Source of the DNA: a virus | Lineage: Duplodnaviria; Heunggongvirae; Uroviricota; Caudoviricetes | Reading direction: 5' to 3' (one strand) | Virus record (IMG/VR): IMGVR_UViG_3300012348_000120 | Length of the DNA stretch: 64,000 nucleotides | Part shown: positions 1 to 64,000 of the stretch, piece after piece | How the letters are laid out: every line of letters starts with the position of its first letter | How positions within the stretch are numbered: the first letter of the stretch is position 1 | Notes under the pieces: generated by a model | The model's input: the letters and a program-made list of their open reading frames with translations, nothing else | Databases searched by the model: none | Told to the model about the DNA's origin: nothing | Program-made: the position numbers and the translations under genes

Positions 1-197
1 TCTGGCATCAGAGCGATGCTTTGACAATAACTCGTTCTTCTCATTTGTGGTGCCATCCTGGGGTATTTCCAAGGGTAAAAAGCGCAATATGGTTAGACTT
101 ACTGGGTGTGCCATTGCCTGATGACACCAGTGGAATTTACGGGATATGTGGAGACATAAATAAAGATTGACGATTAGTGAAAATGTGAAAGAATAAA

Positions 198-662
198 ATG
201 ACTGTCTTGCAAGAAAATGTAATAGTTTATACGTGGAATGGTAATCAGTCGTATGACCAATCTGAAATTACAAAAAAATATCCTGATATTAATTTCATAT
301 TCAAAAACTTCTCAGATGAAGATTTTTATAGAATTATGGAAGAAGCGGGTATTCATAAACTGTCAAATGAATTAAAAAGACAGCATGACCAAAAAGAATG
401 TTTCTATTACGACCGTATATACGTAATCCATAATTCCATTAACATTGATGATATTGATTTTTCAAGTCATGCGGAAAATAATACTGTTTATTTTTTAGAT
501 AGTATCAATGAAAATTACTTTTACTGCGGAAGTATAACATTTAATATCATGTCTTTGATTTCTAAGTTTCGTAAATTTGTTGCAAAGGATTCCGATGACG
601 TATTGTATTATCATATGTTTTCTCATGGAATCAATATTGAAATTGAAAGGACTGACATATGA
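198..662 (+). CDS. hypothetical protein
   Basis: 154-aa ORF after an ATAAATA motif (~156-162); ATGA overlap with the next gene. Confidence 0.7.
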   Translation: MTVLQENVIVYTWNGNQSYDQSEITKKYPDINFIFKNFSDEDFYRIMEEAGIHKLSNELKRQHDQKECFYYDRIYVIHNSINIDDIDFSSHAENNTVYFLDSINENYFYCGSITFNIMSLISKFRKFVAKDSDDVLYYHMFSHGINIEIERTDI

Positions 663-1447
663 AAAATATTGCGGTGTGTTTTGCAGGAGAGCCTAGAACG
701 TATGCCATTATGTCAGATAGCATCAAAGCATTTTTTCATAATGAAAATCACAATGTTAAATATTTTTGCCATACATGGAACACAAATAGCTATAAAATGA
801 TTGCGTCTGATACTGTATTTGAGGAATACAGTATAGAGTTTATTGAGAACGATATAAAAAAGTATTTTGATTTTGAAAAGTTGATGGTAGAAAAACAGTT
901 TCCTACCGTAAAACGTGATTTTAATCACCAGTTATACAGTGAAGCTGCGTGTAATTTACTTAAAAGACAATACGAATTAGAAAATTCAATGACCTTTGAC
1001 GTAGTAGTTAAGTGTAGATTTGACTTGGCATTCTTCCCAGGTATTACATTTAATGACATTTTACCAAATGAAATCACGGAAAAAACAATTTACAGTAACA
1101 ATGAAATTAAAAATTCTGAAGGATATGTTCCATCATTAGATGATATTTTTTACTATGGAACTAGTTATTCAATGGACACTGTTAATTCTAGTATATATTT
1201 TGTAGGGCAGGATATTCATCGTAATTTGCAAAGATACAAAGATGTAGACAAGAACACAAACGCCAACCATTTTATCGGCCCAGGTATAAGAATATGGCAA
1301 TGGCAATCTCAAAACAATATTCTCCCACAAAACATAGATAGGCATTGGTTCATATATAGAAAATTTCTATACCCTCAAGTTGTTACCTCTGAAAATTATC
1401 ACAGTTTGTTGGGCGAAACTTTAAAGGTATATGCAAATGAAATATGA
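659..1447 (+). CDS. putative glycosyltransferase-like protein
   Basis: N-terminal IAVCFAGEPR, FCHTW and VVKCRFDL motifs; paralogous to 3491 and 6401. Confidence 0.55.
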   Translation: MKNIAVCFAGEPRTYAIMSDSIKAFFHNENHNVKYFCHTWNTNSYKMIASDTVFEEYSIEFIENDIKKYFDFEKLMVEKQFPTVKRDFNHQLYSEAACNLLKRQYELENSMTFDVVVKCRFDLAFFPGITFNDILPNEITEKTIYSNNEIKNSEGYVPSLDDIFYYGTSYSMDTVNSSIYFVGQDIHRNLQRYKDVDKNTNANHFIGPGIRIWQWQSQNNILPQNIDRHWFIYRKFLYPQVVTSENYHSLLGETLKVYANEI

Positions 1448-2105
1448 TTTTATTGAAATAGGAACATCAGATTTTGATACACTGTGTCAAATTTGCGATG
1501 AGGATACAGTTGGAATTTCCATTGAAGCCGTTAAACCGTATCTAGATAGACTACCAAAAAAGAAAAATGTGACATTGGTGAATAGTGCGTTTGTTACTGA
1601 AGAATATTTCAAAACAAACCAAACGATTGAAGTATATTACACTCATCCTGAGATCATAGATAAACACAATCTAAGCGTGGAACTTAGAGGAAGTAATAGT
1701 GTTGGGTCGCCTCATGAATACCAAATAAAATATTACGATAACTATCAAGATCATGCTATGTGTTATTCGCAACCTGAATTACTGGCCTTTTCAAGAGACT
1801 TAGTAAAAGAAGGATTGGTAAGTGTAGATACAGTTGATTGTATCACTTGGGAAAAATTATTTGATATGCATAATATAACTTCGGTTGATTTTATTAAAAT
1901 TGACGCAGAAGGAATGGACAATTCACTAGTTTTAGATTTGATAAAATTCTGCGTGAATTCCAATCAAGAATTCCCCAAAAAAATTCAATTTGAAAAAAAT
2001 TACTCTAGCGCCAGTAAAAAACAAAATGATGAATTGCTACAAACTTTAACAAAGCATGGGTATGATGTAAAAACGGTAAATCATGATGTAATTGCGACAA
2101 TGTGA
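1431..2105 (+). CDS. FkbM-family methyltransferase
   Basis: FIEIG...SIEA and DFIKIDAEG motifs. Confidence 0.75.
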   Translation: MQMKYDFIEIGTSDFDTLCQICDEDTVGISIEAVKPYLDRLPKKKNVTLVNSAFVTEEYFKTNQTIEVYYTHPEIIDKHNLSVELRGSNSVGSPHEYQIKYYDNYQDHAMCYSQPELLAFSRDLVKEGLVSVDTVDCITWEKLFDMHNITSVDFIKIDAEGMDNSLVLDLIKFCVNSNQEFPKKIQFEKNYSSASKKQNDELLQTLTKHGYDVKTVNHDVIATM

Positions 2106-2130
2106 AAATTGTAATGCAATAAATATACAT

Positions 2131-2733
2131 ATGAATACATTAATATTTGATTTAGATGGGACATTGATTGATGCAAATACGCTTCACCGTGATAGTTTTC
2201 GGTGGGCGGTTAAACAAGTATGCCCATCATTTCAAATCACAATAGAGATGGAAGATTACCTAGAGGGCGTTCCAAGTCTTAATAAAATAGAATACATCAA
2301 TAACACATTTAAGACTGGCATTGATTCAAATGAAGTATATAGATTAAAACAAGAATACACCGAAAAGAACATGCACACCATTTCGTCTCATAATGAAATG
2401 GGAAAAGTCTTACGTGAATTATCAAAAAAATACAATATGGTTATTGCAAGTAATGCGAGAAGTAGATTTGTTTATTCTGCTATTGGATTTATGGGATTTA
2501 CGAATTTTGACTTGATTCTTACTTCTAACTTTCTTCCTATCGAAAAACGAAAACCCAATCCATATATCTTTTTAGAGGCGATGAAGTTGATTGATAGTTG
2601 CCCAACAAAGACTGTAATATTTGAAGATAGCGAGGTAGGATTAACTGCCGCTAATCTTTCTGGCGCAGCGAAGGTTATACACGTCAAAAATAGTGCCGAT
2701 ACGGTGTCCAAATGCAAAGAGTTGTTCTTGTGA
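2131..2733 (+). CDS. HAD-family phosphatase
   Basis: IFDLDGTL, KPNP and FEDS motifs; start moved to MNTL, downstream of ATAAATA. Confidence 0.85.
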   Translation: MNTLIFDLDGTLIDANTLHRDSFRWAVKQVCPSFQITIEMEDYLEGVPSLNKIEYINNTFKTGIDSNEVYRLKQEYTEKNMHTISSHNEMGKVLRELSKKYNMVIASNARSRFVYSAIGFMGFTNFDLILTSNFLPIEKRKPNPYIFLEAMKLIDSCPTKTVIFEDSEVGLTAANLSGAAKVIHVKNSADTVSKCKELFL

Positions 2734-2763
2734 ACGCTCACAGGGTATCAACGTAAATATCCC

Positions 2764-3516
2764 ATGAATGTTAATATCATAAGTCAATTCACATCTGGAA
2801 GAAGCGGAGCAAAAGTTTATTTGGCCGAAAAAAATGGCATTGTCGGTGTATACAAAACAAACATAAAAGACCCATATGGCGTTGCCGAGTTATCAAAAAA
2901 ACTTCCATTCCGAACACCAGAGATATATGATATTTCTGACGATTCTATATTCATGGAATATATAAACGGCACTCCTATAAAGGAAATAATTAAGAAGAAT
3001 GAAAGTTCGTCTTTGAATGTAATATCTGATTTCATACTTAATTATATTGAATACGCATTTAGTTCTTCCGAGGGACTATTTGATTTTAGAGATGTAATTG
3101 ATGAAAAAATAAACAAAGTCTCATCGTATATATCTCCAAATTACTTTTCTAATCTGCATACCATATATCCAAAATCAGTAATACATGGTGATTTCACGTT
3201 TGATAATATGATATATTACGAAAATGAAATAGTCTTAATTGATTTGTCTCCGACACCACTTTCAAGTATTCACTTTGATATAAACAAGTTTAGACAGGAT
3301 TTAAGCGGATATTGGTTTGTTCGCTATGAAGATAGTAAAGCCCCATGGGTCAACTATTGTGAAGAAATATATAGATTAATCAATGATAGATACCAATCTT
3401 TGTTTGATGACAAATTATACAATCTAATGGTTGCTAGGATATTTCCGTATTGTAAAGAAAACACATACGATTTTGAATATATCAAACATATTACTGTCCC
3501 TGTTCTAAATTCTTGA
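2764..3516 (+). CDS. APH/choline-kinase-like phosphotransferase
   Basis: GRSGA loop, HGDFTFDN and LID motifs. Confidence 0.75.
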   Translation: MNVNIISQFTSGRSGAKVYLAEKNGIVGVYKTNIKDPYGVAELSKKLPFRTPEIYDISDDSIFMEYINGTPIKEIIKKNESSSLNVISDFILNYIEYAFSSSEGLFDFRDVIDEKINKVSSYISPNYFSNLHTIYPKSVIHGDFTFDNMIYYENEIVLIDLSPTPLSSIHFDINKFRQDLSGYWFVRYEDSKAPWVNYCEEIYRLINDRYQSLFDDKLYNLMVARIFPYCKENTYDFEYIKHITVPVLNS

Positions 3517-4432
3517 ATATTCGTTGATTCATAACAACAGAAGGCGCGTGTGTATATTCGGGTATTGCATTATGCTTTAAAAATCTTTCGTATGTTTTAT
3601 CAAAATCATGATTTCTCATTAATACAGACGAATAATGTTTTGTTGATAATAGACAGTTTAATGATATGAGAGAAACGTAAAAGCAATTTTCAAATATCAT
3701 TCGTTTTCCAAATAGTGTTGTGTTTTGATGATTGGTCTTGAACATCTGCTTTGTTAGGTTCTCAAATATTATATCTGTTTTTGCGGATTTTTTTACGATA
3801 AACCAAAGATCACTGATACCGTTTGGTATTATATTATCGTTCATTTCAGGAACTTTATTCCCTGTCCATAGATTTCTTCCGCCAGTCATAAGATCAGAAC
3901 CATGAGAGCAAAAGTCATTCAATATATTTGAAAAATCATCTCTGAAAAAGCAATCATATCTTAGTTTTATTAGATAATCAAAGAAGATGCCATGTTGCTG
4001 TTCATACGTTTGTATGTGATTGTATACGCGACTCCAAGAGTATGGCTGCGAATAATAGTTACACAAATCAACGTATGAAGCGTAATCAATTTCTACGTTT
4101 GTGGATTTAAATAGGTTATGGTATATTGAGTTATACAGCCGATCCTCACCAATGAATGATTGTATGGTTTCGTATATTGACCTCTGCGATAAAACAATAA
4201 TATTATCTGGGTATATGTTAATCGGTTTAAATACTTCTGTCTCAAATCCAATGTTATCCATCACAAATTTGTTATTTTTTATGGCATCAGGTATATGGTT
4301 ATTGTCCCATAACTGAAAAAATATAACCAACTCACTATTTTCTATTTTTTTAAGTATGGGCAATACGTGCTCTACCCACTTTGAATAGAACCCACGGGTG
4401 TTTCCTGTTACTGCTATTGCTATCTTTTTCAT
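3491..4432 (-). CDS. putative glycosyltransferase-like protein (paralog of 659)
   Basis: IAIAVTGNTR, FFQLW and LIKLRYDC; start taken at MKKI. Confidence 0.55.
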   Translation of the reverse strand: MKKIAIAVTGNTRGFYSKWVEHVLPILKKIENSELVIFFQLWDNNHIPDAIKNNKFVMDNIGFETEVFKPINIYPDNIIVLSQRSIYETIQSFIGEDRLYNSIYHNLFKSTNVEIDYASYVDLCNYYSQPYSWSRVYNHIQTYEQQHGIFFDYLIKLRYDCFFRDDFSNILNDFCSHGSDLMTGGRNLWTGNKVPEMNDNIIPNGISDLWFIVKKSAKTDIIFENLTKQMFKTNHQNTTLFGKRMIFENCFYVSLISLNCLLSTKHYSSVLMRNHDFDKTYERFLKHNAIPEYTHAPSVVMNQRIFKNLEQGQ

Positions 4433-4497
4433 TTGAGTAATCTTATTTATATTAGACTTAAAATGCAAGCAACTATCTGTTGGTCATAAATAATACA

Positions 4498-5403
4498 ATG
4501 ATTGAATATGCATATATTGAAACTACTAACTATTGCAATCTCCAATGCACTTTTTGTAATAGACATGAAGTCATCGGTGCATTGCAACATATGCCAGTAG
4601 ATAAATTCATTGAATTGATGGAGAAGATAAAGCACCATCCTATCAACACTGCAAAGTTGATGGGAATGGGTGAACCATTTATGCATCCCAAGTTCAATGA
4701 AATATGCAGAATTTTCAAACATTATTTTCCAGACGCATTTCTTATAGTCGCCACCAATTGTCAATACAAGATTCGTCCTTGGTTTGAAGAATGCCTTCAA
4801 CATATTGATATGCTATACCTAAGTATAGATGGTTACAAAACCAGCTATGAGATATATCGCCCACCAAGTAAGTGGGAAAAGCTGGTGCAATTCTTAGAGA
4901 TGATGAAAGACATTCCAAGACATGGGTGTAGGATTGTATGTAACTATGTGGTGAACCCTGGGAATGTGTCCGATATAAAGTTGGTTCAAGACAACATTGT
5001 TGTTCCTTATAAGTTGGAACAACTGAGACTGAACATCGCGCAGGATTGGAGCGAAGATCGGAGTATGCCAGGCGGATACACAAAGGAACAATTAGACTAT
5101 TTGAAGTCTGATTGGAAGGATTGTATTCAGGGTAAAAGTGAATGGAACTACTCTGATTGCTTCTGGGTAAATAATGGATTGTATGTTACAGTAGAAGGTA
5201 GAGTATTAGCTTGTTGTATGAATACGGCGGCAAAACAATTCGGAAATATCTTTCAAGACAGTATTGAAAACATACATAACGGGACTGATTACCAATTAGT
5301 GAAGTACGGATGTTCATCTAACAATCCAACTTCGCATTGCAAAAATTGTAGTTACAAAGAATTGGTTCCGATGCTAAAAGAAATAGGAATACAAAGTGCC
5401 TAA
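4498..5403 (+). CDS. radical SAM protein with C-terminal SPASM/twitch domain
   Basis: CNLQCTFC, GMGEP; C-terminal C...ACC...CKNC. Confidence 0.9.
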   Translation: MIEYAYIETTNYCNLQCTFCNRHEVIGALQHMPVDKFIELMEKIKHHPINTAKLMGMGEPFMHPKFNEICRIFKHYFPDAFLIVATNCQYKIRPWFEECLQHIDMLYLSIDGYKTSYEIYRPPSKWEKLVQFLEMMKDIPRHGCRIVCNYVVNPGNVSDIKLVQDNIVVPYKLEQLRLNIAQDWSEDRSMPGGYTKEQLDYLKSDWKDCIQGKSEWNYSDCFWVNNGLYVTVEGRVLACCMNTAAKQFGNIFQDSIENIHNGTDYQLVKYGCSSNNPTSHCKNCSYKELVPMLKEIGIQSA

Positions 5404-6409
5404 GATTAACCAACATTTACTCACAGTGAGTAGAGCCACCCCTCCATATGCTGATCCGAACAAAATACGTCTTCATGCAAGCGAAAGAGATTATCCATAC
5501 TCTGATATTATCTGGAATGATTTCTTGCGACGAATACAACCAACCGATATAATGTATTATCCAAACATTGATTCCGCATATGATGTGTTGGAACAATTTT
5601 GTGATATACCAAAAAAGTATCTAACATTGTTTGATGGCAGTTCAAATGGAATACGCAATCTGTTTTCCGTATTTGTAACACCAGCATCAACTGTTATAAC
5701 CACAAATCCATCATTTCCTATGTATAAAGTCTATGCTGATATATATCGGGCAGAATGCAAAATGATTGATTATACCACGGACAAATTTCCAGTTGATGAA
5801 ATGATTTCAGCGATTGATGAAAATACGTCAGTGGTCATAATTAGCAATCCCAGTAGTCCTGTTGGTGATGCAATATCGTATGACGATGTGATAAAAATTG
5901 CAAACAAATGCTACGACAATGATGCATTATTAATTGTAGATGAGGCATACATAGAGTTTAGCAACGCCAGAACGATGGCCTCATATGCAATGAGTGCCGA
6001 TCATCTGATTGTCTTGCGAACATTTAGTAAAGCGTTTGGAAGTGCGGGGGCAAGAATTGGATATGCAGTTGCCAATAAAACAAACACACACCATCTTTCC
6101 TTGGTTCGCAGTATGAATGAAATATCTGGGTGCAGTGTCAAATGGATGGAAACACTATGTGATCACAAAATAGATGCAAAGATATACATTGAATCCGTAA
6201 TAAAAAATCGTAATCTGATACAAACGCAAAACAACATACGAGGTCGTTCTGTGATATGCAGTGAGACTAACTTCATCCATGTTTCGGATTTAGTTCTTCC
6301 GTATGACTTCACTTACAAAACTACAACGATGCCTTGGTCAGACAAGGTATATGCAAGGATAAGCATACCAGCTAATATCAACACCGTTGATAGGCTACTG
6401 TCACTGTAA
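5396..6409 (+). CDS. PLP-dependent aminotransferase, HisC/CobD-like
   Basis: NPSSP, DEAY and RTFSKAFGSAGARIG motifs. Confidence 0.85.
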   Translation: MPKINQHLLTVSRATPPYADPNKIRLHASERDYPYSDIIWNDFLRRIQPTDIMYYPNIDSAYDVLEQFCDIPKKYLTLFDGSSNGIRNLFSVFVTPASTVITTNPSFPMYKVYADIYRAECKMIDYTTDKFPVDEMISAIDENTSVVIISNPSSPVGDAISYDDVIKIANKCYDNDALLIVDEAYIEFSNARTMASYAMSADHLIVLRTFSKAFGSAGARIGYAVANKTNTHHLSLVRSMNEISGCSVKWMETLCDHKIDAKIYIESVIKNRNLIQTQNNIRGRSVICSETNFIHVSDLVLPYDFTYKTTTMPWSDKVYARISIPANINTVDRLLSL

Positions 6410-7501
6410 CTTAAATGCGGCTGGCCCTCTACTCATTGGTAACTCATCATTCTCTGACCCCCATTCGCCATGATGGAAGGTTTGTTGTATTTTATTCATA
6501 TTGTATCTGTGCGTAGCGTCTGCTGACATTCTTTTCAACTCAGCTACAGGATCGTTGAAATAACTATCTGGCACCGAATATATTGGGTGAATAATTCGTG
6601 TGTCGTGTGCGCCAACTGAACGAACACTCATCTTTTCTACTATCATCTTGTCTAAGAATGCACATTCTTCGGTTGGCGCACAAGTCGGATGAGACGTTCT
6701 AAATTTAAATGTTTCGTTCTCAAAACTCTGTATTGAAAACGGTAGTAGATTATTCGCAAGCCTTCTGAACGTTTCATCATTCGAATACATCCAAAAGTCA
6801 ATCACCGAATATGTATAGTTGTCGTTTTTAGCCAACACGTTTTTTATTTCTTCAATCGGTTTGTCCCTCATTTTTCTTACAATACTTGGAACATACATAG
6901 TATTATCCGAAATTTTTAAATCCTTGAAAACCATATTTGTGAGTTTCACGTAGTGTGTGAGTAGATCGTATCTCCATTTTAATATGGCATCATACTTATT
7001 TTTTGGAACTATGTTTACTATTTCTTGTAATGCATAAAACTGCGCACGTTGATTTATGAAGTCAACATAACTAATATGAAATGAGCACCAGTTTTGAATA
7101 TCTTCAAGTGTAGTAAAAACTGATTCGTGTATAAACTTTGGCCCCGTATATGGATTTGCCACATTCGTATTTTCAAATCTTACATAATTTGTTTTTGTGT
7201 CAAGATTGGAATTTTTTACTATGTCAGAAAAATTAAGACCCAAAATATCTTTTGGTTTTATATATGATATTATATCACTATAAACTTGATTTTCTACTTT
7301 CGGCAATTTGATTATATGTGGTGAACGTTCTATTTCTTCTGACAACTCATAGAAGTATCGGTTAGATGAATTCCAATACTGAACGTAAAAATCAAATGAA
7401 ACATTGGTTGTTTCTGAAATGTATTCAAAAATTTTGAAAACTTTGTTTAAGTTGACAGGATTGATTTTACATAATCCTGTCAAGCATACTGCTACTCTCA
7501 T
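6401..7501 (-). CDS. putative glycosyltransferase-like protein (paralog of 659)
   Basis: VAVCLTG, YVQYW and ILKWRYDL. Confidence 0.5.
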   Translation of the reverse strand: MRVAVCLTGLCKINPVNLNKVFKIFEYISETTNVSFDFYVQYWNSSNRYFYELSEEIERSPHIIKLPKVENQVYSDIISYIKPKDILGLNFSDIVKNSNLDTKTNYVRFENTNVANPYTGPKFIHESVFTTLEDIQNWCSFHISYVDFINQRAQFYALQEIVNIVPKNKYDAILKWRYDLLTHYVKLTNMVFKDLKISDNTMYVPSIVRKMRDKPIEEIKNVLAKNDNYTYSVIDFWMYSNDETFRRLANNLLPFSIQSFENETFKFRTSHPTCAPTEECAFLDKMIVEKMSVRSVGAHDTRIIHPIYSVPDSYFNDPVAELKRMSADATHRYNMNKIQQTFHHGEWGSENDELPMSRGPAAFKLQ

Positions 7502-7521
7502 TCCTATCTCCTTTCGGATAT

Positions 7522-8289
7522 TTATCGGATAAGAGATACGTATGTTAGTTTTGTTTCGTTGAACTCTTTATATTTCCAATCTTTGCCGAGTGATTTCACC
7601 TTCGCAGTGGCACCATAATAGCCAACTTGTTTTGTAAGTTCTTCTTTGGTTGTAAAGAAACTTACGAGGTCGCCATCATTTGCAATAGCAGTGATAGACC
7701 AACCAGAGTAGTTGTCGCCTTCCACCCTGCGAACTGAAATGTTTTCAATCGCCAGTTTTAGCTTTTCACCCTCTTTACCAAGATGCTTACTATTGGAAAT
7801 TCGTTCTTTATACCCACGTTCCTTTTCCTGATTCTCACTATAGAAAGGAAGATACGCAACAATACCAAAGTCGTTTGACATTACTTCTGGTTTTGCAATG
7901 ATCTTTAGAACACTTCCTTCGTAGCCCTCTGCATCATTCGTGAGCGCCTTGAACATAAAATCAAGTTGCAATGAAGAAAGCATTTCCTTGGCTTCGTCCA
8001 CACGTTCCTTTACGAGAGATGGATAGTGAACCAATAGCATTGTCACCAGAGTGTAGTTTGAAAGTTTGACCACTTCAAACGAATCGTATTCATCGCCTCT
8101 GTGATCAATCTTTCTGACGTATTCGGACTTGCCGCCCTTCTTGATGTATTCATTATTATTCAACTCTTTTGCAATAATCGCAGAAGCGATTACATTTTCA
8201 AGCGCAGTATCACCCTGAGTGCGATAGTCAGTATCAAATACGAGTCGTTTTCCTTTGTAAGAATAGATTGCAAAGTCTGAGTATTCCAT
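7522..8289 (-). CDS. hypothetical early protein
   Basis: 255-aa ORF with AGGAG SD and a sigma70-type promoter upstream. Confidence 0.7.
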   Translation of the reverse strand: MEYSDFAIYSYKGKRLVFDTDYRTQGDTALENVIASAIIAKELNNNEYIKKGGKSEYVRKIDHRGDEYDSFEVVKLSNYTLVTMLLVHYPSLVKERVDEAKEMLSSLQLDFMFKALTNDAEGYEGSVLKIIAKPEVMSNDFGIVAYLPFYSENQEKERGYKERISNSKHLGKEGEKLKLAIENISVRRVEGDNYSGWSITAIANDGDLVSFFTTKEELTKQVGYYGATAKVKSLGKDWKYKEFNETKLTYVSLIR

Positions 8290-8315
8290 CGCATGGTTCT
8301 CCTATGTTTGCTTAC

Positions 8316-8344
8316 ACTGTATAGCGATTCGTTCTGTTTGTCAA
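8316..8344 (-). promoter_or_regulatory. sigma70-type promoter with GANTC in the spacer
   Basis: TTGACA-aacagaacGAATCgcta-TACAGT (17-nt spacer). Confidence 0.7.
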
Positions 8345-8387
8345 GCATAAATAATGTTGGTAGTTTATAACTAAGAAGGAATAATAC

Positions 8388-9131
8388 ATGCTATACGCAA
8401 ACGGATGTAGCTTTACAGCGGGGACTGGGCTTGACGACGAAGAAAAGGCTTGGCCGTTCATTCTCGGTGAAATGATGGGAATAGAAAAAGACAAAGTTCT
8501 TACCGAAGCAAACAAAGGAGTGAGCAATCAGTATATTGTTCGTTCTGCCATCACATCACTTAGCAATTTGATAGACCTTGGAGACAAGCCTTTTGTTGCG
8601 ATTGGACTTACGGCTCCATCTCGCAGAGAGTTTTACTTCAGCAAGAACGGCGGAAAGTTGATACACAACATTCCATCGCCTGAGTTTCAGCATATTGATG
8701 GATTAGACGAGACATCAAATACTGAACTCCATGTTTTTAACAACCTGTATATTAAGTATTTGTGGAACCCAGTATACGACTTTCATTTGTATATGACACA
8801 TGTTTTAACCCTGCAAAACTTTTTTAAGGCAAATGATTTGGACTATATAATATTCAACAGTTTAAATCTAACTCCGAATTTAACAGAAGAAAATAAGTTT
8901 GAGGCATTATGCCATCAGGCTAATATGAGTGCTGTTTTCAAGCAGTTTGATATGAATAGAATATATGAGGATCAGACGTTTTTTACATATATATATGATC
9001 GTGGGCTTTATTTCACCGACGAAGGCAATGATGCATTTATGCATCCAAACGAACAAGCACACAAAGAATGGGCAGAAGTGTTGATGAAAGACATAACTGC
9101 AACAATGATAAAGGAAAGAATGAAACGATGA
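8388..9131 (+). CDS. SGNH/GDSL hydrolase-like protein
   Basis: NGCSFT, GVSN and C-terminal HP motifs. Confidence 0.65.
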   Translation: MLYANGCSFTAGTGLDDEEKAWPFILGEMMGIEKDKVLTEANKGVSNQYIVRSAITSLSNLIDLGDKPFVAIGLTAPSRREFYFSKNGGKLIHNIPSPEFQHIDGLDETSNTELHVFNNLYIKYLWNPVYDFHLYMTHVLTLQNFFKANDLDYIIFNSLNLTPNLTEENKFEALCHQANMSAVFKQFDMNRIYEDQTFFTYIYDRGLYFTDEGNDAFMHPNEQAHKEWAEVLMKDITATMIKERMKR

Positions 9132-9253
9132 TTGGACATATTAAAGACTTTTGGGCGCTAATAACATATCCATACAGAGATTGGAAACGCCGCAAAGAAT
9201 TAAAAAAGCGTATAGAAGAACTTCGTAAACGCGATCCATTTATTTACAAATAA
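9128..9253 (+). CDS. small hypothetical protein
   Basis: ATGA-coupled 41-aa ORF ending ELRKRDPFIYK, directly before the carbamoyltransferase. Confidence 0.6.
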   Translation: MIGHIKDFWALITYPYRDWKRRKELKKRIEELRKRDPFIYK

Positions 9254-9262
9254 GGTTTGAAT

Positions 9263-10783
9263 ATGAAAGTAATGGGAATATCTGGCGCATTAAACCATGA
9301 TGCGGCAGTTTCTATCGTTGAGAATGGAAACATTCTTTATGCTTCTCATAGTGAGAGATATAGCAAAATAAAGAACGACTCTAACCTCAATAGCCAAATC
9401 ATAAACGATGCATTGTCGTATGGTAAGCCAGATGTTATTGCGTGGTATGAGAATCCATACCTGAAAAAGACACGGCAGTTTTGGGCGGGGCAATATCAAT
9501 ATGCGGCTGATCTAAACGATTTGCCACGACAATACATAAACAAGTATTTCCCACAGTTGAAAAATATTCCTATTGAATATCAATCACATCATTATACTCA
9601 TGCAGCGAGTGGATACTTCACCAGTAAGTATGCGGATGCCTGTATTATTGTGCTGGACAGCATAGGAGAGTGGGAAACATTTACCATATGGGACGGAAAC
9701 GGAACCACCATTGAGAAAATATATAGTCAATCGTATCCTCATTCTGTTGGATTGTTCTATTCCGCGATGACACAACGTCTTGGATTGAAGCCACAAGAGG
9801 ATGAGTATATTCTTATGGGAATGGCTGCATACGGTGATGCATACCGCAAGGTAAATGGGGTTTCACTTGTAGACAAAATATTCAAAGACTTCGGTATTCG
9901 GTTTCACTATGATAGTAAGGTTGTGTCCTTCAAAGAGAACTTGCATCGTGGTTGTAAGTGGTGGATGCCAGAGTTGAATACTGAGCAAGATCATTTTGAT
10001 ATTGCGGCAGCGACACAGCGAGTATACGAGATAATTCTAAGACAGGTAATTACATATGCTAAGACTGTCAGCAGAAGTAAGAATCTTGTGATTATGGGCG
10101 GTTGTGCTCTAAACTGTTCCGCCAATTCAACCATAACAAAAGAATATGATAATGTGTGGATTATGCCAAATCCTGGAGATGCTGGTTCTTGTATTGGAGC
10201 AACACAAAAGTTTTTTGATGAGCGAATAAATTGGACTACTCCGTATCTTGGATATGACATTGTAGGAGAATATCCAATTGAAAATGTGTTGAAAGATTTG
10301 CTCAAAGGAAACATATGTGGTATTGCGTCTGGCCGTGCAGAATTTGGACCAAGAGCACTCGGAAACAGAACCCTTACCGCTGACCCTCGTGGAAATGAAA
10401 TCAAAGATAGAATGAACGAAATAAAGAAACGACAGAAATTCAGACCATTTGCACCGATGATACTGGAAGAAGATGTGAATGATTATTTTGAATTGCCACC
10501 AAACATTTCACAATCTCCGTATATGCAGTTTGTAGCAAAGTGTAAGCATCCACAGGACTTTCCTGCGATCATTCATGCAGATGGAACATCCCGTGTCCAA
10601 ACTGTAAACAAAGAGCAACATGCTGACCTATACGAACTCTTGAAGTCATTCAAGGATAAGACTGGATGCCCTATGTTGGTAAACACTTCTTTGAACATCA
10701 AAGGTATGCCAATAGTAAATGACGAAGAAGATGCTCAAAAATTTCAGTCATATTATGAAACAAACGTCTTTACATCCGTATAA
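9263..10783 (+). CDS. carbamoyltransferase (NodU/CmcH family)
   Basis: HDAA, HHYTHA, GGCALN, EFGPRALGNR, FRPFAP, DGTSRVQTV and NTSLN motifs. Confidence 0.92.
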   Translation: MKVMGISGALNHDAAVSIVENGNILYASHSERYSKIKNDSNLNSQIINDALSYGKPDVIAWYENPYLKKTRQFWAGQYQYAADLNDLPRQYINKYFPQLKNIPIEYQSHHYTHAASGYFTSKYADACIIVLDSIGEWETFTIWDGNGTTIEKIYSQSYPHSVGLFYSAMTQRLGLKPQEDEYILMGMAAYGDAYRKVNGVSLVDKIFKDFGIRFHYDSKVVSFKENLHRGCKWWMPELNTEQDHFDIAAATQRVYEIILRQVITYAKTVSRSKNLVIMGGCALNCSANSTITKEYDNVWIMPNPGDAGSCIGATQKFFDERINWTTPYLGYDIVGEYPIENVLKDLLKGNICGIASGRAEFGPRALGNRTLTADPRGNEIKDRMNEIKKRQKFRPFAPMILEEDVNDYFELPPNISQSPYMQFVAKCKHPQDFPAIIHADGTSRVQTVNKEQHADLYELLKSFKDKTGCPMLVNTSLNIKGMPIVNDEEDAQKFQSYYETNVFTSV

Positions 10784-10826
10784 AATTTTGATATAATATT
10801 ACAAATATTAGTCTATAGGAGAAACT

Positions 10827-13265
10827 ATGGCGTTTGATGGAATTTTTCTAACCACAAAGCAAGATAGAGACACGAGAGCACGTTTTGAAAAAATAAAAGA
10901 ACGATTGCCAACAATCAAACTTCTTTATATCCCAAAGGATACTTGGGAAGATAATACGATGGCATCTGCGATTACCGAAGCAGTGCAGGATATAAACACT
11001 CGTTATTTCTGGGTTATAGACCCAGACGTGTTGGTTGACGACGATTTTGATTTTTCGTATGAGCCAGACGAATGGAGCAAAGACGTGTTGCACTACTGGA
11101 ATTGCAACATACGCAATGACACCAATCGTGTAGTAGGAATCAAACTTTTCAAGACAAAAGACGTGTTTGTCGGAAACGATGAATATGTAAATAAATCATA
11201 CTATCTTGATGTGCATCACTTCAATCATGATTCAGAACTTCCTGCTTATGCACCAACCAAAGAGTTGTATGATATATTTTATGTGAATAACATCTACGAC
11301 ATTCAGCCATATGCTGATCAGTCGTTTACAACTATGTTTTGGATGATTGACAATGCAGTTTCTCCATATATCAACAGTGTAGAGAAATTTTCTCCATCGC
11401 CATATGACCAAGGTCTTATTCACAACTTCACAGTGAAATTACCAAATGGTTCGGTCGTTGTCAATGGCGTAAGGTTGGTTCCAAAGCGATACGACCTATC
11501 TATGCAACAAGACGTATATGAAACTATGGGCGACATAGACAAGGTTGAAATTGTATACGCCAGAACGCCAGAAGAAGCACTTGAAACTGCGAACTCTCAT
11601 TCGTTTTGGATGGTAAATCCAGACTTGGATTTGATAGAACCAAGTATAATTGACGAATTTTATCCAAACATACACGATCCAATATCAGCACACATATTTA
11701 AAATTCAGTCACAATCTGGAAAAGATTTCGGGTATGGCGGAATTATGCTTTTGAACAAAAGTCATGATCAAAACTCTGTAAGTCATATTGATCGTTTTGC
11801 AATGACTCCACCAAAAAATTGTAGAATACCAATTTATAAAAGCAGAGATCATTATGATGTGTATAAGAATAAATCAGTGAATGATTATTTCTATTGGTAT
11901 GTAGATACGCCAATATCAACACTGGATGACTTTAATTACGACTTCTATCCAGACATATACACCATGGAAAACGTTTTCACCTTCAATGGTGCAGGCGGTG
12001 GTTCTGGTGTTTATCTTGTAAACCGCAAATGCTTGCAGAAGTTTGAGTTGAGCGAAGATGATTTTCTCTATGACAGATTTGAGAATTTAAAGCATATAGA
12101 TCAAGTTGTCAGTAAAGCAGTAGCACACCCAGTGTATTATTTTGATGAGGGAATGTATCCGAAAAATACAGAACGTATGCGATCTGTATCCGACATCAAA
12201 ATAGTAGACGCAACCGATCTATCAGGTGCGTATATCAAAGCGGCAGAGGAAACATCCACTGGATATTTTTGGGCAATTGACAATGACGTTGAGTTGAAAG
12301 ATTTGAACTTCCCACGATCATATTATGTAGATCGGATACACAAGTCTCATTTCGTAATATGGCCAAAAGAAAACCCATACACTGGATACATACATCAGTA
12401 TGGCGGGGTCAAACTTTGCCCATCTGAGGCGATACTACATTTGAAACCAGATGCAGAAAAGATACGAAAATCTAATTTTGCCAATAAGCTACACGTAAAA
12501 ACGTCAGTTGCAAGATCAAGTGACATTATTTACGACACTGTGTTTCTCAGTTATAATGAACCATTTGCCGATCAGAATTATGAAAAACTTTTGCAGAGAA
12601 TACCAAATGCAAAAAGAGTTCATGGAGTAAAAGGTATTTTCAACGCACACAAAAAAGCAGCAGAAGTCGCAGAAACGAAAATGTTTTATGTGGTGGATGC
12701 TGACGCCATATTACTGGATGATTTTGAATTTGAGTATTTCCCTAACTATTGGGAAGAAGACATTGTTCATACTTGGAGATCAAAAAATCCAGTGAATGGA
12801 CTTGTATATGGATACGGTGGCCTAAAACTATTCCCAACTCAATTGTTAAGAGACGCAACTGATTGGAAAGTTGACTTCACTACATCCGTATCTGAGAAAT
12901 TTAAACCAATGCAAGTAGTTGCCAATTACACTGCATTTAATACTGACCCATTTAATACTTGGAAATCGGCGTTTCGTGAATGCACCAAACTCGCAGCAAA
13001 CATAATTCAGCGTGGAGATTCATTGGTAAACAATGACCGATTGAACATATGGTGTGAAGTTGGTGCCGACAAACCATACGGAGAATACGCGATTTCTGGA
13101 GCAAGAATGGGTCGCGCATACGGAACTAAATATTCAACTGATGAAGTTGAGATTTCTAAAATAAACGATTTTGAATGGCTAAAAGCTAAATTTGAGGAAA
13201 CATATAATGACAACAGTAACCAGAGAACGCAGAGCAAGAAGAAACTCCAAGATCAAAAAGCATGA
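10827..13265 (+). CDS. multi-repeat glycosyltransferase-like protein
   Basis: About six degenerate repeats with (F/Y)W(V/M/A)(I/V)D-x-D; best-preserved copy is C-terminal (FYVVDAD, YGYGGLKL). Confidence 0.65.
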   Translation: MAFDGIFLTTKQDRDTRARFEKIKERLPTIKLLYIPKDTWEDNTMASAITEAVQDINTRYFWVIDPDVLVDDDFDFSYEPDEWSKDVLHYWNCNIRNDTNRVVGIKLFKTKDVFVGNDEYVNKSYYLDVHHFNHDSELPAYAPTKELYDIFYVNNIYDIQPYADQSFTTMFWMIDNAVSPYINSVEKFSPSPYDQGLIHNFTVKLPNGSVVVNGVRLVPKRYDLSMQQDVYETMGDIDKVEIVYARTPEEALETANSHSFWMVNPDLDLIEPSIIDEFYPNIHDPISAHIFKIQSQSGKDFGYGGIMLLNKSHDQNSVSHIDRFAMTPPKNCRIPIYKSRDHYDVYKNKSVNDYFYWYVDTPISTLDDFNYDFYPDIYTMENVFTFNGAGGGSGVYLVNRKCLQKFELSEDDFLYDRFENLKHIDQVVSKAVAHPVYYFDEGMYPKNTERMRSVSDIKIVDATDLSGAYIKAAEETSTGYFWAIDNDVELKDLNFPRSYYVDRIHKSHFVIWPKENPYTGYIHQYGGVKLCPSEAILHLKPDAEKIRKSNFANKLHVKTSVARSSDIIYDTVFLSYNEPFADQNYEKLLQRIPNAKRVHGVKGIFNAHKKAAEVAETKMFYVVDADAILLDDFEFEYFPNYWEEDIVHTWRSKNPVNGLVYGYGGLKLFPTQLLRDATDWKVDFTTSVSEKFKPMQVVANYTAFNTDPFNTWKSAFRECTKLAANIIQRGDSLVNNDRLNIWCEVGADKPYGEYAISGARMGRAYGTKYSTDEVEISKINDFEWLKAKFEETYNDNSNQRTQSKKKLQDQKA

Positions 13266-14154
13266 TGAACTTTATGATACGCTAGGCGTTGACCCATCAC
13301 TAACCGTAGATCAGAATGTTGTAACTGAAATCGGTGTAGAAATTGAAGAAATAATATCCTATGAAAGTAGGAACCGAAAAAAGAAACGTCCATTGGCGAT
13401 GGTTGACTATGACTATCAAGCGATGGCAATCGAATATTCAATAGAGAATGTTCCACAGCAGCTTGGAAACTATCGTAATGCGATGGACTTTTTAGCACAT
13501 ACTAATCTGATAGACAATGATAAAATTGTTGACAGATTGAAGTCTGTCATATATAATTTTCCAAATATTGACATGAGTAGCTTTCTCAATAAAGAGAATG
13601 CAAAATTGTATTCTTGGATTTGCCAGCATCTAAGCTATACACTTGGCGAAAAATACATTGGATCAGTGTATGTTCTTGGTGGTGGAATGGGGCTGTTAGG
13701 TGCGATGCTACTTGACACTAAACTTCGGTTTGAGAATGTTCGTAGCTTTGACATAAACGGTGCAGGACAGTTCTTAGCAGATGAAATGATGGCAGAAGAA
13801 CTTCTTATGGATTGGCGGTTCAAGTCAACCACAAAAGACTTGTTTGACATTGATTATGCCAGAAATCTGTTTTCTTGTCGTTTGCAAAATGGTTCGTTGA
13901 GTGACCCATTCAAGGAAATCCCAGGAACTGTTATTAATACAAACATCAGCTATTTGAAAAATCACAAAGACTGGTATGAGATGATTCCAGACTTGCGCCG
14001 TGTGGTAATCGTTGGCGAAACTGGTGATGATGTTCCTTATCCGTTTGCAAGTTCACAGGCGTTTAACAAAAAGTTTCCGATGAGTTATGAGTTGTATACT
14101 GGCGTTCTGACAGTTGGAAAAAAACAATTCTTTATGAAAATAGGCCATAGATGA
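13207..14154 (+). CDS. class I SAM-dependent methyltransferase-like protein
   Basis: VLGGGMGLLG ... SFDI ... VINT. Confidence 0.5.
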   Translation: MTTVTRERRARRNSKIKKHDELYDTLGVDPSLTVDQNVVTEIGVEIEEIISYESRNRKKKRPLAMVDYDYQAMAIEYSIENVPQQLGNYRNAMDFLAHTNLIDNDKIVDRLKSVIYNFPNIDMSSFLNKENAKLYSWICQHLSYTLGEKYIGSVYVLGGGMGLLGAMLLDTKLRFENVRSFDINGAGQFLADEMMAEELLMDWRFKSTTKDLFDIDYARNLFSCRLQNGSLSDPFKEIPGTVINTNISYLKNHKDWYEMIPDLRRVVIVGETGDDVPYPFASSQAFNKKFPMSYELYTGVLTVGKKQFFMKIGHR

Positions 14155-15239
14155 TATATCGTTACGAAGATGTTAGGGTTGTTCACTTAGAAGTAACAGA
14201 ACGATGCCAAGCATCTTGTCCTATGTGTGATAGAAATATGAGAGGTGGCAAGTTGAATCCCAACTTGTCCCTCAATGAATTATCTCTTGCAGACATAAAA
14301 AACATGTTTCCATCCGAGTTCGTTAAGCAGCTTGACCGCATATATATGTGTGGAAATTTTGGTGATCCAATTGTTGCCGACGACACATTAGAGATATTTC
14401 AATATTTCAGGAATGAAAACGCAAACTTGACTCTTGGTATGAATACGAATGCGGGGGCAAAAAAACCAGAATGGTGGAGAGAACTCGCCAAAACACTGGG
14501 ATCAAACTCTTATGTAAAATTTTCATTTGATGGGTTGAAAGACACCAACCACCTATATAGACAGGGTGTAAACTGGGACATTGCCATAACAAACGCAGAG
14601 GCATTTATAGAGGCTGGTGGCAAGGCACACTGGGACTATCTCATATTTGAGCACAATGAACATCAGGTGGAAGATGCGCGGCAGTTGAGTGAGCGTATGG
14701 GATTTCAAAAGTTCATACCCAAGAAGACAGGGCGTTTTTATTCATCAGTTCGGTCGGATGGAAAAGATGAACATCAAGCTGTGAATCGCAAGGGTGAAGA
14801 AAAGCAACTATTGCAAAAGCCAAAAGAAGTCAAGTATCAAAATAAAGAAGTTGAGCGCATCGCGGAGCTAAAACAAAAATACGGATCGTTGGATTCATAT
14901 TTTGATAATGTTAAGATAAAGTGCAAAGTCGCAGAAGAAAAGAACCTGTTCGTATCGGCAGAAGGTCTGATTCTTCCTTGCTGTTGGGTTGCAGGAAATA
15001 TGTATAAGTGGTGGCAAGTTCCTGGAGAAAATCAAGTGTGGGAACTCATTCAACAAAGCGGCGGAAAAGAAAAGTTTGATGCCAAACTTCATGGAATTGC
15101 TGGCGTTCTGAACAATGAATACTTTTCTCACCGATTGGTTGACAGTTGGGGTAAACCAAATATTCACTCTGGTAAGCCAAAGGTATGTTCCGAAAAGTGC
15201 GGAATAGAATTTGATCCATTTGGTGCACAGTTCAAATGA
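14151..15239 (+). CDS. radical SAM protein with C-terminal twitch domain
   Basis: CQASCPMC, GNFGDP; C...PCC...CSEKC. Confidence 0.9.
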   Translation: MIYRYEDVRVVHLEVTERCQASCPMCDRNMRGGKLNPNLSLNELSLADIKNMFPSEFVKQLDRIYMCGNFGDPIVADDTLEIFQYFRNENANLTLGMNTNAGAKKPEWWRELAKTLGSNSYVKFSFDGLKDTNHLYRQGVNWDIAITNAEAFIEAGGKAHWDYLIFEHNEHQVEDARQLSERMGFQKFIPKKTGRFYSSVRSDGKDEHQAVNRKGEEKQLLQKPKEVKYQNKEVERIAELKQKYGSLDSYFDNVKIKCKVAEEKNLFVSAEGLILPCCWVAGNMYKWWQVPGENQVWELIQQSGGKEKFDAKLHGIAGVLNNEYFSHRLVDSWGKPNIHSGKPKVCSEKCGIEFDPFGAQFK

Positions 15240-15784
15240 AACTCTTAAACCTACAAGAACGATACAGCACGTTCAAATACTATCAGTTTGATGGATTACT
15301 ATCGTCTGAACTTGTTGAACGTGCAGCAGAAGAAAGTAAACGTTTCTTGCCGTTCAAAGTTGAAAGAACAAGAACCAGCAATTCGCAGCGTATTTGGATG
15401 AACCAGTTGTGGATGACAGTCTTTAGTGAAATAGCAGAACGGTTTGACGCGACTGAAACCAAAGAAATGTTCAGTGAAATCACGGGCGTTGACTATAGAA
15501 ACATGAGAACTCGTCCAGAGTTGTGTGTTGACAAACAAGGTTCTTGGCTTGAACCTCATGTTGATGATCCTGCGAAGGAACTTACTTTGCAACTATACCT
15601 AAGCGGTTCTGGAAATAGCACAGTGATTGGTAATTCTGCTACGCATATAAACATTGGCAGTGGGTGGTTTTTTGTAAATACCGCAACAGAATGGCATAGA
15701 CTTCCTCCTTTGGAGCATGACCGCACAAGTATCATAATAAATTATGTCAACGATAGATGGAATGATAAGACCGTGCTTGTATGA
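15236..15784 (+). CDS. 2OG-Fe(II) oxygenase
   Basis: HVD ... WH ... RTS facial-triad pattern. Confidence 0.7.
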   Translation: MKLLNLQERYSTFKYYQFDGLLSSELVERAAEESKRFLPFKVERTRTSNSQRIWMNQLWMTVFSEIAERFDATETKEMFSEITGVDYRNMRTRPELCVDKQGSWLEPHVDDPAKELTLQLYLSGSGNSTVIGNSATHINIGSGWFFVNTATEWHRLPPLEHDRTSIIINYVNDRWNDKTVLV

Positions 15785-16740
15785 TAGATCGTATATTCTT
15801 TGAACAATCAAACTTATATGTTGACTGGCAGCTAAGTGACATTTGTAACTACAAATGTCACTATTGTAATTTTGAGAGCAAGGGTGGAAAAAATCCTTGG
15901 CCAGAATTAGATGAAGCAATTCGGCTTGTAAACGAAATACTTCGTAATAGCAAACATGAGTATAGAACATACAATCTTCTTGGTGGCGAACCAACTCTAT
16001 GGAGATACTATGGAGAACTGTGTAAATATATAAAGTCAGTTGATGACAATTGTGTAATACAAACACTTACGAATGGTTCACGAACTCTTCGTTGGTGGCA
16101 AACGTTTGCCCCATTTATGGATAAAATTGTCATAAGTCATCACAGTGCATCATCATCCGCAGAGCACACCTCCGATGTCATAAAGATATGCTCTTCGCAT
16201 TGTAGCGTCAGCGTTCAAGTTCTGATGGATGCCACTAATTTTGATGAATGTGTTGAGCATTTTGACTATCTTATGCGGAACAATGTAGGTTCAAGGATTG
16301 TCGCAAAAAAGGCAGAAACCATGCTTGGTAGTGGAAAGTGGATGGAATACTCTACGTCACAACAAGAATGGTTGATGCAGAGTTTGATTCGGACAAAAGA
16401 AAACGAGGATCAACCAAATCAATATGACAGAATGAAGTCTGTCATCGATAGAAAAGTAATGGTGGCTGATGCAGATAGAAGCTGGCAGTCAAGTAACAAA
16501 GAAATAATTTTAAACAATTGGAATCATTTTAAGGGGTGGCGCTGTAATATTGGTATCGATATGCTTTCAATAAGACCAAATGGTGACATAAAACCGAGTA
16601 GTGCATGTTTTAACGAAATCGTATTGGGTAATTTTAAGAAGCCAGATTTTATTCTTGAACTTTCAACGAATGGTTATGGGTGTAAATATGATAGTTGTTT
16701 TTGTGGGGCGGATATAGAAGTTGAAAAATACAAACAGTAA
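15781..16740 (+). CDS. radical SAM protein
   Basis: CNYKCHYC, GGEP; C-terminal C...C...CKYDSCFC. Confidence 0.9.
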   Translation: MIDRIFFEQSNLYVDWQLSDICNYKCHYCNFESKGGKNPWPELDEAIRLVNEILRNSKHEYRTYNLLGGEPTLWRYYGELCKYIKSVDDNCVIQTLTNGSRTLRWWQTFAPFMDKIVISHHSASSSAEHTSDVIKICSSHCSVSVQVLMDATNFDECVEHFDYLMRNNVGSRIVAKKAETMLGSGKWMEYSTSQQEWLMQSLIRTKENEDQPNQYDRMKSVIDRKVMVADADRSWQSSNKEIILNNWNHFKGWRCNIGIDMLSIRPNGDIKPSSACFNEIVLGNFKKPDFILELSTNGYGCKYDSCFCGADIEVEKYKQ

Positions 16741-17893
16741 TACCTTTTGTGCATTGCCTTGGATGCATATAGCTACAAGCCCAGGCGGAACTTTTCGTGT
16801 GTGCTGTAATAGTGACAATAGAAATAATAAGATTTTGAAAGAAGATGGAACTCCATTCAAGATTTATAAAGACTCTGTTGAAGATGTAAAGAATTCTCCT
16901 ACATATGCATTGATTAAAGAGCAAATGTTGAATGGAATTCAACCGCCAACTTGCAAGAGATGCTTCAAGCAAGAAGAAGCTGGATTTGAAAGTAGCCGCC
17001 AAGTTTATAATCATGTGTGGGAAAGTCGGGTGAAACTAAATGAGAACACCGAGACGTTGTATCTGGACTTGCGACTTGGAAACCAATGCAATCTGAAATG
17101 CAGAATGTGTAATCCATATTCAAGTAATCAGTGGGTGAATGAATGGGAAGAGCTTTACGGAAAGTTTCCCGAAAAGGAGAGAGTATGGCTCACTGATATG
17201 GGGTGGCAGAAATCAGACAAGATAAACAATAACCTGTTTGAACTTGCCAAAACTGTTGAAGAAATATATCTGACAGGCGGCGAACCGACTCTCATAAAAG
17301 AACAAGACTTGTTGCTTGATTATTGTATTGAAAATGATTTAGCCAAAAATATCAGTCTCAAATATAATACAAACTTGACACATGTTCCAAAGTCACTAAT
17401 TGATAAGTGGATAAAGTTTAAAGGCGTATTACTGAATTGCAGTATTGATGCCTATGGTGATTTGAATACTTACATTCGCAATCCAATTAAGTGGTCAAAG
17501 ATTTCAAGAAATTTTGAAAAGGTAAAACGAATACCTAACGTAAAGTTAGATGTTTGCATCACTGTTCAAATATACAATGCACTTCATATTAACGTTTTGC
17601 TTGATTGGATAATGCAACAAGACCTTCCGAACACAATGATATTTTTCAACATTTTGGAAGAACCAGATCAGCTTAATATAAAATCATTGCCACCAAAATT
17701 AAAACAACTCGCGGCTAAACGACTTGAACCATACTTTCACCTTCCAAAACTATCAAACGTTGTTGATTACATGATGATTGAACAACGAAATGATTGGAGT
17801 AAGTTCGTAGAATTTACAAAGAAGGTTGATTCTATGAGAAAAGAAAACATATTCAGCGTGGTTCCTGAGTTCAAGGATTATTTTAATGATTGA
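16721..17893 (+). CDS. radical SAM protein with N-terminal twitch-like domain
   Basis: FCALPW...VCC...CKRC, then CNLKCRMC and GGEP. Confidence 0.9.
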   Translation: MKNTNSNTFCALPWMHIATSPGGTFRVCCNSDNRNNKILKEDGTPFKIYKDSVEDVKNSPTYALIKEQMLNGIQPPTCKRCFKQEEAGFESSRQVYNHVWESRVKLNENTETLYLDLRLGNQCNLKCRMCNPYSSNQWVNEWEELYGKFPEKERVWLTDMGWQKSDKINNNLFELAKTVEEIYLTGGEPTLIKEQDLLLDYCIENDLAKNISLKYNTNLTHVPKSLIDKWIKFKGVLLNCSIDAYGDLNTYIRNPIKWSKISRNFEKVKRIPNVKLDVCITVQIYNALHINVLLDWIMQQDLPNTMIFFNILEEPDQLNIKSLPPKLKQLAAKRLEPYFHLPKLSNVVDYMMIEQRNDWSKFVEFTKKVDSMRKENIFSVVPEFKDYFND

Positions 17894-18992
17894 TTGTTTC
17901 GCTACACGAAATAGTTTTCAAGTTGATGCACAGGGTAAAGTATCTCCTTGTTGCAAATTCAAGGGCAACTATTCTCATGTTGACGAATATTCATCTGTTG
18001 AAAACATATTTTCAGATGCGAGACTGAAAGCGTTGCGTGAGAGCCATCGCCAAGGAACTTGGACCAAATCTTGTTACAGATGCGAACAAGATGAATCATC
18101 ATCGAAGCAAAGCCGAAAGCAGATGTATGATGTGATTGGGTTGAGTAACGACGACTTTTTCATTGATGTGAGTTTAGGAAACTATTGTAACCTGAAGTGC
18201 AGAATGTGCAGTCCAGAAAACAGTTCACAATGGGCGTCTGACTATGATGCATTGATGCAGGAAGACTTAGTATCGCCTGTAAAATACACAAATTACTTGA
18301 TGAGCAATGCAACAATTTCTATGATTGCAAATTTCATTGAAACAGTAAATGGGCGTATCATCATAGAAGTAAAAGGTGGAGAACCACTGTTAATGCCGAA
18401 TAGCAAAACCTTTTTCAATACTCTGAGTGAATGCTCAAACTCAAATCGCATAGAGATATGGATTGCAACGAATGGAACGAAAATACCAGATTGGTTTGAA
18501 GAATGTATGAAAAAATTCAACCGAGTCGAATTGAGCGTCAGTGTAGACGGAAGTGGAAGTGTTTACAATTACATAAGAGGTTCAAAGCATTCCTATTCTG
18601 ACGTTTTAGAGAATGCGAAAGCGTTTCTAAGCATAAAAAATATCAGACTTCGATTCAACGTGGTTGTGCAGAATTTAAATATTCGTAATGTCTCTGATTT
18701 GTATGATGATCTTTTTGGTATTGTAAAATCTCATAATGATATAACTCTTATCATTCTAAGATTTCCAGAATATTACCAATCTAATATATATCCAGATGAT
18801 AAAAAACAAATGATAGTTGATAGTTGGCACAACAAATCAATAACCAGTAATTCAAGCTATAAGGCGATGCTAAATGTATTTTTAGCACCTAACGATGATA
18901 TTACTTGGAATTCGTTTTCTAAGATTACACGTATATTGGATTATCGTAGAAATCAATCAATAGCAGAGATAGATGAATGTTTGAAGATATAA
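17886..18992 (+). CDS. radical SAM protein with N-terminal twitch-like domain
   Basis: C...PCC...CYRC, then CNLKCRMC and GGEP. Confidence 0.9.
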   Translation: MIDCFATRNSFQVDAQGKVSPCCKFKGNYSHVDEYSSVENIFSDARLKALRESHRQGTWTKSCYRCEQDESSSKQSRKQMYDVIGLSNDDFFIDVSLGNYCNLKCRMCSPENSSQWASDYDALMQEDLVSPVKYTNYLMSNATISMIANFIETVNGRIIIEVKGGEPLLMPNSKTFFNTLSECSNSNRIEIWIATNGTKIPDWFEECMKKFNRVELSVSVDGSGSVYNYIRGSKHSYSDVLENAKAFLSIKNIRLRFNVVVQNLNIRNVSDLYDDLFGIVKSHNDITLIILRFPEYYQSNIYPDDKKQMIVDSWHNKSITSNSSYKAMLNVFLAPNDDITWNSFSKITRILDYRRNQSIAEIDECLKI

Positions 18993-19801
18993 GCAACAGA
19001 CCCAGAATTGATCCACTTACTGAAACCGTATTAGAAGAATACAACTTTTATTACTACGAATGTTCACTTTCTGAACTTCCATTTCAGGCTTGTGGCAGCA
19101 AAGAGTATATTCCAGACGACACTATATTGTTTCACTATCGCAATTTGAATTATCATTTGTTGTCATACAGAAATTACTACAAGCCAATTATTGGAAACAT
19201 AGTGAAGACTGGATGCTGGCTCGTAACAGATATGACAAAAAATGGCATACAGAGTCCATTGAGTATGTTTGGCACTCATGTTCATCCTGGCAAAAAAAGA
19301 TATATGGTTGCGAACTATTTGCAACTTGACAAAGTTCCAATACTATGGCAAACTAAGGAGTTGCATTCATCTTACCAAAAAGTCGAAACCTTGTCAGATT
19401 TGGCAGATGTATACAAAAATAATTTCAGCACTCGTGTTGAAAGATACGAAGATGAGATGAAGTTAGAATGCAGTTGGCATGGTGCAACCAATAGCCGTGA
19501 TGACAAGGGATATGATAATTGGTGGAAAGTAAGTAATCAAGCGATTGGCACAAACGTCATATTGGAATATGTTACTCGTTATGGTGTTCGTATAAATGAC
19601 ACCAGTGCGCCATTTCATATCTTAGTTCATGATGATACATTAGAGTTTGATTGGTGGCAGTTGTATTTCCATTTTGATCCAAACGTATATCGCAAGGTTT
19701 GCAAAACTGGAAAAATAGAAATCATAAATACATTTGCAAATAACAAAGATGTGATTTACGACTGCAATCTTATGGGAACATTGACGAGGCCAATCTTATA
19801 A
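18977..19801 (+). CDS. hypothetical protein, possibly ParB-like
   Basis: 274 aa; SPL...HPGKKR is weakly reminiscent of the ParB G-x-x-R motif. Confidence 0.5.
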   Translation: MFEDISNRPRIDPLTETVLEEYNFYYYECSLSELPFQACGSKEYIPDDTILFHYRNLNYHLLSYRNYYKPIIGNIVKTGCWLVTDMTKNGIQSPLSMFGTHVHPGKKRYMVANYLQLDKVPILWQTKELHSSYQKVETLSDLADVYKNNFSTRVERYEDEMKLECSWHGATNSRDDKGYDNWWKVSNQAIGTNVILEYVTRYGVRINDTSAPFHILVHDDTLEFDWWQLYFHFDPNVYRKVCKTGKIEIINTFANNKDVIYDCNLMGTLTRPIL

Positions 19802-20427
19802 TGAATAAATCAAATTCATTAGAACATTTATTTCCAATGCATTTATTAATGAAACGAAATTCTGGTTTCAATACTGTAATTGATGTTGGCGTAAACACAC
19901 TTCGGTATATTGAATTTTACAGTCAGTATTTTGATAATGTAATTGGAATAGAAGCAAATCCTATCACCTACGATAAAATGAAACATAGTATTCCGAAAAA
20001 CGCAAGTTTGCATAACGTGTGCTTAACGAATACATTTGGTGTAGCCGACTTTTATAGTTGTATTCCAGATTCTGGATACAGCACTTCTATATACGACCGA
20101 TATGTTGAACTTATAAATGACGGCACATTTTCTGAAACCGATTTTGAGGTTTTTCAAATGACGAAAGACAGCATTGATAATATGTTTGCTAATCAACAAG
20201 GCGTTGACCTTATTAAGATTGATGCTGAATACGAAGATATAAATATATTCTTAGGGGCAATTGATTTAATACGCAATAGCCGCCCCGTCATACAAATAGA
20301 GCATGTTACTCATCAGCGTAACACTGACATATTTTATGATACTATTTCAAATATTAACTATGTTGAGATAAAACCACACTTTGAAAGTAGGAATTATTTT
20401 TTCATACCGAAAGAAGATACAATATGA
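19801..20427 (+). CDS. FkbM-family methyltransferase
   Basis: VIDVG, IEAN, DLIKIDAE and RPVIQIE. Confidence 0.8.
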   Translation: MNKSNSLEHLFPMHLLMKRNSGFNTVIDVGVNTLRYIEFYSQYFDNVIGIEANPITYDKMKHSIPKNASLHNVCLTNTFGVADFYSCIPDSGYSTSIYDRYVELINDGTFSETDFEVFQMTKDSIDNMFANQQGVDLIKIDAEYEDINIFLGAIDLIRNSRPVIQIEHVTHQRNTDIFYDTISNINYVEIKPHFESRNYFFIPKEDTI

Positions 20428-21827
20428 GTAAATATCCAAGTAAAACATTTTGCGCCCTGCCTTGGGTTCATCTTAGCACTCGTCCAGATGGATCGATGCG
20501 TGTATGCTGCACTGCCAATGCAAGTAGTGTTGGACCGACAAATGACAAAGAGCATGGCGGTATGGTCGGCATTCTTAAAGATGACTTGGGTAAGCCCAGC
20601 AATCTTAATGTCACTGACTTTTTGACAAGCTGGAACAGCACGTATATGAAGAACGTGCGAAGACAGATGATGAATGGTGAAGTTCCTCCATCATGCACCA
20701 AGTGTTTTAAAGAAGAAGCTGCGGGCCACAATTCAAAGAGAATGTGGGAAACCAACTATTGGTCACAGCGGGTTGATATGGACCAACTGATTGCGCAGAC
20801 CACTCCTGAAGGTGAAGTGCCACCAAAACTTTCCTACATTGACTTGCGATTTGGAACAAAGTGCCAGCTTGCTTGCGTTATGTGCAGCCCACATGACAGT
20901 AGTAGTTGGATCAAAGATTGGATGGCAATACATCCACAGATTCAAAACCCATCTCTCAAAGAAAATACACAATGGGCAGACAAAGGTTCTGTCAACGGAA
21001 GTAGCTACAACTGGCATAGAAACAATCCTGTGTTCTGGCAACAATTTTATGATCAAATTCCTAATATGCAGCAAATTTACTTTGCTGGTGGAGAGAGCCT
21101 TATTATTGATGAGCACTATGAGATTTTAGAAGAGTGCATACGCCAAGGTCATGCGAAGAATTTGGAACTGCGATATAACTCCAACGGTGTTGAATGGAGA
21201 GAAGATTTATTTGAGCTATGGAAAGAATTCAAACTTGTTCGCTTTCATTACTCTGTTGATAGTATTGGTGAAATGAATAGTTATATTCGGTATCCAAGTG
21301 AATGGAAACGAACTCAGGAAGTGTTTCATATATTAGACAACGAAACTTCTGACAACGTAGAAGTTACAATTGCTTGTGCAGTTCAGGCACTCAACGTATA
21401 CTATCTTCCAGATTTTATCAAGTGGAAACTTGAACAGAACTTCAAGAAAGTGAATATGTGGCCATTTGGTGCTGGTGGAATAAACTATCATTTCGTGTAT
21501 CATCCACCACATTTGAATGTGAAGGTATTGCCAGCTTGGTTCAAAGCCGAATGCCGAAAAAAGTATGAAGAATTTTATCCTTGGTGGGAAGCCAACTGGG
21601 AAAAAGGTATACCAGAATGGTATAAAGGAAAGGTTTCATTTGAAACTTGGCGGGCTGAAAAGTATGGAGTCAACCAATTAGAAGGAATGCTTCTGTTTAT
21701 GGAAAGCGAAGATTGGAGTAATCGCTTACCAGAAATGGAAGAATTTTTGAACCTGTGTGATAGGCAGCGTAATCATTCATTCTCTGCTACATTCCCAGAA
21801 ATGAAAGACATATTCAAGAATGACTGA
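20424..21827 (+). CDS. radical SAM protein with N-terminal twitch-like domain
   Basis: FCALPW...VCC...CTKC, then CQLACVMC and GGES. Confidence 0.9.
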   Translation: MSKYPSKTFCALPWVHLSTRPDGSMRVCCTANASSVGPTNDKEHGGMVGILKDDLGKPSNLNVTDFLTSWNSTYMKNVRRQMMNGEVPPSCTKCFKEEAAGHNSKRMWETNYWSQRVDMDQLIAQTTPEGEVPPKLSYIDLRFGTKCQLACVMCSPHDSSSWIKDWMAIHPQIQNPSLKENTQWADKGSVNGSSYNWHRNNPVFWQQFYDQIPNMQQIYFAGGESLIIDEHYEILEECIRQGHAKNLELRYNSNGVEWREDLFELWKEFKLVRFHYSVDSIGEMNSYIRYPSEWKRTQEVFHILDNETSDNVEVTIACAVQALNVYYLPDFIKWKLEQNFKKVNMWPFGAGGINYHFVYHPPHLNVKVLPAWFKAECRKKYEEFYPWWEANWEKGIPEWYKGKVSFETWRAEKYGVNQLEGMLLFMESEDWSNRLPEMEEFLNLCDRQRNHSFSATFPEMKDIFKND

Positions 21828-23151
21828 TCAACTTCACTGCCCGATGAGTTATGCCGTTTATAAGTTTCAACCAGAACTTGGAGAGTTTTCAGCTTGCTGT
21901 GACGCTACGGTATACAAGTTCAACAGGGACTGGTTTAACCAGTTGGGTCCAGACTACTTTGAAAAGTTTCCAACGCTTATTGAGCGCAAAACGGCTCTGT
22001 ATGACGGTATAAAACATTCAGATTGCAAACAATGCTGGGAAAAAGAAAGTATGAACATTCGCAGTATGCGTCAAGTGTTTGGACCCAGATACAACAATCT
22101 ACATGGTAATAGAGAGTTACAGACGGACAAGTCGTATGTAACGCGAGTTGAACTATGGATGAATTCAACTTGTAACTTGGGATGTTTTATGTGTAATCTT
22201 GGCAACAGTAACACTCTGCGGAAAGTGTGGAGCGAAGCCAAGGACACACATGGAAACAACGGAATTGGGTATGATGATTGGATAAATCGTGACAACTACC
22301 AAACTGAATACAGAAAGTTATTCACTGATTATATGGTGCAGTTCACCATAAACACGCTTAAAAAACCAACATCCGAAACACTATCACATGGTATGAACAT
22401 CGCATACCTTGGTGGTGAGCCTACGTTACACGATGAAATGTATGAACATGCCGACATATTCATTGATGCTGCAAAAGAGCGAGTAGCACAAGGCGCAGAG
22501 TTTGTGATTGAAATTGTAACAAACGGAACCAGCAAACCAAAACTGAATAAGCGTTTTATGGAGATGTTCAAGAAGTATAAGGATGCTGGATGGAAAACAC
22601 GTATAATGCTGAGTCAAGATGCTGCGAATGAGTATGTTGATGTTCGTCATGGTGCAGATTTTGAAGCAATCAAAAATAACTTTTCATCTTGGATTTCTTC
22701 AAATAGCTTAATAGACGAGATAAAAAGTCACACCGTAATTAGCAATCTTAATCTCCCATACATTGACAATATGGCAAAGTATTTGCAAAGTGCGGTGTTA
22801 GATAACTACATTGGCAACAGAGATTTAGAGATCAATTTCAATACATTGACAAGTCCAAAGTGGATGCATTTAAAATATCTTCCAAGAAAATATGCCGAAA
22901 AAGAAATATTTGAGGCAAAGAGAATACTAACTGACATTAGAACAGAGTTTGGAATACGAATTAATACAGAAGTGTTTGACGAGGTATTAAGAGCATTGCC
23001 AGAGGAAATATCCAAAGCTGATGCTGATATGATCTTTTCTAAATATAAATATGTTGCAGAACAATACAAAAAAGTGTATAATGGATGGAACTTGTTTGAA
23101 ACGTTTAAACATTTGAAACCTTTTGCAGAAGAGTATGGAATAGATTTATGA
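21820..23151 (+). CDS. radical SAM protein with N-terminal twitch-like domain
   Basis: C...ACC...CKQC, then CNLGCFMC and GGEP. Confidence 0.9.
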   Translation: MTDQLHCPMSYAVYKFQPELGEFSACCDATVYKFNRDWFNQLGPDYFEKFPTLIERKTALYDGIKHSDCKQCWEKESMNIRSMRQVFGPRYNNLHGNRELQTDKSYVTRVELWMNSTCNLGCFMCNLGNSNTLRKVWSEAKDTHGNNGIGYDDWINRDNYQTEYRKLFTDYMVQFTINTLKKPTSETLSHGMNIAYLGGEPTLHDEMYEHADIFIDAAKERVAQGAEFVIEIVTNGTSKPKLNKRFMEMFKKYKDAGWKTRIMLSQDAANEYVDVRHGADFEAIKNNFSSWISSNSLIDEIKSHTVISNLNLPYIDNMAKYLQSAVLDNYIGNRDLEINFNTLTSPKWMHLKYLPRKYAEKEIFEAKRILTDIRTEFGIRINTEVFDEVLRALPEEISKADADMIFSKYKYVAEQYKKVYNGWNLFETFKHLKPFAEEYGIDL

Positions 23152-24359
23152 GTTTTTGTGCAATCAACGACAAAACCGAAAAGAAACTGATGGTGATATG
23201 GGACTTGGGCAGAAAATGCACATACTCTTGTAGTTACTGTCCACCTCACAGAAAAAATAGTTGGAGTGCAGTTGCCAGTTTTGAAGAACTGAAAAAGACT
23301 GCCGATGACTTAGAACGATATAGCGAGCTTCTTAATCAGTATCGTGATACTCCATTCCGAGTATCAGCGAGTTTCACTGGCGGCGAACCAACTGTCAATC
23401 CAGCATTCTTTGATTTCTTGGTATACCTACAAGAAAAGTATCCACACTGGAATAGAACTCTTACAACCAACGGATTTTACTCTGAGAGAAAACTGAGGTT
23501 GGTTATGAAGAATACCAACTTCACCACATTGAGTTGGCACTGTGAAGGATCACCTGAACAGAAAAAGCGTGTCCGAGAGAATATAAAAATAATGGTTGAA
23601 GAAGGATACGGCTTCAAGGTAAACGTTATGTTTCATGAGCGTCAGGACTACTTTGATGAATGTGTTGAACTATGCAAGTGGTTTGATGAAATTGGTGTAA
23701 AGTATATCCCAAGAATCATTGGCGATCAAGGTGACATCAAACAAGGGCTAAAAGACAAGACAGTTCATACATATACCGCCGACCAAATGAAATGGTTTAC
23801 TGACTATTGGAACGCCAAGAATGGCAAGAAGGTAGAAAGCAAAGTCGGAATTCCCAACGAAAAGGTTGTGGGCCAAACCATTGGACGCCCTTGCTGTGGC
23901 GACAGAAAAATGGAAATTCTGGACAACGATGAGTGGGTTCAGACAAAGTTTATAACGAACAACAACTTCCAAGGATGGAGTTGTATGATAAACTGGTATT
24001 TCCTTTACATTCATCAAGAGATTGATAAGATTTGGTTTCACCAAACATGCCAAGTCAATTTGAACGGCGAAGTCAATCCAATATGCAACGTGAGCAATTT
24101 CGGAACGTTCATAGATGGAATGGAAGAACAGATGAAGTCTGGAAGCATTCCTTATATCCGTTGTCCAAAAACTCATTGTGGTTGCGGGCTATGCGTTCCA
24201 AAAGCAAGAACGAATGATGTGGCACTGGCGCTATTTAAATCGCATACGAAAAATATACAACCAGAACTTATGGAAACAAAAGAATATCAAAATGATCTGG
24301 GATCATTGAAAAGTATGGTTGAAATGTATGACAAGTCAAATGGCAACGAAACTATTTAA
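23148..24359 (+). CDS. radical SAM protein
   Basis: CTYSCSYC, GGEP; Cys-rich C-terminus (CPKTHCGCGLC). Confidence 0.9.
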   Translation: MSFCAINDKTEKKLMVIWDLGRKCTYSCSYCPPHRKNSWSAVASFEELKKTADDLERYSELLNQYRDTPFRVSASFTGGEPTVNPAFFDFLVYLQEKYPHWNRTLTTNGFYSERKLRLVMKNTNFTTLSWHCEGSPEQKKRVRENIKIMVEEGYGFKVNVMFHERQDYFDECVELCKWFDEIGVKYIPRIIGDQGDIKQGLKDKTVHTYTADQMKWFTDYWNAKNGKKVESKVGIPNEKVVGQTIGRPCCGDRKMEILDNDEWVQTKFITNNNFQGWSCMINWYFLYIHQEIDKIWFHQTCQVNLNGEVNPICNVSNFGTFIDGMEEQMKSGSIPYIRCPKTHCGCGLCVPKARTNDVALALFKSHTKNIQPELMETKEYQNDLGSLKSMVEMYDKSNGNETI

Positions 24360-24370
24360 TAGGAGACAAT

Positions 24371-25072
24371 ATGATACTTGAATGTAACACATCTGGACAA
24401 AAGATAGATTTTGAAATTCCAGAGAAATATAAAAAGATTGGCGTGAATTGTAGTGGTGGAGCAGATAGTAGTATTCTCTTGCTTATGGTGGTTCAATACT
24501 TAATTGACAACAACAGAACTGATACTACCGTGTCCGTTTCTACTTGCTCAAATGATAAGAAGGGTAGATGGAACGGCAGACGTGCGGCAGACGTAATTGA
24601 GTATGTGATAAACAAAACCAAGTTTCCAAATTTTGATTTGCATTACACCTATTATCGCGATGTTCAAGCCGAAAAATACTTTCATGAGGTAGAAGGAAAG
24701 TTATTCTCTGATGAAAGAATTGACCTATTCGTAAGTGGAATAACTTGTAACCCTCCACTTGGAGAAACGGCAGTAAATTCACGTGGGCAAACAATTGTAT
24801 TGTCTGACGATATGCTTCCTTCAAGAACTGGAACCGACCATCAAATTTGGTATTATAACAATGATGATGCATTCTATACTCCATTTGCAAACGTTGATAA
24901 AAGATTTGTGGCATCTATGTATGAGCACTATGGCGCAAATGATTTGTTTGACTTAACTCGCAGTTGTGAATCCATTCCAAACGAAGATGAAAACATATCT
25001 GTGTTTGAGCGAGTTCCTTGTGGAAATTGCTGGTGGTGCTTGGAACGCAAGTGGGCTTTTGGGAGATTTTAA
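24371..25072 (+). CDS. QueC-like PP-loop ATPase
   Basis: SGGADS PP-loop; TRSC...CGNCWWCLER. Confidence 0.75.
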   Translation: MILECNTSGQKIDFEIPEKYKKIGVNCSGGADSSILLLMVVQYLIDNNRTDTTVSVSTCSNDKKGRWNGRRAADVIEYVINKTKFPNFDLHYTYYRDVQAEKYFHEVEGKLFSDERIDLFVSGITCNPPLGETAVNSRGQTIVLSDDMLPSRTGTDHQIWYYNNDDAFYTPFANVDKRFVASMYEHYGANDLFDLTRSCESIPNEDENISVFERVPCGNCWWCLERKWAFGRF

Positions 25073-25788
25073 TGACACTCGTATTTGAAGATAAGTTTGG
25101 TAATGGATCGGTAGAGATAGATATACCGACCAAATATAAAAAAGTGGCAGTCAATTGTAGTGGCGGTGCCGATAGTAGTATTCTTCTGTATGTGCTGGCA
25201 AAATACATTAAGGACAATCAACTGGATGTCAAATTGAGTGTGTTGACTTGTAGCACAGATGTCAAAGACCGATGGACTGGACGCAAGGCTGAACTTGTGA
25301 CAAACTATATAATTGAAAATGTAGGTTCTGGCATCATTGATATGCATTACATATATTTCAGAGAGCGCCCACAGACAGAGGATTTCCACGCAATTGAAGC
25401 ATCATTGTTCGCAGACAAACGAGCAGACTTGATTGTGAGTGGAATAACTTCAAATCCACCTATCGGAGCAACAGTTGAAAACATAGATGGTGACGTTATT
25501 GATTTAACCAACGGTTCTATGGATAATCGCAATGGAACGGACCATACTATATGGCACATTTCAACCGATGGCAAAGGTGACTTTTGGAGTCCATTTGCTA
25601 ATGTTGACAAAAGATTTGTTGCAGACCTATATGACCATTACGGCGTGAGAGATACGTTGCTTCCACTCACTCGTAGCTGTGAAAAGAAAACTCCTCTTGA
25701 TGCACCATTTGATCCTATGTTTGAAGAAAAAACTTGTGGCATATGCTGGTGGTGTTTAGAGCGTAAATGGGCGTTTGGTAATTTCTGA
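25072..25788 (+). CDS. QueC-like PP-loop ATPase (tandem paralog)
   Basis: SGGADS; TRSC...CGICWWCLER; start at the TAATG overlap (MTLVFE). Confidence 0.75.
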   Translation: MTLVFEDKFGNGSVEIDIPTKYKKVAVNCSGGADSSILLYVLAKYIKDNQLDVKLSVLTCSTDVKDRWTGRKAELVTNYIIENVGSGIIDMHYIYFRERPQTEDFHAIEASLFADKRADLIVSGITSNPPIGATVENIDGDVIDLTNGSMDNRNGTDHTIWHISTDGKGDFWSPFANVDKRFVADLYDHYGVRDTLLPLTRSCEKKTPLDAPFDPMFEEKTCGICWWCLERKWAFGNF

Positions 25789-25790
25789 TT

Positions 25791-26969
25791 ATGACTAAAA
25801 GATATGTATGCAGTAAAATGTTTACGGACTTGAATATCAAGTTTCCGTATAACTGTGTGAAAAATTGCTGCAAGTCAAATGACTATCGTTCATCAACGAA
25901 TGATGTTGCATCTGATGACTTTTTCATTCAGAATTCAGAATATATTCGCCGTAAAACAGACATGTTGGTGAACAATGTTCTTCCAGTTGGGGGATGTGAT
26001 ACTTGCATCAATATGGGAGATTATAGTCTATTTGAAACTTGGAATGAGTGGGGTCCAGAAAAGCAAAACGATTTATCGTTGCTAAACACTGATTCATTTG
26101 AAACATACGAAATGGTATTGTCAAGTGCTTGTGATTTGAAATGCGTGTATTGTCATCCAAAAGACAGCACAAGTTGGGCAAAAGAACTCGGCGTTTCACC
26201 AAACAAAGGATCAGACGAATGGAAAAAAGAAGTAACTTCCAAGTTAATCGAATCTCTTAAAACAAAAACGTTTTATGATGACAAGCAATATACGTTCTTT
26301 TTTAGTGGTGGCGAACCAACGTATAATACTGAAACATTAGATTTTGTCAATGAGGTCTTAAAATACGTCCCAAAGAAAAATACCAGTATATGTATAAGCA
26401 CTAACGCGAATACAAAGCCCAAAGTGTTTAAAAAGTATCTGGAAGCCATTCAATCTGATTTAGAAGTTAAATGGACATTTGATTGCAGTATCGATGGAAT
26501 AGAAAAAGTATGCGAAGCAATACGATATGGCATTTCTTGGAATACGGCAATCAATAACATTAATACTCTCTTGCAACAACCAAATGTATTAGTCAGAATA
26601 TCTCCAACCGTAAGTTTATATAGTGTTCCGACTATGTATGATTTTGTTACGTATTTCGTTGAATTATTCAAGAAGTATGATAAGATACATAAACATATGT
26701 TCAACTACAATATGGCACAGGAATCTGGAATGTCTCCTGCTAATATGCCAGATGATTATAAAGAGTGTTTACAAAGTTCCATAGACTATTTGAAGAACGA
26801 AAATGTATCTTATTATGCACATTTGCAAAATGTTAAAAATATAATAGGAACTGACTATAACGAATATAAAACTTCAAAGATAAAATCAAAGTTTGAATAT
26901 TTCAAGACAAAGCGACCAGACATGAATTGGGACAACTTGTTTCCACATATTAACGATATTATAGGATAA
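25791..26969 (+). CDS. radical SAM protein with N-terminal twitch-like domain
   Basis: C...NCC...CDTC, then CDLKCVYC and GGEP. Confidence 0.9.
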   Translation: MTKRYVCSKMFTDLNIKFPYNCVKNCCKSNDYRSSTNDVASDDFFIQNSEYIRRKTDMLVNNVLPVGGCDTCINMGDYSLFETWNEWGPEKQNDLSLLNTDSFETYEMVLSSACDLKCVYCHPKDSTSWAKELGVSPNKGSDEWKKEVTSKLIESLKTKTFYDDKQYTFFFSGGEPTYNTETLDFVNEVLKYVPKKNTSICISTNANTKPKVFKKYLEAIQSDLEVKWTFDCSIDGIEKVCEAIRYGISWNTAINNINTLLQQPNVLVRISPTVSLYSVPTMYDFVTYFVELFKKYDKIHKHMFNYNMAQESGMSPANMPDDYKECLQSSIDYLKNENVSYYAHLQNVKNIIGTDYNEYKTSKIKSKFEYFKTKRPDMNWDNLFPHINDIIG

Positions 26970-26971
26970 AA

Positions 26972-28141
26972 ATGACAGAAATAAACAAGGACAGTCTGCA
27001 TTGGTCACAATATGATTTCACAAAAATACCATTTGATGACTTAGTTTCAGTTGGACAAAGAACACTACTATATAGAGACTTGTTCTCTGTGAGTTGGCTT
27101 CTTGGTAGGTTCTGCAACTATAAATGTTCATACTGCTGGCCATATGCGCGTAGTGATAAAAAAGATCACCGTCCAACAGAGTTATGCTTGGCGACTATTG
27201 ATGAAATAAAAAGACAAGCACGAGCGAATGGCTTCAATAGTTTTCATTTTAGTCTATCTGGTGGAGAGCCAACGTTCCATCCTGGTTACTTAGATATACT
27301 GGATCATTTAGCGAAGGATGTAGAAAATACAAACTTCACCAGTATTCATATGACTACGAATATGGCGAGAAAACTTGACTGGCATAAGAACTATTGTAAT
27401 ATTGCAGCACAGTTTCAACGTGCATCTATAACTGCGAGCTACCACAGTGAATTCGCAGACAAAGACGAATTTGTTGACAAACTGTTACTATGTATGGAAC
27501 ACGATGTTCAGGTTACAATCAACATGGTTTTGGTTCCTGAGTGGTTTGATCGTGACTGGCAAAATGCCCTTTACTTCCATGAAAAGGGAATCAACGTAAC
27601 ACTAAAGCCACAAAGTGATTCATCAGCCAGTAGAGTAGTGGATGGATACACGCCAGAACAACTTGCTATCATGCGCAATGGAATGCCTCAGAGAGACTAT
27701 ACGAAGGCCATACAAGAGCAACGTGGCGTAAAGGTAGTCCGACCTACCCCCAAAGGTGGAAGCCTCTGGAAAGCCGATATAGCGAATGGAGACGACAAGT
27801 CAGTTCCAGCTATGATGCAAGTAGAGTTTCAAGACAGTTCAGGCAAAAAGTGGTATATGGACCAAGCAGAACGTTTCAATGCATTTGGGTTCAACAAGTT
27901 CAAAGGATGGGAATGCTCATCTGGGTATAGAGGAATAGTTATACGTGAACCAGACGGATCAATCAAGCGTTCTTATAGCTGTTCAGATGAGCCACTTGGT
28001 TACGTAGAAAGTGGGTTCAAGCTATTTGACAGCCCAAAGCCATGCATAAGTGAAAGTTGTGTTTCGAGTGCAGACAGCAAAATACCGAAACGAAAACCAG
28101 GAACAACCATACCTTTGTATCCGCACGATTCTACAAAGTAA
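26972..28141 (+). CDS. radical SAM protein
   Basis: CNYKCSYC, GGEP; C-terminal Cys cluster. Confidence 0.9.
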   Translation: MTEINKDSLHWSQYDFTKIPFDDLVSVGQRTLLYRDLFSVSWLLGRFCNYKCSYCWPYARSDKKDHRPTELCLATIDEIKRQARANGFNSFHFSLSGGEPTFHPGYLDILDHLAKDVENTNFTSIHMTTNMARKLDWHKNYCNIAAQFQRASITASYHSEFADKDEFVDKLLLCMEHDVQVTINMVLVPEWFDRDWQNALYFHEKGINVTLKPQSDSSASRVVDGYTPEQLAIMRNGMPQRDYTKAIQEQRGVKVVRPTPKGGSLWKADIANGDDKSVPAMMQVEFQDSSGKKWYMDQAERFNAFGFNKFKGWECSSGYRGIVIREPDGSIKRSYSCSDEPLGYVESGFKLFDSPKPCISESCVSSADSKIPKRKPGTTIPLYPHDSTK

Positions 28142-28168
28142 AAAGACCCCCAAATGGGGGTCTTTTTT
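28141..28168. terminator. bidirectional intrinsic terminator
   Basis: AAAAGACCCCC-AAAT-GGGGGTCTTTTTT between convergent genes. Confidence 0.85.
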
Positions 28169-29042
28169 ATACTGCCATCTCTGCTTTGATGAATGGGTGC
28201 GGCGAATATCCTTCAACAGAAAAATGCTCCATTCTGAAATCATCAATGCTTTTGATGGAAGGATCAATGATGAGTTTTGGAAAAGGCATTGGATTTCGAT
28301 TCAACTGCATATTTACCGCATCAATATGGTTTTCATAGATATGACCATCGCCAATCACATGAACAAACTCTCCTACCTTCAAGTCGCAAACTTGTGCAAT
28401 CATATGAGTGAGAAGTGAATACGAAGCGATATTGAATGGAACACCAAGAAACAAATCTGCACTACGCTGATATAGGCTACAAGAAAGTTCGCCGTTATTA
28501 GAAACGTAGAACTGAACGAAGGCATGGCAAGGTGGGAGTGCCATTTCGCTAATATCAGCCACGTTCCATGCAGATAGAATATGTCTGCGTGATTGTGGGT
28601 TCTTTTTGATTCCATCAATCAACATAGAAAGTTGATCTATTCCATCCCAGTTTCGCCATTGGACACCATACACTGGACCGAGTTTCTTTACAGTATCGGT
28701 ATTTTCGTAACCAAGTGCTTTGCCTTGATTGTCGGCGTTTGCAGTCCATATAGTAGTCTTGCCGATTAGATTTTCTCTTGGTTCTCCGTAGTGGATTTCC
28801 GCCAGTCTCCGTTCATCGTCGGACCCTTCAATGAACCACAATAGTTCGCTTACCACACTTTTGAAATTTACCTTTTTTGTAGTAAGTAACGGAAATCCTC
28901 TACGTAGATCAAAGTTCATCGTTGACATAAATCGCGAAATCGTGCCAATTCCAGTTCGTTCTTTGTCTCTGGTTTCTCCTGTATGGAGTGTAGTATGAAG
29001 AAGATCAAGATACATTTCTTCTTCCCAGTTTGTTTGTGACAT
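28167..29042 (-). CDS. thyA: thymidylate synthase
   Basis: RTG, FPLLTTK, ELLWF, GPVYGVQWR, MALPPCH and YQRSADLFLGVPFN. Confidence 0.97.
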   Translation of the reverse strand: MSQTNWEEEMYLDLLHTTLHTGETRDKERTGIGTISRFMSTMNFDLRRGFPLLTTKKVNFKSVVSELLWFIEGSDDERRLAEIHYGEPRENLIGKTTIWTANADNQGKALGYENTDTVKKLGPVYGVQWRNWDGIDQLSMLIDGIKKNPQSRRHILSAWNVADISEMALPPCHAFVQFYVSNNGELSCSLYQRSADLFLGVPFNIASYSLLTHMIAQVCDLKVGEFVHVIGDGHIYENHIDAVNMQLNRNPMPFPKLIIDPSIKSIDDFRMEHFSVEGYSPHPFIKAEMAV

Positions 29043-29051
29043 ATATTCCTC

Positions 29052-29375
29052 TTATTGTTTTGGTAGTTTACCTTGGTCATCTTCACCAAAGTGTGCTGAT
29101 AGCAATCGTTTTACGTTGAAAATAACACTGTCTTGAATGAGTGGAACATTTACTAAAACTTCAATGTCTTCAATTTGATCGTGTTGGTGCGCAACCTTTT
29201 CCCAATTTAGGTTTCCAGTCATTGGAAGCGGTTTTAGCAGTTCTTCGCCCGACAATGATATTTCACCGCCATTTTTTAGCTTTACCACGATTTCTCTAAC
29301 AAACGAGTTAGGAATACTCAGTGGCATTATTTCTTCCATAATACGTTCAAATTCGGACTCTCTATCGAATTCCAT
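29052..29375 (-). CDS. hypothetical protein
   Basis: ORF with AGGAG SD, co-oriented with its neighbours. Confidence 0.75.
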   Translation of the reverse strand: MEFDRESEFERIMEEIMPLSIPNSFVREIVVKLKNGGEISLSGEELLKPLPMTGNLNWEKVAHQHDQIEDIEVLVNVPLIQDSVIFNVKRLLSAHFGEDDQGKLPKQ

Positions 29376-29387
29376 TATAGTGTCTCC

Positions 29388-29424
29388 TAATAATAAGGGG
29401 CGAGATTATCGCCCCCTATTATTA
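29388..29424 (-). terminator. hairpin, probable terminator
   Basis: TAATAAGGGGCGA...TCGCCCCCTATTA inverted repeat. Confidence 0.6.
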
Positions 29425-29425
29425 C

Positions 29426-30052
29426 TTATGCACTTTCAGTAGTTTCCGTTTTTGGTTTTGAAAATTTACTTCGCTTTGGCTTTTCTGCGGTTTTAATCTC
29501 AAACGCTACTGGTCGTAGACTTGGGTCGTATTTGTATGCTTCTTCGCGCTTTCGATGTGCATCAGCCTCTAACAGTTGGGCTTGCACCAGTAGGTTCTGC
29601 GCAATTTGGCGAGATTCTTCTGACTTACTTTCTGCGACATTTGTATCAATTCGCGATTCGGTCTGCAATTGAGTTGTGTTATCTGTAACCAACCCTGCTT
29701 CAATCTCGTGCATCTTTTCAAGAATTTCATTCAATGCAACATTAGTTGACGTATTTGGCGTCATGATAATGTTCTTAGTTGGTAGTTTTGAAAGAAGTCC
29801 TTCTGTATGTAGAGTGGTGAGCATTTGTCCACCATGCCAAAACACTTTTCGTGAAAGAACTTCATACATCTGTTTTGAAGTTTGACCTTCATTTGATTCA
29901 ACCGCATCCATCAGTGCTTGATGGTATCGGTCTGGCAGTGAATCGCTGAATACTACCAATGCGTTTTCTGGTTCATCTGGTAGTTCCATAAAGACAACTA
30001 CGAGGCGTTGTCCAGTAGAGGCGTGTCTTCCTACATGCTTCATAAAGGCCAT
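29426..30052 (-). CDS. hypothetical phage protein
   Basis: 208-aa ORF, TAATG-coupled. Confidence 0.8.
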   Translation of the reverse strand: MAFMKHVGRHASTGQRLVVVFMELPDEPENALVVFSDSLPDRYHQALMDAVESNEGQTSKQMYEVLSRKVFWHGGQMLTTLHTEGLLSKLPTKNIIMTPNTSTNVALNEILEKMHEIEAGLVTDNTTQLQTESRIDTNVAESKSEESRQIAQNLLVQAQLLEADAHRKREEAYKYDPSLRPVAFEIKTAEKPKRSKFSKPKTETTESA

Positions 30053-30288
30053 TACTCTACTGTTCCCTCTGTTGGTGCAGCTTCATTCTGTGCTGCTGCA
30101 TTTGCTTGACGTGCGGCCTGAACCCCGTCAAGGAATGATTTCAGTTTGTTTACAACTGTGCCAACCGCTTGAAGTTCGGTTGCTTGAAATGCGCCACGTT
30201 TTGCGGCCAAATCAATAATAGCATATGCATTTGCAATATCAGTAATACTGATATTGGTTTCTGCGGTTTGATTGGTTTCTTCTGACAT
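30052..30288 (-). CDS. hypothetical phage protein
   Basis: 78 aa, AAKRGAF motif, AAGGAG SD. Confidence 0.8.
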   Translation of the reverse strand: MSEETNQTAETNISITDIANAYAIIDLAAKRGAFQATELQAVGTVVNKLKSFLDGVQAARQANAAAQNEAAPTEGTVE

Positions 30289-30373
30289 TTTATACTCCTT
30301 AGCAAAAATTATGGTAATATGAAAAGATAATCATATTACCATAATATAAAATTTATGATTGTTTGTCAAGCAT

Positions 30374-30919
30374 TTACGCAACCATATTGACTTTTTCTTC
30401 TGGCCAATCTAAGTATATTAGCCATTCTCTATAACGAATATTCAGCATAACTGATTTACTATTCGCAATTTGGAAAAAGTCTGGTCGTGTTGGCTTTTTC
30501 TTTGGAACAATTCTTTCATTGTTACCTTTTTCATGGTTACACCATTTACAAGCAGTAACAATGTTTTCCCAGTTAGTTCTTCCACCTTTTGATCTTGGCA
30601 GAACATGGTCCAGCGTCAAATCTTTTGGTTGAAATATGTCACCGCAATATTGGCATATGTGCTTATCTCGTGCAAACACGTTGCTTCTATTGAAGTTGAT
30701 TCCTTGCTTAGAACGAGAAATGTATTCTCGTGTGGAAACTACACTCGGAACTCGCATAGTAATTGACTGACTATGCACTTCCCAATTTTCATGCCATTCC
30801 AAAACATTGATTCTATCTAAGACAAGAAGTTTGATGCTTTCTTGCCAAGTCAATGTTGATAATGGAAGGATACTTAGTGGTCTTCCGTCTGAGTTTAGTA
30901 GTAGTGTGTCATTGCTCAT
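30374..30919 (-). CDS. HNH endonuclease
   Basis: RDKHICQYCG...TLDHVLPRSKGG...NIVTACKWCN; start taken at MSND. Confidence 0.9.
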   Translation of the reverse strand: MSNDTLLLNSDGRPLSILPLSTLTWQESIKLLVLDRINVLEWHENWEVHSQSITMRVPSVVSTREYISRSKQGINFNRSNVFARDKHICQYCGDIFQPKDLTLDHVLPRSKGGRTNWENIVTACKWCNHEKGNNERIVPKKKPTRPDFFQIANSKSVMLNIRYREWLIYLDWPEEKVNMVA

Positions 30920-30969
30920 AATAGTATTTATCCCTGATTGCCAAGGCAATCAGGGATTACCTTGGGCTT

Positions 30970-32295
30970 CTATTTTGCGTAGTAAGCATGTTCGCCAAAC
31001 GGCGGAACGATACGATCATTGCCATGAATGACAAACAGCGTATCGCAGTAGTGTTCATCGCCCCAAGAGCCGAAAGGATACCCATCGGTAAACATCACAA
31101 ACTTATGAGGTTGGATGTCGTTTTCTTCCATAAAGGTCCAGTTGCACACAAAGTCGGTGCCGCCGCAACCAATGATCTGGTAATCATTGATTTCGTCAGC
31201 ATTCATAGGAGTAAACTCCTTGAACGATTCTTCGTATACACGAGTATCAAACGTCCAAACCCGAAGGCGGAAATCTTGGAACTGAGTCATAATCCCTTGG
31301 ATTTCACCCATAAAATCCTGAAGCATATCGTGGGAGATAGAACCAGACACGTCCAGACCAATGCAAACATCAACCATTTGATCAGGGTCTTGAGCAGGAA
31401 GATAGATGCCCATCGACCGAGATTTTTTGGATTGACGCATCCAAGTATAGTCATTCTTCAGGCAGCTTTGAACACTCAGGTTCAGAAGTTCGCGCCAGTC
31501 CATCTTGGGTTCAGTCATAGACTGGATCAGACGACGAATTTCACCTGGGGTATTGCCAGCACCAGCCGATTGAGCAGCTTGAAGAACTGCTTGGCGCATT
31601 TGATCCTTGATTGCCTTAGCTTCTTCCTTGGTAATCTTGATCGGACCACTACGCCCAGTCGGATCATTCTTCATCTTGCCATCTTGGCCATCACCATCGG
31701 TGCCTTCGTTACCAAACAAGTGCATATCAAGCGTTTGCTTGCCCTTGCCCTCACCAGATTCTTTTAGTTTCTGGTAGATTTCTTCCGTATACATACCATG
31801 ATATTTACGGTCAAACAGTGCAGATTTCGGCATTTTACCGATGTTGCTTTCAACGCAGCCTTGGTTGACTTTGTAGTCAGCAGCAACGTTCCAAAGTTGC
31901 GGGTCACGATCAGCTTCAGCATAGTCAAACAGACGCCCACCCTCGCCGCAATGCGAGTATACGCAGTGAAGAACTTCATGGCCAACCACGAAGTCAATTT
32001 CTTCTGGCGTCAAGGTGCGGAAGAAGTTTGGATTGTAATAGAAATGCTTGCCATCAACCGCAGCCGTGGGACACCAGCCCTCAGTTTCAACCAGTTTCAG
32101 ACGAGTTGCCAACGTGCCAAAGAACGGATGTTTGATCAACATACGAACACGGCCAGAAACGATCATTTCTTTGACCGCCGCATCAGTATATTGAAACACA
32201 ACGGGTTCAGCCGAATTAGGGTCGACTTCAATGCCGTTCTTTTCAAGAACATCATCAAGAAGATCGTCAAGAGTTTTTGCGGGTTGATTCGACAT
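30970..32295 (-). CDS. metallopeptidase-like plus VWA domain protein (DUF2201 type)
   Basis: HEVLH (HExxH), DVSGS MIDAS, GGTDF and TDG. Confidence 0.85.
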   Translation of the reverse strand: MSNQPAKTLDDLLDDVLEKNGIEVDPNSAEPVVFQYTDAAVKEMIVSGRVRMLIKHPFFGTLATRLKLVETEGWCPTAAVDGKHFYYNPNFFRTLTPEEIDFVVGHEVLHCVYSHCGEGGRLFDYAEADRDPQLWNVAADYKVNQGCVESNIGKMPKSALFDRKYHGMYTEEIYQKLKESGEGKGKQTLDMHLFGNEGTDGDGQDGKMKNDPTGRSGPIKITKEEAKAIKDQMRQAVLQAAQSAGAGNTPGEIRRLIQSMTEPKMDWRELLNLSVQSCLKNDYTWMRQSKKSRSMGIYLPAQDPDQMVDVCIGLDVSGSISHDMLQDFMGEIQGIMTQFQDFRLRVWTFDTRVYEESFKEFTPMNADEINDYQIIGCGGTDFVCNWTFMEENDIQPHKFVMFTDGYPFGSWGDEHYCDTLFVIHGNDRIVPPFGEHAYYAK

Positions 32296-32424
32296 GGGTA
32301 TACCTTTCTTGTTTCTACTCTAACACTATAACCCATAATGGGATGGAGAGTCAAGTTTTATTTGTAAGTTACAAAGTAAAGTAACTTAGAAAAGATTAGA
32401 GGGGCCGAAGCCCCTCTAAGTTGA

Positions 32425-33552
32425 TCAGGCATTGTGGGCTTCGATGATCAGCTTGCCATACTTCTTGAAGAAGTCACCGATGCAAGGAACCTTGCGGGGT
32501 TCCAGAGGCAGCTTGTAAACCTTGAGAGCCGTGCGACCGCCAAGGACAGTCATTTCGGTATCAAAGTTTTCCATCATGAAGCGGAAGAAGTTTTCCGCCA
32601 TCTCGTAGAGTTTGTCCATATCGTTCTTGCCGTTCTTTTCAACAAACTCTTTCAGTTCGTAGCAGAGCGAAGCAGTCAGAGAGAACATCGCAGAGATTTC
32701 GTTGCTACCCTTGGGCAGATGCTTCACACGGCCTTCAAGAATGTCGGTCGGGTTGGGCATCGCTTGCGCCATCTGGCGGTGAGCCATAAACTTGGTGGCA
32801 ACACCATCACCAACCGTGCCAGCGAGAAGATCGTGCAGACGGTGATTGCTGATGTTCTCGTCTTCTTTCGGCAGAAGGTCCGAAACGAAGGTCCAAGAAC
32901 GCGGGGTCGAGAACGACCGAGAAGCAGTCCGAGGATCAAAGTTGAACAGGTCCATCTTGTTGGAAGTCAAGTAACCGACAACTTCTGGGTGAATGCGATG
33001 TTCCATCGCCCAAGTCTGCCAGTCTTCAAAGTCCACAGTGATTTCCAAGTGGACAAAGCGGTTGGCGAGAGGCGAAGGCATACGATATGCAACACCACGG
33101 TCGCTTTCACGGTTGCCAGCAGCAACGATCAGAACGTTGTCGGGCAGCTTATACGAACCAAGTCGGCGGTTCAGAATAAGTTGGTAAGCAGCGGCTTGCA
33201 CCGACTGAGGTGCTTGGTTCATTTCGTCAAGGAACAGAACCACATTTTCATACTGGGATGCCAGTTCTTCATCGGGAAGATCGGAAGGTTCAGCCCATTC
33301 CATCTTGCCAGTCACTTCGTTGAAGTGAGGAATACCGCGAAGGTCGGTCGGTTCCATCAGAGCCAGACGAAGGTCGATCATGTAACCGTTGATTTCTTGC
33401 GTGATGCTTTCAACGATTTCGGACTTGCCAACACCGGGCGGACCCCAGATGAACACGGGGCGCTTGCGGCGGAACGCATACGCGATTTCAGCTTTCAGAT
33501 CGCTCGGCTTGGTGAGACGAACTTCCATATCTGCGGTAGAAACTTTAGCCAT
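32425..33552 (-). CDS. MoxR-like AAA+ ATPase
   Basis: GPPGVGKS, LFLDE, AAGN, LANRF and TPRSW. Confidence 0.9.
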   Translation of the reverse strand: MAKVSTADMEVRLTKPSDLKAEIAYAFRRKRPVFIWGPPGVGKSEIVESITQEINGYMIDLRLALMEPTDLRGIPHFNEVTGKMEWAEPSDLPDEELASQYENVVLFLDEMNQAPQSVQAAAYQLILNRRLGSYKLPDNVLIVAAGNRESDRGVAYRMPSPLANRFVHLEITVDFEDWQTWAMEHRIHPEVVGYLTSNKMDLFNFDPRTASRSFSTPRSWTFVSDLLPKEDENISNHRLHDLLAGTVGDGVATKFMAHRQMAQAMPNPTDILEGRVKHLPKGSNEISAMFSLTASLCYELKEFVEKNGKNDMDKLYEMAENFFRFMMENFDTEMTVLGGRTALKVYKLPLEPRKVPCIGDFFKKYGKLIIEAHNA

Positions 33553-33593
33553 TGGTGAGAACCTTTCTGATTTGTCTCGGTGATTACTGTTTG

Positions 33594-33698
33594 ATATTAG
33601 CTGATTCTGTTGAAGAAGTCAAGAGGGTTTTTTCTGTCTGCTTCTTCTTTTTTTCGTCGCTACAGGATTGTTATACCCTGATTCGCGGGGATTGTCAA
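33594..33698 (-). promoter_or_regulatory. two tandem sigma70-type promoters with GANTC in the spacer
   Basis: TTGACA-atccccgcGAATCaggg-TATAAC and TTGACT-tcttcaacaGAATCagc-TAATAT. Confidence 0.75.
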
Positions 33699-34111
33699 AC
33701 ACTTTCTTCAAGAGAAGCGAGAACTTCATCAATCGCTTCTTGAATAGGGAACGAGTTTTTGACGGAATAATTGAGGTTGAAATTGAAGCAGAAGTAATCT
33801 GCGCCATACATCAGATCAAATTTGGTAAACTTTTCGCCCTGAATAATCCACTTGATTGCAGTGACAACATCGCCAGCACCAAGGTTCATGGTTTCATGAA
33901 CCAAGTCGGTAAACGTGGCAAGAGCAGCAGCGTCAGCGAGTTTTTCGGTTTCAATCGACCGTTCAAGATCATCAAGAAGTGTATTCCAAGCGGCTTGCTT
34001 GCCTTCATCATTTTGGAAATTCCAGCAATCCCACCAGCCCGAAGTGGGTCGAGAACCGTAGGCATCTTTGTGAAGATCACTGACGATACTTTCATCAAAC
34101 GTATAAGCCAT
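33695..34111 (-). CDS. hypothetical early phage protein
   Basis: SDLHKDAYGSRP motif; start at MAYTF after a GAGG SD. Confidence 0.75.
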   Translation of the reverse strand: MAYTFDESIVSDLHKDAYGSRPTSGWWDCWNFQNDEGKQAAWNTLLDDLERSIETEKLADAAALATFTDLVHETMNLGAGDVVTAIKWIIQGEKFTKFDLMYGADYFCFNFNLNYSVKNSFPIQEAIDEVLASLEESV

Positions 34112-34139
34112 CTTGCTTTCCTCTCTTGGATACATGATG

Positions 34140-34168
34140 ACTATATGGTGATTCTATGATCTTGTCAA
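34140..34168 (-). promoter_or_regulatory. sigma70-type promoter with GANTC in the spacer
   Basis: TTGACA-agatcataGAATCacca-TATAGT. Confidence 0.75.
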
Positions 34169-34171
34169 CAT

Positions 34172-34546
34172 CTATTTTTCATAAAATGATTTTATTTCTA
34201 CCCAGTCATCAAGGTTGGCGTCAAGCATTAGAAACTCACTAGCAACTATTTCTTCAAATACGATGAGTTTGTTTACTGGACTGAGGAAATATGGGCTTAC
34301 CATGTATTTGTCAAGCATCAGTATTTGTTTGCCAGATGTTCTTGGGATTTTTGTTGTTAGTTGAATAGTGTATGATTGAAAAACCTTGGCAAGTATATCT
34401 TTGCCAAGAGTGGTAAGGCGAAAGTGCTTCATATCATCATACGAATATATAAAAATGTCGTTTATATCAAAATTTTTCTTGCCCGTCTTTTTTCCGGCAA
34501 GTGTTGAGTTTACTACGTTCAACACATTTGTTTTACTCAGAATCAT
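34172..34546 (-). CDS. hypothetical protein
   Basis: 124-aa ORF overlapping the upstream gene. Confidence 0.7.
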   Translation of the reverse strand: MILSKTNVLNVVNSTLAGKKTGKKNFDINDIFIYSYDDMKHFRLTTLGKDILAKVFQSYTIQLTTKIPRTSGKQILMLDKYMVSPYFLSPVNKLIVFEEIVASEFLMLDANLDDWVEIKSFYEK

Positions 34547-34832
34547 CTAAGTTCAACTTAGTTCCCTGAGTAAGAACATAAACTTCAAAGCCTTCTGTCT
34601 TGAACAGTTTATTCAATCTTTGCGCCAAGTTTATCGCATGCCCAGAATTAGAGAATGAGACTTTTTTATATTTTGGACCTGGGATGTTTACCAAAGAATT
34701 GAGACTGCGAATATTGATAGGTTCACCATCAAAGAATACAGCGTAAATCGCATCTGCTTGTAAAACTTGTTCACTGCGATATGATCGTGAATCCGTATGT
34801 TCAAGAATTATCGTCGGTTTTGGTCGCGCCAT
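34533..34832 (-). CDS. hypothetical phage protein
   Basis: MARPKP...GPKYKKVSFSNSGHA; ATAAATA upstream. Confidence 0.8.
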   Translation of the reverse strand: MARPKPTIILEHTDSRSYRSEQVLQADAIYAVFFDGEPINIRSLNSLVNIPGPKYKKVSFSNSGHAINLAQRLNKLFKTEGFEVYVLTQGTKLNLDDSE

Positions 34833-34892
34833 CGTTACATCCCTCTGGTCATTATTATATATGTATTTATTACTTTTGTGGATTTAGAGAGA

Positions 34893-35081
34893 CTATTTGA
34901 ACCTTCCGCCATCAATAATTCGCGGACCTTTTGGTGTTTGGCAATCTTTGAGTTCAAGTAGTAATAATCCAATAGCAGCATTAAGTTTATTCGCCTCATC
35001 GATTGACAGGCGAATATCTTTATCTTTTTTTAAGTTAGATCGTTGGACAAGGGCGATAAAGTCTTGAATTGGCTTACTCAT
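34893..35081 (-). CDS. hypothetical protein
   Basis: 62 aa ending IIDGGRFK; ATAAATA upstream. Confidence 0.65.
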   Translation of the reverse strand: MSKPIQDFIALVQRSNLKKDKDIRLSIDEANKLNAAIGLLLLELKDCQTPKGPRIIDGGRFK

Positions 35082-35120
35082 ATGTTTATTTATGAAAAAA
35101 CCCGCCGAAGCGGGTTTAGT

Positions 35121-36122
35121 TTAGCGAACTGGATATGGCTTACTTAGAATTCTTGCCATTTCATCTGGTGCTTTGGCAAGGTTTTGCAAGTCCCATTCTC
35201 CGCACCATTTCAAGAAATGAATACCAACACTCTTATTTTCCTTCACTACGGAGAGTGCATTGATGGTATTGATAAACTCATTTCGTAGTTCTTCTGGTTG
35301 ACTGGTAAGATCAATCAGAGTTTTGTTACGCTCGTAGTCTGCCTTGACAGTGTGCTCTATTCCGTTGTGATCAGTCCAACGCTGAAGCATAAAGTTGTTC
35401 CAATTGAACCCACCAGTGTTACGATCAGAGAATGCTTCTTGAATACCGATCTTATTCTTGGTTCCTTTGAGACGTGCGCCTGGATATGCTGAAAACACAT
35501 TATCACTTGTGTCACCACGAATGCATTTCTCAAATAGCAGCCATTCTGGGTCGGGCGCTACAAGTTTTTCCTTTGTCTTTTTATCAACAATAGGGGTCAT
35601 ATTCTTGTCGTCTTTGAAAAAGCCCTCTGTGGTGATGATACGATTTTGCACTCCGTCATAGATTTTTACGTTGGGTGCGAGTAGTTGCATATAGTCACTG
35701 TCGCTGGAAATGATGATATGATCGTCATCTGGATGACTTTCAATGAACAGTGCAATCATATCATCTGCTTCTGCATTCTGATGACGAAGAAGAGTTACGT
35801 TTGTTTTCTGGTCAAGAAACTGAATGAGGCTGTCATATGCCTCAAACATGATCTTGTCTTCTTCTTGCTCACGAAGGCTCTTGGCTTCTTGCGCTACTTT
35901 GCGATGTGCCTTGTATGGCGCATAGAATTGTTTGCGCCAGCTTTTTCCTTCCAGACAAAATACTGCGTGTTCTGCATTGAACTTGTTGTAGCACATCTTC
36001 ACACTATTCATCATAATGTGAAATGCCATGCCGATTTTCATATCAATGTCTGCATTGCGCATCGCTACATGTTTTGCGCGATGATACATATTGAAACTGT
36101 CAACCAAGATAAAAGTAGTCAT
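35121..36122 (-). CDS. rnh: T4-type RNase H / 5'-3' exonuclease
   Basis: ILVD, SWRK...YKAHR, EADD, SSDSDY and GDTSDNV. Confidence 0.9.
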   Translation of the reverse strand: MTTFILVDSFNMYHRAKHVAMRNADIDMKIGMAFHIMMNSVKMCYNKFNAEHAVFCLEGKSWRKQFYAPYKAHRKVAQEAKSLREQEEDKIMFEAYDSLIQFLDQKTNVTLLRHQNAEADDMIALFIESHPDDDHIIISSDSDYMQLLAPNVKIYDGVQNRIITTEGFFKDDKNMTPIVDKKTKEKLVAPDPEWLLFEKCIRGDTSDNVFSAYPGARLKGTKNKIGIQEAFSDRNTGGFNWNNFMLQRWTDHNGIEHTVKADYERNKTLIDLTSQPEELRNEFINTINALSVVKENKSVGIHFLKWCGEWDLQNLAKAPDEMARILSKPYPVR

Positions 36123-36131
36123 ATATTCCTC

Positions 36132-36746
36132 TTATGAGTATTCTGAGAAGTCAGCATTAACTTTCAGACGTTGGACCAACTGGCCTTCTTTACTTTCAGT
36201 CAGAAAACTTTTTGGGTTTCCCTTTTCGTCAACCATATCTTCAAGCACGATATTCTTGCATAGGTCGCTGAACCATTCGTTTACAATTTCTTCTGGTTCG
36301 ATTCCATTGTATCCGTTGTTAGCTAAGTATTCCACGAAATGCTCATTAAAGTCAAGCTCAAAATAGCCATTACTTGGATTTTTATTGTCAAAATCTATGT
36401 TAAGAACTGCAACATATGGCTCATTGTTTAGGTCAGCAAGTTTATGGTCATATTGTTGCTTGTTGATCACTTGGTGATCAAGATCAATCGATAACTTTGC
36501 ACGTGTAAGTTCATCTTCATCCTTGATTAGCAATTCTGATTCTTTAATCGCAAACTCATATGGGCTGATCTTTCCGTATTCACGATCAATGTTTAGATGG
36601 CGAAACTTGCGATCTTCTTCATTGGACATCATATCTGCCAATGCTCGGTCTTTTGTTTCACCAGAAAGAGTTGCCTCAATCAGTTTTATCTTCTTTTCTT
36701 GTTCTGGTAGAAACCAGTTCCGTGGGTTTAAATAAATTCCTAACAT
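36132..36746 (-). CDS. hypothetical phage protein
   Basis: 204-aa ORF within the operon. Confidence 0.75.
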   Translation of the reverse strand: MLGIYLNPRNWFLPEQEKKIKLIEATLSGETKDRALADMMSNEEDRKFRHLNIDREYGKISPYEFAIKESELLIKDEDELTRAKLSIDLDHQVINKQQYDHKLADLNNEPYVAVLNIDFDNKNPSNGYFELDFNEHFVEYLANNGYNGIEPEEIVNEWFSDLCKNIVLEDMVDEKGNPKSFLTESKEGQLVQRLKVNADFSEYS

Positions 36747-36747
36747 A

Positions 36748-37836
36748 TTACCATCCTATCCGTTCCCAAGGAACGTCTTTATTTCCAAAGTGACCATATA
36801 CACAGTTCTTACTATACTCAGTAAAGTTAAACAAATCAAAGCGGTCAATGATGCCTTTTGGTGATAGGTCGATTTCTTTTCGAATGAAACGTTCAATTGA
36901 CGCATTATGTCCATTGCTTGATACGTAAATTGAGGTTGGTTGTTTTACACCAATAGCATAAGACAACTGAATTTGGCACCAATCTGCCATATCATCTGCG
37001 ACAACGTTCTTTGCCAACCATCTTGCCATATATGCAGCAGAACGGTCAACCTTGGTTGGGTCTTTCCCAGAGAATGCGCCACCACCATGTGGTGCAAATC
37101 CACCGTATGTATCCACAATTATCTTACGTCCAGTAACGCCCGCATCACCATCTGGACCACCGATGACAAAGTTTCCTGTTGGATTAATATGCCAAACAGT
37201 ATTTTCATCGATCAGGTTTCCCAATACTTTTTGTGCAGCTTGCTTGATCGGAGTCTTGATACTATGCTGAAAGCCTTGTTTGTGTTGATGGCTTACAACG
37301 ATCTGGTCAACTCGTTTTACGCGCCCACCCTCGTATTGCACACTTACTTGGCTTTTTGCGTCTTGCAAAAAGAAGTCATACCCATCAAGACGCATGGCTT
37401 TTAACTCTTTTAGAATCTCATGCGAGTAGTAGATTGGAGCGGGAAGATATGCACCATTCTCATTAGAGGCATATCCAAACATAATGCCTTGGTCGCCAGC
37501 ACCGAAGTCATCTGTCCCAAGCGCAATATCTGCACTTTGATTGTGAATACGGTTTACAATTTCAAGATTGTTCCAGTGAAAACCATCTTGTTCGTATCCT
37601 ATTTCTTTTACTTTGTTTCTTACGATTTCGTTGATTTCATCATTTGACACGTTGAAGTTTTTTACTTCTCCTGCCAAGGCAACAAAGTTTGTCGTAACCA
37701 TTGTTTCAATAGCTACACGTGTTGACGAATTTCCTGTCTTCAAACCAGCATCTACCAGTGCATCACTGATTTGGTCTGCTACTTTATCTGGGTGTCCGTC
37801 ACTCACACTTTCACTCGTAAAGATGTAGTTATTCAT
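36748..37836 (-). CDS. metK: S-adenosylmethionine synthetase
   Basis: FTSESVSDGHPDK, GAGDQG and GRKIIVDTYGG...GGGAFSGKDPTKVDRS. Confidence 0.97.
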   Translation of the reverse strand: MNNYIFTSESVSDGHPDKVADQISDALVDAGLKTGNSSTRVAIETMVTTNFVALAGEVKNFNVSNDEINEIVRNKVKEIGYEQDGFHWNNLEIVNRIHNQSADIALGTDDFGAGDQGIMFGYASNENGAYLPAPIYYSHEILKELKAMRLDGYDFFLQDAKSQVSVQYEGGRVKRVDQIVVSHQHKQGFQHSIKTPIKQAAQKVLGNLIDENTVWHINPTGNFVIGGPDGDAGVTGRKIIVDTYGGFAPHGGGAFSGKDPTKVDRSAAYMARWLAKNVVADDMADWCQIQLSYAIGVKQPTSIYVSSNGHNASIERFIRKEIDLSPKGIIDRFDLFNFTEYSKNCVYGHFGNKDVPWERIGW

Positions 37837-38002
37837 AGTTTATCCTTTGTGTTATATCTTCAATAATGAAGTCTTCATTTCTTGAAGATTGCCGCAACGT
37901 GAATGTAGTTCCGGTTTTGTTCAAAATGTTTTGAATACGGTTGAGGCGTTCAACCGTATTCTTTAACTCGGTTACCATTCTTTCTACTCTGGGTTCTTTC
38001 AT
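37829..38002 (-). CDS. small hypothetical protein
   Basis: Short ORF (start near MKEPR) overlapping the metK start. Confidence 0.55.
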   Translation of the reverse strand: MKEPRVERMVTELKNTVERLNRIQNILNKTGTTFTLRQSSRNEDFIIEDITQRINYE

Positions 38003-38013
38003 TGTTGAAGACC

Positions 38014-38352
38014 TCACAGAGTTAGAAATTCTCGTTGGCAAATTGTGGTAATTGATTCTGTTAGTTCTTCCGAACTTGATATGACATATAATTGAGATGC
38101 AGTTTCATCTTTTTTATAGTCATACTTATAGAATTCTAAAATGTAACCGCCACTTGCAGAGAATATTTTGAAGTTCAATTTCGGTGATGCATGTAGATCA
38201 TTATTGGAACCAGACACCTGTGGAAATGAACTTGCATCTAATCCAATTGATTTAGTATTAGCAACATGCTTATTATAAAGTCTGGCTATTAATTTTTGAA
38301 ACATTGTCATATTTGACTTTCTATTTTTATTTTTTGCGTATACTTTGCGCAT
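38014..38352 (-). CDS. hypothetical protein
   Basis: Start at MRKVY after AGGAG. Confidence 0.7.
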   Translation of the reverse strand: MRKVYAKNKNRKSNMTMFQKLIARLYNKHVANTKSIGLDASSFPQVSGSNNDLHASPKLNFKIFSASGGYILEFYKYDYKKDETASQLYVISSSEELTESITTICQREFLTL

Positions 38353-38368
38353 ATAATCTCCTATGAGG

Positions 38369-38561
38369 ACGAGGATGATTCCAGCCAATCATCCTCGTTT
38401 ATGCTCTCACTCTATTATATAGGGCTGGCAATAGTAGAGCATTATAGGCGCAAAATGCGCCACTTACCTAACACGCTCACGGCGATGCAGTCAAGTGCAT
38501 AGCGGGGGAATCACCATACATCATACGTATAGAGGATTGTATCGGCTTCCTATTAGGTAAG
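38369..38561 (-). ncRNA. unclassified structured RNA or leader with a kissing loop
   Basis: Perfect 12-bp stem whose loop is complementary to a second loop; 9-bp stem closing a multiloop. Confidence 0.55.
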
Positions 38562-38563
38562 AT

Positions 38564-38758
38564 TTACTCAACCAGTAGTTCACGTTCCAGTCGTTCAATT
38601 TCTTCTTTCAAATGTAGCTTATCATGCTTCATCTGAACGATTTTATCGTCAGACACACGTTCATCATAACATACTTTAATGCGAGAATCAAGGTTGTTAT
38701 GCTTCTCTCGCAATACTTTTAGGTGTGATAGTTTCTTTTCACGCTTATTTTCAGTCAT
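38564..38758 (-). CDS. YdcH/DUF465-like coiled-coil protein
   Basis: LREKHNNLD...MKHDKLHLKEEI. Confidence 0.7.
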   Translation of the reverse strand: MTENKREKKLSHLKVLREKHNNLDSRIKVCYDERVSDDKIVQMKHDKLHLKEEIERLERELLVE

Positions 38759-39102
38759 TATGCTTTTTCCTTATTTGAAGGGTCTTTGACCAACGCCAGC
38801 ATTGCGTCAAAATGTAGTTTTGCTTGTAGCAATGCTGGATATTCCTCCATCAACTGATTTAGTTGATTTTCTTCTTCCATCTTTTTCATAGCCCAATCTA
38901 ATGCACGTTGTGTGGCGGGGGCCATCGCTATATGTGTCCCCCCATTGATTGGGTTCCAACTACTACCATTGAATACTAACAATGTGTTATAGTCCGCTCT
39001 TACATCTCCAGGGCGGTTATGCTGTGAAACTGATTTGTCAGCATATGTTGTATAGTATGACGATGAAGTCACTATATGCTTATCAGAATACAGATTGATC
39101 AC
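38758..39102 (-). CDS. hypothetical phage protein
   Basis: 114 aa with VFNGSSW and ALDWA motifs. Confidence 0.7.
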   Translation of the reverse strand: MINLYSDKHIVTSSSYYTTYADKSVSQHNRPGDVRADYNTLLVFNGSSWNPINGGTHIAMAPATQRALDWAMKKMEEENQLNQLMEEYPALLQAKLHFDAMLALVKDPSNKEKA

Positions 39103-39104
39103 TG

Positions 39105-39860
39105 TTAGTTTCCAGTTTTTGCAGGAAGAATGTAGTCATATACGCCAAGACCAGAGTCAACCTGAATCATCATCGCACCCTGATCAGAGAACTTGATGGT
39201 CATGTTGCTTGTGTCTGCAAGGCGAAGAATAGTGTTTACTGTGCGCAATGGATACGACCAAGCTGCTTTCAACTCGCCAGATACATTAAGTGCAAATGGC
39301 AAGTCTACCTTGTCAGTTCCGTTGCTTCCGATTGAGAAAATAAGATTACCATTTACTTTCTTCACAGTGAACAGAGAGTCGTTTCCACCAAGAACACCAT
39401 CAAAGTAACGAAGGTCATTTACTGCTTTCTGAGTTGGCATAAACTCAACGTCCCACTTTGCACCTTTGAAGTTTGCGGTCTTGATTTGATCATCAACCAC
39501 TTCGCTACGAATGAGACGGTAGTTTGATTCAAACCCACCATTCATCTTGAATGAGATGCTTGCAGGAGAGGCTTCTCCATTGCGTTCTTCTTTGTTGACT
39601 ACAATGTCGGCGTCAACTTTTTTGCCTTCGGTATCTTCGCCAGAGTAGTTCAAGTATCCCTGAAGGACAGAAAGACGCCCAAATCCAACCTTGCCAGTGA
39701 GTGCATCCACTTTGTTATGTAGACGCCCTTTGAGAACGACTGAACGATTGTCGTCAAGTGCGTCAATTTTTGTTTCGTCACCCTCTGTGGTGACTTTCAC
39801 CGCTTGGATAATACCAAGTGAATGAGTATGTTTTACTATGTCTTTTAGAATATCACGCAT
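39105..39860 (-). CDS. DNA sliding clamp (gp45-like)
   Basis: About 250 aa near polB; C-terminal IKFSDQGAMMIQVDSG..YDYILPA. Confidence 0.75.
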   Translation of the reverse strand: MRDILKDIVKHTHSLGIIQAVKVTTEGDETKIDALDDNRSVVLKGRLHNKVDALTGKVGFGRLSVLQGYLNYSGEDTEGKKVDADIVVNKEERNGEASPASISFKMNGGFESNYRLIRSEVVDDQIKTANFKGAKWDVEFMPTQKAVNDLRYFDGVLGGNDSLFTVKKVNGNLIFSIGSNGTDKVDLPFALNVSGELKAAWSYPLRTVNTILRLADTSNMTIKFSDQGAMMIQVDSGLGVYDYILPAKTGN

Positions 39861-39890
39861 ATTGTGCTCCATTTATATTTCCTCAGTATA

Positions 39891-41327
39891 TCAAAATTCA
39901 AACAGGTTGTCAACTTCTTTGATTTCAGTTTTTTCCACTTCATCAAATATTTCATCTTCTGGTGTTGCAAACTCTATTCTTGCTTTTGCAATCTCCATAT
40001 AGTCAGGATCAAGTTCAATCCCAACAAACTTAAAACCTTCCAACATCGCGCCCTTACCAGTTGAGCCAGACCCCATAAATGGATCAAGGACAGTTCCATT
40101 TTTCGGAGTAACCATGCGAACCAAATAACGCATTAGGTCTGTTGGTTTCACAGTTGGATGGTTATTCTTCTTGGTTGGTGGATTGACCCAATCCTTTTCT
40201 TCGCATAGACAAGTATGCGCTTCAAGAGAAGAAGCACCACATTTAGAACATACTCTGCGAATGCCATTACCTTTTCCGCCAACCGATTTTGCCTCAAACG
40301 CATCCAATCCTTCATTTCGATCTTTCTTGGATGTTTTGGCGCAATAGAAGAAACGAGCGGCAGAACCATCATCTTTGTAACTATCCCAAGCTACTCTATT
40401 ATACTCGCCATAGCAGTTGGTGTTTTCATCACCAGTCTTGCTTTTCTCTTTTCCAGACACACTACCGCCAGCCTTTGTGTTTGGAAATAGTGAAACAACT
40501 TCTTCACTGCCATCATGAATTAGATTTGCTGGAAATCTTCCCTTGGCAGATGATGCAACTTCTTCACCAGCATATCCACCTTCGTATACATTCTTTGCCA
40601 TATTTCCAGTTTTCCATGATCCATTTCCACCAAGACGTGGGTCATCTACTTCTGGATTTGTATCGACACGGCAATCATCAATGTTGATGCCACCAGTTCC
40701 ATACTTCAATACATTAGCGGCAACAGTTTTTTCTTCTAATGGTTTTCTTGCAACAGTGATTGGTTCCAGTGCTGGTTTGAGTGCAGTCCCCCAACCTTCC
40801 CATTGCTTGGCTTCATCGGTCGCTGGTTCAAACTCATAATGATAATCATTTGCATTTTCTGCTTCCATCCAAGGGCGTGACCATCCTTCATTTTTGTTCT
40901 CGCCAGCAAGATGACCTTTAGTTTCTCTGTCTGCAAAATCTTCGTGTCCAGCTTTTACGCCACGTTTGACAGTGCGTTCAGCGCCAGCAGCTTTATCAAT
41001 TGCTTTGCTTACATCCATGGATTTTGGGAATCCACTTCCATAAACCCAAGCGATCATATCACGAATTTCAAAGCCCGCATCTTCAATACGAACTGCCATA
41101 CGATGTTGAGTGCGAGTGCCAGCAAATGCAAGCAAATACCCGCCAGGTTTCAATACTCGCAAACATTCTTCCCAAATCTCCTGAGATGGAACATCGTAAT
41201 CCCATTTCTTTCCCATAAAGGAAAGTCCATATGGTGGATCGGTTACGATACTGTCTACACTATTGTCTGGAAGTGTTTTTAGCACATCAAGACAGTTTCC
41301 GTTATGTAATGTATAGTTATTTTCCAT
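39891..41327 (-). CDS. N6-adenine/N4-cytosine DNA methyltransferase (beta-class motif order)
   Basis: TDPPY early; HPTVKP and LDPFMGSGST late; start taken at MENNY. Confidence 0.92.
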   Translation of the reverse strand: MENNYTLHNGNCLDVLKTLPDNSVDSIVTDPPYGLSFMGKKWDYDVPSQEIWEECLRVLKPGGYLLAFAGTRTQHRMAVRIEDAGFEIRDMIAWVYGSGFPKSMDVSKAIDKAAGAERTVKRGVKAGHEDFADRETKGHLAGENKNEGWSRPWMEAENANDYHYEFEPATDEAKQWEGWGTALKPALEPITVARKPLEEKTVAANVLKYGTGGINIDDCRVDTNPEVDDPRLGGNGSWKTGNMAKNVYEGGYAGEEVASSAKGRFPANLIHDGSEEVVSLFPNTKAGGSVSGKEKSKTGDENTNCYGEYNRVAWDSYKDDGSAARFFYCAKTSKKDRNEGLDAFEAKSVGGKGNGIRRVCSKCGASSLEAHTCLCEEKDWVNPPTKKNNHPTVKPTDLMRYLVRMVTPKNGTVLDPFMGSGSTGKGAMLEGFKFVGIELDPDYMEIAKARIEFATPEDEIFDEVEKTEIKEVDNLFEF

Positions 41328-41328
41328 T

Positions 41329-44070
41329 TTAAAACTCAAATAGATTATCAAATGTTTCAGAGTTATTAGTATCGTTCAAGTCCCAGTTCAAAACACCAAT
41401 AAGGTTATTGATCTTTTTAGTGATGATAGTGAATTCCATTTCGTTATTATCGAATGGCAACTCTTGAAACCAAGTTGGTAGTTTCAATTCATCAATCGGA
41501 TAAGCAATACTTGTAATTCCCATAGGATTGGACCGTAGCTTACATACAATGGTTTTCATCCCATCAGTAATTTCCATACTGTAATTGTCGCTGTTCATTC
41601 TACGAAGTCGGTTCCAGTTGATTGCCGCCAGCGCATGACCAACTGCACACTTGCCAGTTTTCTCAAATATCTTGGTGTGATTGGTCAGATTGTTTACTCG
41701 CTTAGGCGTTCCTTTTTGCCAAGGCGGCATTTTGCGAAACTCTTTCTTGAAGTCTTTGATCATCTGAATAACTTCTTTCTGTTCAGCATCAGTAAGAAGT
41801 TTCATAAGAACATCCTTCAAGAACTCCTGCATATAATCTGGAGTATCAGAACGTTTCAAGTCAAGGCCCATCGCTTTGACTTTTCCTGGTAGCCCATTTA
41901 TATCTCGGCGGGTTCCATCATCATCAAAGATGAGCATTGCATAGCGTTTTTTCTTGATGAACAATCCAGCAGTAGCGGCGTTTTCTCGCCCTGCACGAAT
42001 GATTTCACCTTGCTTGCGTGGAACATGGAAGAACGACTTCATAAAGTCTGGGAAACTTTCGTTGACTTGTTTTGCGATTTCGTCATACAACTCCATCACA
42101 ATCTCTTTACTCCATGCAATCTCGCCACTATCAATTCTGTCTTTGTATACTGGATACATAGAGAAATAGATAGAGTCAGTGTCGCCATAGATAATAGAAT
42201 CACCCTTGTAGTCATACGATCCAGCGATTACTTCATTGGTTTTACTGCCCATATGCCGTGTAATACAACGCCCAGTAAGAGTCGTTGACTGACCAATGCG
42301 TTTGTCATAGAAGCGGCAACCCGGATTTAGAATAGCACCGTAAAGAGAGTTCAAGTTGATCTTCTTCACCAACTGACGTTTATCCCAGAATGCAACTTCT
42401 TTACCTTGCCCAGAGTCACGTGCTTCTTTCATCTTGGCCTGAAGTTGCTTACGCTCACTATACCAACGTTCCAACAAACTTGGAATAATACCCTGCACAT
42501 CTTGTCTGAATACAGTTCCGTTTGCAGACAACGCCCAATTTAGTTCAGATGTGTTGAAAATCAGATCATAAACTTCTGCTCCTGTAAGAGTAGAACTACT
42601 TCCGTCTTCCATATCAAGAACTAATGGAACAACTTTGTCTCTTTCATTTACATAACGAAACTCTTCTGATGAGAACGTATCTTCCCATGCTTGCGGCGCA
42701 CCAAAACTTTTACCTACTGTCCGCTTACCTTCAAGAATTCGGTTAGTAATAAGTTCTTCTGTGTATGTTTGTCGTAGTTGCGCCATGATAGTTTCAGGCG
42801 ACATATTCAACGACCGAAGAACAGATGGGTATAGAGAGTTCAAGTCAATACCAGAAATCCATCGTTGAATCCCAGTCTTTGGCTGTGCAACGAATGCACC
42901 AGCCGCACGTTCCTTAGCAAGAAACTCTGCCAGTTCGTCGTCATCCATATCTGCGGGATCATCGGCGTCTTCTTCGTCCCAGTCTCTTGCTTTGCGATCA
43001 GGAACATGCATATCACGGCGATGTGCTTCATTGATAATAGCCTGTTCTGTAACTGCAACTGCACCCATCGTAGTTTTGATGAGAACTGTGTTGTCGTGTG
43101 CAATTTCATTGGCCAAGTCAATGAACCGAAGTTTCTTGTCCAAGTCAGCAATAAGCATAACGTCTTCGCGGTTATACTCAATGAACTTGTAGAAGTCTTC
43201 GTTATAGAGTTGGTCAAGAGTGCCTTCGTAAGCAACCTTTTTACGACCGAGTTCATATTCTGAAATCGCATCCAATGAGTAGGAATGCATTTCATGGTAT
43301 GTATACTTACGATATAGTTCAAGATAGTCCAAGTGAACCCGACCTACTAATTCGTAAGTGAGTTGATCCTTGCCGTATTTCTTAACATACTTCTCTTTTG
43401 GTTGCACATCCCAAAGGCATAGTCGCTTGATGTATTCTTTTCCAAGGACTTGGATAATTCTACGAACCGTGTATGGAATATCATAGCCTTCTGAGTTCCA
43501 ACCGCTGATAATGTCTGCATCATCAACGAGAGACAGAAAGTCACGTAGCATTTCTTTTTCGCTACGATACCATTTAGTGTTGTCAAACCGTGAACAGATT
43601 TTCTCTGCTTCTTCGTCGGACAAGCCCTTTGGCGGAATAGCCAACGTGATCAACTCTTGCATCCAGTCAAGGTAAACTGTGATGGCAGTGATTGGCATAA
43701 ATGCTTCTTCGGTGGATGAGAACCCACGCTCTTTGTCAAAGTCAACTTCGATGTCGTAAAAAGCAGTATGAAGAACAGGAGAATCAACTCCATTGTAGTT
43801 CAATGAAAGACACTGATTTTCTGGCTTGATGTCGCTCTCAAACAGCTTTTTTCCAGAGTTAATTTTCAGTTCTTTGTGAAAGTCTTTTGTAGTCTTGCAT
43901 CGGATTTGGCGAATCTTATCGCCAAAAATACTGCGATGCTGGCCGTTTTGATCCTTTACATAAAATGTTCTAATAGCGGGGTAATCTTTATATACCCGCT
44001 TTCCATTTGACCGTTCAACCACACGAACTAAGTCGTGCTTTTTGTCGTAATATGCATCAACGTATGACAA
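41329..44070 (-). CDS. family B DNA polymerase (gp43-like)
   Basis: Exo DIE; DLNSLYPS, KINLNSLYG, YGDTDS, KKRY; TTG start with AGGAG. Confidence 0.97.
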   Translation of the reverse strand: MSYVDAYYDKKHDLVRVVERSNGKRVYKDYPAIRTFYVKDQNGQHRSIFGDKIRQIRCKTTKDFHKELKINSGKKLFESDIKPENQCLSLNYNGVDSPVLHTAFYDIEVDFDKERGFSSTEEAFMPITAITVYLDWMQELITLAIPPKGLSDEEAEKICSRFDNTKWYRSEKEMLRDFLSLVDDADIISGWNSEGYDIPYTVRRIIQVLGKEYIKRLCLWDVQPKEKYVKKYGKDQLTYELVGRVHLDYLELYRKYTYHEMHSYSLDAISEYELGRKKVAYEGTLDQLYNEDFYKFIEYNREDVMLIADLDKKLRFIDLANEIAHDNTVLIKTTMGAVAVTEQAIINEAHRRDMHVPDRKARDWDEEDADDPADMDDDELAEFLAKERAAGAFVAQPKTGIQRWISGIDLNSLYPSVLRSLNMSPETIMAQLRQTYTEELITNRILEGKRTVGKSFGAPQAWEDTFSSEEFRYVNERDKVVPLVLDMEDGSSSTLTGAEVYDLIFNTSELNWALSANGTVFRQDVQGIIPSLLERWYSERKQLQAKMKEARDSGQGKEVAFWDKRQLVKKINLNSLYGAILNPGCRFYDKRIGQSTTLTGRCITRHMGSKTNEVIAGSYDYKGDSIIYGDTDSIYFSMYPVYKDRIDSGEIAWSKEIVMELYDEIAKQVNESFPDFMKSFFHVPRKQGEIIRAGRENAATAGLFIKKKRYAMLIFDDDGTRRDINGLPGKVKAMGLDLKRSDTPDYMQEFLKDVLMKLLTDAEQKEVIQMIKDFKKEFRKMPPWQKGTPKRVNNLTNHTKIFEKTGKCAVGHALAAINWNRLRRMNSDNYSMEITDGMKTIVCKLRSNPMGITSIAYPIDELKLPTWFQELPFDNNEMEFTIITKKINNLIGVLNWDLNDTNNSETFDNLFEF

Positions 44071-44107
44071 AACGTCTCCTTAAAATATTAATGGTATTCA
44101 AGGCAAA

Positions 44108-44344
44108 TTATGCCTTGAATACATACAGCATTGTTTCTGGAATATCATTTATTACGATAAGTTCATTCGGATACCGAAGATAGTCAGACTTCTTACCTAT
44201 CGGTTGAACCCTGACCATCTTCTCTCCTTGTGAGACAATGGTGCACACGTCTATTTCCCGTGTGCCAGTAGCAGCAACCACTACTGTGTCATTGCCCAGT
44301 TCTCTACCAAACCTATCCTTATGGATAATAGGCTGTCTAACCAT
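44108..44344 (-). CDS. hypothetical protein
   Basis: 78 aa, TAATG-coupled. Confidence 0.7.
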   Translation of the reverse strand: MVRQPIIHKDRFGRELGNDTVVVAATGTREIDVCTIVSQGEKMVRVQPIGKKSDYLRYPNELIVINDIPETMLYVFKA

Positions 44345-44601
44345 TAGCCTCGGCCAACAGTTTTCAGGATAGTTTCCACGTCTTCAAAGTCTTGCTTGGC
44401 TTCGGTGAGACGTGCCTTGTGAGCAATACTGATTGCTTTGTTGATAAGAGAAGGTTTAATGTCCAGTTCTTCGGCAATCGCTTTGACTGTATCTTTCAGA
44501 CCACCTTTAAGGTCTTCAATCTCCTGAAGGACAGAACATCCTTCATCTACGAGTTGGGTTAGTTTTGCTTTTTCTTCGGACGTGATTGTATCTAGTGACA
44601 T
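44344..44601 (-). CDS. DsbA-like double-stranded DNA-binding protein
   Basis: Helical LKDTVKAIAEELDIKPSLINKAI pattern; start at MSLD after GAGG. Confidence 0.6.
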   Translation of the reverse strand: MSLDTITSEEKAKLTQLVDEGCSVLQEIEDLKGGLKDTVKAIAEELDIKPSLINKAISIAHKARLTEAKQDFEDVETILKTVGRG

Positions 44602-44688
44602 GTTTTTCCTCTGTGAATAAAAAAGGGAACCTCTGAATAGAAGTTCCCTTGAATATAACACACCAAGGTGTCAGAGTCAATCGTTATT

Positions 44689-46077
44689 TTACCATTTTCT
44701 GCATGACCAATAACGTGCTTTTGTTCTTGGACCTGGGTTGTCGCAGTTGTGTCTTGCTCTAAATGACTTTCTGCGTTCTGGATTTGACTTCTTGATTTTC
44801 ATATCTGGGTCGCCAAAGTTTACTTTTTTTACATTACCTGTGCTTGGGTCTTTGACATAAACCTTGAACTTTTTTACATCGCCACGCATTGGTTTGCCAA
44901 GTGGGACGTTTCTTCCTTGGTATTCTGCTTCGTCTAATTGCTCGTCTTCGTTGAACCATAGAACGCCATATGCCTCAAAGAACTCATCGCCTTCGTATGT
45001 TTCTTCAACACTTTCGGTTCTTGATGGAAAACGAGATTGAATTCCCTGATTTCCACCTGACAATTTATCCATAAAGTCTTTGCCTTTATTCATCGCAGTG
45101 TTTACTTTACTTGCGCCTGAACTCGCCATACCACTCGCTGTTTTGACTGCGTTTATAGCGGATGGCGATGTCGCAGCTTTTACTGCGCCTTTTATTACTG
45201 GCTTTGCCGCTCTCGCTGCACCAGCAATTCCCGCTACTCCTGCTCTTGCTGCACCCATAGCTGCTGCACCCGCTGCGCCTAATGCTGGTAGAAACTCTTT
45301 TAGGTTTTCATTCTTTGATTTTATAGAATCAAGTTTTTCTTGATAATGATCTGCCATCATTCTGTGGTGACGTTGTGTGATAGGGTCTTTCACCATCTTT
45401 GCTTTTTTAAGCCTGTCATCAATCATCATTTGTAGACGGCTGATACGATGTGAGGTATTGCCTTCCTCTATTTTACTTTCTGGAACGCAGTTCGGGACTT
45501 CTTTACTGCCTTTTTTTTTAGTTCCAACCATCTTGTAGCCAGACCAGCAAGGGTCTTTTGCGCCACCCTTCATCTTACCAGCTTCTTTTATCTTTGATTC
45601 ACCAATAGTATCATCATCGCCCATTGGACTATTCATTACTGCATTGTAGTCGTCCATTTCATTGTCTGAAGGCATTTCATCGCCCATCGGCAAATCCATC
45701 TGCATTCCTGCACCCATAGGATCATTTAGTTGTTCAACGTCACCACCTAAATCATCTCCCATCTCGCCGCCAAGTCCAAGTGGGTCTCCACCCATGTCAC
45801 CAAGTCCACCCATCTCGTCGCCCATCGCTGGTTCGCTTGGTTGCGCGTCAAGATCAAGAGTATACATACGTGCCATTAGAGCGTCAGACATACGCTGGTA
45901 TGCAGCATACGCACTGTTGTGCATTTTTGAGAATTGCAATGATAGATCATGAACTGCGTCTCTTGCATTCTTGCCGCTTTGAATTTCAGATGCAAGTTGT
46001 TCAGTTGTGCGATTTAGATAATCTTCGAACTCATCATTGGAGATTACAAAATTTTCAAAAAGTTGTCTAAGTTTCAT
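44689..46077 (-). CDS. probable head-packaged multi-module protein
   Basis: MKLRQLFE start, CWxGY...VPNCV module, RARHNC...YWSCRKW C-terminus, low-complexity linkers. Confidence 0.65.
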   Translation of the reverse strand: MKLRQLFENFVISNDEFEDYLNRTTEQLASEIQSGKNARDAVHDLSLQFSKMHNSAYAAYQRMSDALMARMYTLDLDAQPSEPAMGDEMGGLGDMGGDPLGLGGEMGDDLGGDVEQLNDPMGAGMQMDLPMGDEMPSDNEMDDYNAVMNSPMGDDDTIGESKIKEAGKMKGGAKDPCWSGYKMVGTKKKGSKEVPNCVPESKIEEGNTSHRISRLQMMIDDRLKKAKMVKDPITQRHHRMMADHYQEKLDSIKSKNENLKEFLPALGAAGAAAMGAARAGVAGIAGAARAAKPVIKGAVKAATSPSAINAVKTASGMASSGASKVNTAMNKGKDFMDKLSGGNQGIQSRFPSRTESVEETYEGDEFFEAYGVLWFNEDEQLDEAEYQGRNVPLGKPMRGDVKKFKVYVKDPSTGNVKKVNFGDPDMKIKKSNPERRKSFRARHNCDNPGPRTKARYWSCRKW

Positions 46078-46083
46078 TTTACA

Positions 46084-46299
46084 TTACCTTCTTATCATTG
46101 GTGCTTTGACAGGGTTAGTATAACTCAGATTACCTACATCGGCACTGTAACCCATCGTGTTTTTCTTTTTAGATTCAGTCTTTGCTTTTCCATAAACAGA
46201 ACGTTTAGCATCAGCTTTTTTTGTCCCAGGCGTCATCGGCATCGCAACTGACGCGAATGATCCAGAAAAGTTCTCGCTTATGATCTCTGAAATCTTCAT
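46084..46299 (-). CDS. small probable internal head protein
   Basis: MKISEIISE start, basic; ATAAATA upstream. Confidence 0.6.
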   Translation of the reverse strand: MKISEIISENFSGSFASVAMPMTPGTKKADAKRSVYGKAKTESKKKNTMGYSADVGNLSYTNPVKAPMIRR

Positions 46300-46315
46300 A
46301 TTAGTATTTATCCTT

Positions 46316-49300
46316 TTATGCTACTTTGGTATTTAGGTTTCTACCGAATTCAAGTTTACGTTTAATGCTACTCAACACCTCAAAGAAAAGTTCTTTGACA
46401 GTATTAAGATTATCAAAGAAGCTAAAAAATGTTAAGCCAGGAACTTTTTCTGTTGCTACATTCATTACAGTAGTAATCAATCCACCAAACTGATCGGCAA
46501 AGTCAGACTTTACAATATTTGTTAGTATGGTTTTAACGCTATTTAAGTTTTGAACCATATACTTTGAAAAAGCATAAACTCCAAGGCTTCCTAAAAATCC
46601 AATTATGCCACCACGCTTTAATATTGATGCTGCAAATGTCACAATATTTTGAACCATATCTTTCAATGTGGCTATAACTGTTTCATTCTTGACTAATGCG
46701 ATTGCAGATGCCAGAACATTATTCAGTTGTTTTATCATTCCTCTTGCAGATTTTACCATCTGAGTGTATGCTGTTTGAAAGTATGTTTCATCTGTAAGAA
46801 CATCTTTGATTAAAATAGCAGCATCTTTCATAGTAAGAATCGTATTTGACAAGTCATCAATCGTATTTTGTGCTTTACTTCCTAACCACTTAGTTACGGA
46901 ATCCAGCATCGCTTCTTTCAATTGTGCTTCAGTAAGCATCTTGCGATCAGTAGTTCCATACATTTCTCTGAGTTTGGATACTGGTTTTCCGTCTTTTGAT
47001 ACTTTATTTCCAAACTTTGCAGCTTGCTTTTTAATTTCATTTGGTCCAACATCAATAGTAGTGTTGACTCCCTTTACGATTTTACCGACACCAGCGGTTT
47101 CATGAATGTCTTTGAACGTTGTTTGTGGAAAGTTGATAAGCATACTCAATCCATCTTTCGCAGGAAGATTGATACGAAATGCAGTTATTTTATGAACCTT
47201 TGCATTTTTAGCGGCAAGCCAACGATGATGCCCATCCAACACATAATTGTCCGAACTGATGATGATTGGCTTATTCATCTTACCATTTGTCATTGCAGCT
47301 TCTACGCCTTTGTCACTGAACTCTGATTGAGTTGAACTTAGCTCTGCTGGATCAACAGTTTCTTTTTTTATCTTGCTACCTTTGTCGTAGATATAACGAA
47401 ACAAGTCTTCATAATGCTTTTCGTCAATCTGTGGCATATGGCGTCTTGGAACACCAAGAGTGTCCTCTGGTTTTGGCTTTACAATTTTCAGTTCGTTTAG
47501 ATCACCCTCACTATGAATTTCTGGGTGTTCTGATGATCCTCCAATATCTTTGTAAGTCGCACCAAATTTATCAAGCATTCGTTTTAGTCTATCAACCTGT
47601 TCTTGGTTCGCAAGTGTCACTATCATATCAGAATCGCCCTGACCAAATTCATGTGGGTCTTGTTGGTTCAGTCTTGCGAAGTGCTGACCAAGTTTATACC
47701 AATCCAAGTCTCCTTTGGTGTCAATTACCAAAGTGTTTGGTGGCATAGTAATCAAGTCGTGTTGGTATCCTGTTGCATCTGGTTCAATCGCATCTTCATG
47801 AAATGCAGCATCGGTTGCTTTTTTTGCTACTTCGCCGCTTGGATGTTTTGGATTTATGGTTACAACTTCTCCGTTCATCAACTCTGATATGTTGGCAGTC
47901 TTTCCGATAGTATCAAGTAGTTGATGCAGCTTATCATTTGCATCATATCCATTTGTCTCGTAGTTTGATTTGCCTCTTACCTCTGTTCTTTTTCCAGAGT
48001 CAGTATTCAATATGTGAAGAACGTATAGATCGTTGTCACGTTCAAGTTGTAGCTTGTATGATTCATTCACATAACTTGGAGTTACGTCTTTGACACGAGA
48101 TGAGGATATGATTCTTGTTGGTATGTATTTTTTACCAGCAATTCTATAAGCCTTGAATCTATGATGCCCATCTATTACTTGAAATCCATTTCCCACTCTT
48201 CTAACTAAGATGGGTGGAAGTTCTTTTCCAGACTTTACCGCTTTGAGTATATTTTTTAGATTGGCTGCATATTGTGGATCATCAAACTTGTCGTCAGGTT
48301 CCAATACAGTTATTTTTGATACTGGCAGAATAGTAGTTTTTTCTGGTTTCTTCTGATCGTCTTGAACCCAAGAACCCATTTCGTTTGGGTCAGTGCTAAT
48401 CTCTGCCTTTGTAATAGCTTCTCCAATAGAATCATTTACCGATTCCATTGAAGGAGTTTTTGCTGGAACCGCCAGTAGTTTACTGAATGTTTTCTTTGGC
48501 TTTTTTGGTAATACGGTTAGGTATTCTTTTCTTAGTTCTTCTCGTTTTGCATTCAGTTCTTCAATATATGATCTGAGTTTTTGCCGTGTTGCTTCATCGG
48601 TCACTGTATCTCGTTGATCCATATATTTGTTAATCAAGTCAGTGACGCTATTGATTTCATTCTTGATTTCAGCAACGTTTTCGTCTCTTTCATCATCATA
48701 GATTGGAGCATCACTGTAAAGTAGGTTGTCACCTTCAACATGGCTATACTTCTCCACGCCGTTTTCTTTGTATGCTGCGAACACTGTCACGCTTGGGTCT
48801 TTTGACAACGCAACCCATATCTTTCTTCCACCCGCTGACTGCATAGAGTCTGCCTGAAGGAACAGACCAGCCTTTGTAACCAAGTGGGCATAGAATTTTG
48901 GCATCAGTCCTTTGCCTTGTAGTGCGGGGTCAAGTGCCGCCGCATGAATAACACAAGGTGATTTTGACGAACTACGAGTCATATGAACTAACGCATGCAT
49001 ATTAGTTTCCTTGTCACATAATAGTGCGTTTAGTTCACGTCCGTCTTTATCTATAAAGACGCGAAACTTTCCCATTGGTTCTACTTCGGTATACTTACTG
49101 TAATATCTTTTGATTGGAAAGCCCCACATATAGGACTTCCAGTCTTTTGATACTTTTACTGTTTCAATTTCTTCGCCAAGTTTTTTTTGTATTTCGCCAG
49201 TTTCATCGTCAACGGAATATTGACTGCGGAAGAATTCACTTCCATCATCTGTCATATCGGACACAGAAATCTTTTTGTCTGGAAACTCTTTGAATAGGTC

Positions 49301-52126
49301 ATCCACTACCATTTTGGCATAGCCTTTTCTACGGCTGTCTTCTGCTGTAATGACGTGCGAAATATATACTTCGTTGTCAACGATACTTACATCCACACCA
49401 GCTTTGATTACGCCATCAACCATTAGATACTTGGTTCCAAACGTTTCACCTTTGTAATGATCAGATACGGACACTGGGTTTATTTTGATATTCCCAGTGT
49501 TTTCTGTCATCTTTTTATTTTTTTTTAGTGATTCGGTTTTTGCTATTTTTGGTTTGTCATACATTGGATCATGAGCGGCATGAGCGAATAGATAAACATC
49601 TTCGTGTTCTTCATTCCAATTTTGGTTGCTTTGTGCATCGGACATTTCATCCTGCAACTTTTTTTCCATTGTTCTCAAATCGGTATATTCTTTTTTGAGA
49701 CGTGTAAGGGTGGCAGTGTCGGTTTTATCCATTGCACTGTAATCATCCCACACTTCGCGAATCTTATCTTGCACGGAATTAAGTTCTCTCTCAATCTCCT
49801 TGACTTCGTTTTTCAACTCAGTGTCATAGGTATGAAAACCACTGCGCAAGAAATCATCTACATCGTTGTCAATGTCTGATAGCTCCCAGTCGCCGCCATT
49901 ATTTTTTGCTGCGTATACTGTGATTCCTGGGATTTTTGATAGAGCGATCCATATCTTCTTTCCACCTTGCGATTGAAGATCGTCGCTGCGAAGTGTCCAG
50001 CCTTTCTTACATAGGTATGCGTATAGCTTTGGTGCAATACCTTTGCCTTGCCATGATGGATGAATGATGGTTGCTTTCGCAATCCAATATTCCATACCTT
50101 TCAAGTTACCGTAGTCGCGTTCAAACTCGATCAAGGCTACTGGTCTACGGTTCAACGCAGCGTCTTCATTCTTGTCTGTGACCAAAAACACTTTGCGTGA
50201 GTTGTTTCCGTATTGTTCTAAAACTACATCATACCCGCCAAGTCTGCCTATCTTTTTTACATATCTGGTATTCTTTCCTTCCCAGTCGGTGCTTCCAATG
50301 TATCCCCAACTTTTTGGTAGGTCAACAGAGGATACTTCGGTGATGGATTCGTTCTTTGGCTTTTTGTCTGCCACTGCCAACAGATAAATGATTTCGTTCT
50401 TTTGGCGACTTAGACTGTCGTCATTATAAATTTTATCACGCTCTTTTGTAAGTTTGCGAATATGATCATCTAAGTAATCCATATCTGCTTGCATCTTTTC
50501 CAGTTGTTTTGGATCAGATACTTTTTCAGATTGTGCCAATAACACATTGTATTGAGAACGGGCAGATTTGATTTCATTTGTGTATTCATCTACGCCTTCA
50601 TTGCGATAGATAGGGAAATCACCTGACAATACTTCTTCGCCATCAACGGCGGTATAGTCTATCTTACCATGAACATCTTCTTTTGCTGCGTAAACAGTAA
50701 TACCAGGAACTTTCGCCAACTCAGCCCAAATTTTCATTCCGCCCTTGGATTGGTCTGTATCTGAACGAAGGAAGAATCCTCTCTTGATCAAATACGCATA
50801 AATCTTTGGCATAAGTTTTTTGCCTCTTAGCTTTTCACTAAGTGCCGCACCCTTTACTTGCCATAGCGTAACAGTATCTTCTGTGTAGTTCTGAGTAAGT
50901 AAAAGTTCACCTTCAATAATAACAGGATCACTACTCTCTTTTGATAATTGTGAGGTAGTTATGAATATAGAACGGTTCATAACGCCAATCTTTTTCTGAT
51001 ACAGACTTATTGGGCCGATAGTTCCGATAAGAGATATACCAGAATACATAAGCAAATCTTTTCCTACGTTTCCTGGGTTCCAATCGCTTTCAACGCCGAC
51101 CTGTGAAATGCGATCTTCTTTGATACCCTGACGTTCTTTATACATTCTTTCAAGTTGACGCGCATTGATTCCGCTGAATGCACGTGCAATATCAAACGCA
51201 TAACCGCCAACACTCTGTCGGTTACCTTGTGTTGTGACTAAACGATGCAACGCTTGTAGTGCTGCACCATAAAAATTTTCAGTTGCTTTTGCTGCAAGTT
51301 TTGACTGATACTCATCACGATTTACAGCTTCATTTGTAATAGCTTCTTCTTCGTCGCTGGTGTCTCCAGTGATTTGATAAGTTTTGCCCTTTACTGTGAA
51401 CTCTTTTTTGCCAGCTTTTATTGCATTCATTCTCGCATCAGTGAATGGATTTGATTCTCTCATCACAGTATCGGCAAGTTTCACACCAGCACGATCAGCC
51501 AGCTTTTTTAGTTTCAGTAGTTGTTTGCCTGTCTTGAATGCAGCTTTTAGAACTGCAACCGTAGTTTGGCCAACGACCGCCATTACAATCAAATCAGTCA
51601 ATGGGGGTATTGAACCCAAATCTTCTGTGATGTCTGCTTCGCCTACCAATCTTCCTTTATATGGATGTGGTTGAGTTCCAGTTCTTGACGGCTTTGAGTT
51701 TTTTGGCAATGGTTCTGAGCCACGAACTTGATCTACACTCTCAACTGGAAACTCTCTATCTGGCGACTTGAAGTTTTTCTTTCTCATAACGGTTTTGGCA
51801 ACCAAGTCTAATTGATTGTTCTGTCTATTCCATTTCAATATGAATGGGATATTTACGTCAGATTCCAAATCCTTCATAATGGCTTCTTTGTCTGGACCCA
51901 TTTGTGCAATTGGTTTGCCCCAACGCTTGTATTCTTTGGCGAACAACCGACCAAGTTCGCGAATAGTAATTTGTTTTCCGTTACGCTCGTCATTCACACG
52001 ATCAAGAAAGTGACGAGTAAATTCAACGTCAATGCCAATTTTATTGAATACACTATCAATGTGGACTTCAAGTGCGTCCAATGCAGCTTTTGTTACTTTA
52101 CTATCAATATCGGTTATGTTTACCAT
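46316..52126 (-). CDS. 1936-aa multi-domain polyprotein (RNase-like, 4 GNAT, 2 ParB-like, hydrophobic C-terminus)
   Basis: Four (Q/R)xxGx(A/M)-type GNAT motifs, two DGHHR motifs, N-terminal FTRHFLDR. Confidence 0.75.
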   Translation of the reverse strand: MVNITDIDSKVTKAALDALEVHIDSVFNKIGIDVEFTRHFLDRVNDERNGKQITIRELGRLFAKEYKRWGKPIAQMGPDKEAIMKDLESDVNIPFILKWNRQNNQLDLVAKTVMRKKNFKSPDREFPVESVDQVRGSEPLPKNSKPSRTGTQPHPYKGRLVGEADITEDLGSIPPLTDLIVMAVVGQTTVAVLKAAFKTGKQLLKLKKLADRAGVKLADTVMRESNPFTDARMNAIKAGKKEFTVKGKTYQITGDTSDEEEAITNEAVNRDEYQSKLAAKATENFYGAALQALHRLVTTQGNRQSVGGYAFDIARAFSGINARQLERMYKERQGIKEDRISQVGVESDWNPGNVGKDLLMYSGISLIGTIGPISLYQKKIGVMNRSIFITTSQLSKESSDPVIIEGELLLTQNYTEDTVTLWQVKGAALSEKLRGKKLMPKIYAYLIKRGFFLRSDTDQSKGGMKIWAELAKVPGITVYAAKEDVHGKIDYTAVDGEEVLSGDFPIYRNEGVDEYTNEIKSARSQYNVLLAQSEKVSDPKQLEKMQADMDYLDDHIRKLTKERDKIYNDDSLSRQKNEIIYLLAVADKKPKNESITEVSSVDLPKSWGYIGSTDWEGKNTRYVKKIGRLGGYDVVLEQYGNNSRKVFLVTDKNEDAALNRRPVALIEFERDYGNLKGMEYWIAKATIIHPSWQGKGIAPKLYAYLCKKGWTLRSDDLQSQGGKKIWIALSKIPGITVYAAKNNGGDWELSDIDNDVDDFLRSGFHTYDTELKNEVKEIERELNSVQDKIREVWDDYSAMDKTDTATLTRLKKEYTDLRTMEKKLQDEMSDAQSNQNWNEEHEDVYLFAHAAHDPMYDKPKIAKTESLKKNKKMTENTGNIKINPVSVSDHYKGETFGTKYLMVDGVIKAGVDVSIVDNEVYISHVITAEDSRRKGYAKMVVDDLFKEFPDKKISVSDMTDDGSEFFRSQYSVDDETGEIQKKLGEEIETVKVSKDWKSYMWGFPIKRYYSKYTEVEPMGKFRVFIDKDGRELNALLCDKETNMHALVHMTRSSSKSPCVIHAAALDPALQGKGLMPKFYAHLVTKAGLFLQADSMQSAGGRKIWVALSKDPSVTVFAAYKENGVEKYSHVEGDNLLYSDAPIYDDERDENVAEIKNEINSVTDLINKYMDQRDTVTDEATRQKLRSYIEELNAKREELRKEYLTVLPKKPKKTFSKLLAVPAKTPSMESVNDSIGEAITKAEISTDPNEMGSWVQDDQKKPEKTTILPVSKITVLEPDDKFDDPQYAANLKNILKAVKSGKELPPILVRRVGNGFQVIDGHHRFKAYRIAGKKYIPTRIISSSRVKDVTPSYVNESYKLQLERDNDLYVLHILNTDSGKRTEVRGKSNYETNGYDANDKLHQLLDTIGKTANISELMNGEVVTINPKHPSGEVAKKATDAAFHEDAIEPDATGYQHDLITMPPNTLVIDTKGDLDWYKLGQHFARLNQQDPHEFGQGDSDMIVTLANQEQVDRLKRMLDKFGATYKDIGGSSEHPEIHSEGDLNELKIVKPKPEDTLGVPRRHMPQIDEKHYEDLFRYIYDKGSKIKKETVDPAELSSTQSEFSDKGVEAAMTNGKMNKPIIISSDNYVLDGHHRWLAAKNAKVHKITAFRINLPAKDGLSMLINFPQTTFKDIHETAGVGKIVKGVNTTIDVGPNEIKKQAAKFGNKVSKDGKPVSKLREMYGTTDRKMLTEAQLKEAMLDSVTKWLGSKAQNTIDDLSNTILTMKDAAILIKDVLTDETYFQTAYTQMVKSARGMIKQLNNVLASAIALVKNETVIATLKDMVQNIVTFAASILKRGGIIGFLGSLGVYAFSKYMVQNLNSVKTILTNIVKSDFADQFGGLITTVMNVATEKVPGLTFFSFFDNLNTVKELFFEVLSSIKRKLEFGRNLNTKVA

Positions 52127-52238
52127 TATTATTATTCCTCATATTTCCACTGCATTTGCGTTCCCTTAGACTACTAAATATTATAGTGTTAGTTGTCTTT
52201 TCAACGTTTTCACAGTGGATTTAATTCCATTACTGTAT

Positions 52239-53687
52239 TTATCGTGTAATTTCTTCCCAATCCATTGATCCAAATACTTCTTGTGCATCCGTATCTGATG
52301 TGATTGCCAATGTAAAAGAACTAGGAGTTCCCGTCAAACTATTTCGTTCAAGTTGGAATTGAAACAGTGCTTCTTTCAGTAATTCCAATGCTGGAGAACC
52401 TTGGTTTGAAGAATTTATAAATCCACTCGCAACAACTCTGCCCCCTGTTATTGCAGTTCCAGATATAGTATATTCTACCGCAGAATCTACTCCTGCACTT
52501 GTCCAAGAACCAGTTGTGACTGTTCCGCCAACTATAAATTTCCAAAGATAATTTATTCCGTTTCCAGTTCCTAAGAATGAAGCAGCAGTTGGAATTACGA
52601 TTGCATCCAATGCTGTTGATTTCAAACGAATAGAAACAACTGGATAAAATACGCCTTTTGTTGCGATTGCTTTTGGAGCAGTTATCAGAGTTTCAATTCC
52701 ATTTTGTTGTCCGCGCAATTCATATCCGCCCTCTGACATTACAGTAGAACAGATTTGTTTCAATGTGCTTGAACTGGAAGTGACTCCAGTATTCTTTATT
52801 TCGTAACGTAATGGCAACGATGCAGTAGTAATATATGTGCTTGTTATTCGGTTTGCATGATGGAATGAGTGACAATGAACGAATTGCCCATCGATGACAA
52901 ATCCAAGACGAACTGTGCCAAGGCCAAGCCATTCAACGTCCATCCACATGATTTGTGCTTTGCTAATGTCCAATATAAATCCAGATGGTCCAGTGCCATC
53001 CATTGGATCAATGTTCCAATCTGCTTGGTTCGCTCGTGTCTCTGTTACTGCCCCAGTAACATATGATCTTTCAACGAAAGACACAGTGCTTCCGTCAAGT
53101 TCAAGATACATTCCATTTTGTGCGCCAAAATATCCAACGCGCTGTCGTAGGTTTGATTTAGCAGGAGAGAATACAAACGTATTCAAGTTCAGTAGCGACT
53201 TTCCTGGTTGGTATGAAAACACTTTCAGTGTTTCTCTTATCACTTCTGCATTTGCAGTTGTATCCACTGTGAGATTTACGAGACCTTCGTTTGGAGAGAA
53301 CGCAAATGATCCGCCAGTAACAGTAGAGGTTGCCCACAATCCATTGTCTTTGAAACGATGTGATGAGTCAAACAATGTGAGTGGGTTTGAAACTCGTTGT
53401 CTACCAAACGCATCAGTGCCAGTTGGATTTGTAGCCACATTTACTGTGCCAGTTATTCCAGATACGGCTACTGTGCCTGAAATTGGAATAGGGTTGCCCT
53501 CATCATTGTTGATTTCAACTACACCTGTAATATCAGTGACGATGACATCGCCATTGATTGTCATATTCGCACCTTCTGAGATTTCTTCAATACTCACGCG
53601 AAGTGTAGGTTCTCCATCGCCATCGTATTTCAGCGCATTTTGTATTCCCATTAGATTTTTGTCGGAATTATCATGTTGATATGTCAT
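52239..53687 (-). CDS. putative virion structural protein
   Basis: Thr/Gly-rich, beta-strand-like; DAFGRQRVSNPLTLFD. Confidence 0.55.
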   Translation of the reverse strand: MTYQHDNSDKNLMGIQNALKYDGDGEPTLRVSIEEISEGANMTINGDVIVTDITGVVEINNDEGNPIPISGTVAVSGITGTVNVATNPTGTDAFGRQRVSNPLTLFDSSHRFKDNGLWATSTVTGGSFAFSPNEGLVNLTVDTTANAEVIRETLKVFSYQPGKSLLNLNTFVFSPAKSNLRQRVGYFGAQNGMYLELDGSTVSFVERSYVTGAVTETRANQADWNIDPMDGTGPSGFILDISKAQIMWMDVEWLGLGTVRLGFVIDGQFVHCHSFHHANRITSTYITTASLPLRYEIKNTGVTSSSSTLKQICSTVMSEGGYELRGQQNGIETLITAPKAIATKGVFYPVVSIRLKSTALDAIVIPTAASFLGTGNGINYLWKFIVGGTVTTGSWTSAGVDSAVEYTISGTAITGGRVVASGFINSSNQGSPALELLKEALFQFQLERNSLTGTPSSFTLAITSDTDAQEVFGSMDWEEITR

Positions 53688-53690
53688 CTC

Positions 53691-54281
53691 TTATTTTCCT
53701 TTTTTCGCTGCGGCAGCTTTTATCTTGTCTGCATATGGAAGCAAGTAATCTGCAACCAAATCAAAGAATGAGCGACCATCTATTCTTGTATCTTCTGGAA
53801 CGCCAGCCGCATCCGCAAATGCTTTGCGATCACCATCTAACACTGCTTGACGTAGGGCGGTTGCAGAACTCAATCTTGGAGTTGCAACCTGAACAATATT
53901 TGGAAAGTTGTAATAACCATGACGACCTTCCTCGCCATTGTATTGCTGTATAGTTTTCGTAACCCAATCTTCATCGGTGTATACCATCAGAGTTACGTTG
54001 CCATGTTCTTTATATACTTTTGATGCTAATGTCAACCAAGAGGTTTCAGCAACAATATGCCCTTTGATTTCTGGCATAATGGCTTCCATCACTTTGACTT
54101 TTTCCTCGTATGGAAGAGGGTCTTTTGGTCCAACTGTTGATTGGTTTGTCCCGACATACCATGTTGGATTCTTACTTGCCATTTCCCAAGCAGCACGATG
54201 ACCTTTGTGCGCTGGATTGAAACGACCAAAGATTATACCAACGGTGTTTTCTTTTGCTTCGTATAGTTGAAATATTCTCAT
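53691..54281 (-). CDS. cytidylyltransferase-like (HxGH) nucleotidyltransferase
   Basis: FGRFNPAHKGH, DPL and SATALR; start MRIFQLYE at a TAATG overlap. Confidence 0.85.
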   Translation of the reverse strand: MRIFQLYEAKENTVGIIFGRFNPAHKGHRAAWEMASKNPTWYVGTNQSTVGPKDPLPYEEKVKVMEAIMPEIKGHIVAETSWLTLASKVYKEHGNVTLMVYTDEDWVTKTIQQYNGEEGRHGYYNFPNIVQVATPRLSSATALRQAVLDGDRKAFADAAGVPEDTRIDGRSFFDLVADYLLPYADKIKAAAAKKGK

Positions 54282-55444
54282 TATCTTGCTCCTGGAGTCC
54301 AACGATGACGTGGAACGAACTTTACATTGCCGAACTGTTTTGTATCATCTCCATAACGAACACGACCTTCGCCATTCGTATCCCAAATCTCGCCTTGTTC
54401 GCCTTCAACTTGGTCAATAACTTCGTTCTTCATATTCTGAATCATCTTGACCAGTGTAAATATCTTGTCTAATGCATTCCCGTTTGCATCATTCAGTTGA
54501 ACTATTTTTTCTTGTTTGGATGGAGATACTTTGCTTGTTCGCAACCAGTCAAGAAACAATGTTTCTCCAAGTTGATCTAATTTTTTAGCACCCGCAGTTT
54601 GGTTCACAAAACGATAGATAATATCTTTCAAATCACTCAATCCCTTGACACTTTCTAAGAAGGCATCAATTGACTTTGAGTTTTGTGCAAGATACTTTTC
54701 TACTTGGTTAATTGCAGTAGTGTCTACTTTTACTGGTTTTGTATTATAGATTGGACCCAACACGATTAGCTTGCTTGATCCATTGAACATTGAAAAATCA
54801 GAAATCGGTTCTTGTGAATGATCTGGCATTCCAAACTCTGGGAAGTATGCGTGTCCTACTACCATAACATTTGCGGCAGAAATACGGCGTCCAAGTTCAC
54901 TATCCTGTCTTACATGGTAGCAAGTATTTGATTTTGGATTTGGGCAGAATGTATATATTTCATCTTTGAGTTGTGGGCGATCAAGGAAAAGAGAATCTGC
55001 ATACACAAATCCAACAAAATCTTTTGGTGTGGCAGCGTCAAATAACGGATACAGTCCAGCAAACTTTTTTGCAAAAGCATCGCGTTGTTGCTTTTCCTCG
55101 TCTGAAGCAGGAGAACCAGATTTGTTTGCTATGAAGTCAATCAAATCTTCTGGATTGTCAGTCTTGGCACCTCTTGCCCATCCGTTGTGGCCAGCCAGAA
55201 TAAGTGGCCCGCCCTTTGTTTCACGCCCCCAATATACTTGTGGATTTCCATCCCATTTCATACGAATGGACTTTGATCCTTCCGCAGTGGCGACATCTTT
55301 TAGATGCTCCAATGCCTCGATTGTTCCCTTACTTCCATAAAAGAATACTAAATCTTCTAAATGGTTGAATGCACGACCAAGTTGCTTATCTTCTGCAACA
55401 TAACGTCTAATGTAAGTTTCTGTGATTATTTCTGCAAATCTCAT
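54281..55444 (-). CDS. ligase-like nucleotidyltransferase-fold protein
   Basis: HLED, KWDG (motif I-like), EGRV (motif IV-like) and VKFV (motif V-like). Confidence 0.6.
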   Translation of the reverse strand: MRFAEIITETYIRRYVAEDKQLGRAFNHLEDLVFFYGSKGTIEALEHLKDVATAEGSKSIRMKWDGNPQVYWGRETKGGPLILAGHNGWARGAKTDNPEDLIDFIANKSGSPASDEEKQQRDAFAKKFAGLYPLFDAATPKDFVGFVYADSLFLDRPQLKDEIYTFCPNPKSNTCYHVRQDSELGRRISAANVMVVGHAYFPEFGMPDHSQEPISDFSMFNGSSKLIVLGPIYNTKPVKVDTTAINQVEKYLAQNSKSIDAFLESVKGLSDLKDIIYRFVNQTAGAKKLDQLGETLFLDWLRTSKVSPSKQEKIVQLNDANGNALDKIFTLVKMIQNMKNEVIDQVEGEQGEIWDTNGEGRVRYGDDTKQFGNVKFVPRHRWTPGAR

Positions 55445-55492
55445 TTCTGCCCTTCCATAAAACTATTACAGTATTTATCATTATGTCCATAT

Positions 55493-55523
55493 AAAAAAAC
55501 CCCGCCGAAGCGAGGTTGTTTTT
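55493..55523 (-). terminator. intrinsic terminator
   Basis: AACCTCGC-TTCG-GCGGGGTT followed by a T-run. Confidence 0.75.
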
Positions 55524-55536
55524 GTATTGGATTATC

Positions 55537-56022
55537 TTAGCAAACTTTGACGAGAGTGCGATTATGAAGGCGCTGAATGTTATAGCCACCAGCAAGGATA
55601 GTGCTTATGGTGACAACATGGCCAGCAACATTGAACGCCCCTTCAATCCCATCACTGCACTCAACCAGTTCAAAGTCGGGGATTTCTGTGATGCCTTTTT
55701 TGTTCAGAGCGGCAATGATAGTGGCGTCACGTTTTGCAATCAGGGCATTGGTGTTTTTTGCCATATTGGCAAGAGCACCTTCACGGCCATGACCGACCAG
55801 AAGGTTCCACATCGCTTTGGAACCGAAGTGGGCAATAGCGGCCATACCGCTATCAAAACGACCGAAACCAGAATCAAACCGACCACCAGCTTTGTGTTCA
55901 GCGCGGGCGGCGTCAACAAAGGCTTTCAGCGTATCAAGTTTATGAGCCGCCCATTCTTGATCGGAAGCATGGAGACGAGCGTTGACAGTGGCAAAGGCGG
56001 CTGCAAGTTTCTCTTTCATCAT
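55537..56022 (-). CDS. hypothetical early protein
   Basis: AGGAG SD; promoter TTGACC-17-TATATT; ILAGGYNIQRLH motif. Confidence 0.75.
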   Translation of the reverse strand: MMKEKLAAAFATVNARLHASDQEWAAHKLDTLKAFVDAARAEHKAGGRFDSGFGRFDSGMAAIAHFGSKAMWNLLVGHGREGALANMAKNTNALIAKRDATIIAALNKKGITEIPDFELVECSDGIEGAFNVAGHVVTISTILAGGYNIQRLHNRTLVKVC

Positions 56023-56077
56023 TCGCTCCTGATTCGTCTTCCCTACAAAGACAATATACGACAACCAACGAGAAAGG

Positions 56078-56383
56078 TCAATAGGCTTTATCACTATTTT
56101 GCAGATTTTTCCATGTTTCTGCGGTTTGAAGTTGATCATTTACAATAGAAATGATTTCTTGTTTGAACTCATCTGTATCGTCTTCGCTCATAACCTCAAC
56201 CGTAATTATATTAGAGTAATGCCCATCGTAATCTGACGTGACACCCATGTTTGCCAGTTTTGCATATAATGTATCATTTGCATTGCAAGCATCATTCCAC
56301 GCACTTTCATAGTCAAGTAATGCTTCGAACTGTGACATTGATACAGTCAGGGCGTATGTAGTTGTAAGTTTCTCAAATACCAT
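56078..56383 (-). CDS. hypothetical protein
   Basis: 101 aa; TTGACA promoter near 56440. Confidence 0.65.
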   Translation of the reverse strand: MVFEKLTTTYALTVSMSQFEALLDYESAWNDACNANDTLYAKLANMGVTSDYDGHYSNIITVEVMSEDDTDEFKQEIISIVNDQLQTAETWKNLQNSDKAY

Positions 56384-56445
56384 CTTGGCTTGTCCTTATC
56401 CCAGATTACGATAATAATATAACTGAGTTACAACTGATTGTCAAA

Positions 56446-56474
56446 TAAAAAAAGACCCCGAAGGGTCTTTTTTT
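56446..56474. terminator. intrinsic terminator
   Basis: A-run-GACCC-CGAA-GGGTC-T-run. Confidence 0.8.
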
Positions 56475-56682
56475 ACCAGAATTTCCACCAAGGAGTGGGA
56501 CGTTCCTGTATTTCTTCTAATGCCTCTTGGCATTCAACAACGGCATCCCAGTCCCCAATTTGTTTGTAATTCTTTATTCTCTTTTTTATCTGTCTGGCAG
56601 TCCAAAAAAACATTTTGCCTTGTTCGTTTTCAAATACGCCAACGACATTTAGTTTTCGGACATCAACGTAACGAAATCTCAT
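56473..56682 (-). CDS. hypothetical protein
   Basis: 69 aa ending PWWKFW; GGAG SD. Confidence 0.6.
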   Translation of the reverse strand: MRFRYVDVRKLNVVGVFENEQGKMFFWTARQIKKRIKNYKQIGDWDAVVECQEALEEIQERPTPWWKFW

Positions 56683-56733
56683 TTTCTGTCTCCATCTCTC
56701 TATGTATTTAGTATAAAGGAATGGAGAAATATG

Positions 56734-57012
56734 TTACGATGTTATTTCTTTTACCCATTCTTCGTATCCGATTTCAAACGGACGGATGGGAAATGCTAAT
56801 GTCCAAGTTGATTGTGAATCAATAGTATCACCATCAAACTGCATATGAAGATATACGATGCCTTTTTTGGGAAACCATTCAAACTCAACAGGATCAATAG
56901 TTGACTTATAAAATTCATTACTGCATATCTTACGTGCAATAATGATCAACTCTTTAGACTTGAACTTTGGTTCGTATGATTGTTTAGGGAATTTTGGTTT
57001 ATATGGTAGCAT
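56734..57012 (-). CDS. hypothetical protein
   Basis: 92-aa ORF. Confidence 0.55.
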   Translation of the reverse strand: MLPYKPKFPKQSYEPKFKSKELIIIARKICSNEFYKSTIDPVEFEWFPKKGIVYLHMQFDGDTIDSQSTWTLAFPIRPFEIGYEEWVKEITS

Positions 57013-57030
57013 ATTGCACTTATATGATTA

Positions 57031-57120
57031 TGGCGGATGAGGTGAGATTCGAACTCACGGTAGGCTTTCACCTACGCTGGTTTTCAAGACCAGAGCCATA
57101 AACCACTCGGCCACCCATCC
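57031..57120 (-). tRNA. tRNA-Ser(UGA)
   Basis: Cloverleaf with long variable arm, loop CT-TGA-AA, encoded CCA. Confidence 0.93.
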
Positions 57121-57355
57121 GTTATACATGTTTATTTATCTTTGAGAAAAAATATCGGGATAAACATGCAAAACCCTCACTGTCATACGAATATAGTAGA
57201 GGCCATCAGCGTAATCTGCATTCGAAGTGCAGCACAACTTACTGGCATTCAAGAGATTCGAATAATCCCTCTGAGTTATATAGGCATCAACGAGGATTGA
57301 TACCAGTGATACTGCCACTCCTAACTCCAAATGTTAGGCGGCAGTCACATATAGT

Positions 57356-57432
57356 TGGTAGCGCATACGGGTTTCGAACCCGTTTCTCCGCCTTGAAAGG
57401 GCAGCGACCTTCGCCAAGAAGTCCAATGCGCC
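57356..57432 (-). tRNA. tRNA-Glu(UUC)
   Basis: Loop CT-TTC-AA, GGTTCGAAA, CCA. Confidence 0.88.
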
Positions 57433-57451
57433 AAAAAAAAATTACGATGCT

Positions 57452-57655
57452 TTACTTTTCAAGATACTTAGAAATCATTTCAAGAATGTCGTCATATTCC
57501 GCAACGATTTTGATTTCTTTTTCAATCGTGTCAATGATGTCTGAGTGCTCACCAACACCAACTGGGTTACTTAGATACACCTGAATGTTTGCCAAGTGTT
57601 TGTCAATATGACCTTGGGCATGACTTTTGAGTGCCTTTAGAAGTGCTTCTTTCAT
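57452..57655 (-). CDS. hypothetical phage protein
   Basis: 67 aa with NPVGVGEHSDI; AAGGA SD. Confidence 0.75.
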   Translation of the reverse strand: MKEALLKALKSHAQGHIDKHLANIQVYLSNPVGVGEHSDIIDTIEKEIKIVAEYDDILEMISKYLEK

Positions 57656-57677
57656 CGTATTTCCTTTTGGAGTTATT

Positions 57678-57752
57678 TGGTGCGGAATGAGAGGGTCGAA
57701 CTCCCGACATCCTCGGTGTAAACGAGGCGCTCTACCACTGAGCTAATCCCGC
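57678..57752 (-). tRNA. tRNA-Val(UAC)
   Basis: Loop TT-TAC-AC, CCA. Confidence 0.93.
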
Positions 57753-57832
57753 ACTGTAATCAGTGACTTTTATGTTTTTTTCAACGGGAAGTATGTTACC
57801 CGAATGGCATATTCAATCATATGCTAGGAATT

Positions 57833-57907
57833 TGGAGCGGGCGATGAGATTCGAACTCACGACATTTTCGTTGGCAACGAAAGGCTCTACCACTGAGCTA
57901 CACCCGC
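57833..57907 (-). tRNA. tRNA-Gly(GCC)
   Basis: Loop TT-GCC-AA, TCCA end. Confidence 0.94.
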
Positions 57908-57911
57908 ATTT

Positions 57912-57987
57912 TGGTGGAGATGGACGGGATCGAACCGACGACATTATGCTTGCAAAGCATACGCTCTCCCAACTGAGCTACATCCCC
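57912..57987 (-). tRNA. tRNA-Ala(UGC)
   Basis: Loop TT-TGC-AA, G3:U70, CCA. Confidence 0.95.
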
Positions 57988-57996
57988 ATTTTATTT

Positions 57997-58081
57997 TGGT
58001 GCGGGTAGAGGGACTTGAACCCCCACACCTTACGGTGCCAGAACCTAAATCTGGTGCGTCTACCAATTTCGCCATACCCGC
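57997..58081 (-). tRNA. tRNA-Leu(UAG)
   Basis: Loop TT-TAG-GT, long variable arm, CCA. Confidence 0.94.
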
Positions 58082-58094
58082 ATTGTGAAGTTGA

Positions 58095-58170
<76 letters not shown>

Positions 58171-58204
58171 ACAATGAACTTCACATACTTATTTATCTTT
58201 TATA

Positions 58205-58471
58205 TCAGGAAACAATCTGTTTGTCAACTACTTTCTTCAAGTATTCATATGTTTCTTCATATGTCTTGAAAACTTTTGTTCCATCTTTACTTATCACTCT
58301 TACAGAAGAACCAAAGCATTGAACTAATCCAAAGTTTGGAAATCTGCCATTACCAAGAAATCTTGCATTCCAGCGCGTTCTTCTTCTTACTGGTTCATGA
58401 AACTCGTGTGGTATGTTTAGTATCTCACTACATTTCAAATAGAACTCTTCTTTTTCGTCTAATGTTTTCAT
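58205..58471 (-). CDS. hypothetical protein
   Basis: 88 aa with RTRWN..GNGRFP; GAGG SD. Confidence 0.7.
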   Translation of the reverse strand: MKTLDEKEEFYLKCSEILNIPHEFHEPVRRRTRWNARFLGNGRFPNFGLVQCFGSSVRVISKDGTKVFKTYEETYEYLKKVVDKQIVS

Positions 58472-58564
58472 ATTATCCTCTCACATCAAACACGGTTTAG
58501 GCTCTACCGAAAACCATAACAAGAGGTTACTTCGCAATCTAAATGCTACTAACATTGTGTATAT

Positions 58565-58639
58565 TGGAGCGGGCGATGGGAATCGAACCCACGACGAACA
58601 GCTTGGAAGGCTGACACTCTACCTCTGAGTTACACCCGC
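58565..58639 (-). tRNA. tRNA-Gly(UCC)
   Basis: Loop CT-TCC-AA, TCCA end. Confidence 0.93.
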
Positions 58640-58687
58640 AATATTTTGACGGTATTTGGTGACGCAGACCGACAACTGCTCCATAAA

Positions 58688-58764
58688 TGGTCGGGGTAAA
58701 AGGATTCGAACCCTTGACCTCTCGGACCCAAACCGAGCGCACTACCAGACTGTGCTACACCCCG
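58688..58764 (-). tRNA. tRNA-Pro(UGG)
   Basis: C1:G72, loop TT-TGG-GT, CCA. Confidence 0.94.
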
Positions 58765-58817
58765 TTGATTATTATAGTAATATACTACAATAAATGTTCT
58801 TTGTCAAGAACTAAATC

Positions 58818-58894
58818 TGGTCTGGGTAGTAGGATTTGAACCTACGGCCTCCGCAGTCCAAGTGCGGCACTCTACCAGACTGAGCCATACCCAG
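58818..58894 (-). tRNA. tRNA-Pro(UGG), A37 variant
   Basis: C1:G72, loop CT-TGG-AC, CCA. Confidence 0.88.
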
Positions 58895-58915
58895 ATAAAA
58901 ATTCATTTTTGCTAT

Positions 58916-58991
58916 TGGCTGGGAGGGGTGGGTTCGAACCACCAACCAACGGATTCAAAGTCCGCTACTCTACCAATTGAGCTACCTCCCA
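58916..58991 (-). tRNA. tRNA-Gln(UUG)
   Basis: U1:A72, G73, loop CT-TTG-AA. Confidence 0.92.
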
Positions 58992-59013
58992 ACATTCTTT
59001 GATTACAACAATA

Positions 59014-59168
59014 AGACAGTGACATGCAGCTACTATTTCCCTCAGAAACGTTTGGCTGTGTATGAAATGTTGTGTTAGACAGGGCTGTTTGCAGCTTTAA
59101 CGTAAATCATACACAAGTGCAGAGGATCGCACGGTCTTCCCTCACACGGGGAGATTACATCACTGTCT
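59014..59168 (-). ncRNA. unclassified long irregular hairpin RNA
   Basis: Nested stems AGACAGTGA/TCACTGTCT and TGTGTATGA/TCATACACA. Confidence 0.5.
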
Positions 59169-59258
59169 AATCTGAAATATGCGTCCATTTAGAGTTTGGA
59201 CAAACTTGGGGCTTCAAAAGCCACTCCACCACTTGCTTTTACAAAAGCAAGAAACATA

Positions 59259-59332
59259 TGGCGACCGATACGGGACTCGAACCCGTTTTACCTGGTAGAC
59301 AGCCAAGTGTAATACCCATATACCAATCGGCC
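59259..59332 (-). tRNA. tRNA-Asp(GUC), U37 variant
   Basis: Loop CT-GTC-TA, G73, CCA. Confidence 0.85.
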
Positions 59333-59339
59333 AAACGAT

Positions 59340-59516
59340 TTAGCGTTTGTTGGTTGCTACGTCACGAATGACTTCAAGTGCTTCTTCAAGTGAAAGAACA
59401 ACTACCTTGGCAGATGCCCAATCTTCATTTTCATCGTTTCCACGATATTCAATAATAAATCCATTGTCTGCAAAGGCAATAGACATATCCTCTACGTTTC
59501 TTGTTACTTCTGCCAT
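59340..59516 (-). CDS. small hypothetical protein
   Basis: Start MAEVT after GAGG; ADNGFII motif. Confidence 0.65.
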   Translation of the reverse strand: MAEVTRNVEDMSIAFADNGFIIEYRGNDENEDWASAKVVVLSLEEALEVIRDVATNKR

Positions 59517-59628
59517 TTTTTCCTCTAATGTTAATATGAGTGGCATTCCACCACTCTGTCAGGTTTGAGCACACGACTGTCTCGGCTTCAGACTTCCCGA
59601 ATCCTTACGGCAAAAATGCAGTTCACAG

Positions 59629-60324
59629 TTACGGGCTTTCACTCCCTGCATTCTTTTCTTTTGTCCACTGAACTATTAGATTTAAGTCTTTACCAGCAAG
59701 GGAATCTCTATTCAACTCATTTGACTGAGTGAGGGAAATCGGGCTTAAATCCTCATTGAAAAAGTGTTTACTCGTTACTTTAATCCACTCATTGAAATCT
59801 TCATCGTTTTCATAAACAATCTTGTTATGAGAAAACTTTTTGCTGAACATACTTTGAACTGGTTCGTATCTGAACATACCCAACAAGACTTTTGCTTGAT
59901 TGATTGCGTGTTCTTGTCTTCCATATCTTTCACCATATACTGAATAGTATGACCGTCCAGCATCGGCGTAAGTTACATATTTCTTTTTTATTAACTCAGG
60001 TATTGACAGATTATACCAAAACTGTTCAATCTTGTCAAATCTCTTTCTTTGTAGAAATGCTAACGCAATCGTCAACGATCTATATTCAAACGCATGATAG
60101 TGAAGTTTGTTATCCGCATAAGCAGCTACACCTTCGTGTCTTATACCTAACTTAGCAAGATAATGACCGCTCTTGTTTTCGCTTCCAAGTTTGTGTCCAT
60201 ATTCACGTTGGTATTTGTGTCCAGTTTTGTAGTAGCCACTTCTATCTTTTTTGAGTTCTTTGATTGTCTTTCGCAAGAACTCTTTACGGTGTTGCAGTTT
60301 GATTTTGAGTTCATTCGTGTTCAT
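59629..60324 (-). CDS. hypothetical protein
   Basis: 231 aa, ATGA-coupled to the upstream ORF. Confidence 0.7.
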   Translation of the reverse strand: MNTNELKIKLQHRKEFLRKTIKELKKDRSGYYKTGHKYQREYGHKLGSENKSGHYLAKLGIRHEGVAAYADNKLHYHAFEYRSLTIALAFLQRKRFDKIEQFWYNLSIPELIKKKYVTYADAGRSYYSVYGERYGRQEHAINQAKVLLGMFRYEPVQSMFSKKFSHNKIVYENDEDFNEWIKVTSKHFFNEDLSPISLTQSNELNRDSLAGKDLNLIVQWTKEKNAGSESP

Positions 60325-60581
60325 TTATCTTCTCCATTTTGAATCAAAGCCTCATTGGACTCCGTAATACTAAAGTAACAGTTCTTGATTTTAATCGCAC
60401 CTTTTGTGTGTGGATTATCAGGAGTTTCTTTAGTAGACCACCCTACTTCTGATATGACATGATCAACGTAAAAGGTTTGTCCTTTTGTTTTGATCACCCA
60501 CATTGGAATATTGGGGTCTTCAAGATGTTTCTTATTGAAGTGAAACACTAATTCGCTGACTTTGGTTTTTTCAATCTACAT
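60321..60581 (-). CDS. hypothetical protein with an in-frame UAG at codon 2
   Basis: AAAGGA SD then ATG TAG ATT GAA AAA..., in frame with the FHFNKKHLEDP...TKETPDNPHTKG ORF (track start 60548). Confidence 0.65.
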
Positions 60582-60690
60582 AGTTTATCCTTTCTGATTG
60601 AGTAGGTTACTGACGATCTAAATGGGTATTGGCATAGCCGCAGGGTTTCAGGTTCCTACTCGCTACTACAAACCCTTTTTCGCTTTATTT

Positions 60691-60767
60691 TGGTGGCCCT
60701 AGTGGGACTCGAACCCACGACCAATAGTTTTAGGGACTGCCGCTCTAACCAACTGAGCTACAGGGCC
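60691..60767 (-). tRNA. tRNA with CUA anticodon (putative amber suppressor)
   Basis: GGCCCTG acceptor, canonical D and T arms, loop CC-CTA-AA, ACCA end. Confidence 0.8.
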
Positions 60768-60784
60768 ATTGTATGAATGAGTGT

Positions 60785-61054
60785 TTACCCTATCGTTGCT
60801 CGGTATTCATTATGGTAAGTAACGAAATCCCAAGCTATTGTCGGAAGCGTTTGACCTCCACGGTTTTCATTTGAATACCACCTCGCATTACTTCGCGGTG
60901 TTACTACCACACTCAGAGGATACATTGATTTCAAGTCCCATACGACCACAATAGAGGCTCTTGCGAGTAGTCTACCGTCTAACCATATAGTGTTCTGCGC
61001 GTCTTTCCAATCCAACCAAGATAAACCCCGTTGGCGGTAGGAACTCAATGTATC
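60785..61054 (-). ncRNA. unclassified structured RNA
   Basis: Long-range stems GATACATTGA/TCAATGTATC and GGTATTCA/TGAATACC; GCAA tetraloop. Confidence 0.45.
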
Positions 61055-61079
61055 GTCAAAATGTGATTTCATTTTGTCA

Positions 61080-61925
61080 AGGCTGAGATTATACCTTGAG
61101 GTGAGTGCCTTCGGTCATTACCCAATCCCTTGCGAGGATGGTTCTACCTTTATCCACAAGAGTCGTTTCCGATCATCTTGTATCACTCAATGCGGCCTTT
61201 TTTGGAGAGTGGCATTTCTCTCGTCGCATACTGCTATTCATCCTTCCATCTTCCGTCAGCCTTGCGGGCTGTTCAAGGTCGCTAAACCCTTACGTCTTCT
61301 GTCGGAATAATCACGTCCACCTTGCGAGTTTCAGTGAACCATATTCTCTTGCGAGTATGGTATTACGCATCTTTCACAGTATACCGAGGCAGTCTTTCGC
61401 TTTTGTTTCAATAGCAGGAGTTGAACCCGCATTCGATCTCTTAGAAGGAGATTGCTTTACCATTAAGCAATATTGCGAACCTACTTCGATGTGCTGCCTC
61501 AGTTGCACCATACCTTGTTAGATACAGTATACAACACACCGACTGTCTTTTGCCTTGCGGGCTACTCAACGTCTTTTCAAGTATCCGGGGCCTAACCCTT
61601 CCACTCTCAAGATGCCATCATGCCTTTCCTTGCAGGGTCAGACTCTATGGCTACCTGTTGACCTTCAGTATTCGTTAGTTTGGCTGAAAACTGTTCGGAC
61701 GCCAATCCTCTTACCACTCACCGACTGGCTCTGTGGCTATCCTTTCAGACAGTTCTCCTAACTTACTACCTACCGCCTCTCTACAGACGGGACTTGCTTT
61801 CGGTTTAATCCGAGTCAAGTCTGGTTCAGGCTTGTATAGATGGACCATCGCTGGCGCAAGTTTATAGGAAACCTTGCTTTGGGTGCATTACTGCACTTAC
61901 CCTTATGGACGCTATACCGCCCAAT
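61080..61925 (-). ncRNA. GOLLD-like large structured RNA
   Basis: About 840 nt without a credible ORF, six GCAA-tetraloop hairpins, embedded tRNA-like element, own promoter, inside a phage tRNA cluster. Confidence 0.6.
61407..61477 (-). pseudogene. tRNA-Arg(UCU)-like element inside the large RNA
   Basis: D arm, anticodon arm CT-TCT-AA and T arm GGTTCAACT; only 5 acceptor pairs and no CCA. Confidence 0.7.
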
Positions 61926-61931
61926 CTCTAC

Positions 61932-61960
61932 ATCCTAACTCAATTCCGAAGAAGAGTCAA
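61932..61960 (-). promoter_or_regulatory. sigma70-type promoter of the large RNA
   Basis: TTGACT-17-TAGGAT with an upstream A-tract. Confidence 0.7.
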
Positions 61961-61969
61961 GGACTTTTT

Positions 61970-62353
61970 TTATTTTTTTGGAACAGGGCTATCAGTAAAG
62001 ACATCAGGATTTTCTTTACTTTTGCCGTTAGTGAGTTTAGTAACCTCAACATTCAATAGCTTTGCTGCTAGTGTGATGATTTCCATTTCTGCATCAGTAT
62101 ACGCAACCGCTATCATATTTTCAGCATATGCAGATTCTTGATCAAACTTATGAGGATTAGATGTATCTTTGGACGCAGCCGCCGCTGCAAATGCCACACT
62201 CATTCTATATTGAACGTATGGGTCAGTGCTACGGAGTTGCTTGAAGGCAACCATGTCAGGCAATGCATCTTTTATTTGATCAGAAACATTTCCTGCTTTG
62301 AAGTATTCTTTGTTTTCCAAAGATTCACTTATTATGTCTTTTATTTTCATCAA
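61970..62353 (-). CDS. probable internal head protein
   Basis: MKIKDIISES start; GGAGG SD; ATAAATA upstream. Confidence 0.7.
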   Translation of the reverse strand: MMKIKDIISESLENKEYFKAGNVSDQIKDALPDMVAFKQLRSTDPYVQYRMSVAFAAAAASKDTSNPHKFDQESAYAENMIAVAYTDAEMEIITLAAKLLNVEVTKLTNGKSKENPDVFTDSPVPKK

Positions 62354-62632
62354 TCAAGCCTCCGCTGATAATAGTATTTATCATTTAGAGACGACTGTAT
62401 TGGCTTTCCAGCTACCTTAGAAGCAAGCCATATTGGACATTGCTTTACATCACAACAGCTTTGAACTGAGAGATTGTGGCAACTAAGACTGGAAACTTGT
62501 GGTTGGCTCTACACGCATCGCCCCGTGCGATTTAACTGACTAGGTTGTTGTCAGGACCGAAATAGGGTGGAAACGTTATTACAAGTAACGCTTCCGTTAC
62601 TATCTATTATTATCCCCGATAGCGGGGGTATT

Positions 62633-62708
62633 TGGCTCCCAGTGCAGGGCTCGAACCTGCGACATTCTGATTAACAGTCAGACGCTCTACCAACTGAGCT
62701 AACTGGAA
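62633..62708 (-). tRNA. tRNA-Asn(GUU)
   Basis: Loop CT-GTT-AA, GCCA end. Confidence 0.94.
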
Positions 62709-62719
62709 ACATTCTAGCC

Positions 62720-62793
62720 ACAGCCCCCTACGGATTTTTACCGTCATATCCTTGTAAACCGCAAGGCGCATTCACAGTATGCTACGGGGCTGT
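62720..62793 (-). pseudogene. degenerate tRNA-like cloverleaf
   Basis: All four stems pair; T-loop TAAAAAT, anticodon loop CG-GTT-TA, no CCA. Confidence 0.55.
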
Positions 62794-62907
62794 TTGTAGT
62801 TTTTGGCTCTACCCACATTACATTAGGGCTACTTAGCTGCCTTTCACTTCTTTTGGCAGGACCGAGATTCTTGCGTCTTACGGAGTTATCCTCCTGCACT
62901 AGTGTTA

Positions 62908-62984
62908 TGGTAGGGGATGAGGGACTTGAACCCCCAACCGACCCGTTATGAGCGGGCTACTCTCACCAATTGAGCTAATCCCCC
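62908..62984 (-). tRNA. tRNA(CAU), Ile2 or elongator Met
   Basis: Loop CT-CAT-AA, ACCA end; lacks the initiator GGG/CCC anticodon stem. Confidence 0.88.
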
Positions 62985-63296
62985 AAAATATATTAGTTGC
63001 AACATGCTTTGGTCGACTCACCGATTCGAACGGTTAAGTAATACAGGTAGTATCCACATACCTAACGCCAAAGAACGCCTGTAACTCATGTTGCAATTCT
63101 GCTTTCAGCTACACTGCTTTTATATGCGGTAAGTGTTGTTTTACATGAACCAGACGAAACTGGATAACTTTCTTTTCCGCGAAGCGCCGCAGTGTATGTG
63201 AAAACAGATTTATGCAATCAGGTCTTACAGGTTTATCACCCCGCCTGATCTTTTGCTTTCAGGCCATCATCGCTTTCGCTAGGCCAGCATCGTAAA

Positions 63297-63308
63297 TTTT
63301 CAAAGAGC
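63297..63308 (-). promoter_or_regulatory. boxA-like antitermination element
   Basis: GCTCTTTGAAAA about 25 nt downstream of the -10 box. Confidence 0.65.
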
Positions 63309-63335
63309 GTGGAACACCGTTCCGATTACTTGTTT

Positions 63336-63570
63336 CTTATATCACGTTCGGTTTTCGTTGTCAAGAACTCTTTTCAACTTTTTTCGTCCGCGTTTCAGTT
63401 CCGAGCATCGTTCCTTTGTGTCCCGCTCTATGTTCTTAACTTAGCAAACTTTGTTTTCTTTGTCAAGAACTTTTTTTCTTTTTTTCACGGCTGCTTCTGG
63501 TTACTAGCCTTAGCCCTTCCGCGATATTCTTAACTTACCAAACTTTGTTTGATTCGTCAAGAACTTTTTT
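63336..63570 (-). promoter_or_regulatory. three tandem sigma70-type promoters
   Basis: TTGACA-17-TATAAG, TTGACA-17-TAAGTT and TTGACG-17-TAAGTT, each preceded by AAAAG(A)GTTC-type A-tracts. Confidence 0.8.
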
Positions 63571-63841
63571 CAGGTATCTGGTCGGCCACCAGCGGGAGAG
63601 ATTTTTCCCAAAATGTCAGCATACCAGTATCACAAAGAGTAACCTTCTGCCGCCCGATCTTTATCGCCTTATCGGACTTCCTGAATGTGACTATCGGAAT
63701 CGAACCGAATACTAGCGTATAAAGTATGAAACAGGGACTCCACAGAGGCTAACTATTTGCCAAATAACTTTCATCACAGAGAAGCTAACCGTGTCCTCTC
63801 GCGGGTCTATTACGTGACCATCCGATGTTTCCATATATAGT

Positions 63842-63870
63842 AATATAGTTCATTACGTATAGATTGTCAA
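63842..63870 (-). promoter_or_regulatory. sigma70-type promoter
   Basis: TTGACA-17-TATATT. Confidence 0.75.
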
Positions 63871-63875
63871 CATAT

Positions 63876-63912
63876 AAAAACCAAAAACCCCCAACTTTTC
63901 AGTTGAGGGTTC
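63876..63912 (-). terminator. intrinsic terminator
   Basis: AACCCTCAACT-GAAA-AGTTGGGGGTT followed by T-runs. Confidence 0.75.
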
Positions 63913-64000
63913 TTGAAACTTCGGTCTTCCAGCCTACTTACGTCTCACATCCCCCCAAGGCACACGTTATCCTCTGGATTATTACCCAGTCCTTGTGCCT

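Follow-up and report, generated by a model that had tools for sequence, protein, structure and literature searches.

A DNA methyltransferase of a freshwater jumbo phage shares its C-terminal tail, a predicted clamp-binding motif, with the adjacent DNA polymerase

The sliding clamp of phage RB69 has been co-crystallised with the 11 C-terminal residues of the polymerase, and T4 gp55 has a layout of a linker followed by a hydrophobic and acidic tip (PMC2988020), which is matched by the methyltransferase tail described here. T4 alpha-glucosyltransferase co-purifies with the clamp gp45 (PMC13216743, which cites Sommer 2004), and according to that report clamp binding is not the main determinant of its modification share. 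DNMT1 is recruited to PCNA by a short motif (PMC9690074). Group 2 jumbo phages encode orphan adenine methylases of the beta class (similar to M.MboIIA and M.MunI), and a PCNA-superfamily clamp, an RFC loader, and a MoxR/vWA-peptidase pair are also recorded in them (PMC7824862). In the literature searched, which included few subscription journals, no description of a clamp motif on a phage methyltransferase was found. A methyltransferase of an archaeal virus is said to bind PCNA.

The window analysed here is the whole 64,000-nt stretch of DNA, and its source is a freshwater jumbo phage resembling PA5oct and Atu_ph07. On the minus strand, the gene for a family B DNA polymerase (PolB, 44070 to 41329) is followed by a DNA methyltransferase gene (41327 to 39891) and a predicted clamp gene (39860 to 39105). 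The features of this region are as follows.

41329..44070, minus strand: family B DNA polymerase, 913 aa, TTG start (PF00136 E 3.5e-33, PF03104 E 2.4e-17; phrog_262 E 2e-194)
41332..41352, minus strand: polymerase C-terminal motif FDNLFEF, predicted clamp-binding motif (from sequence)
39891..41327, minus strand: beta-class N6-adenine/N4-cytosine DNA methyltransferase, 478 aa (PF01555 E 3.5e-34; phrog_67)
41229..41240, minus strand: catalytic motif IV DPPY, methyltransferase residues 30-33 (from sequence; D30, P31, and P32 nearly invariant in 22 homologues)
40065..40085, minus strand: SAM-binding motif I DPFMGSG, methyltransferase residues 415-421 (from sequence; invariant in 22 homologues)
39915..39968, minus strand: acidic linker of variable length, predicted disordered, methyltransferase residues 454-471 (structure model and alignment)
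39894..39914, minus strand: methyltransferase C-terminal motif VDNLFEF, predicted clamp-binding motif (from sequence and homologue ends)
39885..39913, minus strand: sigma70-type promoter-like site for the clamp gene, TTGACA-17 nt-TATACT (consensus match and relatives)
39105..39860, minus strand: predicted PCNA-type sliding clamp (AlphaFold2, Foldseek, and structural alignment)

The methyltransferase ATG at 41327 lies one base past the polymerase stop. The placement of this gene between the polymerase and clamp genes, given in the initial annotation, agrees with the coordinates and with other public runs: contigs of X1, X2, X3, and X5 bridge the polymerase/methyltransferase junction and contigs of X1 and X5 bridge the methyltransferase/clamp junction, which excludes misassembly as the source of this gene order. 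The predicted clamp gene adjoins the polymerase in this phage as well as in PA5oct, Atu_ph07, 121Q, and 2.275.O. No clamp-loader gene was found inside the window; a clamp-loader-like gene, recognised by eye from its sequence, exists on the family contigs G054 and G055. A MoxR/vWA-peptidase pair is found at 30970-33552 of the window.

As had been noticed from the sequence, PolB (NSETFDNLFEF) and the methyltransferase (KEVDNLFEF, ending at 39891) both terminate in DNLFEF. The codons differ synonymously at four of the six positions (GAT AAT CTA TTT GAG TTT in the polymerase and GAC AAC CTG TTT GAA TTT in the methyltransferase), and the last 21 nt of the two genes are identical at 16 positions, compared with only 15 of 39 in the stretch before. 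DNLFEF appears at just two places in the six-frame translation of the window, which are these two ends. It is the only C-terminus longer than two residues that any two of the 74 window ORFs have in common (2701 pairs). The expected number of such shared hexapeptides is 9e-5, a chance of about 1e-4, which rules out chance as the source of the shared tail. Clamp-tail candidates are limited to the polymerase and the methyltransferase both in the window (two of 74 ORFs) and in G001, a close relative of 203 kb (two of 311). Counting the V or F ahead of DN, the tail is better written as h-x-x-L-F(-E-F); VDNLFEF resembles FDNLFEF of the cognate polymerase, with a terminal hydrophobic motif in both. 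F-x-x-L-F-[DES]-[FL] is found at all 113 family polymerase ends in the fetched loci (a redundant set with 16 distinct ends). Among cultured phages, the polymerase ends with FDSLFGW in PA5oct and with NTDLFDW in Vibrio phage 2.275.O, whose gp468 has the end NNDLFGW. In the canonical PIP box, Q-x-x-h-x-x-a-a, a glutamine stands four residues ahead of the first hydrophobic pair. This position is occupied by I in the methyltransferase and by S in the polymerase, leaving a PIP-like core only.

VDNLFEF probably binds the clamp and thereby brings an orphan m6A methylase in behind the replication fork, probably as a defence against host restriction. The last seven residues of the methyltransferase, carried on a predicted floppy acidic linker, would likely bind the predicted PCNA-type clamp and occupy the same pocket as the identical polymerase tail. 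The enzyme would thereby travel with clamps at the fork or behind it, where it would likely methylate adenines of newly made phage DNA, and this methylation would probably shield the phage DNA from host restriction. The initial annotation proposed that the methyltransferase rides the sliding clamp and couples methylation to replication. This reading is supported in part, and we infer the binding and the coupling. The window is depleted in GTAC (0.01 of expected) and CCGG (0.08 of expected), an avoidance that is consistent with restriction pressure, and the target site of the methylase is not revealed by the palindrome bias of the window.

The methyltransferase scores 119.1 bits against PF01555, whose curated cut-off is 26.7, and its catalytic motif IV precedes SAM-binding motif I. 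Its closest solved relatives are CcrM, DpnA, M.RsrI, and M.MboIIA. It appears to be an orphan methylase, presumably with m6A chemistry. No restriction nuclease is found among the neighbours scanned with Pfam and PHROGs, and the gene is flanked by the polymerase and the clamp. A Type II restriction-modification system is not indicated, as these neighbours include no cognate endonuclease. The acidic linker described earlier ahead of the tail is recovered at residues 454-471: in the structure model, whose overall quality is modest, the last helix stops at 453 and pLDDT is below 50 over residues 458-478, and the linker is gapped and divergent in the alignment of homologues. Complete relatives G002 and G003 contain no PF01555 gene over the cut-off, indicating that the methyltransferase gene is accessory.

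The open frame of the clamp gene reaches ATG 39872, and its likely start is at 39860 (MRDIL); most clamp homologues begin with MRDIL or MQDIL. Its sequence has no family match in Pfam (including PF09116) or PDB. The assignment of 39105-39860 as a clamp holds as a prediction from structure. In the AlphaFold2 monomer model (pLDDT 92) the whole chain adopts a two-domain PCNA fold, Foldseek retrieves PCNA (E 3e-11, TM 0.67-0.69), and PCNA of H. volcanii aligns with Z 18.3 and rmsd 3.1 over 225 residues. Among the top hits, the predicted fold is closer to PCNA than to T4 gp45; gp45 is absent among the fold matches listed, which does not exclude kinship to it. The assignment annotates a gene that is listed as hypothetical in most cultured relatives.

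The tail is also kept in orthologous methyltransferases, as the proposal in the initial annotation requires. Homologues end in VDNLF(E/D)F, IDSLFEF, or FNDLFDFE, with the tail conserved where the linker diverges. On five family contigs, xxLF(E) tails are present on seven of the eight methyltransferases that lie beside clamp-loader genes or 28-125 kb from the polymerase and clamp. In G054 (317 kb), for example, the polymerase ends with TNFDDLFEF at 211 kb and the clamp homologue is at 210 kb, and each of the three PF01555 genes carries a tail, LLKNLFE at 87 kb, VFNNLFTTL at 110 kb, and LPSDLFE at 175 kb. In G055, where the polymerase ends with TNFDELFEF, two methyltransferases 28-31 kb away end with LPSDLFE. 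Since such tails persist on related methyltransferases whose genes are distant from that of the polymerase, the enzyme probably attaches to the predicted clamp encoded by the phage itself. T4-like relatives with gp45 have a different tail, TLE(D/E)FF, which resembles the end of their own polymerase. G017 (polymerase TLEDFFG, gp45 present) has a methyltransferase three genes away ending with TLEEFFA, and G015 (polymerase DLSDFFG, gp45 likewise present) has two about 62 kb away ending with TLGDFL and LLGDFL. The tail type follows the replisome type, xxLF(E/D)F with the clamp family of the window and TLE(D/E)FF with gp45. Covariation of methyltransferase and polymerase tails, raised earlier as a check, would fit this match; a FastTree tree of the family (tails removed, 138 of 142 rows kept) has tail types clustered but interleaved and does not prove co-evolution. 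Searches for PolB and gp45 in contigs with T4-type tails mostly met fragments of 3-26% completeness; of 15 records at least 90% complete, none has PF00136 over the cut-off or PF09116.

Compared with 1146 neighbouring ORFs, the 142 distinct family tails are enriched in terminal LF[ED]F? (16 versus 0) and L[DE][DE]FF (16 versus 0), both post hoc patterns, and in QxxLF (12 versus 4). In a held-out set, [LFM]F within the last five residues is found in 12/40 family tails and 10/542 neighbours; the QxxLF generalisation was not replicated there (1/40 versus 2/542, P 0.19). None of the three patterns tried fits 76 of the 142 tails. The tail exists also on unrelated enzymes in the polymerase-clamp gap of relatives, namely a small methylase (phrog_799) and restriction-nuclease-like proteins. 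It is dispensable, as it is missing from 15 of 28 distinct ends of this second methylase family, from the G066 methyltransferase, from the close homologue P0010, and from the TGT-like protein of PA5oct.

In the window, the tail codons overlap the predicted clamp promoter, which matches 11 of 12 consensus bases and is the best of 24 sites in 10.5 kb; all 100 loci examined have a counterpart upstream of the clamp. The -35 box lies within the codons V-D-N and the spacer encodes NLFEF and the stop. Because of this overlap, the tail DNA is not free to vary, and the tail is under two constraints in this genome; the D and the spacing of the tail seem to be fixed by the promoter. The earlier argument for conservation of the peptide and not of the DNA is thus weakened, although the synonymous differences on which it was based stand. 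The tail could even be a passenger, if genes inserting between polymerase and clamp captured or copied the polymerase 3' end with the promoter, and promoter constraints kept a peptide that has no role in the enzyme. Such capture happens, and some tails were obtained in this way. About 33 nt of tail and promoter of the L339 small methylase are common to the polymerase end of the empty-site phage L105, with nearly identical tail DNA, and the L291 promoter retains a non-coding DRLFEL relic. The gap is empty in relatives at 10 loci, and the GC3 of the methyltransferase (0.29, versus 0.40 for the polymerase) hints at later arrival. The overlap, however, does not explain the tail. Of 18 in-frame gene ends overlapping the promoter, 10 read DIxxx without LF, and only one of 17 non-overlapping promoter rows has LFE in frame. 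In L291, L296-L308, and L339-L346 the tail is located upstream of the -35 box, free of overlap, and the distant tails and those beside clamp-loader genes are likewise difficult to attribute to capture. Non-DNA inserts lack tails; within the gap, the tail is absent from a flavin-binding-fold insert, a GCV_T-domain protein, and proteins of about 260 and 900 aa. A purely passenger tail is accordingly judged quite improbable.

Two further explanations keep a docking role for the tail. Clamp binding may be real but serve general tethering to clamp-marked DNA (left-behind clamps, or sites of recombination or late transcription), or have little consequence. T4 gp45 serves late transcription as well (PMC9690074, PMC2988020), the output of clamp-bound alpha-glucosyltransferase is reported to be set by its expression strength (PMC13216743), and the tail is frequently lost. 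This explanation is nevertheless unlikely: repeated placement beside polymerase, clamp, and clamp-loader genes, and a tail retained with two types of clamp, suggest that a link to replication has been selected. It is very improbable that the shared tail binds another common partner, such as the clamp loader, single-strand binding protein, a protease adaptor, or the beta clamp of the host. C-termini that are short and hydrophobic have several docking roles, and some family members have QxxLF-like ends, but a different phage clamp type comes with a different tail, and in RB69 and T4 the PolB C-terminus is an established ligand of the clamp (PMC2988020).

If clamp binding of the methyltransferase holds, clamp-coupled DNA methylation, known from DNMT1-PCNA, extends to phages. 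It would help to explain how orphan phage methylases could stay ahead of host restriction on DNA that is copied fast, and the tail would provide a simple sequence tag by which the replisome clients of jumbo phages can be catalogued. More tentatively, large phages may run a clamp tool-belt for DNA modification: a portable tail, matched to whichever clamp is resident (xxLF(E/D)F here, TLE(D/E)FF with gp45), would be acquired by methyltransferases from at least two unrelated families, by restriction-like nucleases, and by a TGT-like enzyme. The polymerase-clamp junction would then be the tagging site in this clade, where an inserted gene captures the polymerase tail and the clamp promoter in one step.

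Like DNMT1-PCNA, this locus combines a DNA methyltransferase, a PCNA-fold clamp, and a short motif, the latter two predicted here. The PIP box of DNMT1 is internal in position. While DNMT1 is a eukaryotic 5mC maintenance enzyme, the phage protein is a beta-class amino-methyltransferase whose motif is terminal and has no PIP glutamine. The methylases of group 2 jumbo phages are similar in enzyme class and phage group, and the MoxR/vWA-peptidase pair is common to both, but their description mentions no clamp-binding tail (PMC7824862). T4 alpha-glucosyltransferase is also a phage DNA-modifying enzyme tied to a phage clamp and proposed to act during replication, although with different chemistry and in a different phage group; its pull-down, as described, used a C-terminally tagged enzyme, and no tail motif is named (PMC13216743). 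T4-type gp45 clients differ in that the client here is a DNA methyltransferase, the clamp has PCNA as its top structural matches and no detectable gp45 sequence match, and the motif is h-x-x-L-F-(E/D)-F, with predicted clamp binding, instead of LDFL. What the two systems have in common is a short C-terminal tip, both hydrophobic and acidic, on a variable linker, present on the polymerase and a second phage protein, and a clamp of the phage's own.

The polymerase and the adjacent methyltransferase both end in DNLFEF. The polymerase closes with ETFDNLFEF and the methyltransferase with KEVDNLFEF, and four of the six common codons differ synonymously, so the initial annotation, which had claimed exactly this, is borne out by the sequence. 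The genes are arranged head to tail with the clamp gene:

44070-41329, minus strand: family B polymerase (pol), head of the trio pol-methyltransferase-clamp gene
41327-39891, minus strand: methyltransferase of 478 aa, starting one base past the pol stop
39872/39860-39105, minus strand: clamp gene, the third gene, head to tail with the methyltransferase

Among 74 window ORFs (2701 pairs), only the pol/methyltransferase pair has more than two terminal residues in common, and 9e-5 six-residue terminal matches are expected. Public runs from four studies yield contigs over this region that bridge the gene junctions; the best sources are freshwater and microbial-mat metagenomes. Upstream of a DsbA-like gene heading the pol operon is a second strong promoter-like site (44652-44680, minus strand), followed by a terminator-like hairpin of 12 pairs (44623-44650, minus strand). 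MetK, a SAM synthetase with three Pfam domains, is encoded 2 kb downstream of the methyltransferase (36748-37836, minus strand); relative L106, whose pol-clamp gap has no methylase, also has a SAM synthetase gene.

Sequence searches of Pfam and PDB gave no match to the clamp-gene product. Its AlphaFold2 model (86 homologues as input) has a mean pLDDT of 92, and the Foldseek matches listed are all to PCNA, alone or in a complex (best E 3e-11, TM ~0.67-0.69). A second aligner superposed the model on H. volcanii PCNA with Z 18.3 and rmsd 3.1 over 225 residues. The initial annotation depended on 39105-39860 being a clamp, and the model agrees with it in predicting a PCNA fold; the protein may form a ring. 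Clamp-gene homologues occur in 50 cultured phage records, the top ones being relatives of Pseudomonas phage PA5oct (43%), with others in Vibrio 2.275.O, Phosso, SCTP-2, Atu_ph07, and 121Q-like phages. In all four records examined, the homologue lies directly after the polymerase or within two genes of it. An inserted gene divides polB into two pieces in PA5oct (L526:1-4411) and the family contig G054 (C1:210992-215341); the PA5oct insert is annotated as a Hef-like homing endonuclease. The tail sits on the C-terminal piece of polB. Iyer et al. (PMC7824862) state that an RFC-type ATPase loads a PCNA-superfamily clamp in group 2 jumbo phages. They also describe a MoxR ATPase/peptidase-vWA pair for group 2.2, and in the window a MoxR-type ATPase gene adjoins a peptidase-vWA gene.

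The methyltransferase matches PF01555 at 119 bits and has the beta motif order (DPPY, then DPFMGSG), with CcrM, DpnA, and M.RsrI as its closest solved relatives. Its product is presumably m6A, as suggested by DPPY. No restriction partner adjoins the gene. Its model has a mean pLDDT of 60; the folded core stops near residue 453, and residues 458-478 are of low confidence. The linker is variable in both length and sequence across 22 close homologues, whereas conservation at the penultimate F is 90% or more. In a tree computed with tails removed, 11 of the 13 rows in the clade of the window enzyme fit the xxLF(E/D) pattern, one has the motif plus an extension, and one has none; the tail is conserved in orthologues, a point on which the proposal could have failed. 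Three close homologues (L179, 822 aa; P0005; P0014) are ~340 aa longer with intact ends, which suggests an insertion, for instance of an intein.

The tail is also found on PF01555 enzymes encoded far from pol. In G054 (317 kb), where pol ends TNFDDLFEF and the clamp homologue lies near 210 kb, all three such genes, at 87, 110, and 175 kb, carry it (LLKNLFE, VFNNLFTTL, and LPSDLFE); the pattern is present in 8 of 439 ORFs of that contig. Two enzymes in G055, ~30 kb from pol, both end LPSDLFE, and those of G064 and G053 end LPSDLFSEDN and LPSALFE. With the tailless enzyme of G066, this gives 7 of 8 in these five family contigs. Among T4-like contigs, members of this enzyme family have TLE(D/E)FF tails: the enzyme immediately follows a pol that ends TLEDFF at two loci (L006 and L065), is three genes from pol in G017, and is ~62 kb from a pol that ends DLSDFFG in G015. 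Both G015 and G017 encode gp45. Methyltransferase tail type follows the replisome type in these contigs, a comparison that the initial annotation had proposed, with TLE(D/E)FF in T4-like contigs and xxLF(E) types in the family contigs.

Among relatives, nothing lies between pol and clamp at 10 loci, and in others the gap is occupied by other genes. One occupant is a small methylase of unrelated type (phrog_799, E 3e-31), which has the tail on 13 of 28 distinct ends in this phage family and 0 of 8 outside; several of these tails sit upstream of the clamp promoter. The phrog_799 enzyme, a putative DNA methylase, may belong with the small group 2.2 methylases for which Iyer et al. (PMC7824862) consider RNA a possible substrate. 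Tails are present on a 202-aa gap protein with restriction-nuclease-like features (score 0.92) and a 186-aa one with a similar motif by eye. These restriction-endonuclease-like proteins with pol-like tails are encoded immediately before the clamp gene, beside the small methylase:

L292:6626-7186: restriction-endonuclease-like protein
L306:9453-10061: restriction-endonuclease-like protein

A TGT-like protein is encoded downstream of the clamp; its feature score is 0.93, and 17% of its cluster members have a Pfam match. In marine relatives this protein has the tail VSDLF(G/A/S), and in Vibrio 2.275.O it has NNDLFGW, compared with NTDLFDW on the pol of that phage; the TGT-like protein of PA5oct is without the tail. 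Tails are missing from four inserts that show no sign of a DNA-directed activity. In L291 and L296-L308, a gene of ~780-910 aa lies between small methylase and clamp; its product has an alanine/glutamate-rich repeat and an SWTF/LWTF C-terminus, and resembles an outer-membrane barrel protein by eye.

The tail most likely binds the pocket of the clamp that also receives pol, and a clamp-docked methyltransferase would methylate freshly made duplex DNA close to the fork. Clamp binding, fork coupling, and purpose, taken jointly, are probable. It is unlikely that the tail binds the clamp without any fork-specific benefit, and very unlikely that it binds another partner. That it is a passenger is unlikely too, and here the promoter must be considered. 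Within 10.5 kb, the top-ranked sigma70-type site (TTGACA-17 nt-TATACT, 39913-39885) has its -35 box on the V-D-N codons of the methyltransferase, and the spacer codes for NLFEF and the stop. At every one of the 100 loci examined, the clamp gene has such a site upstream. The D of the tail is therefore fixed by DNA, which weakens the view that the peptide rather than the DNA is conserved. Capture of a pol end is also visible in relatives: the DNA that ends the small methylase of L339 agrees over ~33 nt with that of the empty-site phage L105 at the pol end and promoter, and in L291 a non-coding DRLFEL persists in the clamp promoter. Against a passenger, 10 of 18 in-frame gene ends overlapping the promoter read DIDV, DIGIE, or similar, and LFE occurs in 1 of 17 promoter rows without overlap; judged from these ends, the promoter does not itself give rise to the motif.

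Extension of the tail idea to the host beta clamp is weak, because QxxLF, found in 12 of 142 distinct tails (from 265 sequences) vs 4 of 1146 neighbouring ORFs, was not replicated in the held-out set (1/40 tails vs 2/542). Two phage-type patterns, picked after seeing the data, each gave 16 vs 0 in the first set and 0/40 in held-out tails; a broad terminal [LFM]F was found in 12/40 vs 10/542.

GTAC (0.01 of the expected count) and CCGG (0.08) are nearly absent from window 1-64000 and avoided in relative G001 too; G054 avoids GTAC and CATG. Such strong avoidance in the window fits restriction pressure, without naming the methyltransferase target. The window also has a long metabolic gene run (198-28141) with nine radical SAM proteins, two FkbM-type methyltransferases, a carbamoyltransferase, an aminotransferase, and a HAD hydrolase. 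A 1936-aa protein (46316-52126, minus strand), in which GNAT-like stretches recur alongside a ParB-like domain, is of the polyvalent-protein type. Among 16 tRNA genes is one with the amber-reading CTA anticodon (60691-60767, minus strand); TAG ends only 4 of 55 ORFs of at least 100 aa, so wholesale recoding is not evident.

No report of a phage methyltransferase with a clamp motif was found in the mostly open-access literature searched. Clamp-bound DNA modifiers are already known: DNMT1 with PCNA (PMC9690074), and T4 alpha-glucosyltransferase, whose gp45 binding is confirmed, though it is not what chiefly drives modification (PMC13216743). In PMC2988020, the RB69 pol 11-mer docks in a gp45 pocket, and the gp43, gp55, and gp33 tails are interchangeable in clamp docking. 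The proposed docking of the methyltransferase in the clamp pocket of pol would resemble that of the pol 11-mer on gp45.

Follow-up and report, generated by a model that had tools for sequence, protein, structure and literature searches.

The window, that is, the whole 64,000-nt stretch of IMG/VR record IMGVR_UViG_3300012348_000120 that was analysed, encodes on its minus strand a tRNA with a CUA anticodon and, downstream of it, a small gene (gene X) whose second codon is an in-frame TAG. The features at this locus are:

60691-60767, minus strand: tRNA gene with CUA anticodon, predicted amber suppressor (ARAGORN, Rfam, sequence)
60600-60682, minus strand: structured RNA motif of about 83 nt in the spacer (folding, pattern searches, covariation)
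60588-60593, minus strand: Shine-Dalgarno (SD)-like AAAGGA (sequence, anti-SD duplex energy)
60579-60581, minus strand: ATG, likely true start of gene X (sequence, relatives, SD comparison)
60576-60578, minus strand: in-frame TAG, codon 2 of gene X and the putative gate, next letter A (sequence, contigs)
60321-60581, minus strand: gene X, 86 aa given UAG readthrough (ORF, homologues, predicted all-beta fold)

The AAAGGA (60593-60588) is separated by 6 nt from the ATG (60581), which itself lies 109 nt from the tRNA, close to the 110 nt given in the original prediction of an SD-led ATG-TAG downstream of a tRNA(CUA). Past the TAG the frame continues to a TGA at 60321, giving 86 aa, and is shared, as had been claimed, with a GTG at 60548; the anti-SD duplex energy is -5.4 kcal/mol at the ATG versus -0.5 at this GTG. 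The TAG had been taken as genuine, and contigs from six of eight runs (X3, X4, X5, X7, X15 and X19; assembled contigs, not raw reads) bear this out, with no alternative letter at the ATG, the TAG or C33 of the tRNA, and with many silent differences at other positions. X16 and X17 lack coverage of the TAG. The gene X start and the tRNA recur unchanged in three IMG/VR contigs from a relative with 93% identity. The RNA contigs X15 and X19 span the tRNA and the start of X; we discounted them as transcript evidence, as contigs cannot show a transcript.

Sixteen tRNA genes were detected by ARAGORN on the minus strand of the window, one of them CUA. The tRNA is also recognised by Rfam (60.6 bits). 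Its loop (C32-C33-CUA-A37-A38), C28.A42 mismatch and A73, all described originally, are present in the sequence, together with G1-C72 and an encoded CCA; of the Ile2/Lys-like body described originally, the check covered A73. ARAGORN labels it tRNA-Pyl, a class with a 6-bp anticodon stem, a 3-nt variable loop and no TPsiC. This label was rejected on structure, the window tRNA being a canonical cloverleaf with a 5-bp anticodon stem, a 5-nt variable region and a TTCGA T-loop.

Further RNA features lie upstream. A GOLLD RNA (61080-61542, minus strand, 194.9 bits with Rfam) is located 310 nt upstream of the CUA tRNA, contains a tRNA-Arg(TCT)-like element (61405-61477) and lies in a region covered by contigs in all four RNA runs. 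The 290 nt between it and the CUA tRNA (60785-61072, minus strand) look noncoding and structured, with several GCAA/GNRA-type hairpins by eye; Rfam gives nothing there beyond a weak YrlA score. On the other side, a gene for a 231-aa protein (59629-60324, minus strand) overlaps the stop of X (ATGA) and has its own SD-like GGAG; this protein and three neighbours matched no family in Pfam or PHROGs. It had been suggested that this gene is coupled to X and perhaps under the same control. It follows X only in close relatives of the window and in L060/L061, where a 28% homologue lies 130 nt past X, and judged by this distribution it is not a conserved part of the gate.

The family of X comprises 469 members of about its own length and at least 1105 longer proteins. 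Viral-contig loci were collected by single-sequence search (47) and by alignment (the best 80 of 425, hence the sample leans to close relatives), and with six genome contigs, three cultured phages and the window these gave 137 loci, comprising 86 distinct cores in 45 clusters at 85% identity. A gene was counted as gated if an ATG was followed by a TAG within seven codons and then by the conserved protein, provided that no further ATG lay well upstream of the core. An early TAG (codon 2-7) was present in 68 of the 86 distinct homologues and in 29 of the 45 clusters, and TAA or TGA in none; the background, 774 other long open stretches of the same loci, gave 21 TAG, 37 TAA and 19 TGA. ATG, TAG and core share one frame in all 68, by construction of the count, as they do in the window. 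The distance from TAG to core takes six different values and in L044/L045 the TAG lies 11 codons inside the conserved core, hence selection on the stop is for being early and not for one position.

Several observations suggest that translation of X passes through this stop. The SD is stronger at the ATG preceding the TAG than at the next in-frame start in 54 of the 68 genes (median -5.6 versus -1.0 kcal/mol). That next start lies inside the core in 27, with a GTG, ATG or TTG one to three codons ahead of the core in the other 41. From the TAG to the next possible start the residues are conserved while their codons vary synonymously, and in the homologue alignment that the original prediction had called for they resemble the N-termini of ungated homologues. 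In the structural model of X (pLDDT 92), residues 4-14 past the stop form a single strand, strand 1 (pLDDT 91), and this strand would be truncated if translation began at GTG 60548.

Among the 18 homologues not counted as gated, 11 are near a Pth2-like gene that itself has an early TAG and often overlaps the start of X. The remainder comprise one with an inner TAG only, one with a TAG and then its own ATG, that of phage Atu_ph07, one that is cut, and three unexplained cases (L055, L092 and L127) for which no gate could be placed. Some database X proteins show Gln at the TAG position, probably because a gene caller translated TAG as Gln: the codon at the Gln of protein P0003 is a TAG in locus L268. 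In L046 and L047 the X homologue has an apparent frameshift near its TKETPD motif, which may be an assembly error or decay.

The co-occurrence of the TAG with a tRNA(CUA) in related phages, which the original prediction had proposed as a check, was found widely. ARAGORN places a CUA tRNA on the same strand within 3.3 kb of 64 of the 86 distinct X genes, the next commonest anticodon reaching 25, and in 18 of the 38 loci of at least 15 kb it is the sole tRNA. Seven further loci gain a CUA tRNA through a loop pattern with Rfam (four flanking, three elsewhere in the contig), the phage Phosso adds another, and two more were found by loop pattern alone. No CUA tRNA was detected in five partial contigs of 150-250 kb with a gated X (G002, G004, G015, G016 and G017). 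X stays beside the CUA tRNA even where X is ungated.

These tRNAs are unusual in the anticodon arm. The 65 distinct CUA tRNAs have G1-C72 or G1-U72 and a short variable arm, with A73 in 54, and E. coli identity rules would suggest Lys or Gln as the inserted residue. An anticodon-stem mismatch is present in 46 of the 65, compared with 83 of 445 other tRNAs in the neighbourhood. C33 occurs in one and is peculiar to the window lineage; positions 31-39 are paired in this lineage and unpaired in 28 others. The letter after the TAG is A in 58 of the 68 gated X genes and a purine in 66, and A in this position is a context favouring suppression. Position 27-43 is unpaired in 24 of the 65 tRNAs, a state reported to raise UAG readthrough (PMC13092985).

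The gate sits in genomes that use the standard code. The claim that the genome is not globally recoded held up, with 0.91 of the window covered by crude ORF tiling under table 11. Window ORFs of at least 100 aa end in TAA (29), TGA (19) or TAG (5 of 53), and those of at least 150 aa in G001, a close relative (203-kb contig, 56% complete), in TAA (81), TGA (60) or TAG (13 of 154). TAG ends real genes in both, and TGA is the second commonest stop across the X loci. Gene X is the sole window ORF with an ATG just before an upstream TAG, and among nine SD-ATG-early-stop candidates in G001 only X looks like a real gene. The release-factor domain PF00472 was absent from all five records searched, including the 56%-complete G001. 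We rejected identity as a TAG-recoded (code 15) phage, with which the CUA tRNA is shared, because long ORFs are intact under table 11 and one gene is gated.

Pth2-like genes carry the same arrangement. A search using the best 80 of 299 loci, four of them without a usable anchor, yielded 56 distinct genes, of which 54 had an early TAG, one a TAG followed by an ATG and one a TAA; an inner TAG was present in just one of the 56. A CUA tRNA lies within 5 kb of 47 of the 54 TAG-gated genes, and X is absent within 5 kb at 30 of these 54 loci. None of seven canonical phage Pth2 genes checked had an early stop. Four of five neighbours scored above the curated cut-off of the PTH2 profile (PF01981) and one below it (E 0.0097). 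The catalytic residues of Pth2 are Lys, Asp and Thr. In the main gated group Asp and Thr are invariant and an invariant Gln of the first helix stands where the catalytic Lys is expected, hence this group may lack hydrolase activity. For the window phage we found no Pth2-like gene with a gate, and in its close relative, whose record is 56% complete, the Pth2-like gene has no early TAG. The latter gene (L177, G001) and its counterpart L176 (G002) are divergent and both end in TAG, readthrough of which would append a few residues.

Two exchanges of the stop codon were found, both in Pth2-like genes and not in X. In Phosso the Pth2 gene carries its TAG at codon 4, with a CUA tRNA lying 4.5 kb upstream. 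The Pth2 gene of Atu_ph07, 73% identical to that of Phosso, has a TGA at codon 7, and among the 31 tRNAs of this phage CUA is absent and a tRNA(UCA) is present, about 230 kb from the TGA-gated gene. G024 (98% complete; L333), the one TAA case, has its stop at codon 5 of the Pth2-like gene and a tRNA(UUA) (68 bits) at a distance of 19 kb; a pattern search for a CUA tRNA found none there. Comparison of these genomes thus shows stop codon and anticodon changing together, in two single events that are both in the predicted direction. Nine of ten long ORFs around the gated gene of G024 end in TAA, hence its ochre-reading tRNA can hardly be efficient. No cognate tRNA was found in G025 (97%) or G026 (100%), where the Pth2-like gene is TAG-gated; these may be detection failures, since the CUA tRNA of G027 is so degenerate that default ARAGORN missed it. 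Odd RNAs were also noted, namely a freshwater-2 motif (L229, 1619-1699) and a permuted tmRNA (L218, 177-645), each adjoining a degenerate CUA tRNA, and three Atu_ph07 tRNA genes (L138, L169, L171) with anticodon-loop inserts of 26-48 nt.

The arrangement is also present in cultured phages. In RHph_I1_18, X is unannotated, has a TAG after its start and is followed 10 nt past its stop by a gene annotated as 'tRNA-Pyl'. In phage pT24 a Pth2-like gene is TAG-gated and CUA is the anticodon of one of just four tRNA genes; this phage also carries a near-identical pair of tRNA-Ile(TAT) genes with an odd anticodon arm (L202, 733-812 and 1100-1179). In XacN1 ORF364 and Xoo-sp13 ORF327 an ATG and TAG lie directly upstream of the annotated start, the XacN1 ATG being SD-led with its TAG at codon 3. 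The C-terminal part of ORF364 is Pth2-like, and the N-terminal part of both proteins is, by motif, what we take to be a candidate HD-like domain. An in-frame ATG follows within five codons of the TAG in these two phages and in L120 and L365. The pre-TAG start codon of IkeLoa and Myrna lies 6-7 nt past a promoter shape (TTGACA/TAnnnT), so that the mRNA may be leaderless and open with a start and a stop; GTG directly follows the TAG, and a tRNA centred on CUA lies downstream, annotated as Pyl in IkeLoa and as Ser in Myrna, the CUA reading for Myrna being ours. The annotated start is misplaced in Phosso, pT24, XacN1, IkeLoa and Myrna. RsoM2USA has a CUA tRNA (L207, 55762-55790) and an ungated Pth2 gene. 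X of Phosso and Atu_ph07 (L049, L050) has a helical protein as an N-terminal fusion, and in L108 this helical protein is encoded by a separate gene just before X. The authors describing XacN1 tested readthrough at 18 gene ends and left its CUA tRNAs without a target (PMC5852040).

The spacer had originally been described as structured, with a possible pseudoknot. Its stem GAGTAGG/CCTACTC (60661-60655 with 60606-60600) was supported by covariation across 13 distinct full copies among 29 sequences examined, nine of which had no full match; the search patterns fixed the AGGGTTT/AAACCCT letters. Every copy has an outer stem of 6-7 bp differing in sequence and an inner hairpin of 3-9 bp, and outer stems pair better with their own partner than when crossed (median -11.9 versus -4.9 kcal/mol). 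The outer stem crosses the 5' pairing, which makes a pseudoknot plausible. The motif had no Rfam family at E up to 1. Further loci are:

L238, L246, L248 and L261-L279: spacer motif (pattern searches)

These copies adjoin various tRNAs and unrelated genes and precede X in only two lineages, a distribution by which the spacer is a separate mobile RNA and no required part of the gate. A switch occluding the SD was rejected, as 6 nt separate the outer stem from the SD and the motif is found in just two X lineages; the minimum free energy fold pairs the SD-ATG region of X weakly, in a separate hairpin. A processing or self-cleaving role, making the motif a candidate new ribozyme, is speculation. 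Theta ribozymes are likewise small structured RNAs 3' of a tRNA(CUA) (PMC10879173); the spacer motif differs in starting about 8 nt past the CCA and in belonging to a phage that is not recoded. By eye, its stem order does not appear to fit the HDV-like pattern.

Protein X shows 55-70% identity across phages around the motif FHFNK..H ... W ... TKETPDN..TKG, with invariant His, Asn, Lys, Thr and Trp and many invariant basic or polar residues, and this conservation suggests a conserved target. The predicted structure is all-beta. X has no family in Pfam or PHROGs and no PDB match, Foldseek against PDB returned nothing at E 0.001, and the ESM Atlas held no usable match; BFVD matched only phage domains of no characterised function, in some cases fused to DUF2061 or an APS kinase. 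Several identities were tried and rejected. Long forms of X gave only scattered weak Pfam and PHROGs matches, such as WW and 2CompART; PDB sequence matches to WW domains were weak and spanned 18 residues; and VIA-align reached a best Z of 3.5, with several ADP-ribosyltransferase folds at Z about 3 that were discounted. The long forms carry an extra C-terminal domain, which matches ACT/RRM-like folds (an arrangement that is common; Z up to 6.1) instead of half a Pth2 fold. A GGQ-like loop (GxCG) in the long forms does not fit a release factor. A predicted complex of RF1, the Pth2-like protein and X scored 0.15, below the mark of 0.32, and was counted neither for nor against an interaction. Neighbours of X include Pth2-like, CCA-adding-like and RNA ligase genes, from which we infer a role for X in tRNA or ribosome upkeep.

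Across these genomes, comparison establishes the conserved early stop, its linkage to the tRNA, its movement between genes of an operon, two swaps and the standard code. The pairing recurs in dozens of phages and stop and anticodon change together, hence the tRNA is likely the key for the gated gene and very probably gates its translation by reading the early UAG. Our best explanation of what the gate does is that the CUA tRNA would read the codon-2 UAG of X in competition with host release factor 1, as a partial suppressor that usually loses. X would be made mainly at low termination capacity, its output following the suppressor-to-release-factor ratio, and the gate would sense a shortage of termination in the way of the internal prfB stop. 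The proteins turned on would form a kit for cleaning up translation, consisting in many relatives of a Pth2-like peptidyl-tRNA hydrolase with X as a likely accessory acting on tRNA or the ribosome. Hydrolysis by Pth2 off the ribosome equals what a release factor does on it (PMC7824862), and the Pth2-like protein, the commonest identified target, would by this chemistry close a negative feedback loop like that of prfB. An ochre reader in a genome rich in TAA ends must as a rule lose to the release factor, and the sensing step is also favoured by the anticodon-stem mismatches of the CUA tRNAs and by the lack of a release-factor domain in the five records searched; the weak-suppressor step is weakened, however, by the unpaired 27-43 and the A after the TAG, which argue for an efficient suppressor. 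Taken in full, including the sensing of termination shortage, we consider this explanation possible and only a little short of probable.

The main rival to a sensor of release-factor capacity is a switch of timing or maturation, in which the tRNA would suppress efficiently once transcribed, trimmed and charged, thereby delaying X and the Pth2-like protein, for example if these are harmful early. The original prediction took this form; its local tRNA-gated X is strongly supported by our comparisons, while its reading in terms of maturation and charging time is one of several and not the preferred one. All of the evidence linking tRNA and stop fits it, as do the purine after the TAG in 66 of 68 genes and the 27-43 unpinning reported to aid readthrough (PMC13092985), and the same logic was proposed for late genes of recoded phages (bioRxiv 10.1101/2021.08.26.457843, PMC10879173). 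An efficient ochre suppressor is hard to square with the TAA-rich gene ends of G024, however, the gate in pT24 with its four tRNA genes cannot report a replacement tRNA pool, and a promoter would presumably time one operon more cheaply. We regard such a switch as rather unlikely, if the strongest of the alternatives.

Alternatively, the tRNA would serve mainly to corrupt termination of host genes ending in UAG, and the gate would dose the Pth2-like protein and X to the damage done by suppression. Interference with host expression has been raised as a possibility (PMC8386662), the phage genes avoid TAG ends (13 of 154 in G001, 5 of 53 in the window) and ungated X still adjoins the tRNA. UAA and UGA versions would, however, harm the phage's own genes, and frequent co-transcription of tRNA and target would already couple the two. 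This feed-forward reading is improbable in our view.

Less probable again is that the UAG ends a frame of one to six codons and X is made from a downstream start, with the tRNA modulating re-initiation or drop-off. Possible starts one to three codons ahead of the core in 41 of 68 genes, the GTG right after the TAG in IkeLoa and Myrna, and the ATG soon after it in XacN1, Xoo-sp13, L120 and L365 are consistent with re-initiation, and Pth is the enzyme that recycles dropped-off peptidyl-tRNA. Against this, 27 of the 68 genes have their next start within the core, the segment following the TAG shows protein-level conservation and a predicted structural strand, and the TAG of L044/L045 is 11 codons into the core.

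It is very unlikely that X sets its own level by binding, modifying or cutting tRNA(CUA) or by inhibiting RF1, an idea partly compatible with our best explanation. X remains linked to the tRNA when ungated, has many invariant basic or polar residues and in its long forms an ACT/RRM-like domain; no fold or family match indicates such an activity, however, and X must be unnecessary for the gate at the 30 of 54 gated Pth2-like loci that lack it within 5 kb. An artefact, pseudogene or genome-wide TAG recoding, to which the Gln in some database proteins might point, is refuted by conservation to the point of being negligible, as the TAG recurs in independent assemblies and in 29 of 45 clusters, the Gln is probably a gene-caller reading, long ORFs are intact under table 11 and an inner TAG occurs in 1 of 56 Pth2-like genes. 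Four-base decoding of UAG-A was ruled out because the frame is kept.

The termination sensor that we prefer has partial parallels in known systems. Closest as a working analogy is prfB (RF2), which has an early in-frame stop and a bypass competing with the release factor (PMC12421855), as is predicted for the gate; there the bypass is a programmed frameshift and the product is the release factor itself, whereas here the frame is kept and a dedicated tRNA is the predicted bypass. The bldA tRNA and TTA genes of Streptomyces share a dispensable tRNA gating a gene set through a rare codon (PMC2000904), but the bldA tRNA is a host product that decodes a sense codon in many targets, whereas here a stop codon is read and tRNA and target travel together in phages. 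Code-15 phages likewise have a suppressor tRNA and stops proposed to time translation, with stops throughout many structural and lysis genes and, in some, phage release factors (bioRxiv 10.1101/2021.08.26.457843); the phages here use the standard code and one near-start stop in one or two translation-related genes, in UAG, UGA and UAA versions. The gate would work in the manner of bldA gating and of prfB autoregulation but belongs to neither class, and its phages fall outside the code-15 group. The orphan CUA suppressor tRNAs of XacN1 (PMC5852040) are of the same kind, and ORF364, read from upstream of its annotated start, is a candidate target. Jumbo-phage Pth2 in tRNA-repair kits shares the proposed recycling of peptidyl-tRNA, with neither an internal stop nor a suppressor tRNA mentioned in the accessible text of that study (PMC7824862).

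In the mostly open-access literature searched, no description of early-stop gating of Pth2-like proteins or X by a phage suppressor tRNA was found; the arrangement is real and widespread and apparently new to the literature. Suppressor tRNAs in non-recoded phages are an open puzzle, and Borges et al. read them as a step towards recoding (bioRxiv 10.1101/2021.08.26.457843). The present work names targets, which were hidden by annotation where the gene is missing or its start misplaced, and makes the question testable in cultured phages of harmless hosts. A little more tentatively, standard-code phages of several bacterial phyla may carry a portable release-factor sensor, in which a deliberately imperfect suppressor tRNA and one early stop (UAG, or else UGA or UAA paired with its own anticodon) would turn on Pth2-like, HD-like and X rescue proteins only when host termination or tRNA recycling fails, for example under a ribosome-jamming anti-phage defence. 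If true, the orphan 'tRNA-Pyl/Sup' genes found in jumbo phages and in cluster C mycobacteriophages would have an explanation. If release-factor shortage is what is sensed, the gate would constitute a new type of phage sensor, one that monitors the state of host translation, and would point to defences acting on termination. The arrangement offers natural predicted suppressor tRNAs for three stop codons, a conserved protein family (X) without a known fold, and a route by which a phage may keep a suppressor tRNA ahead of genome-wide recoding.
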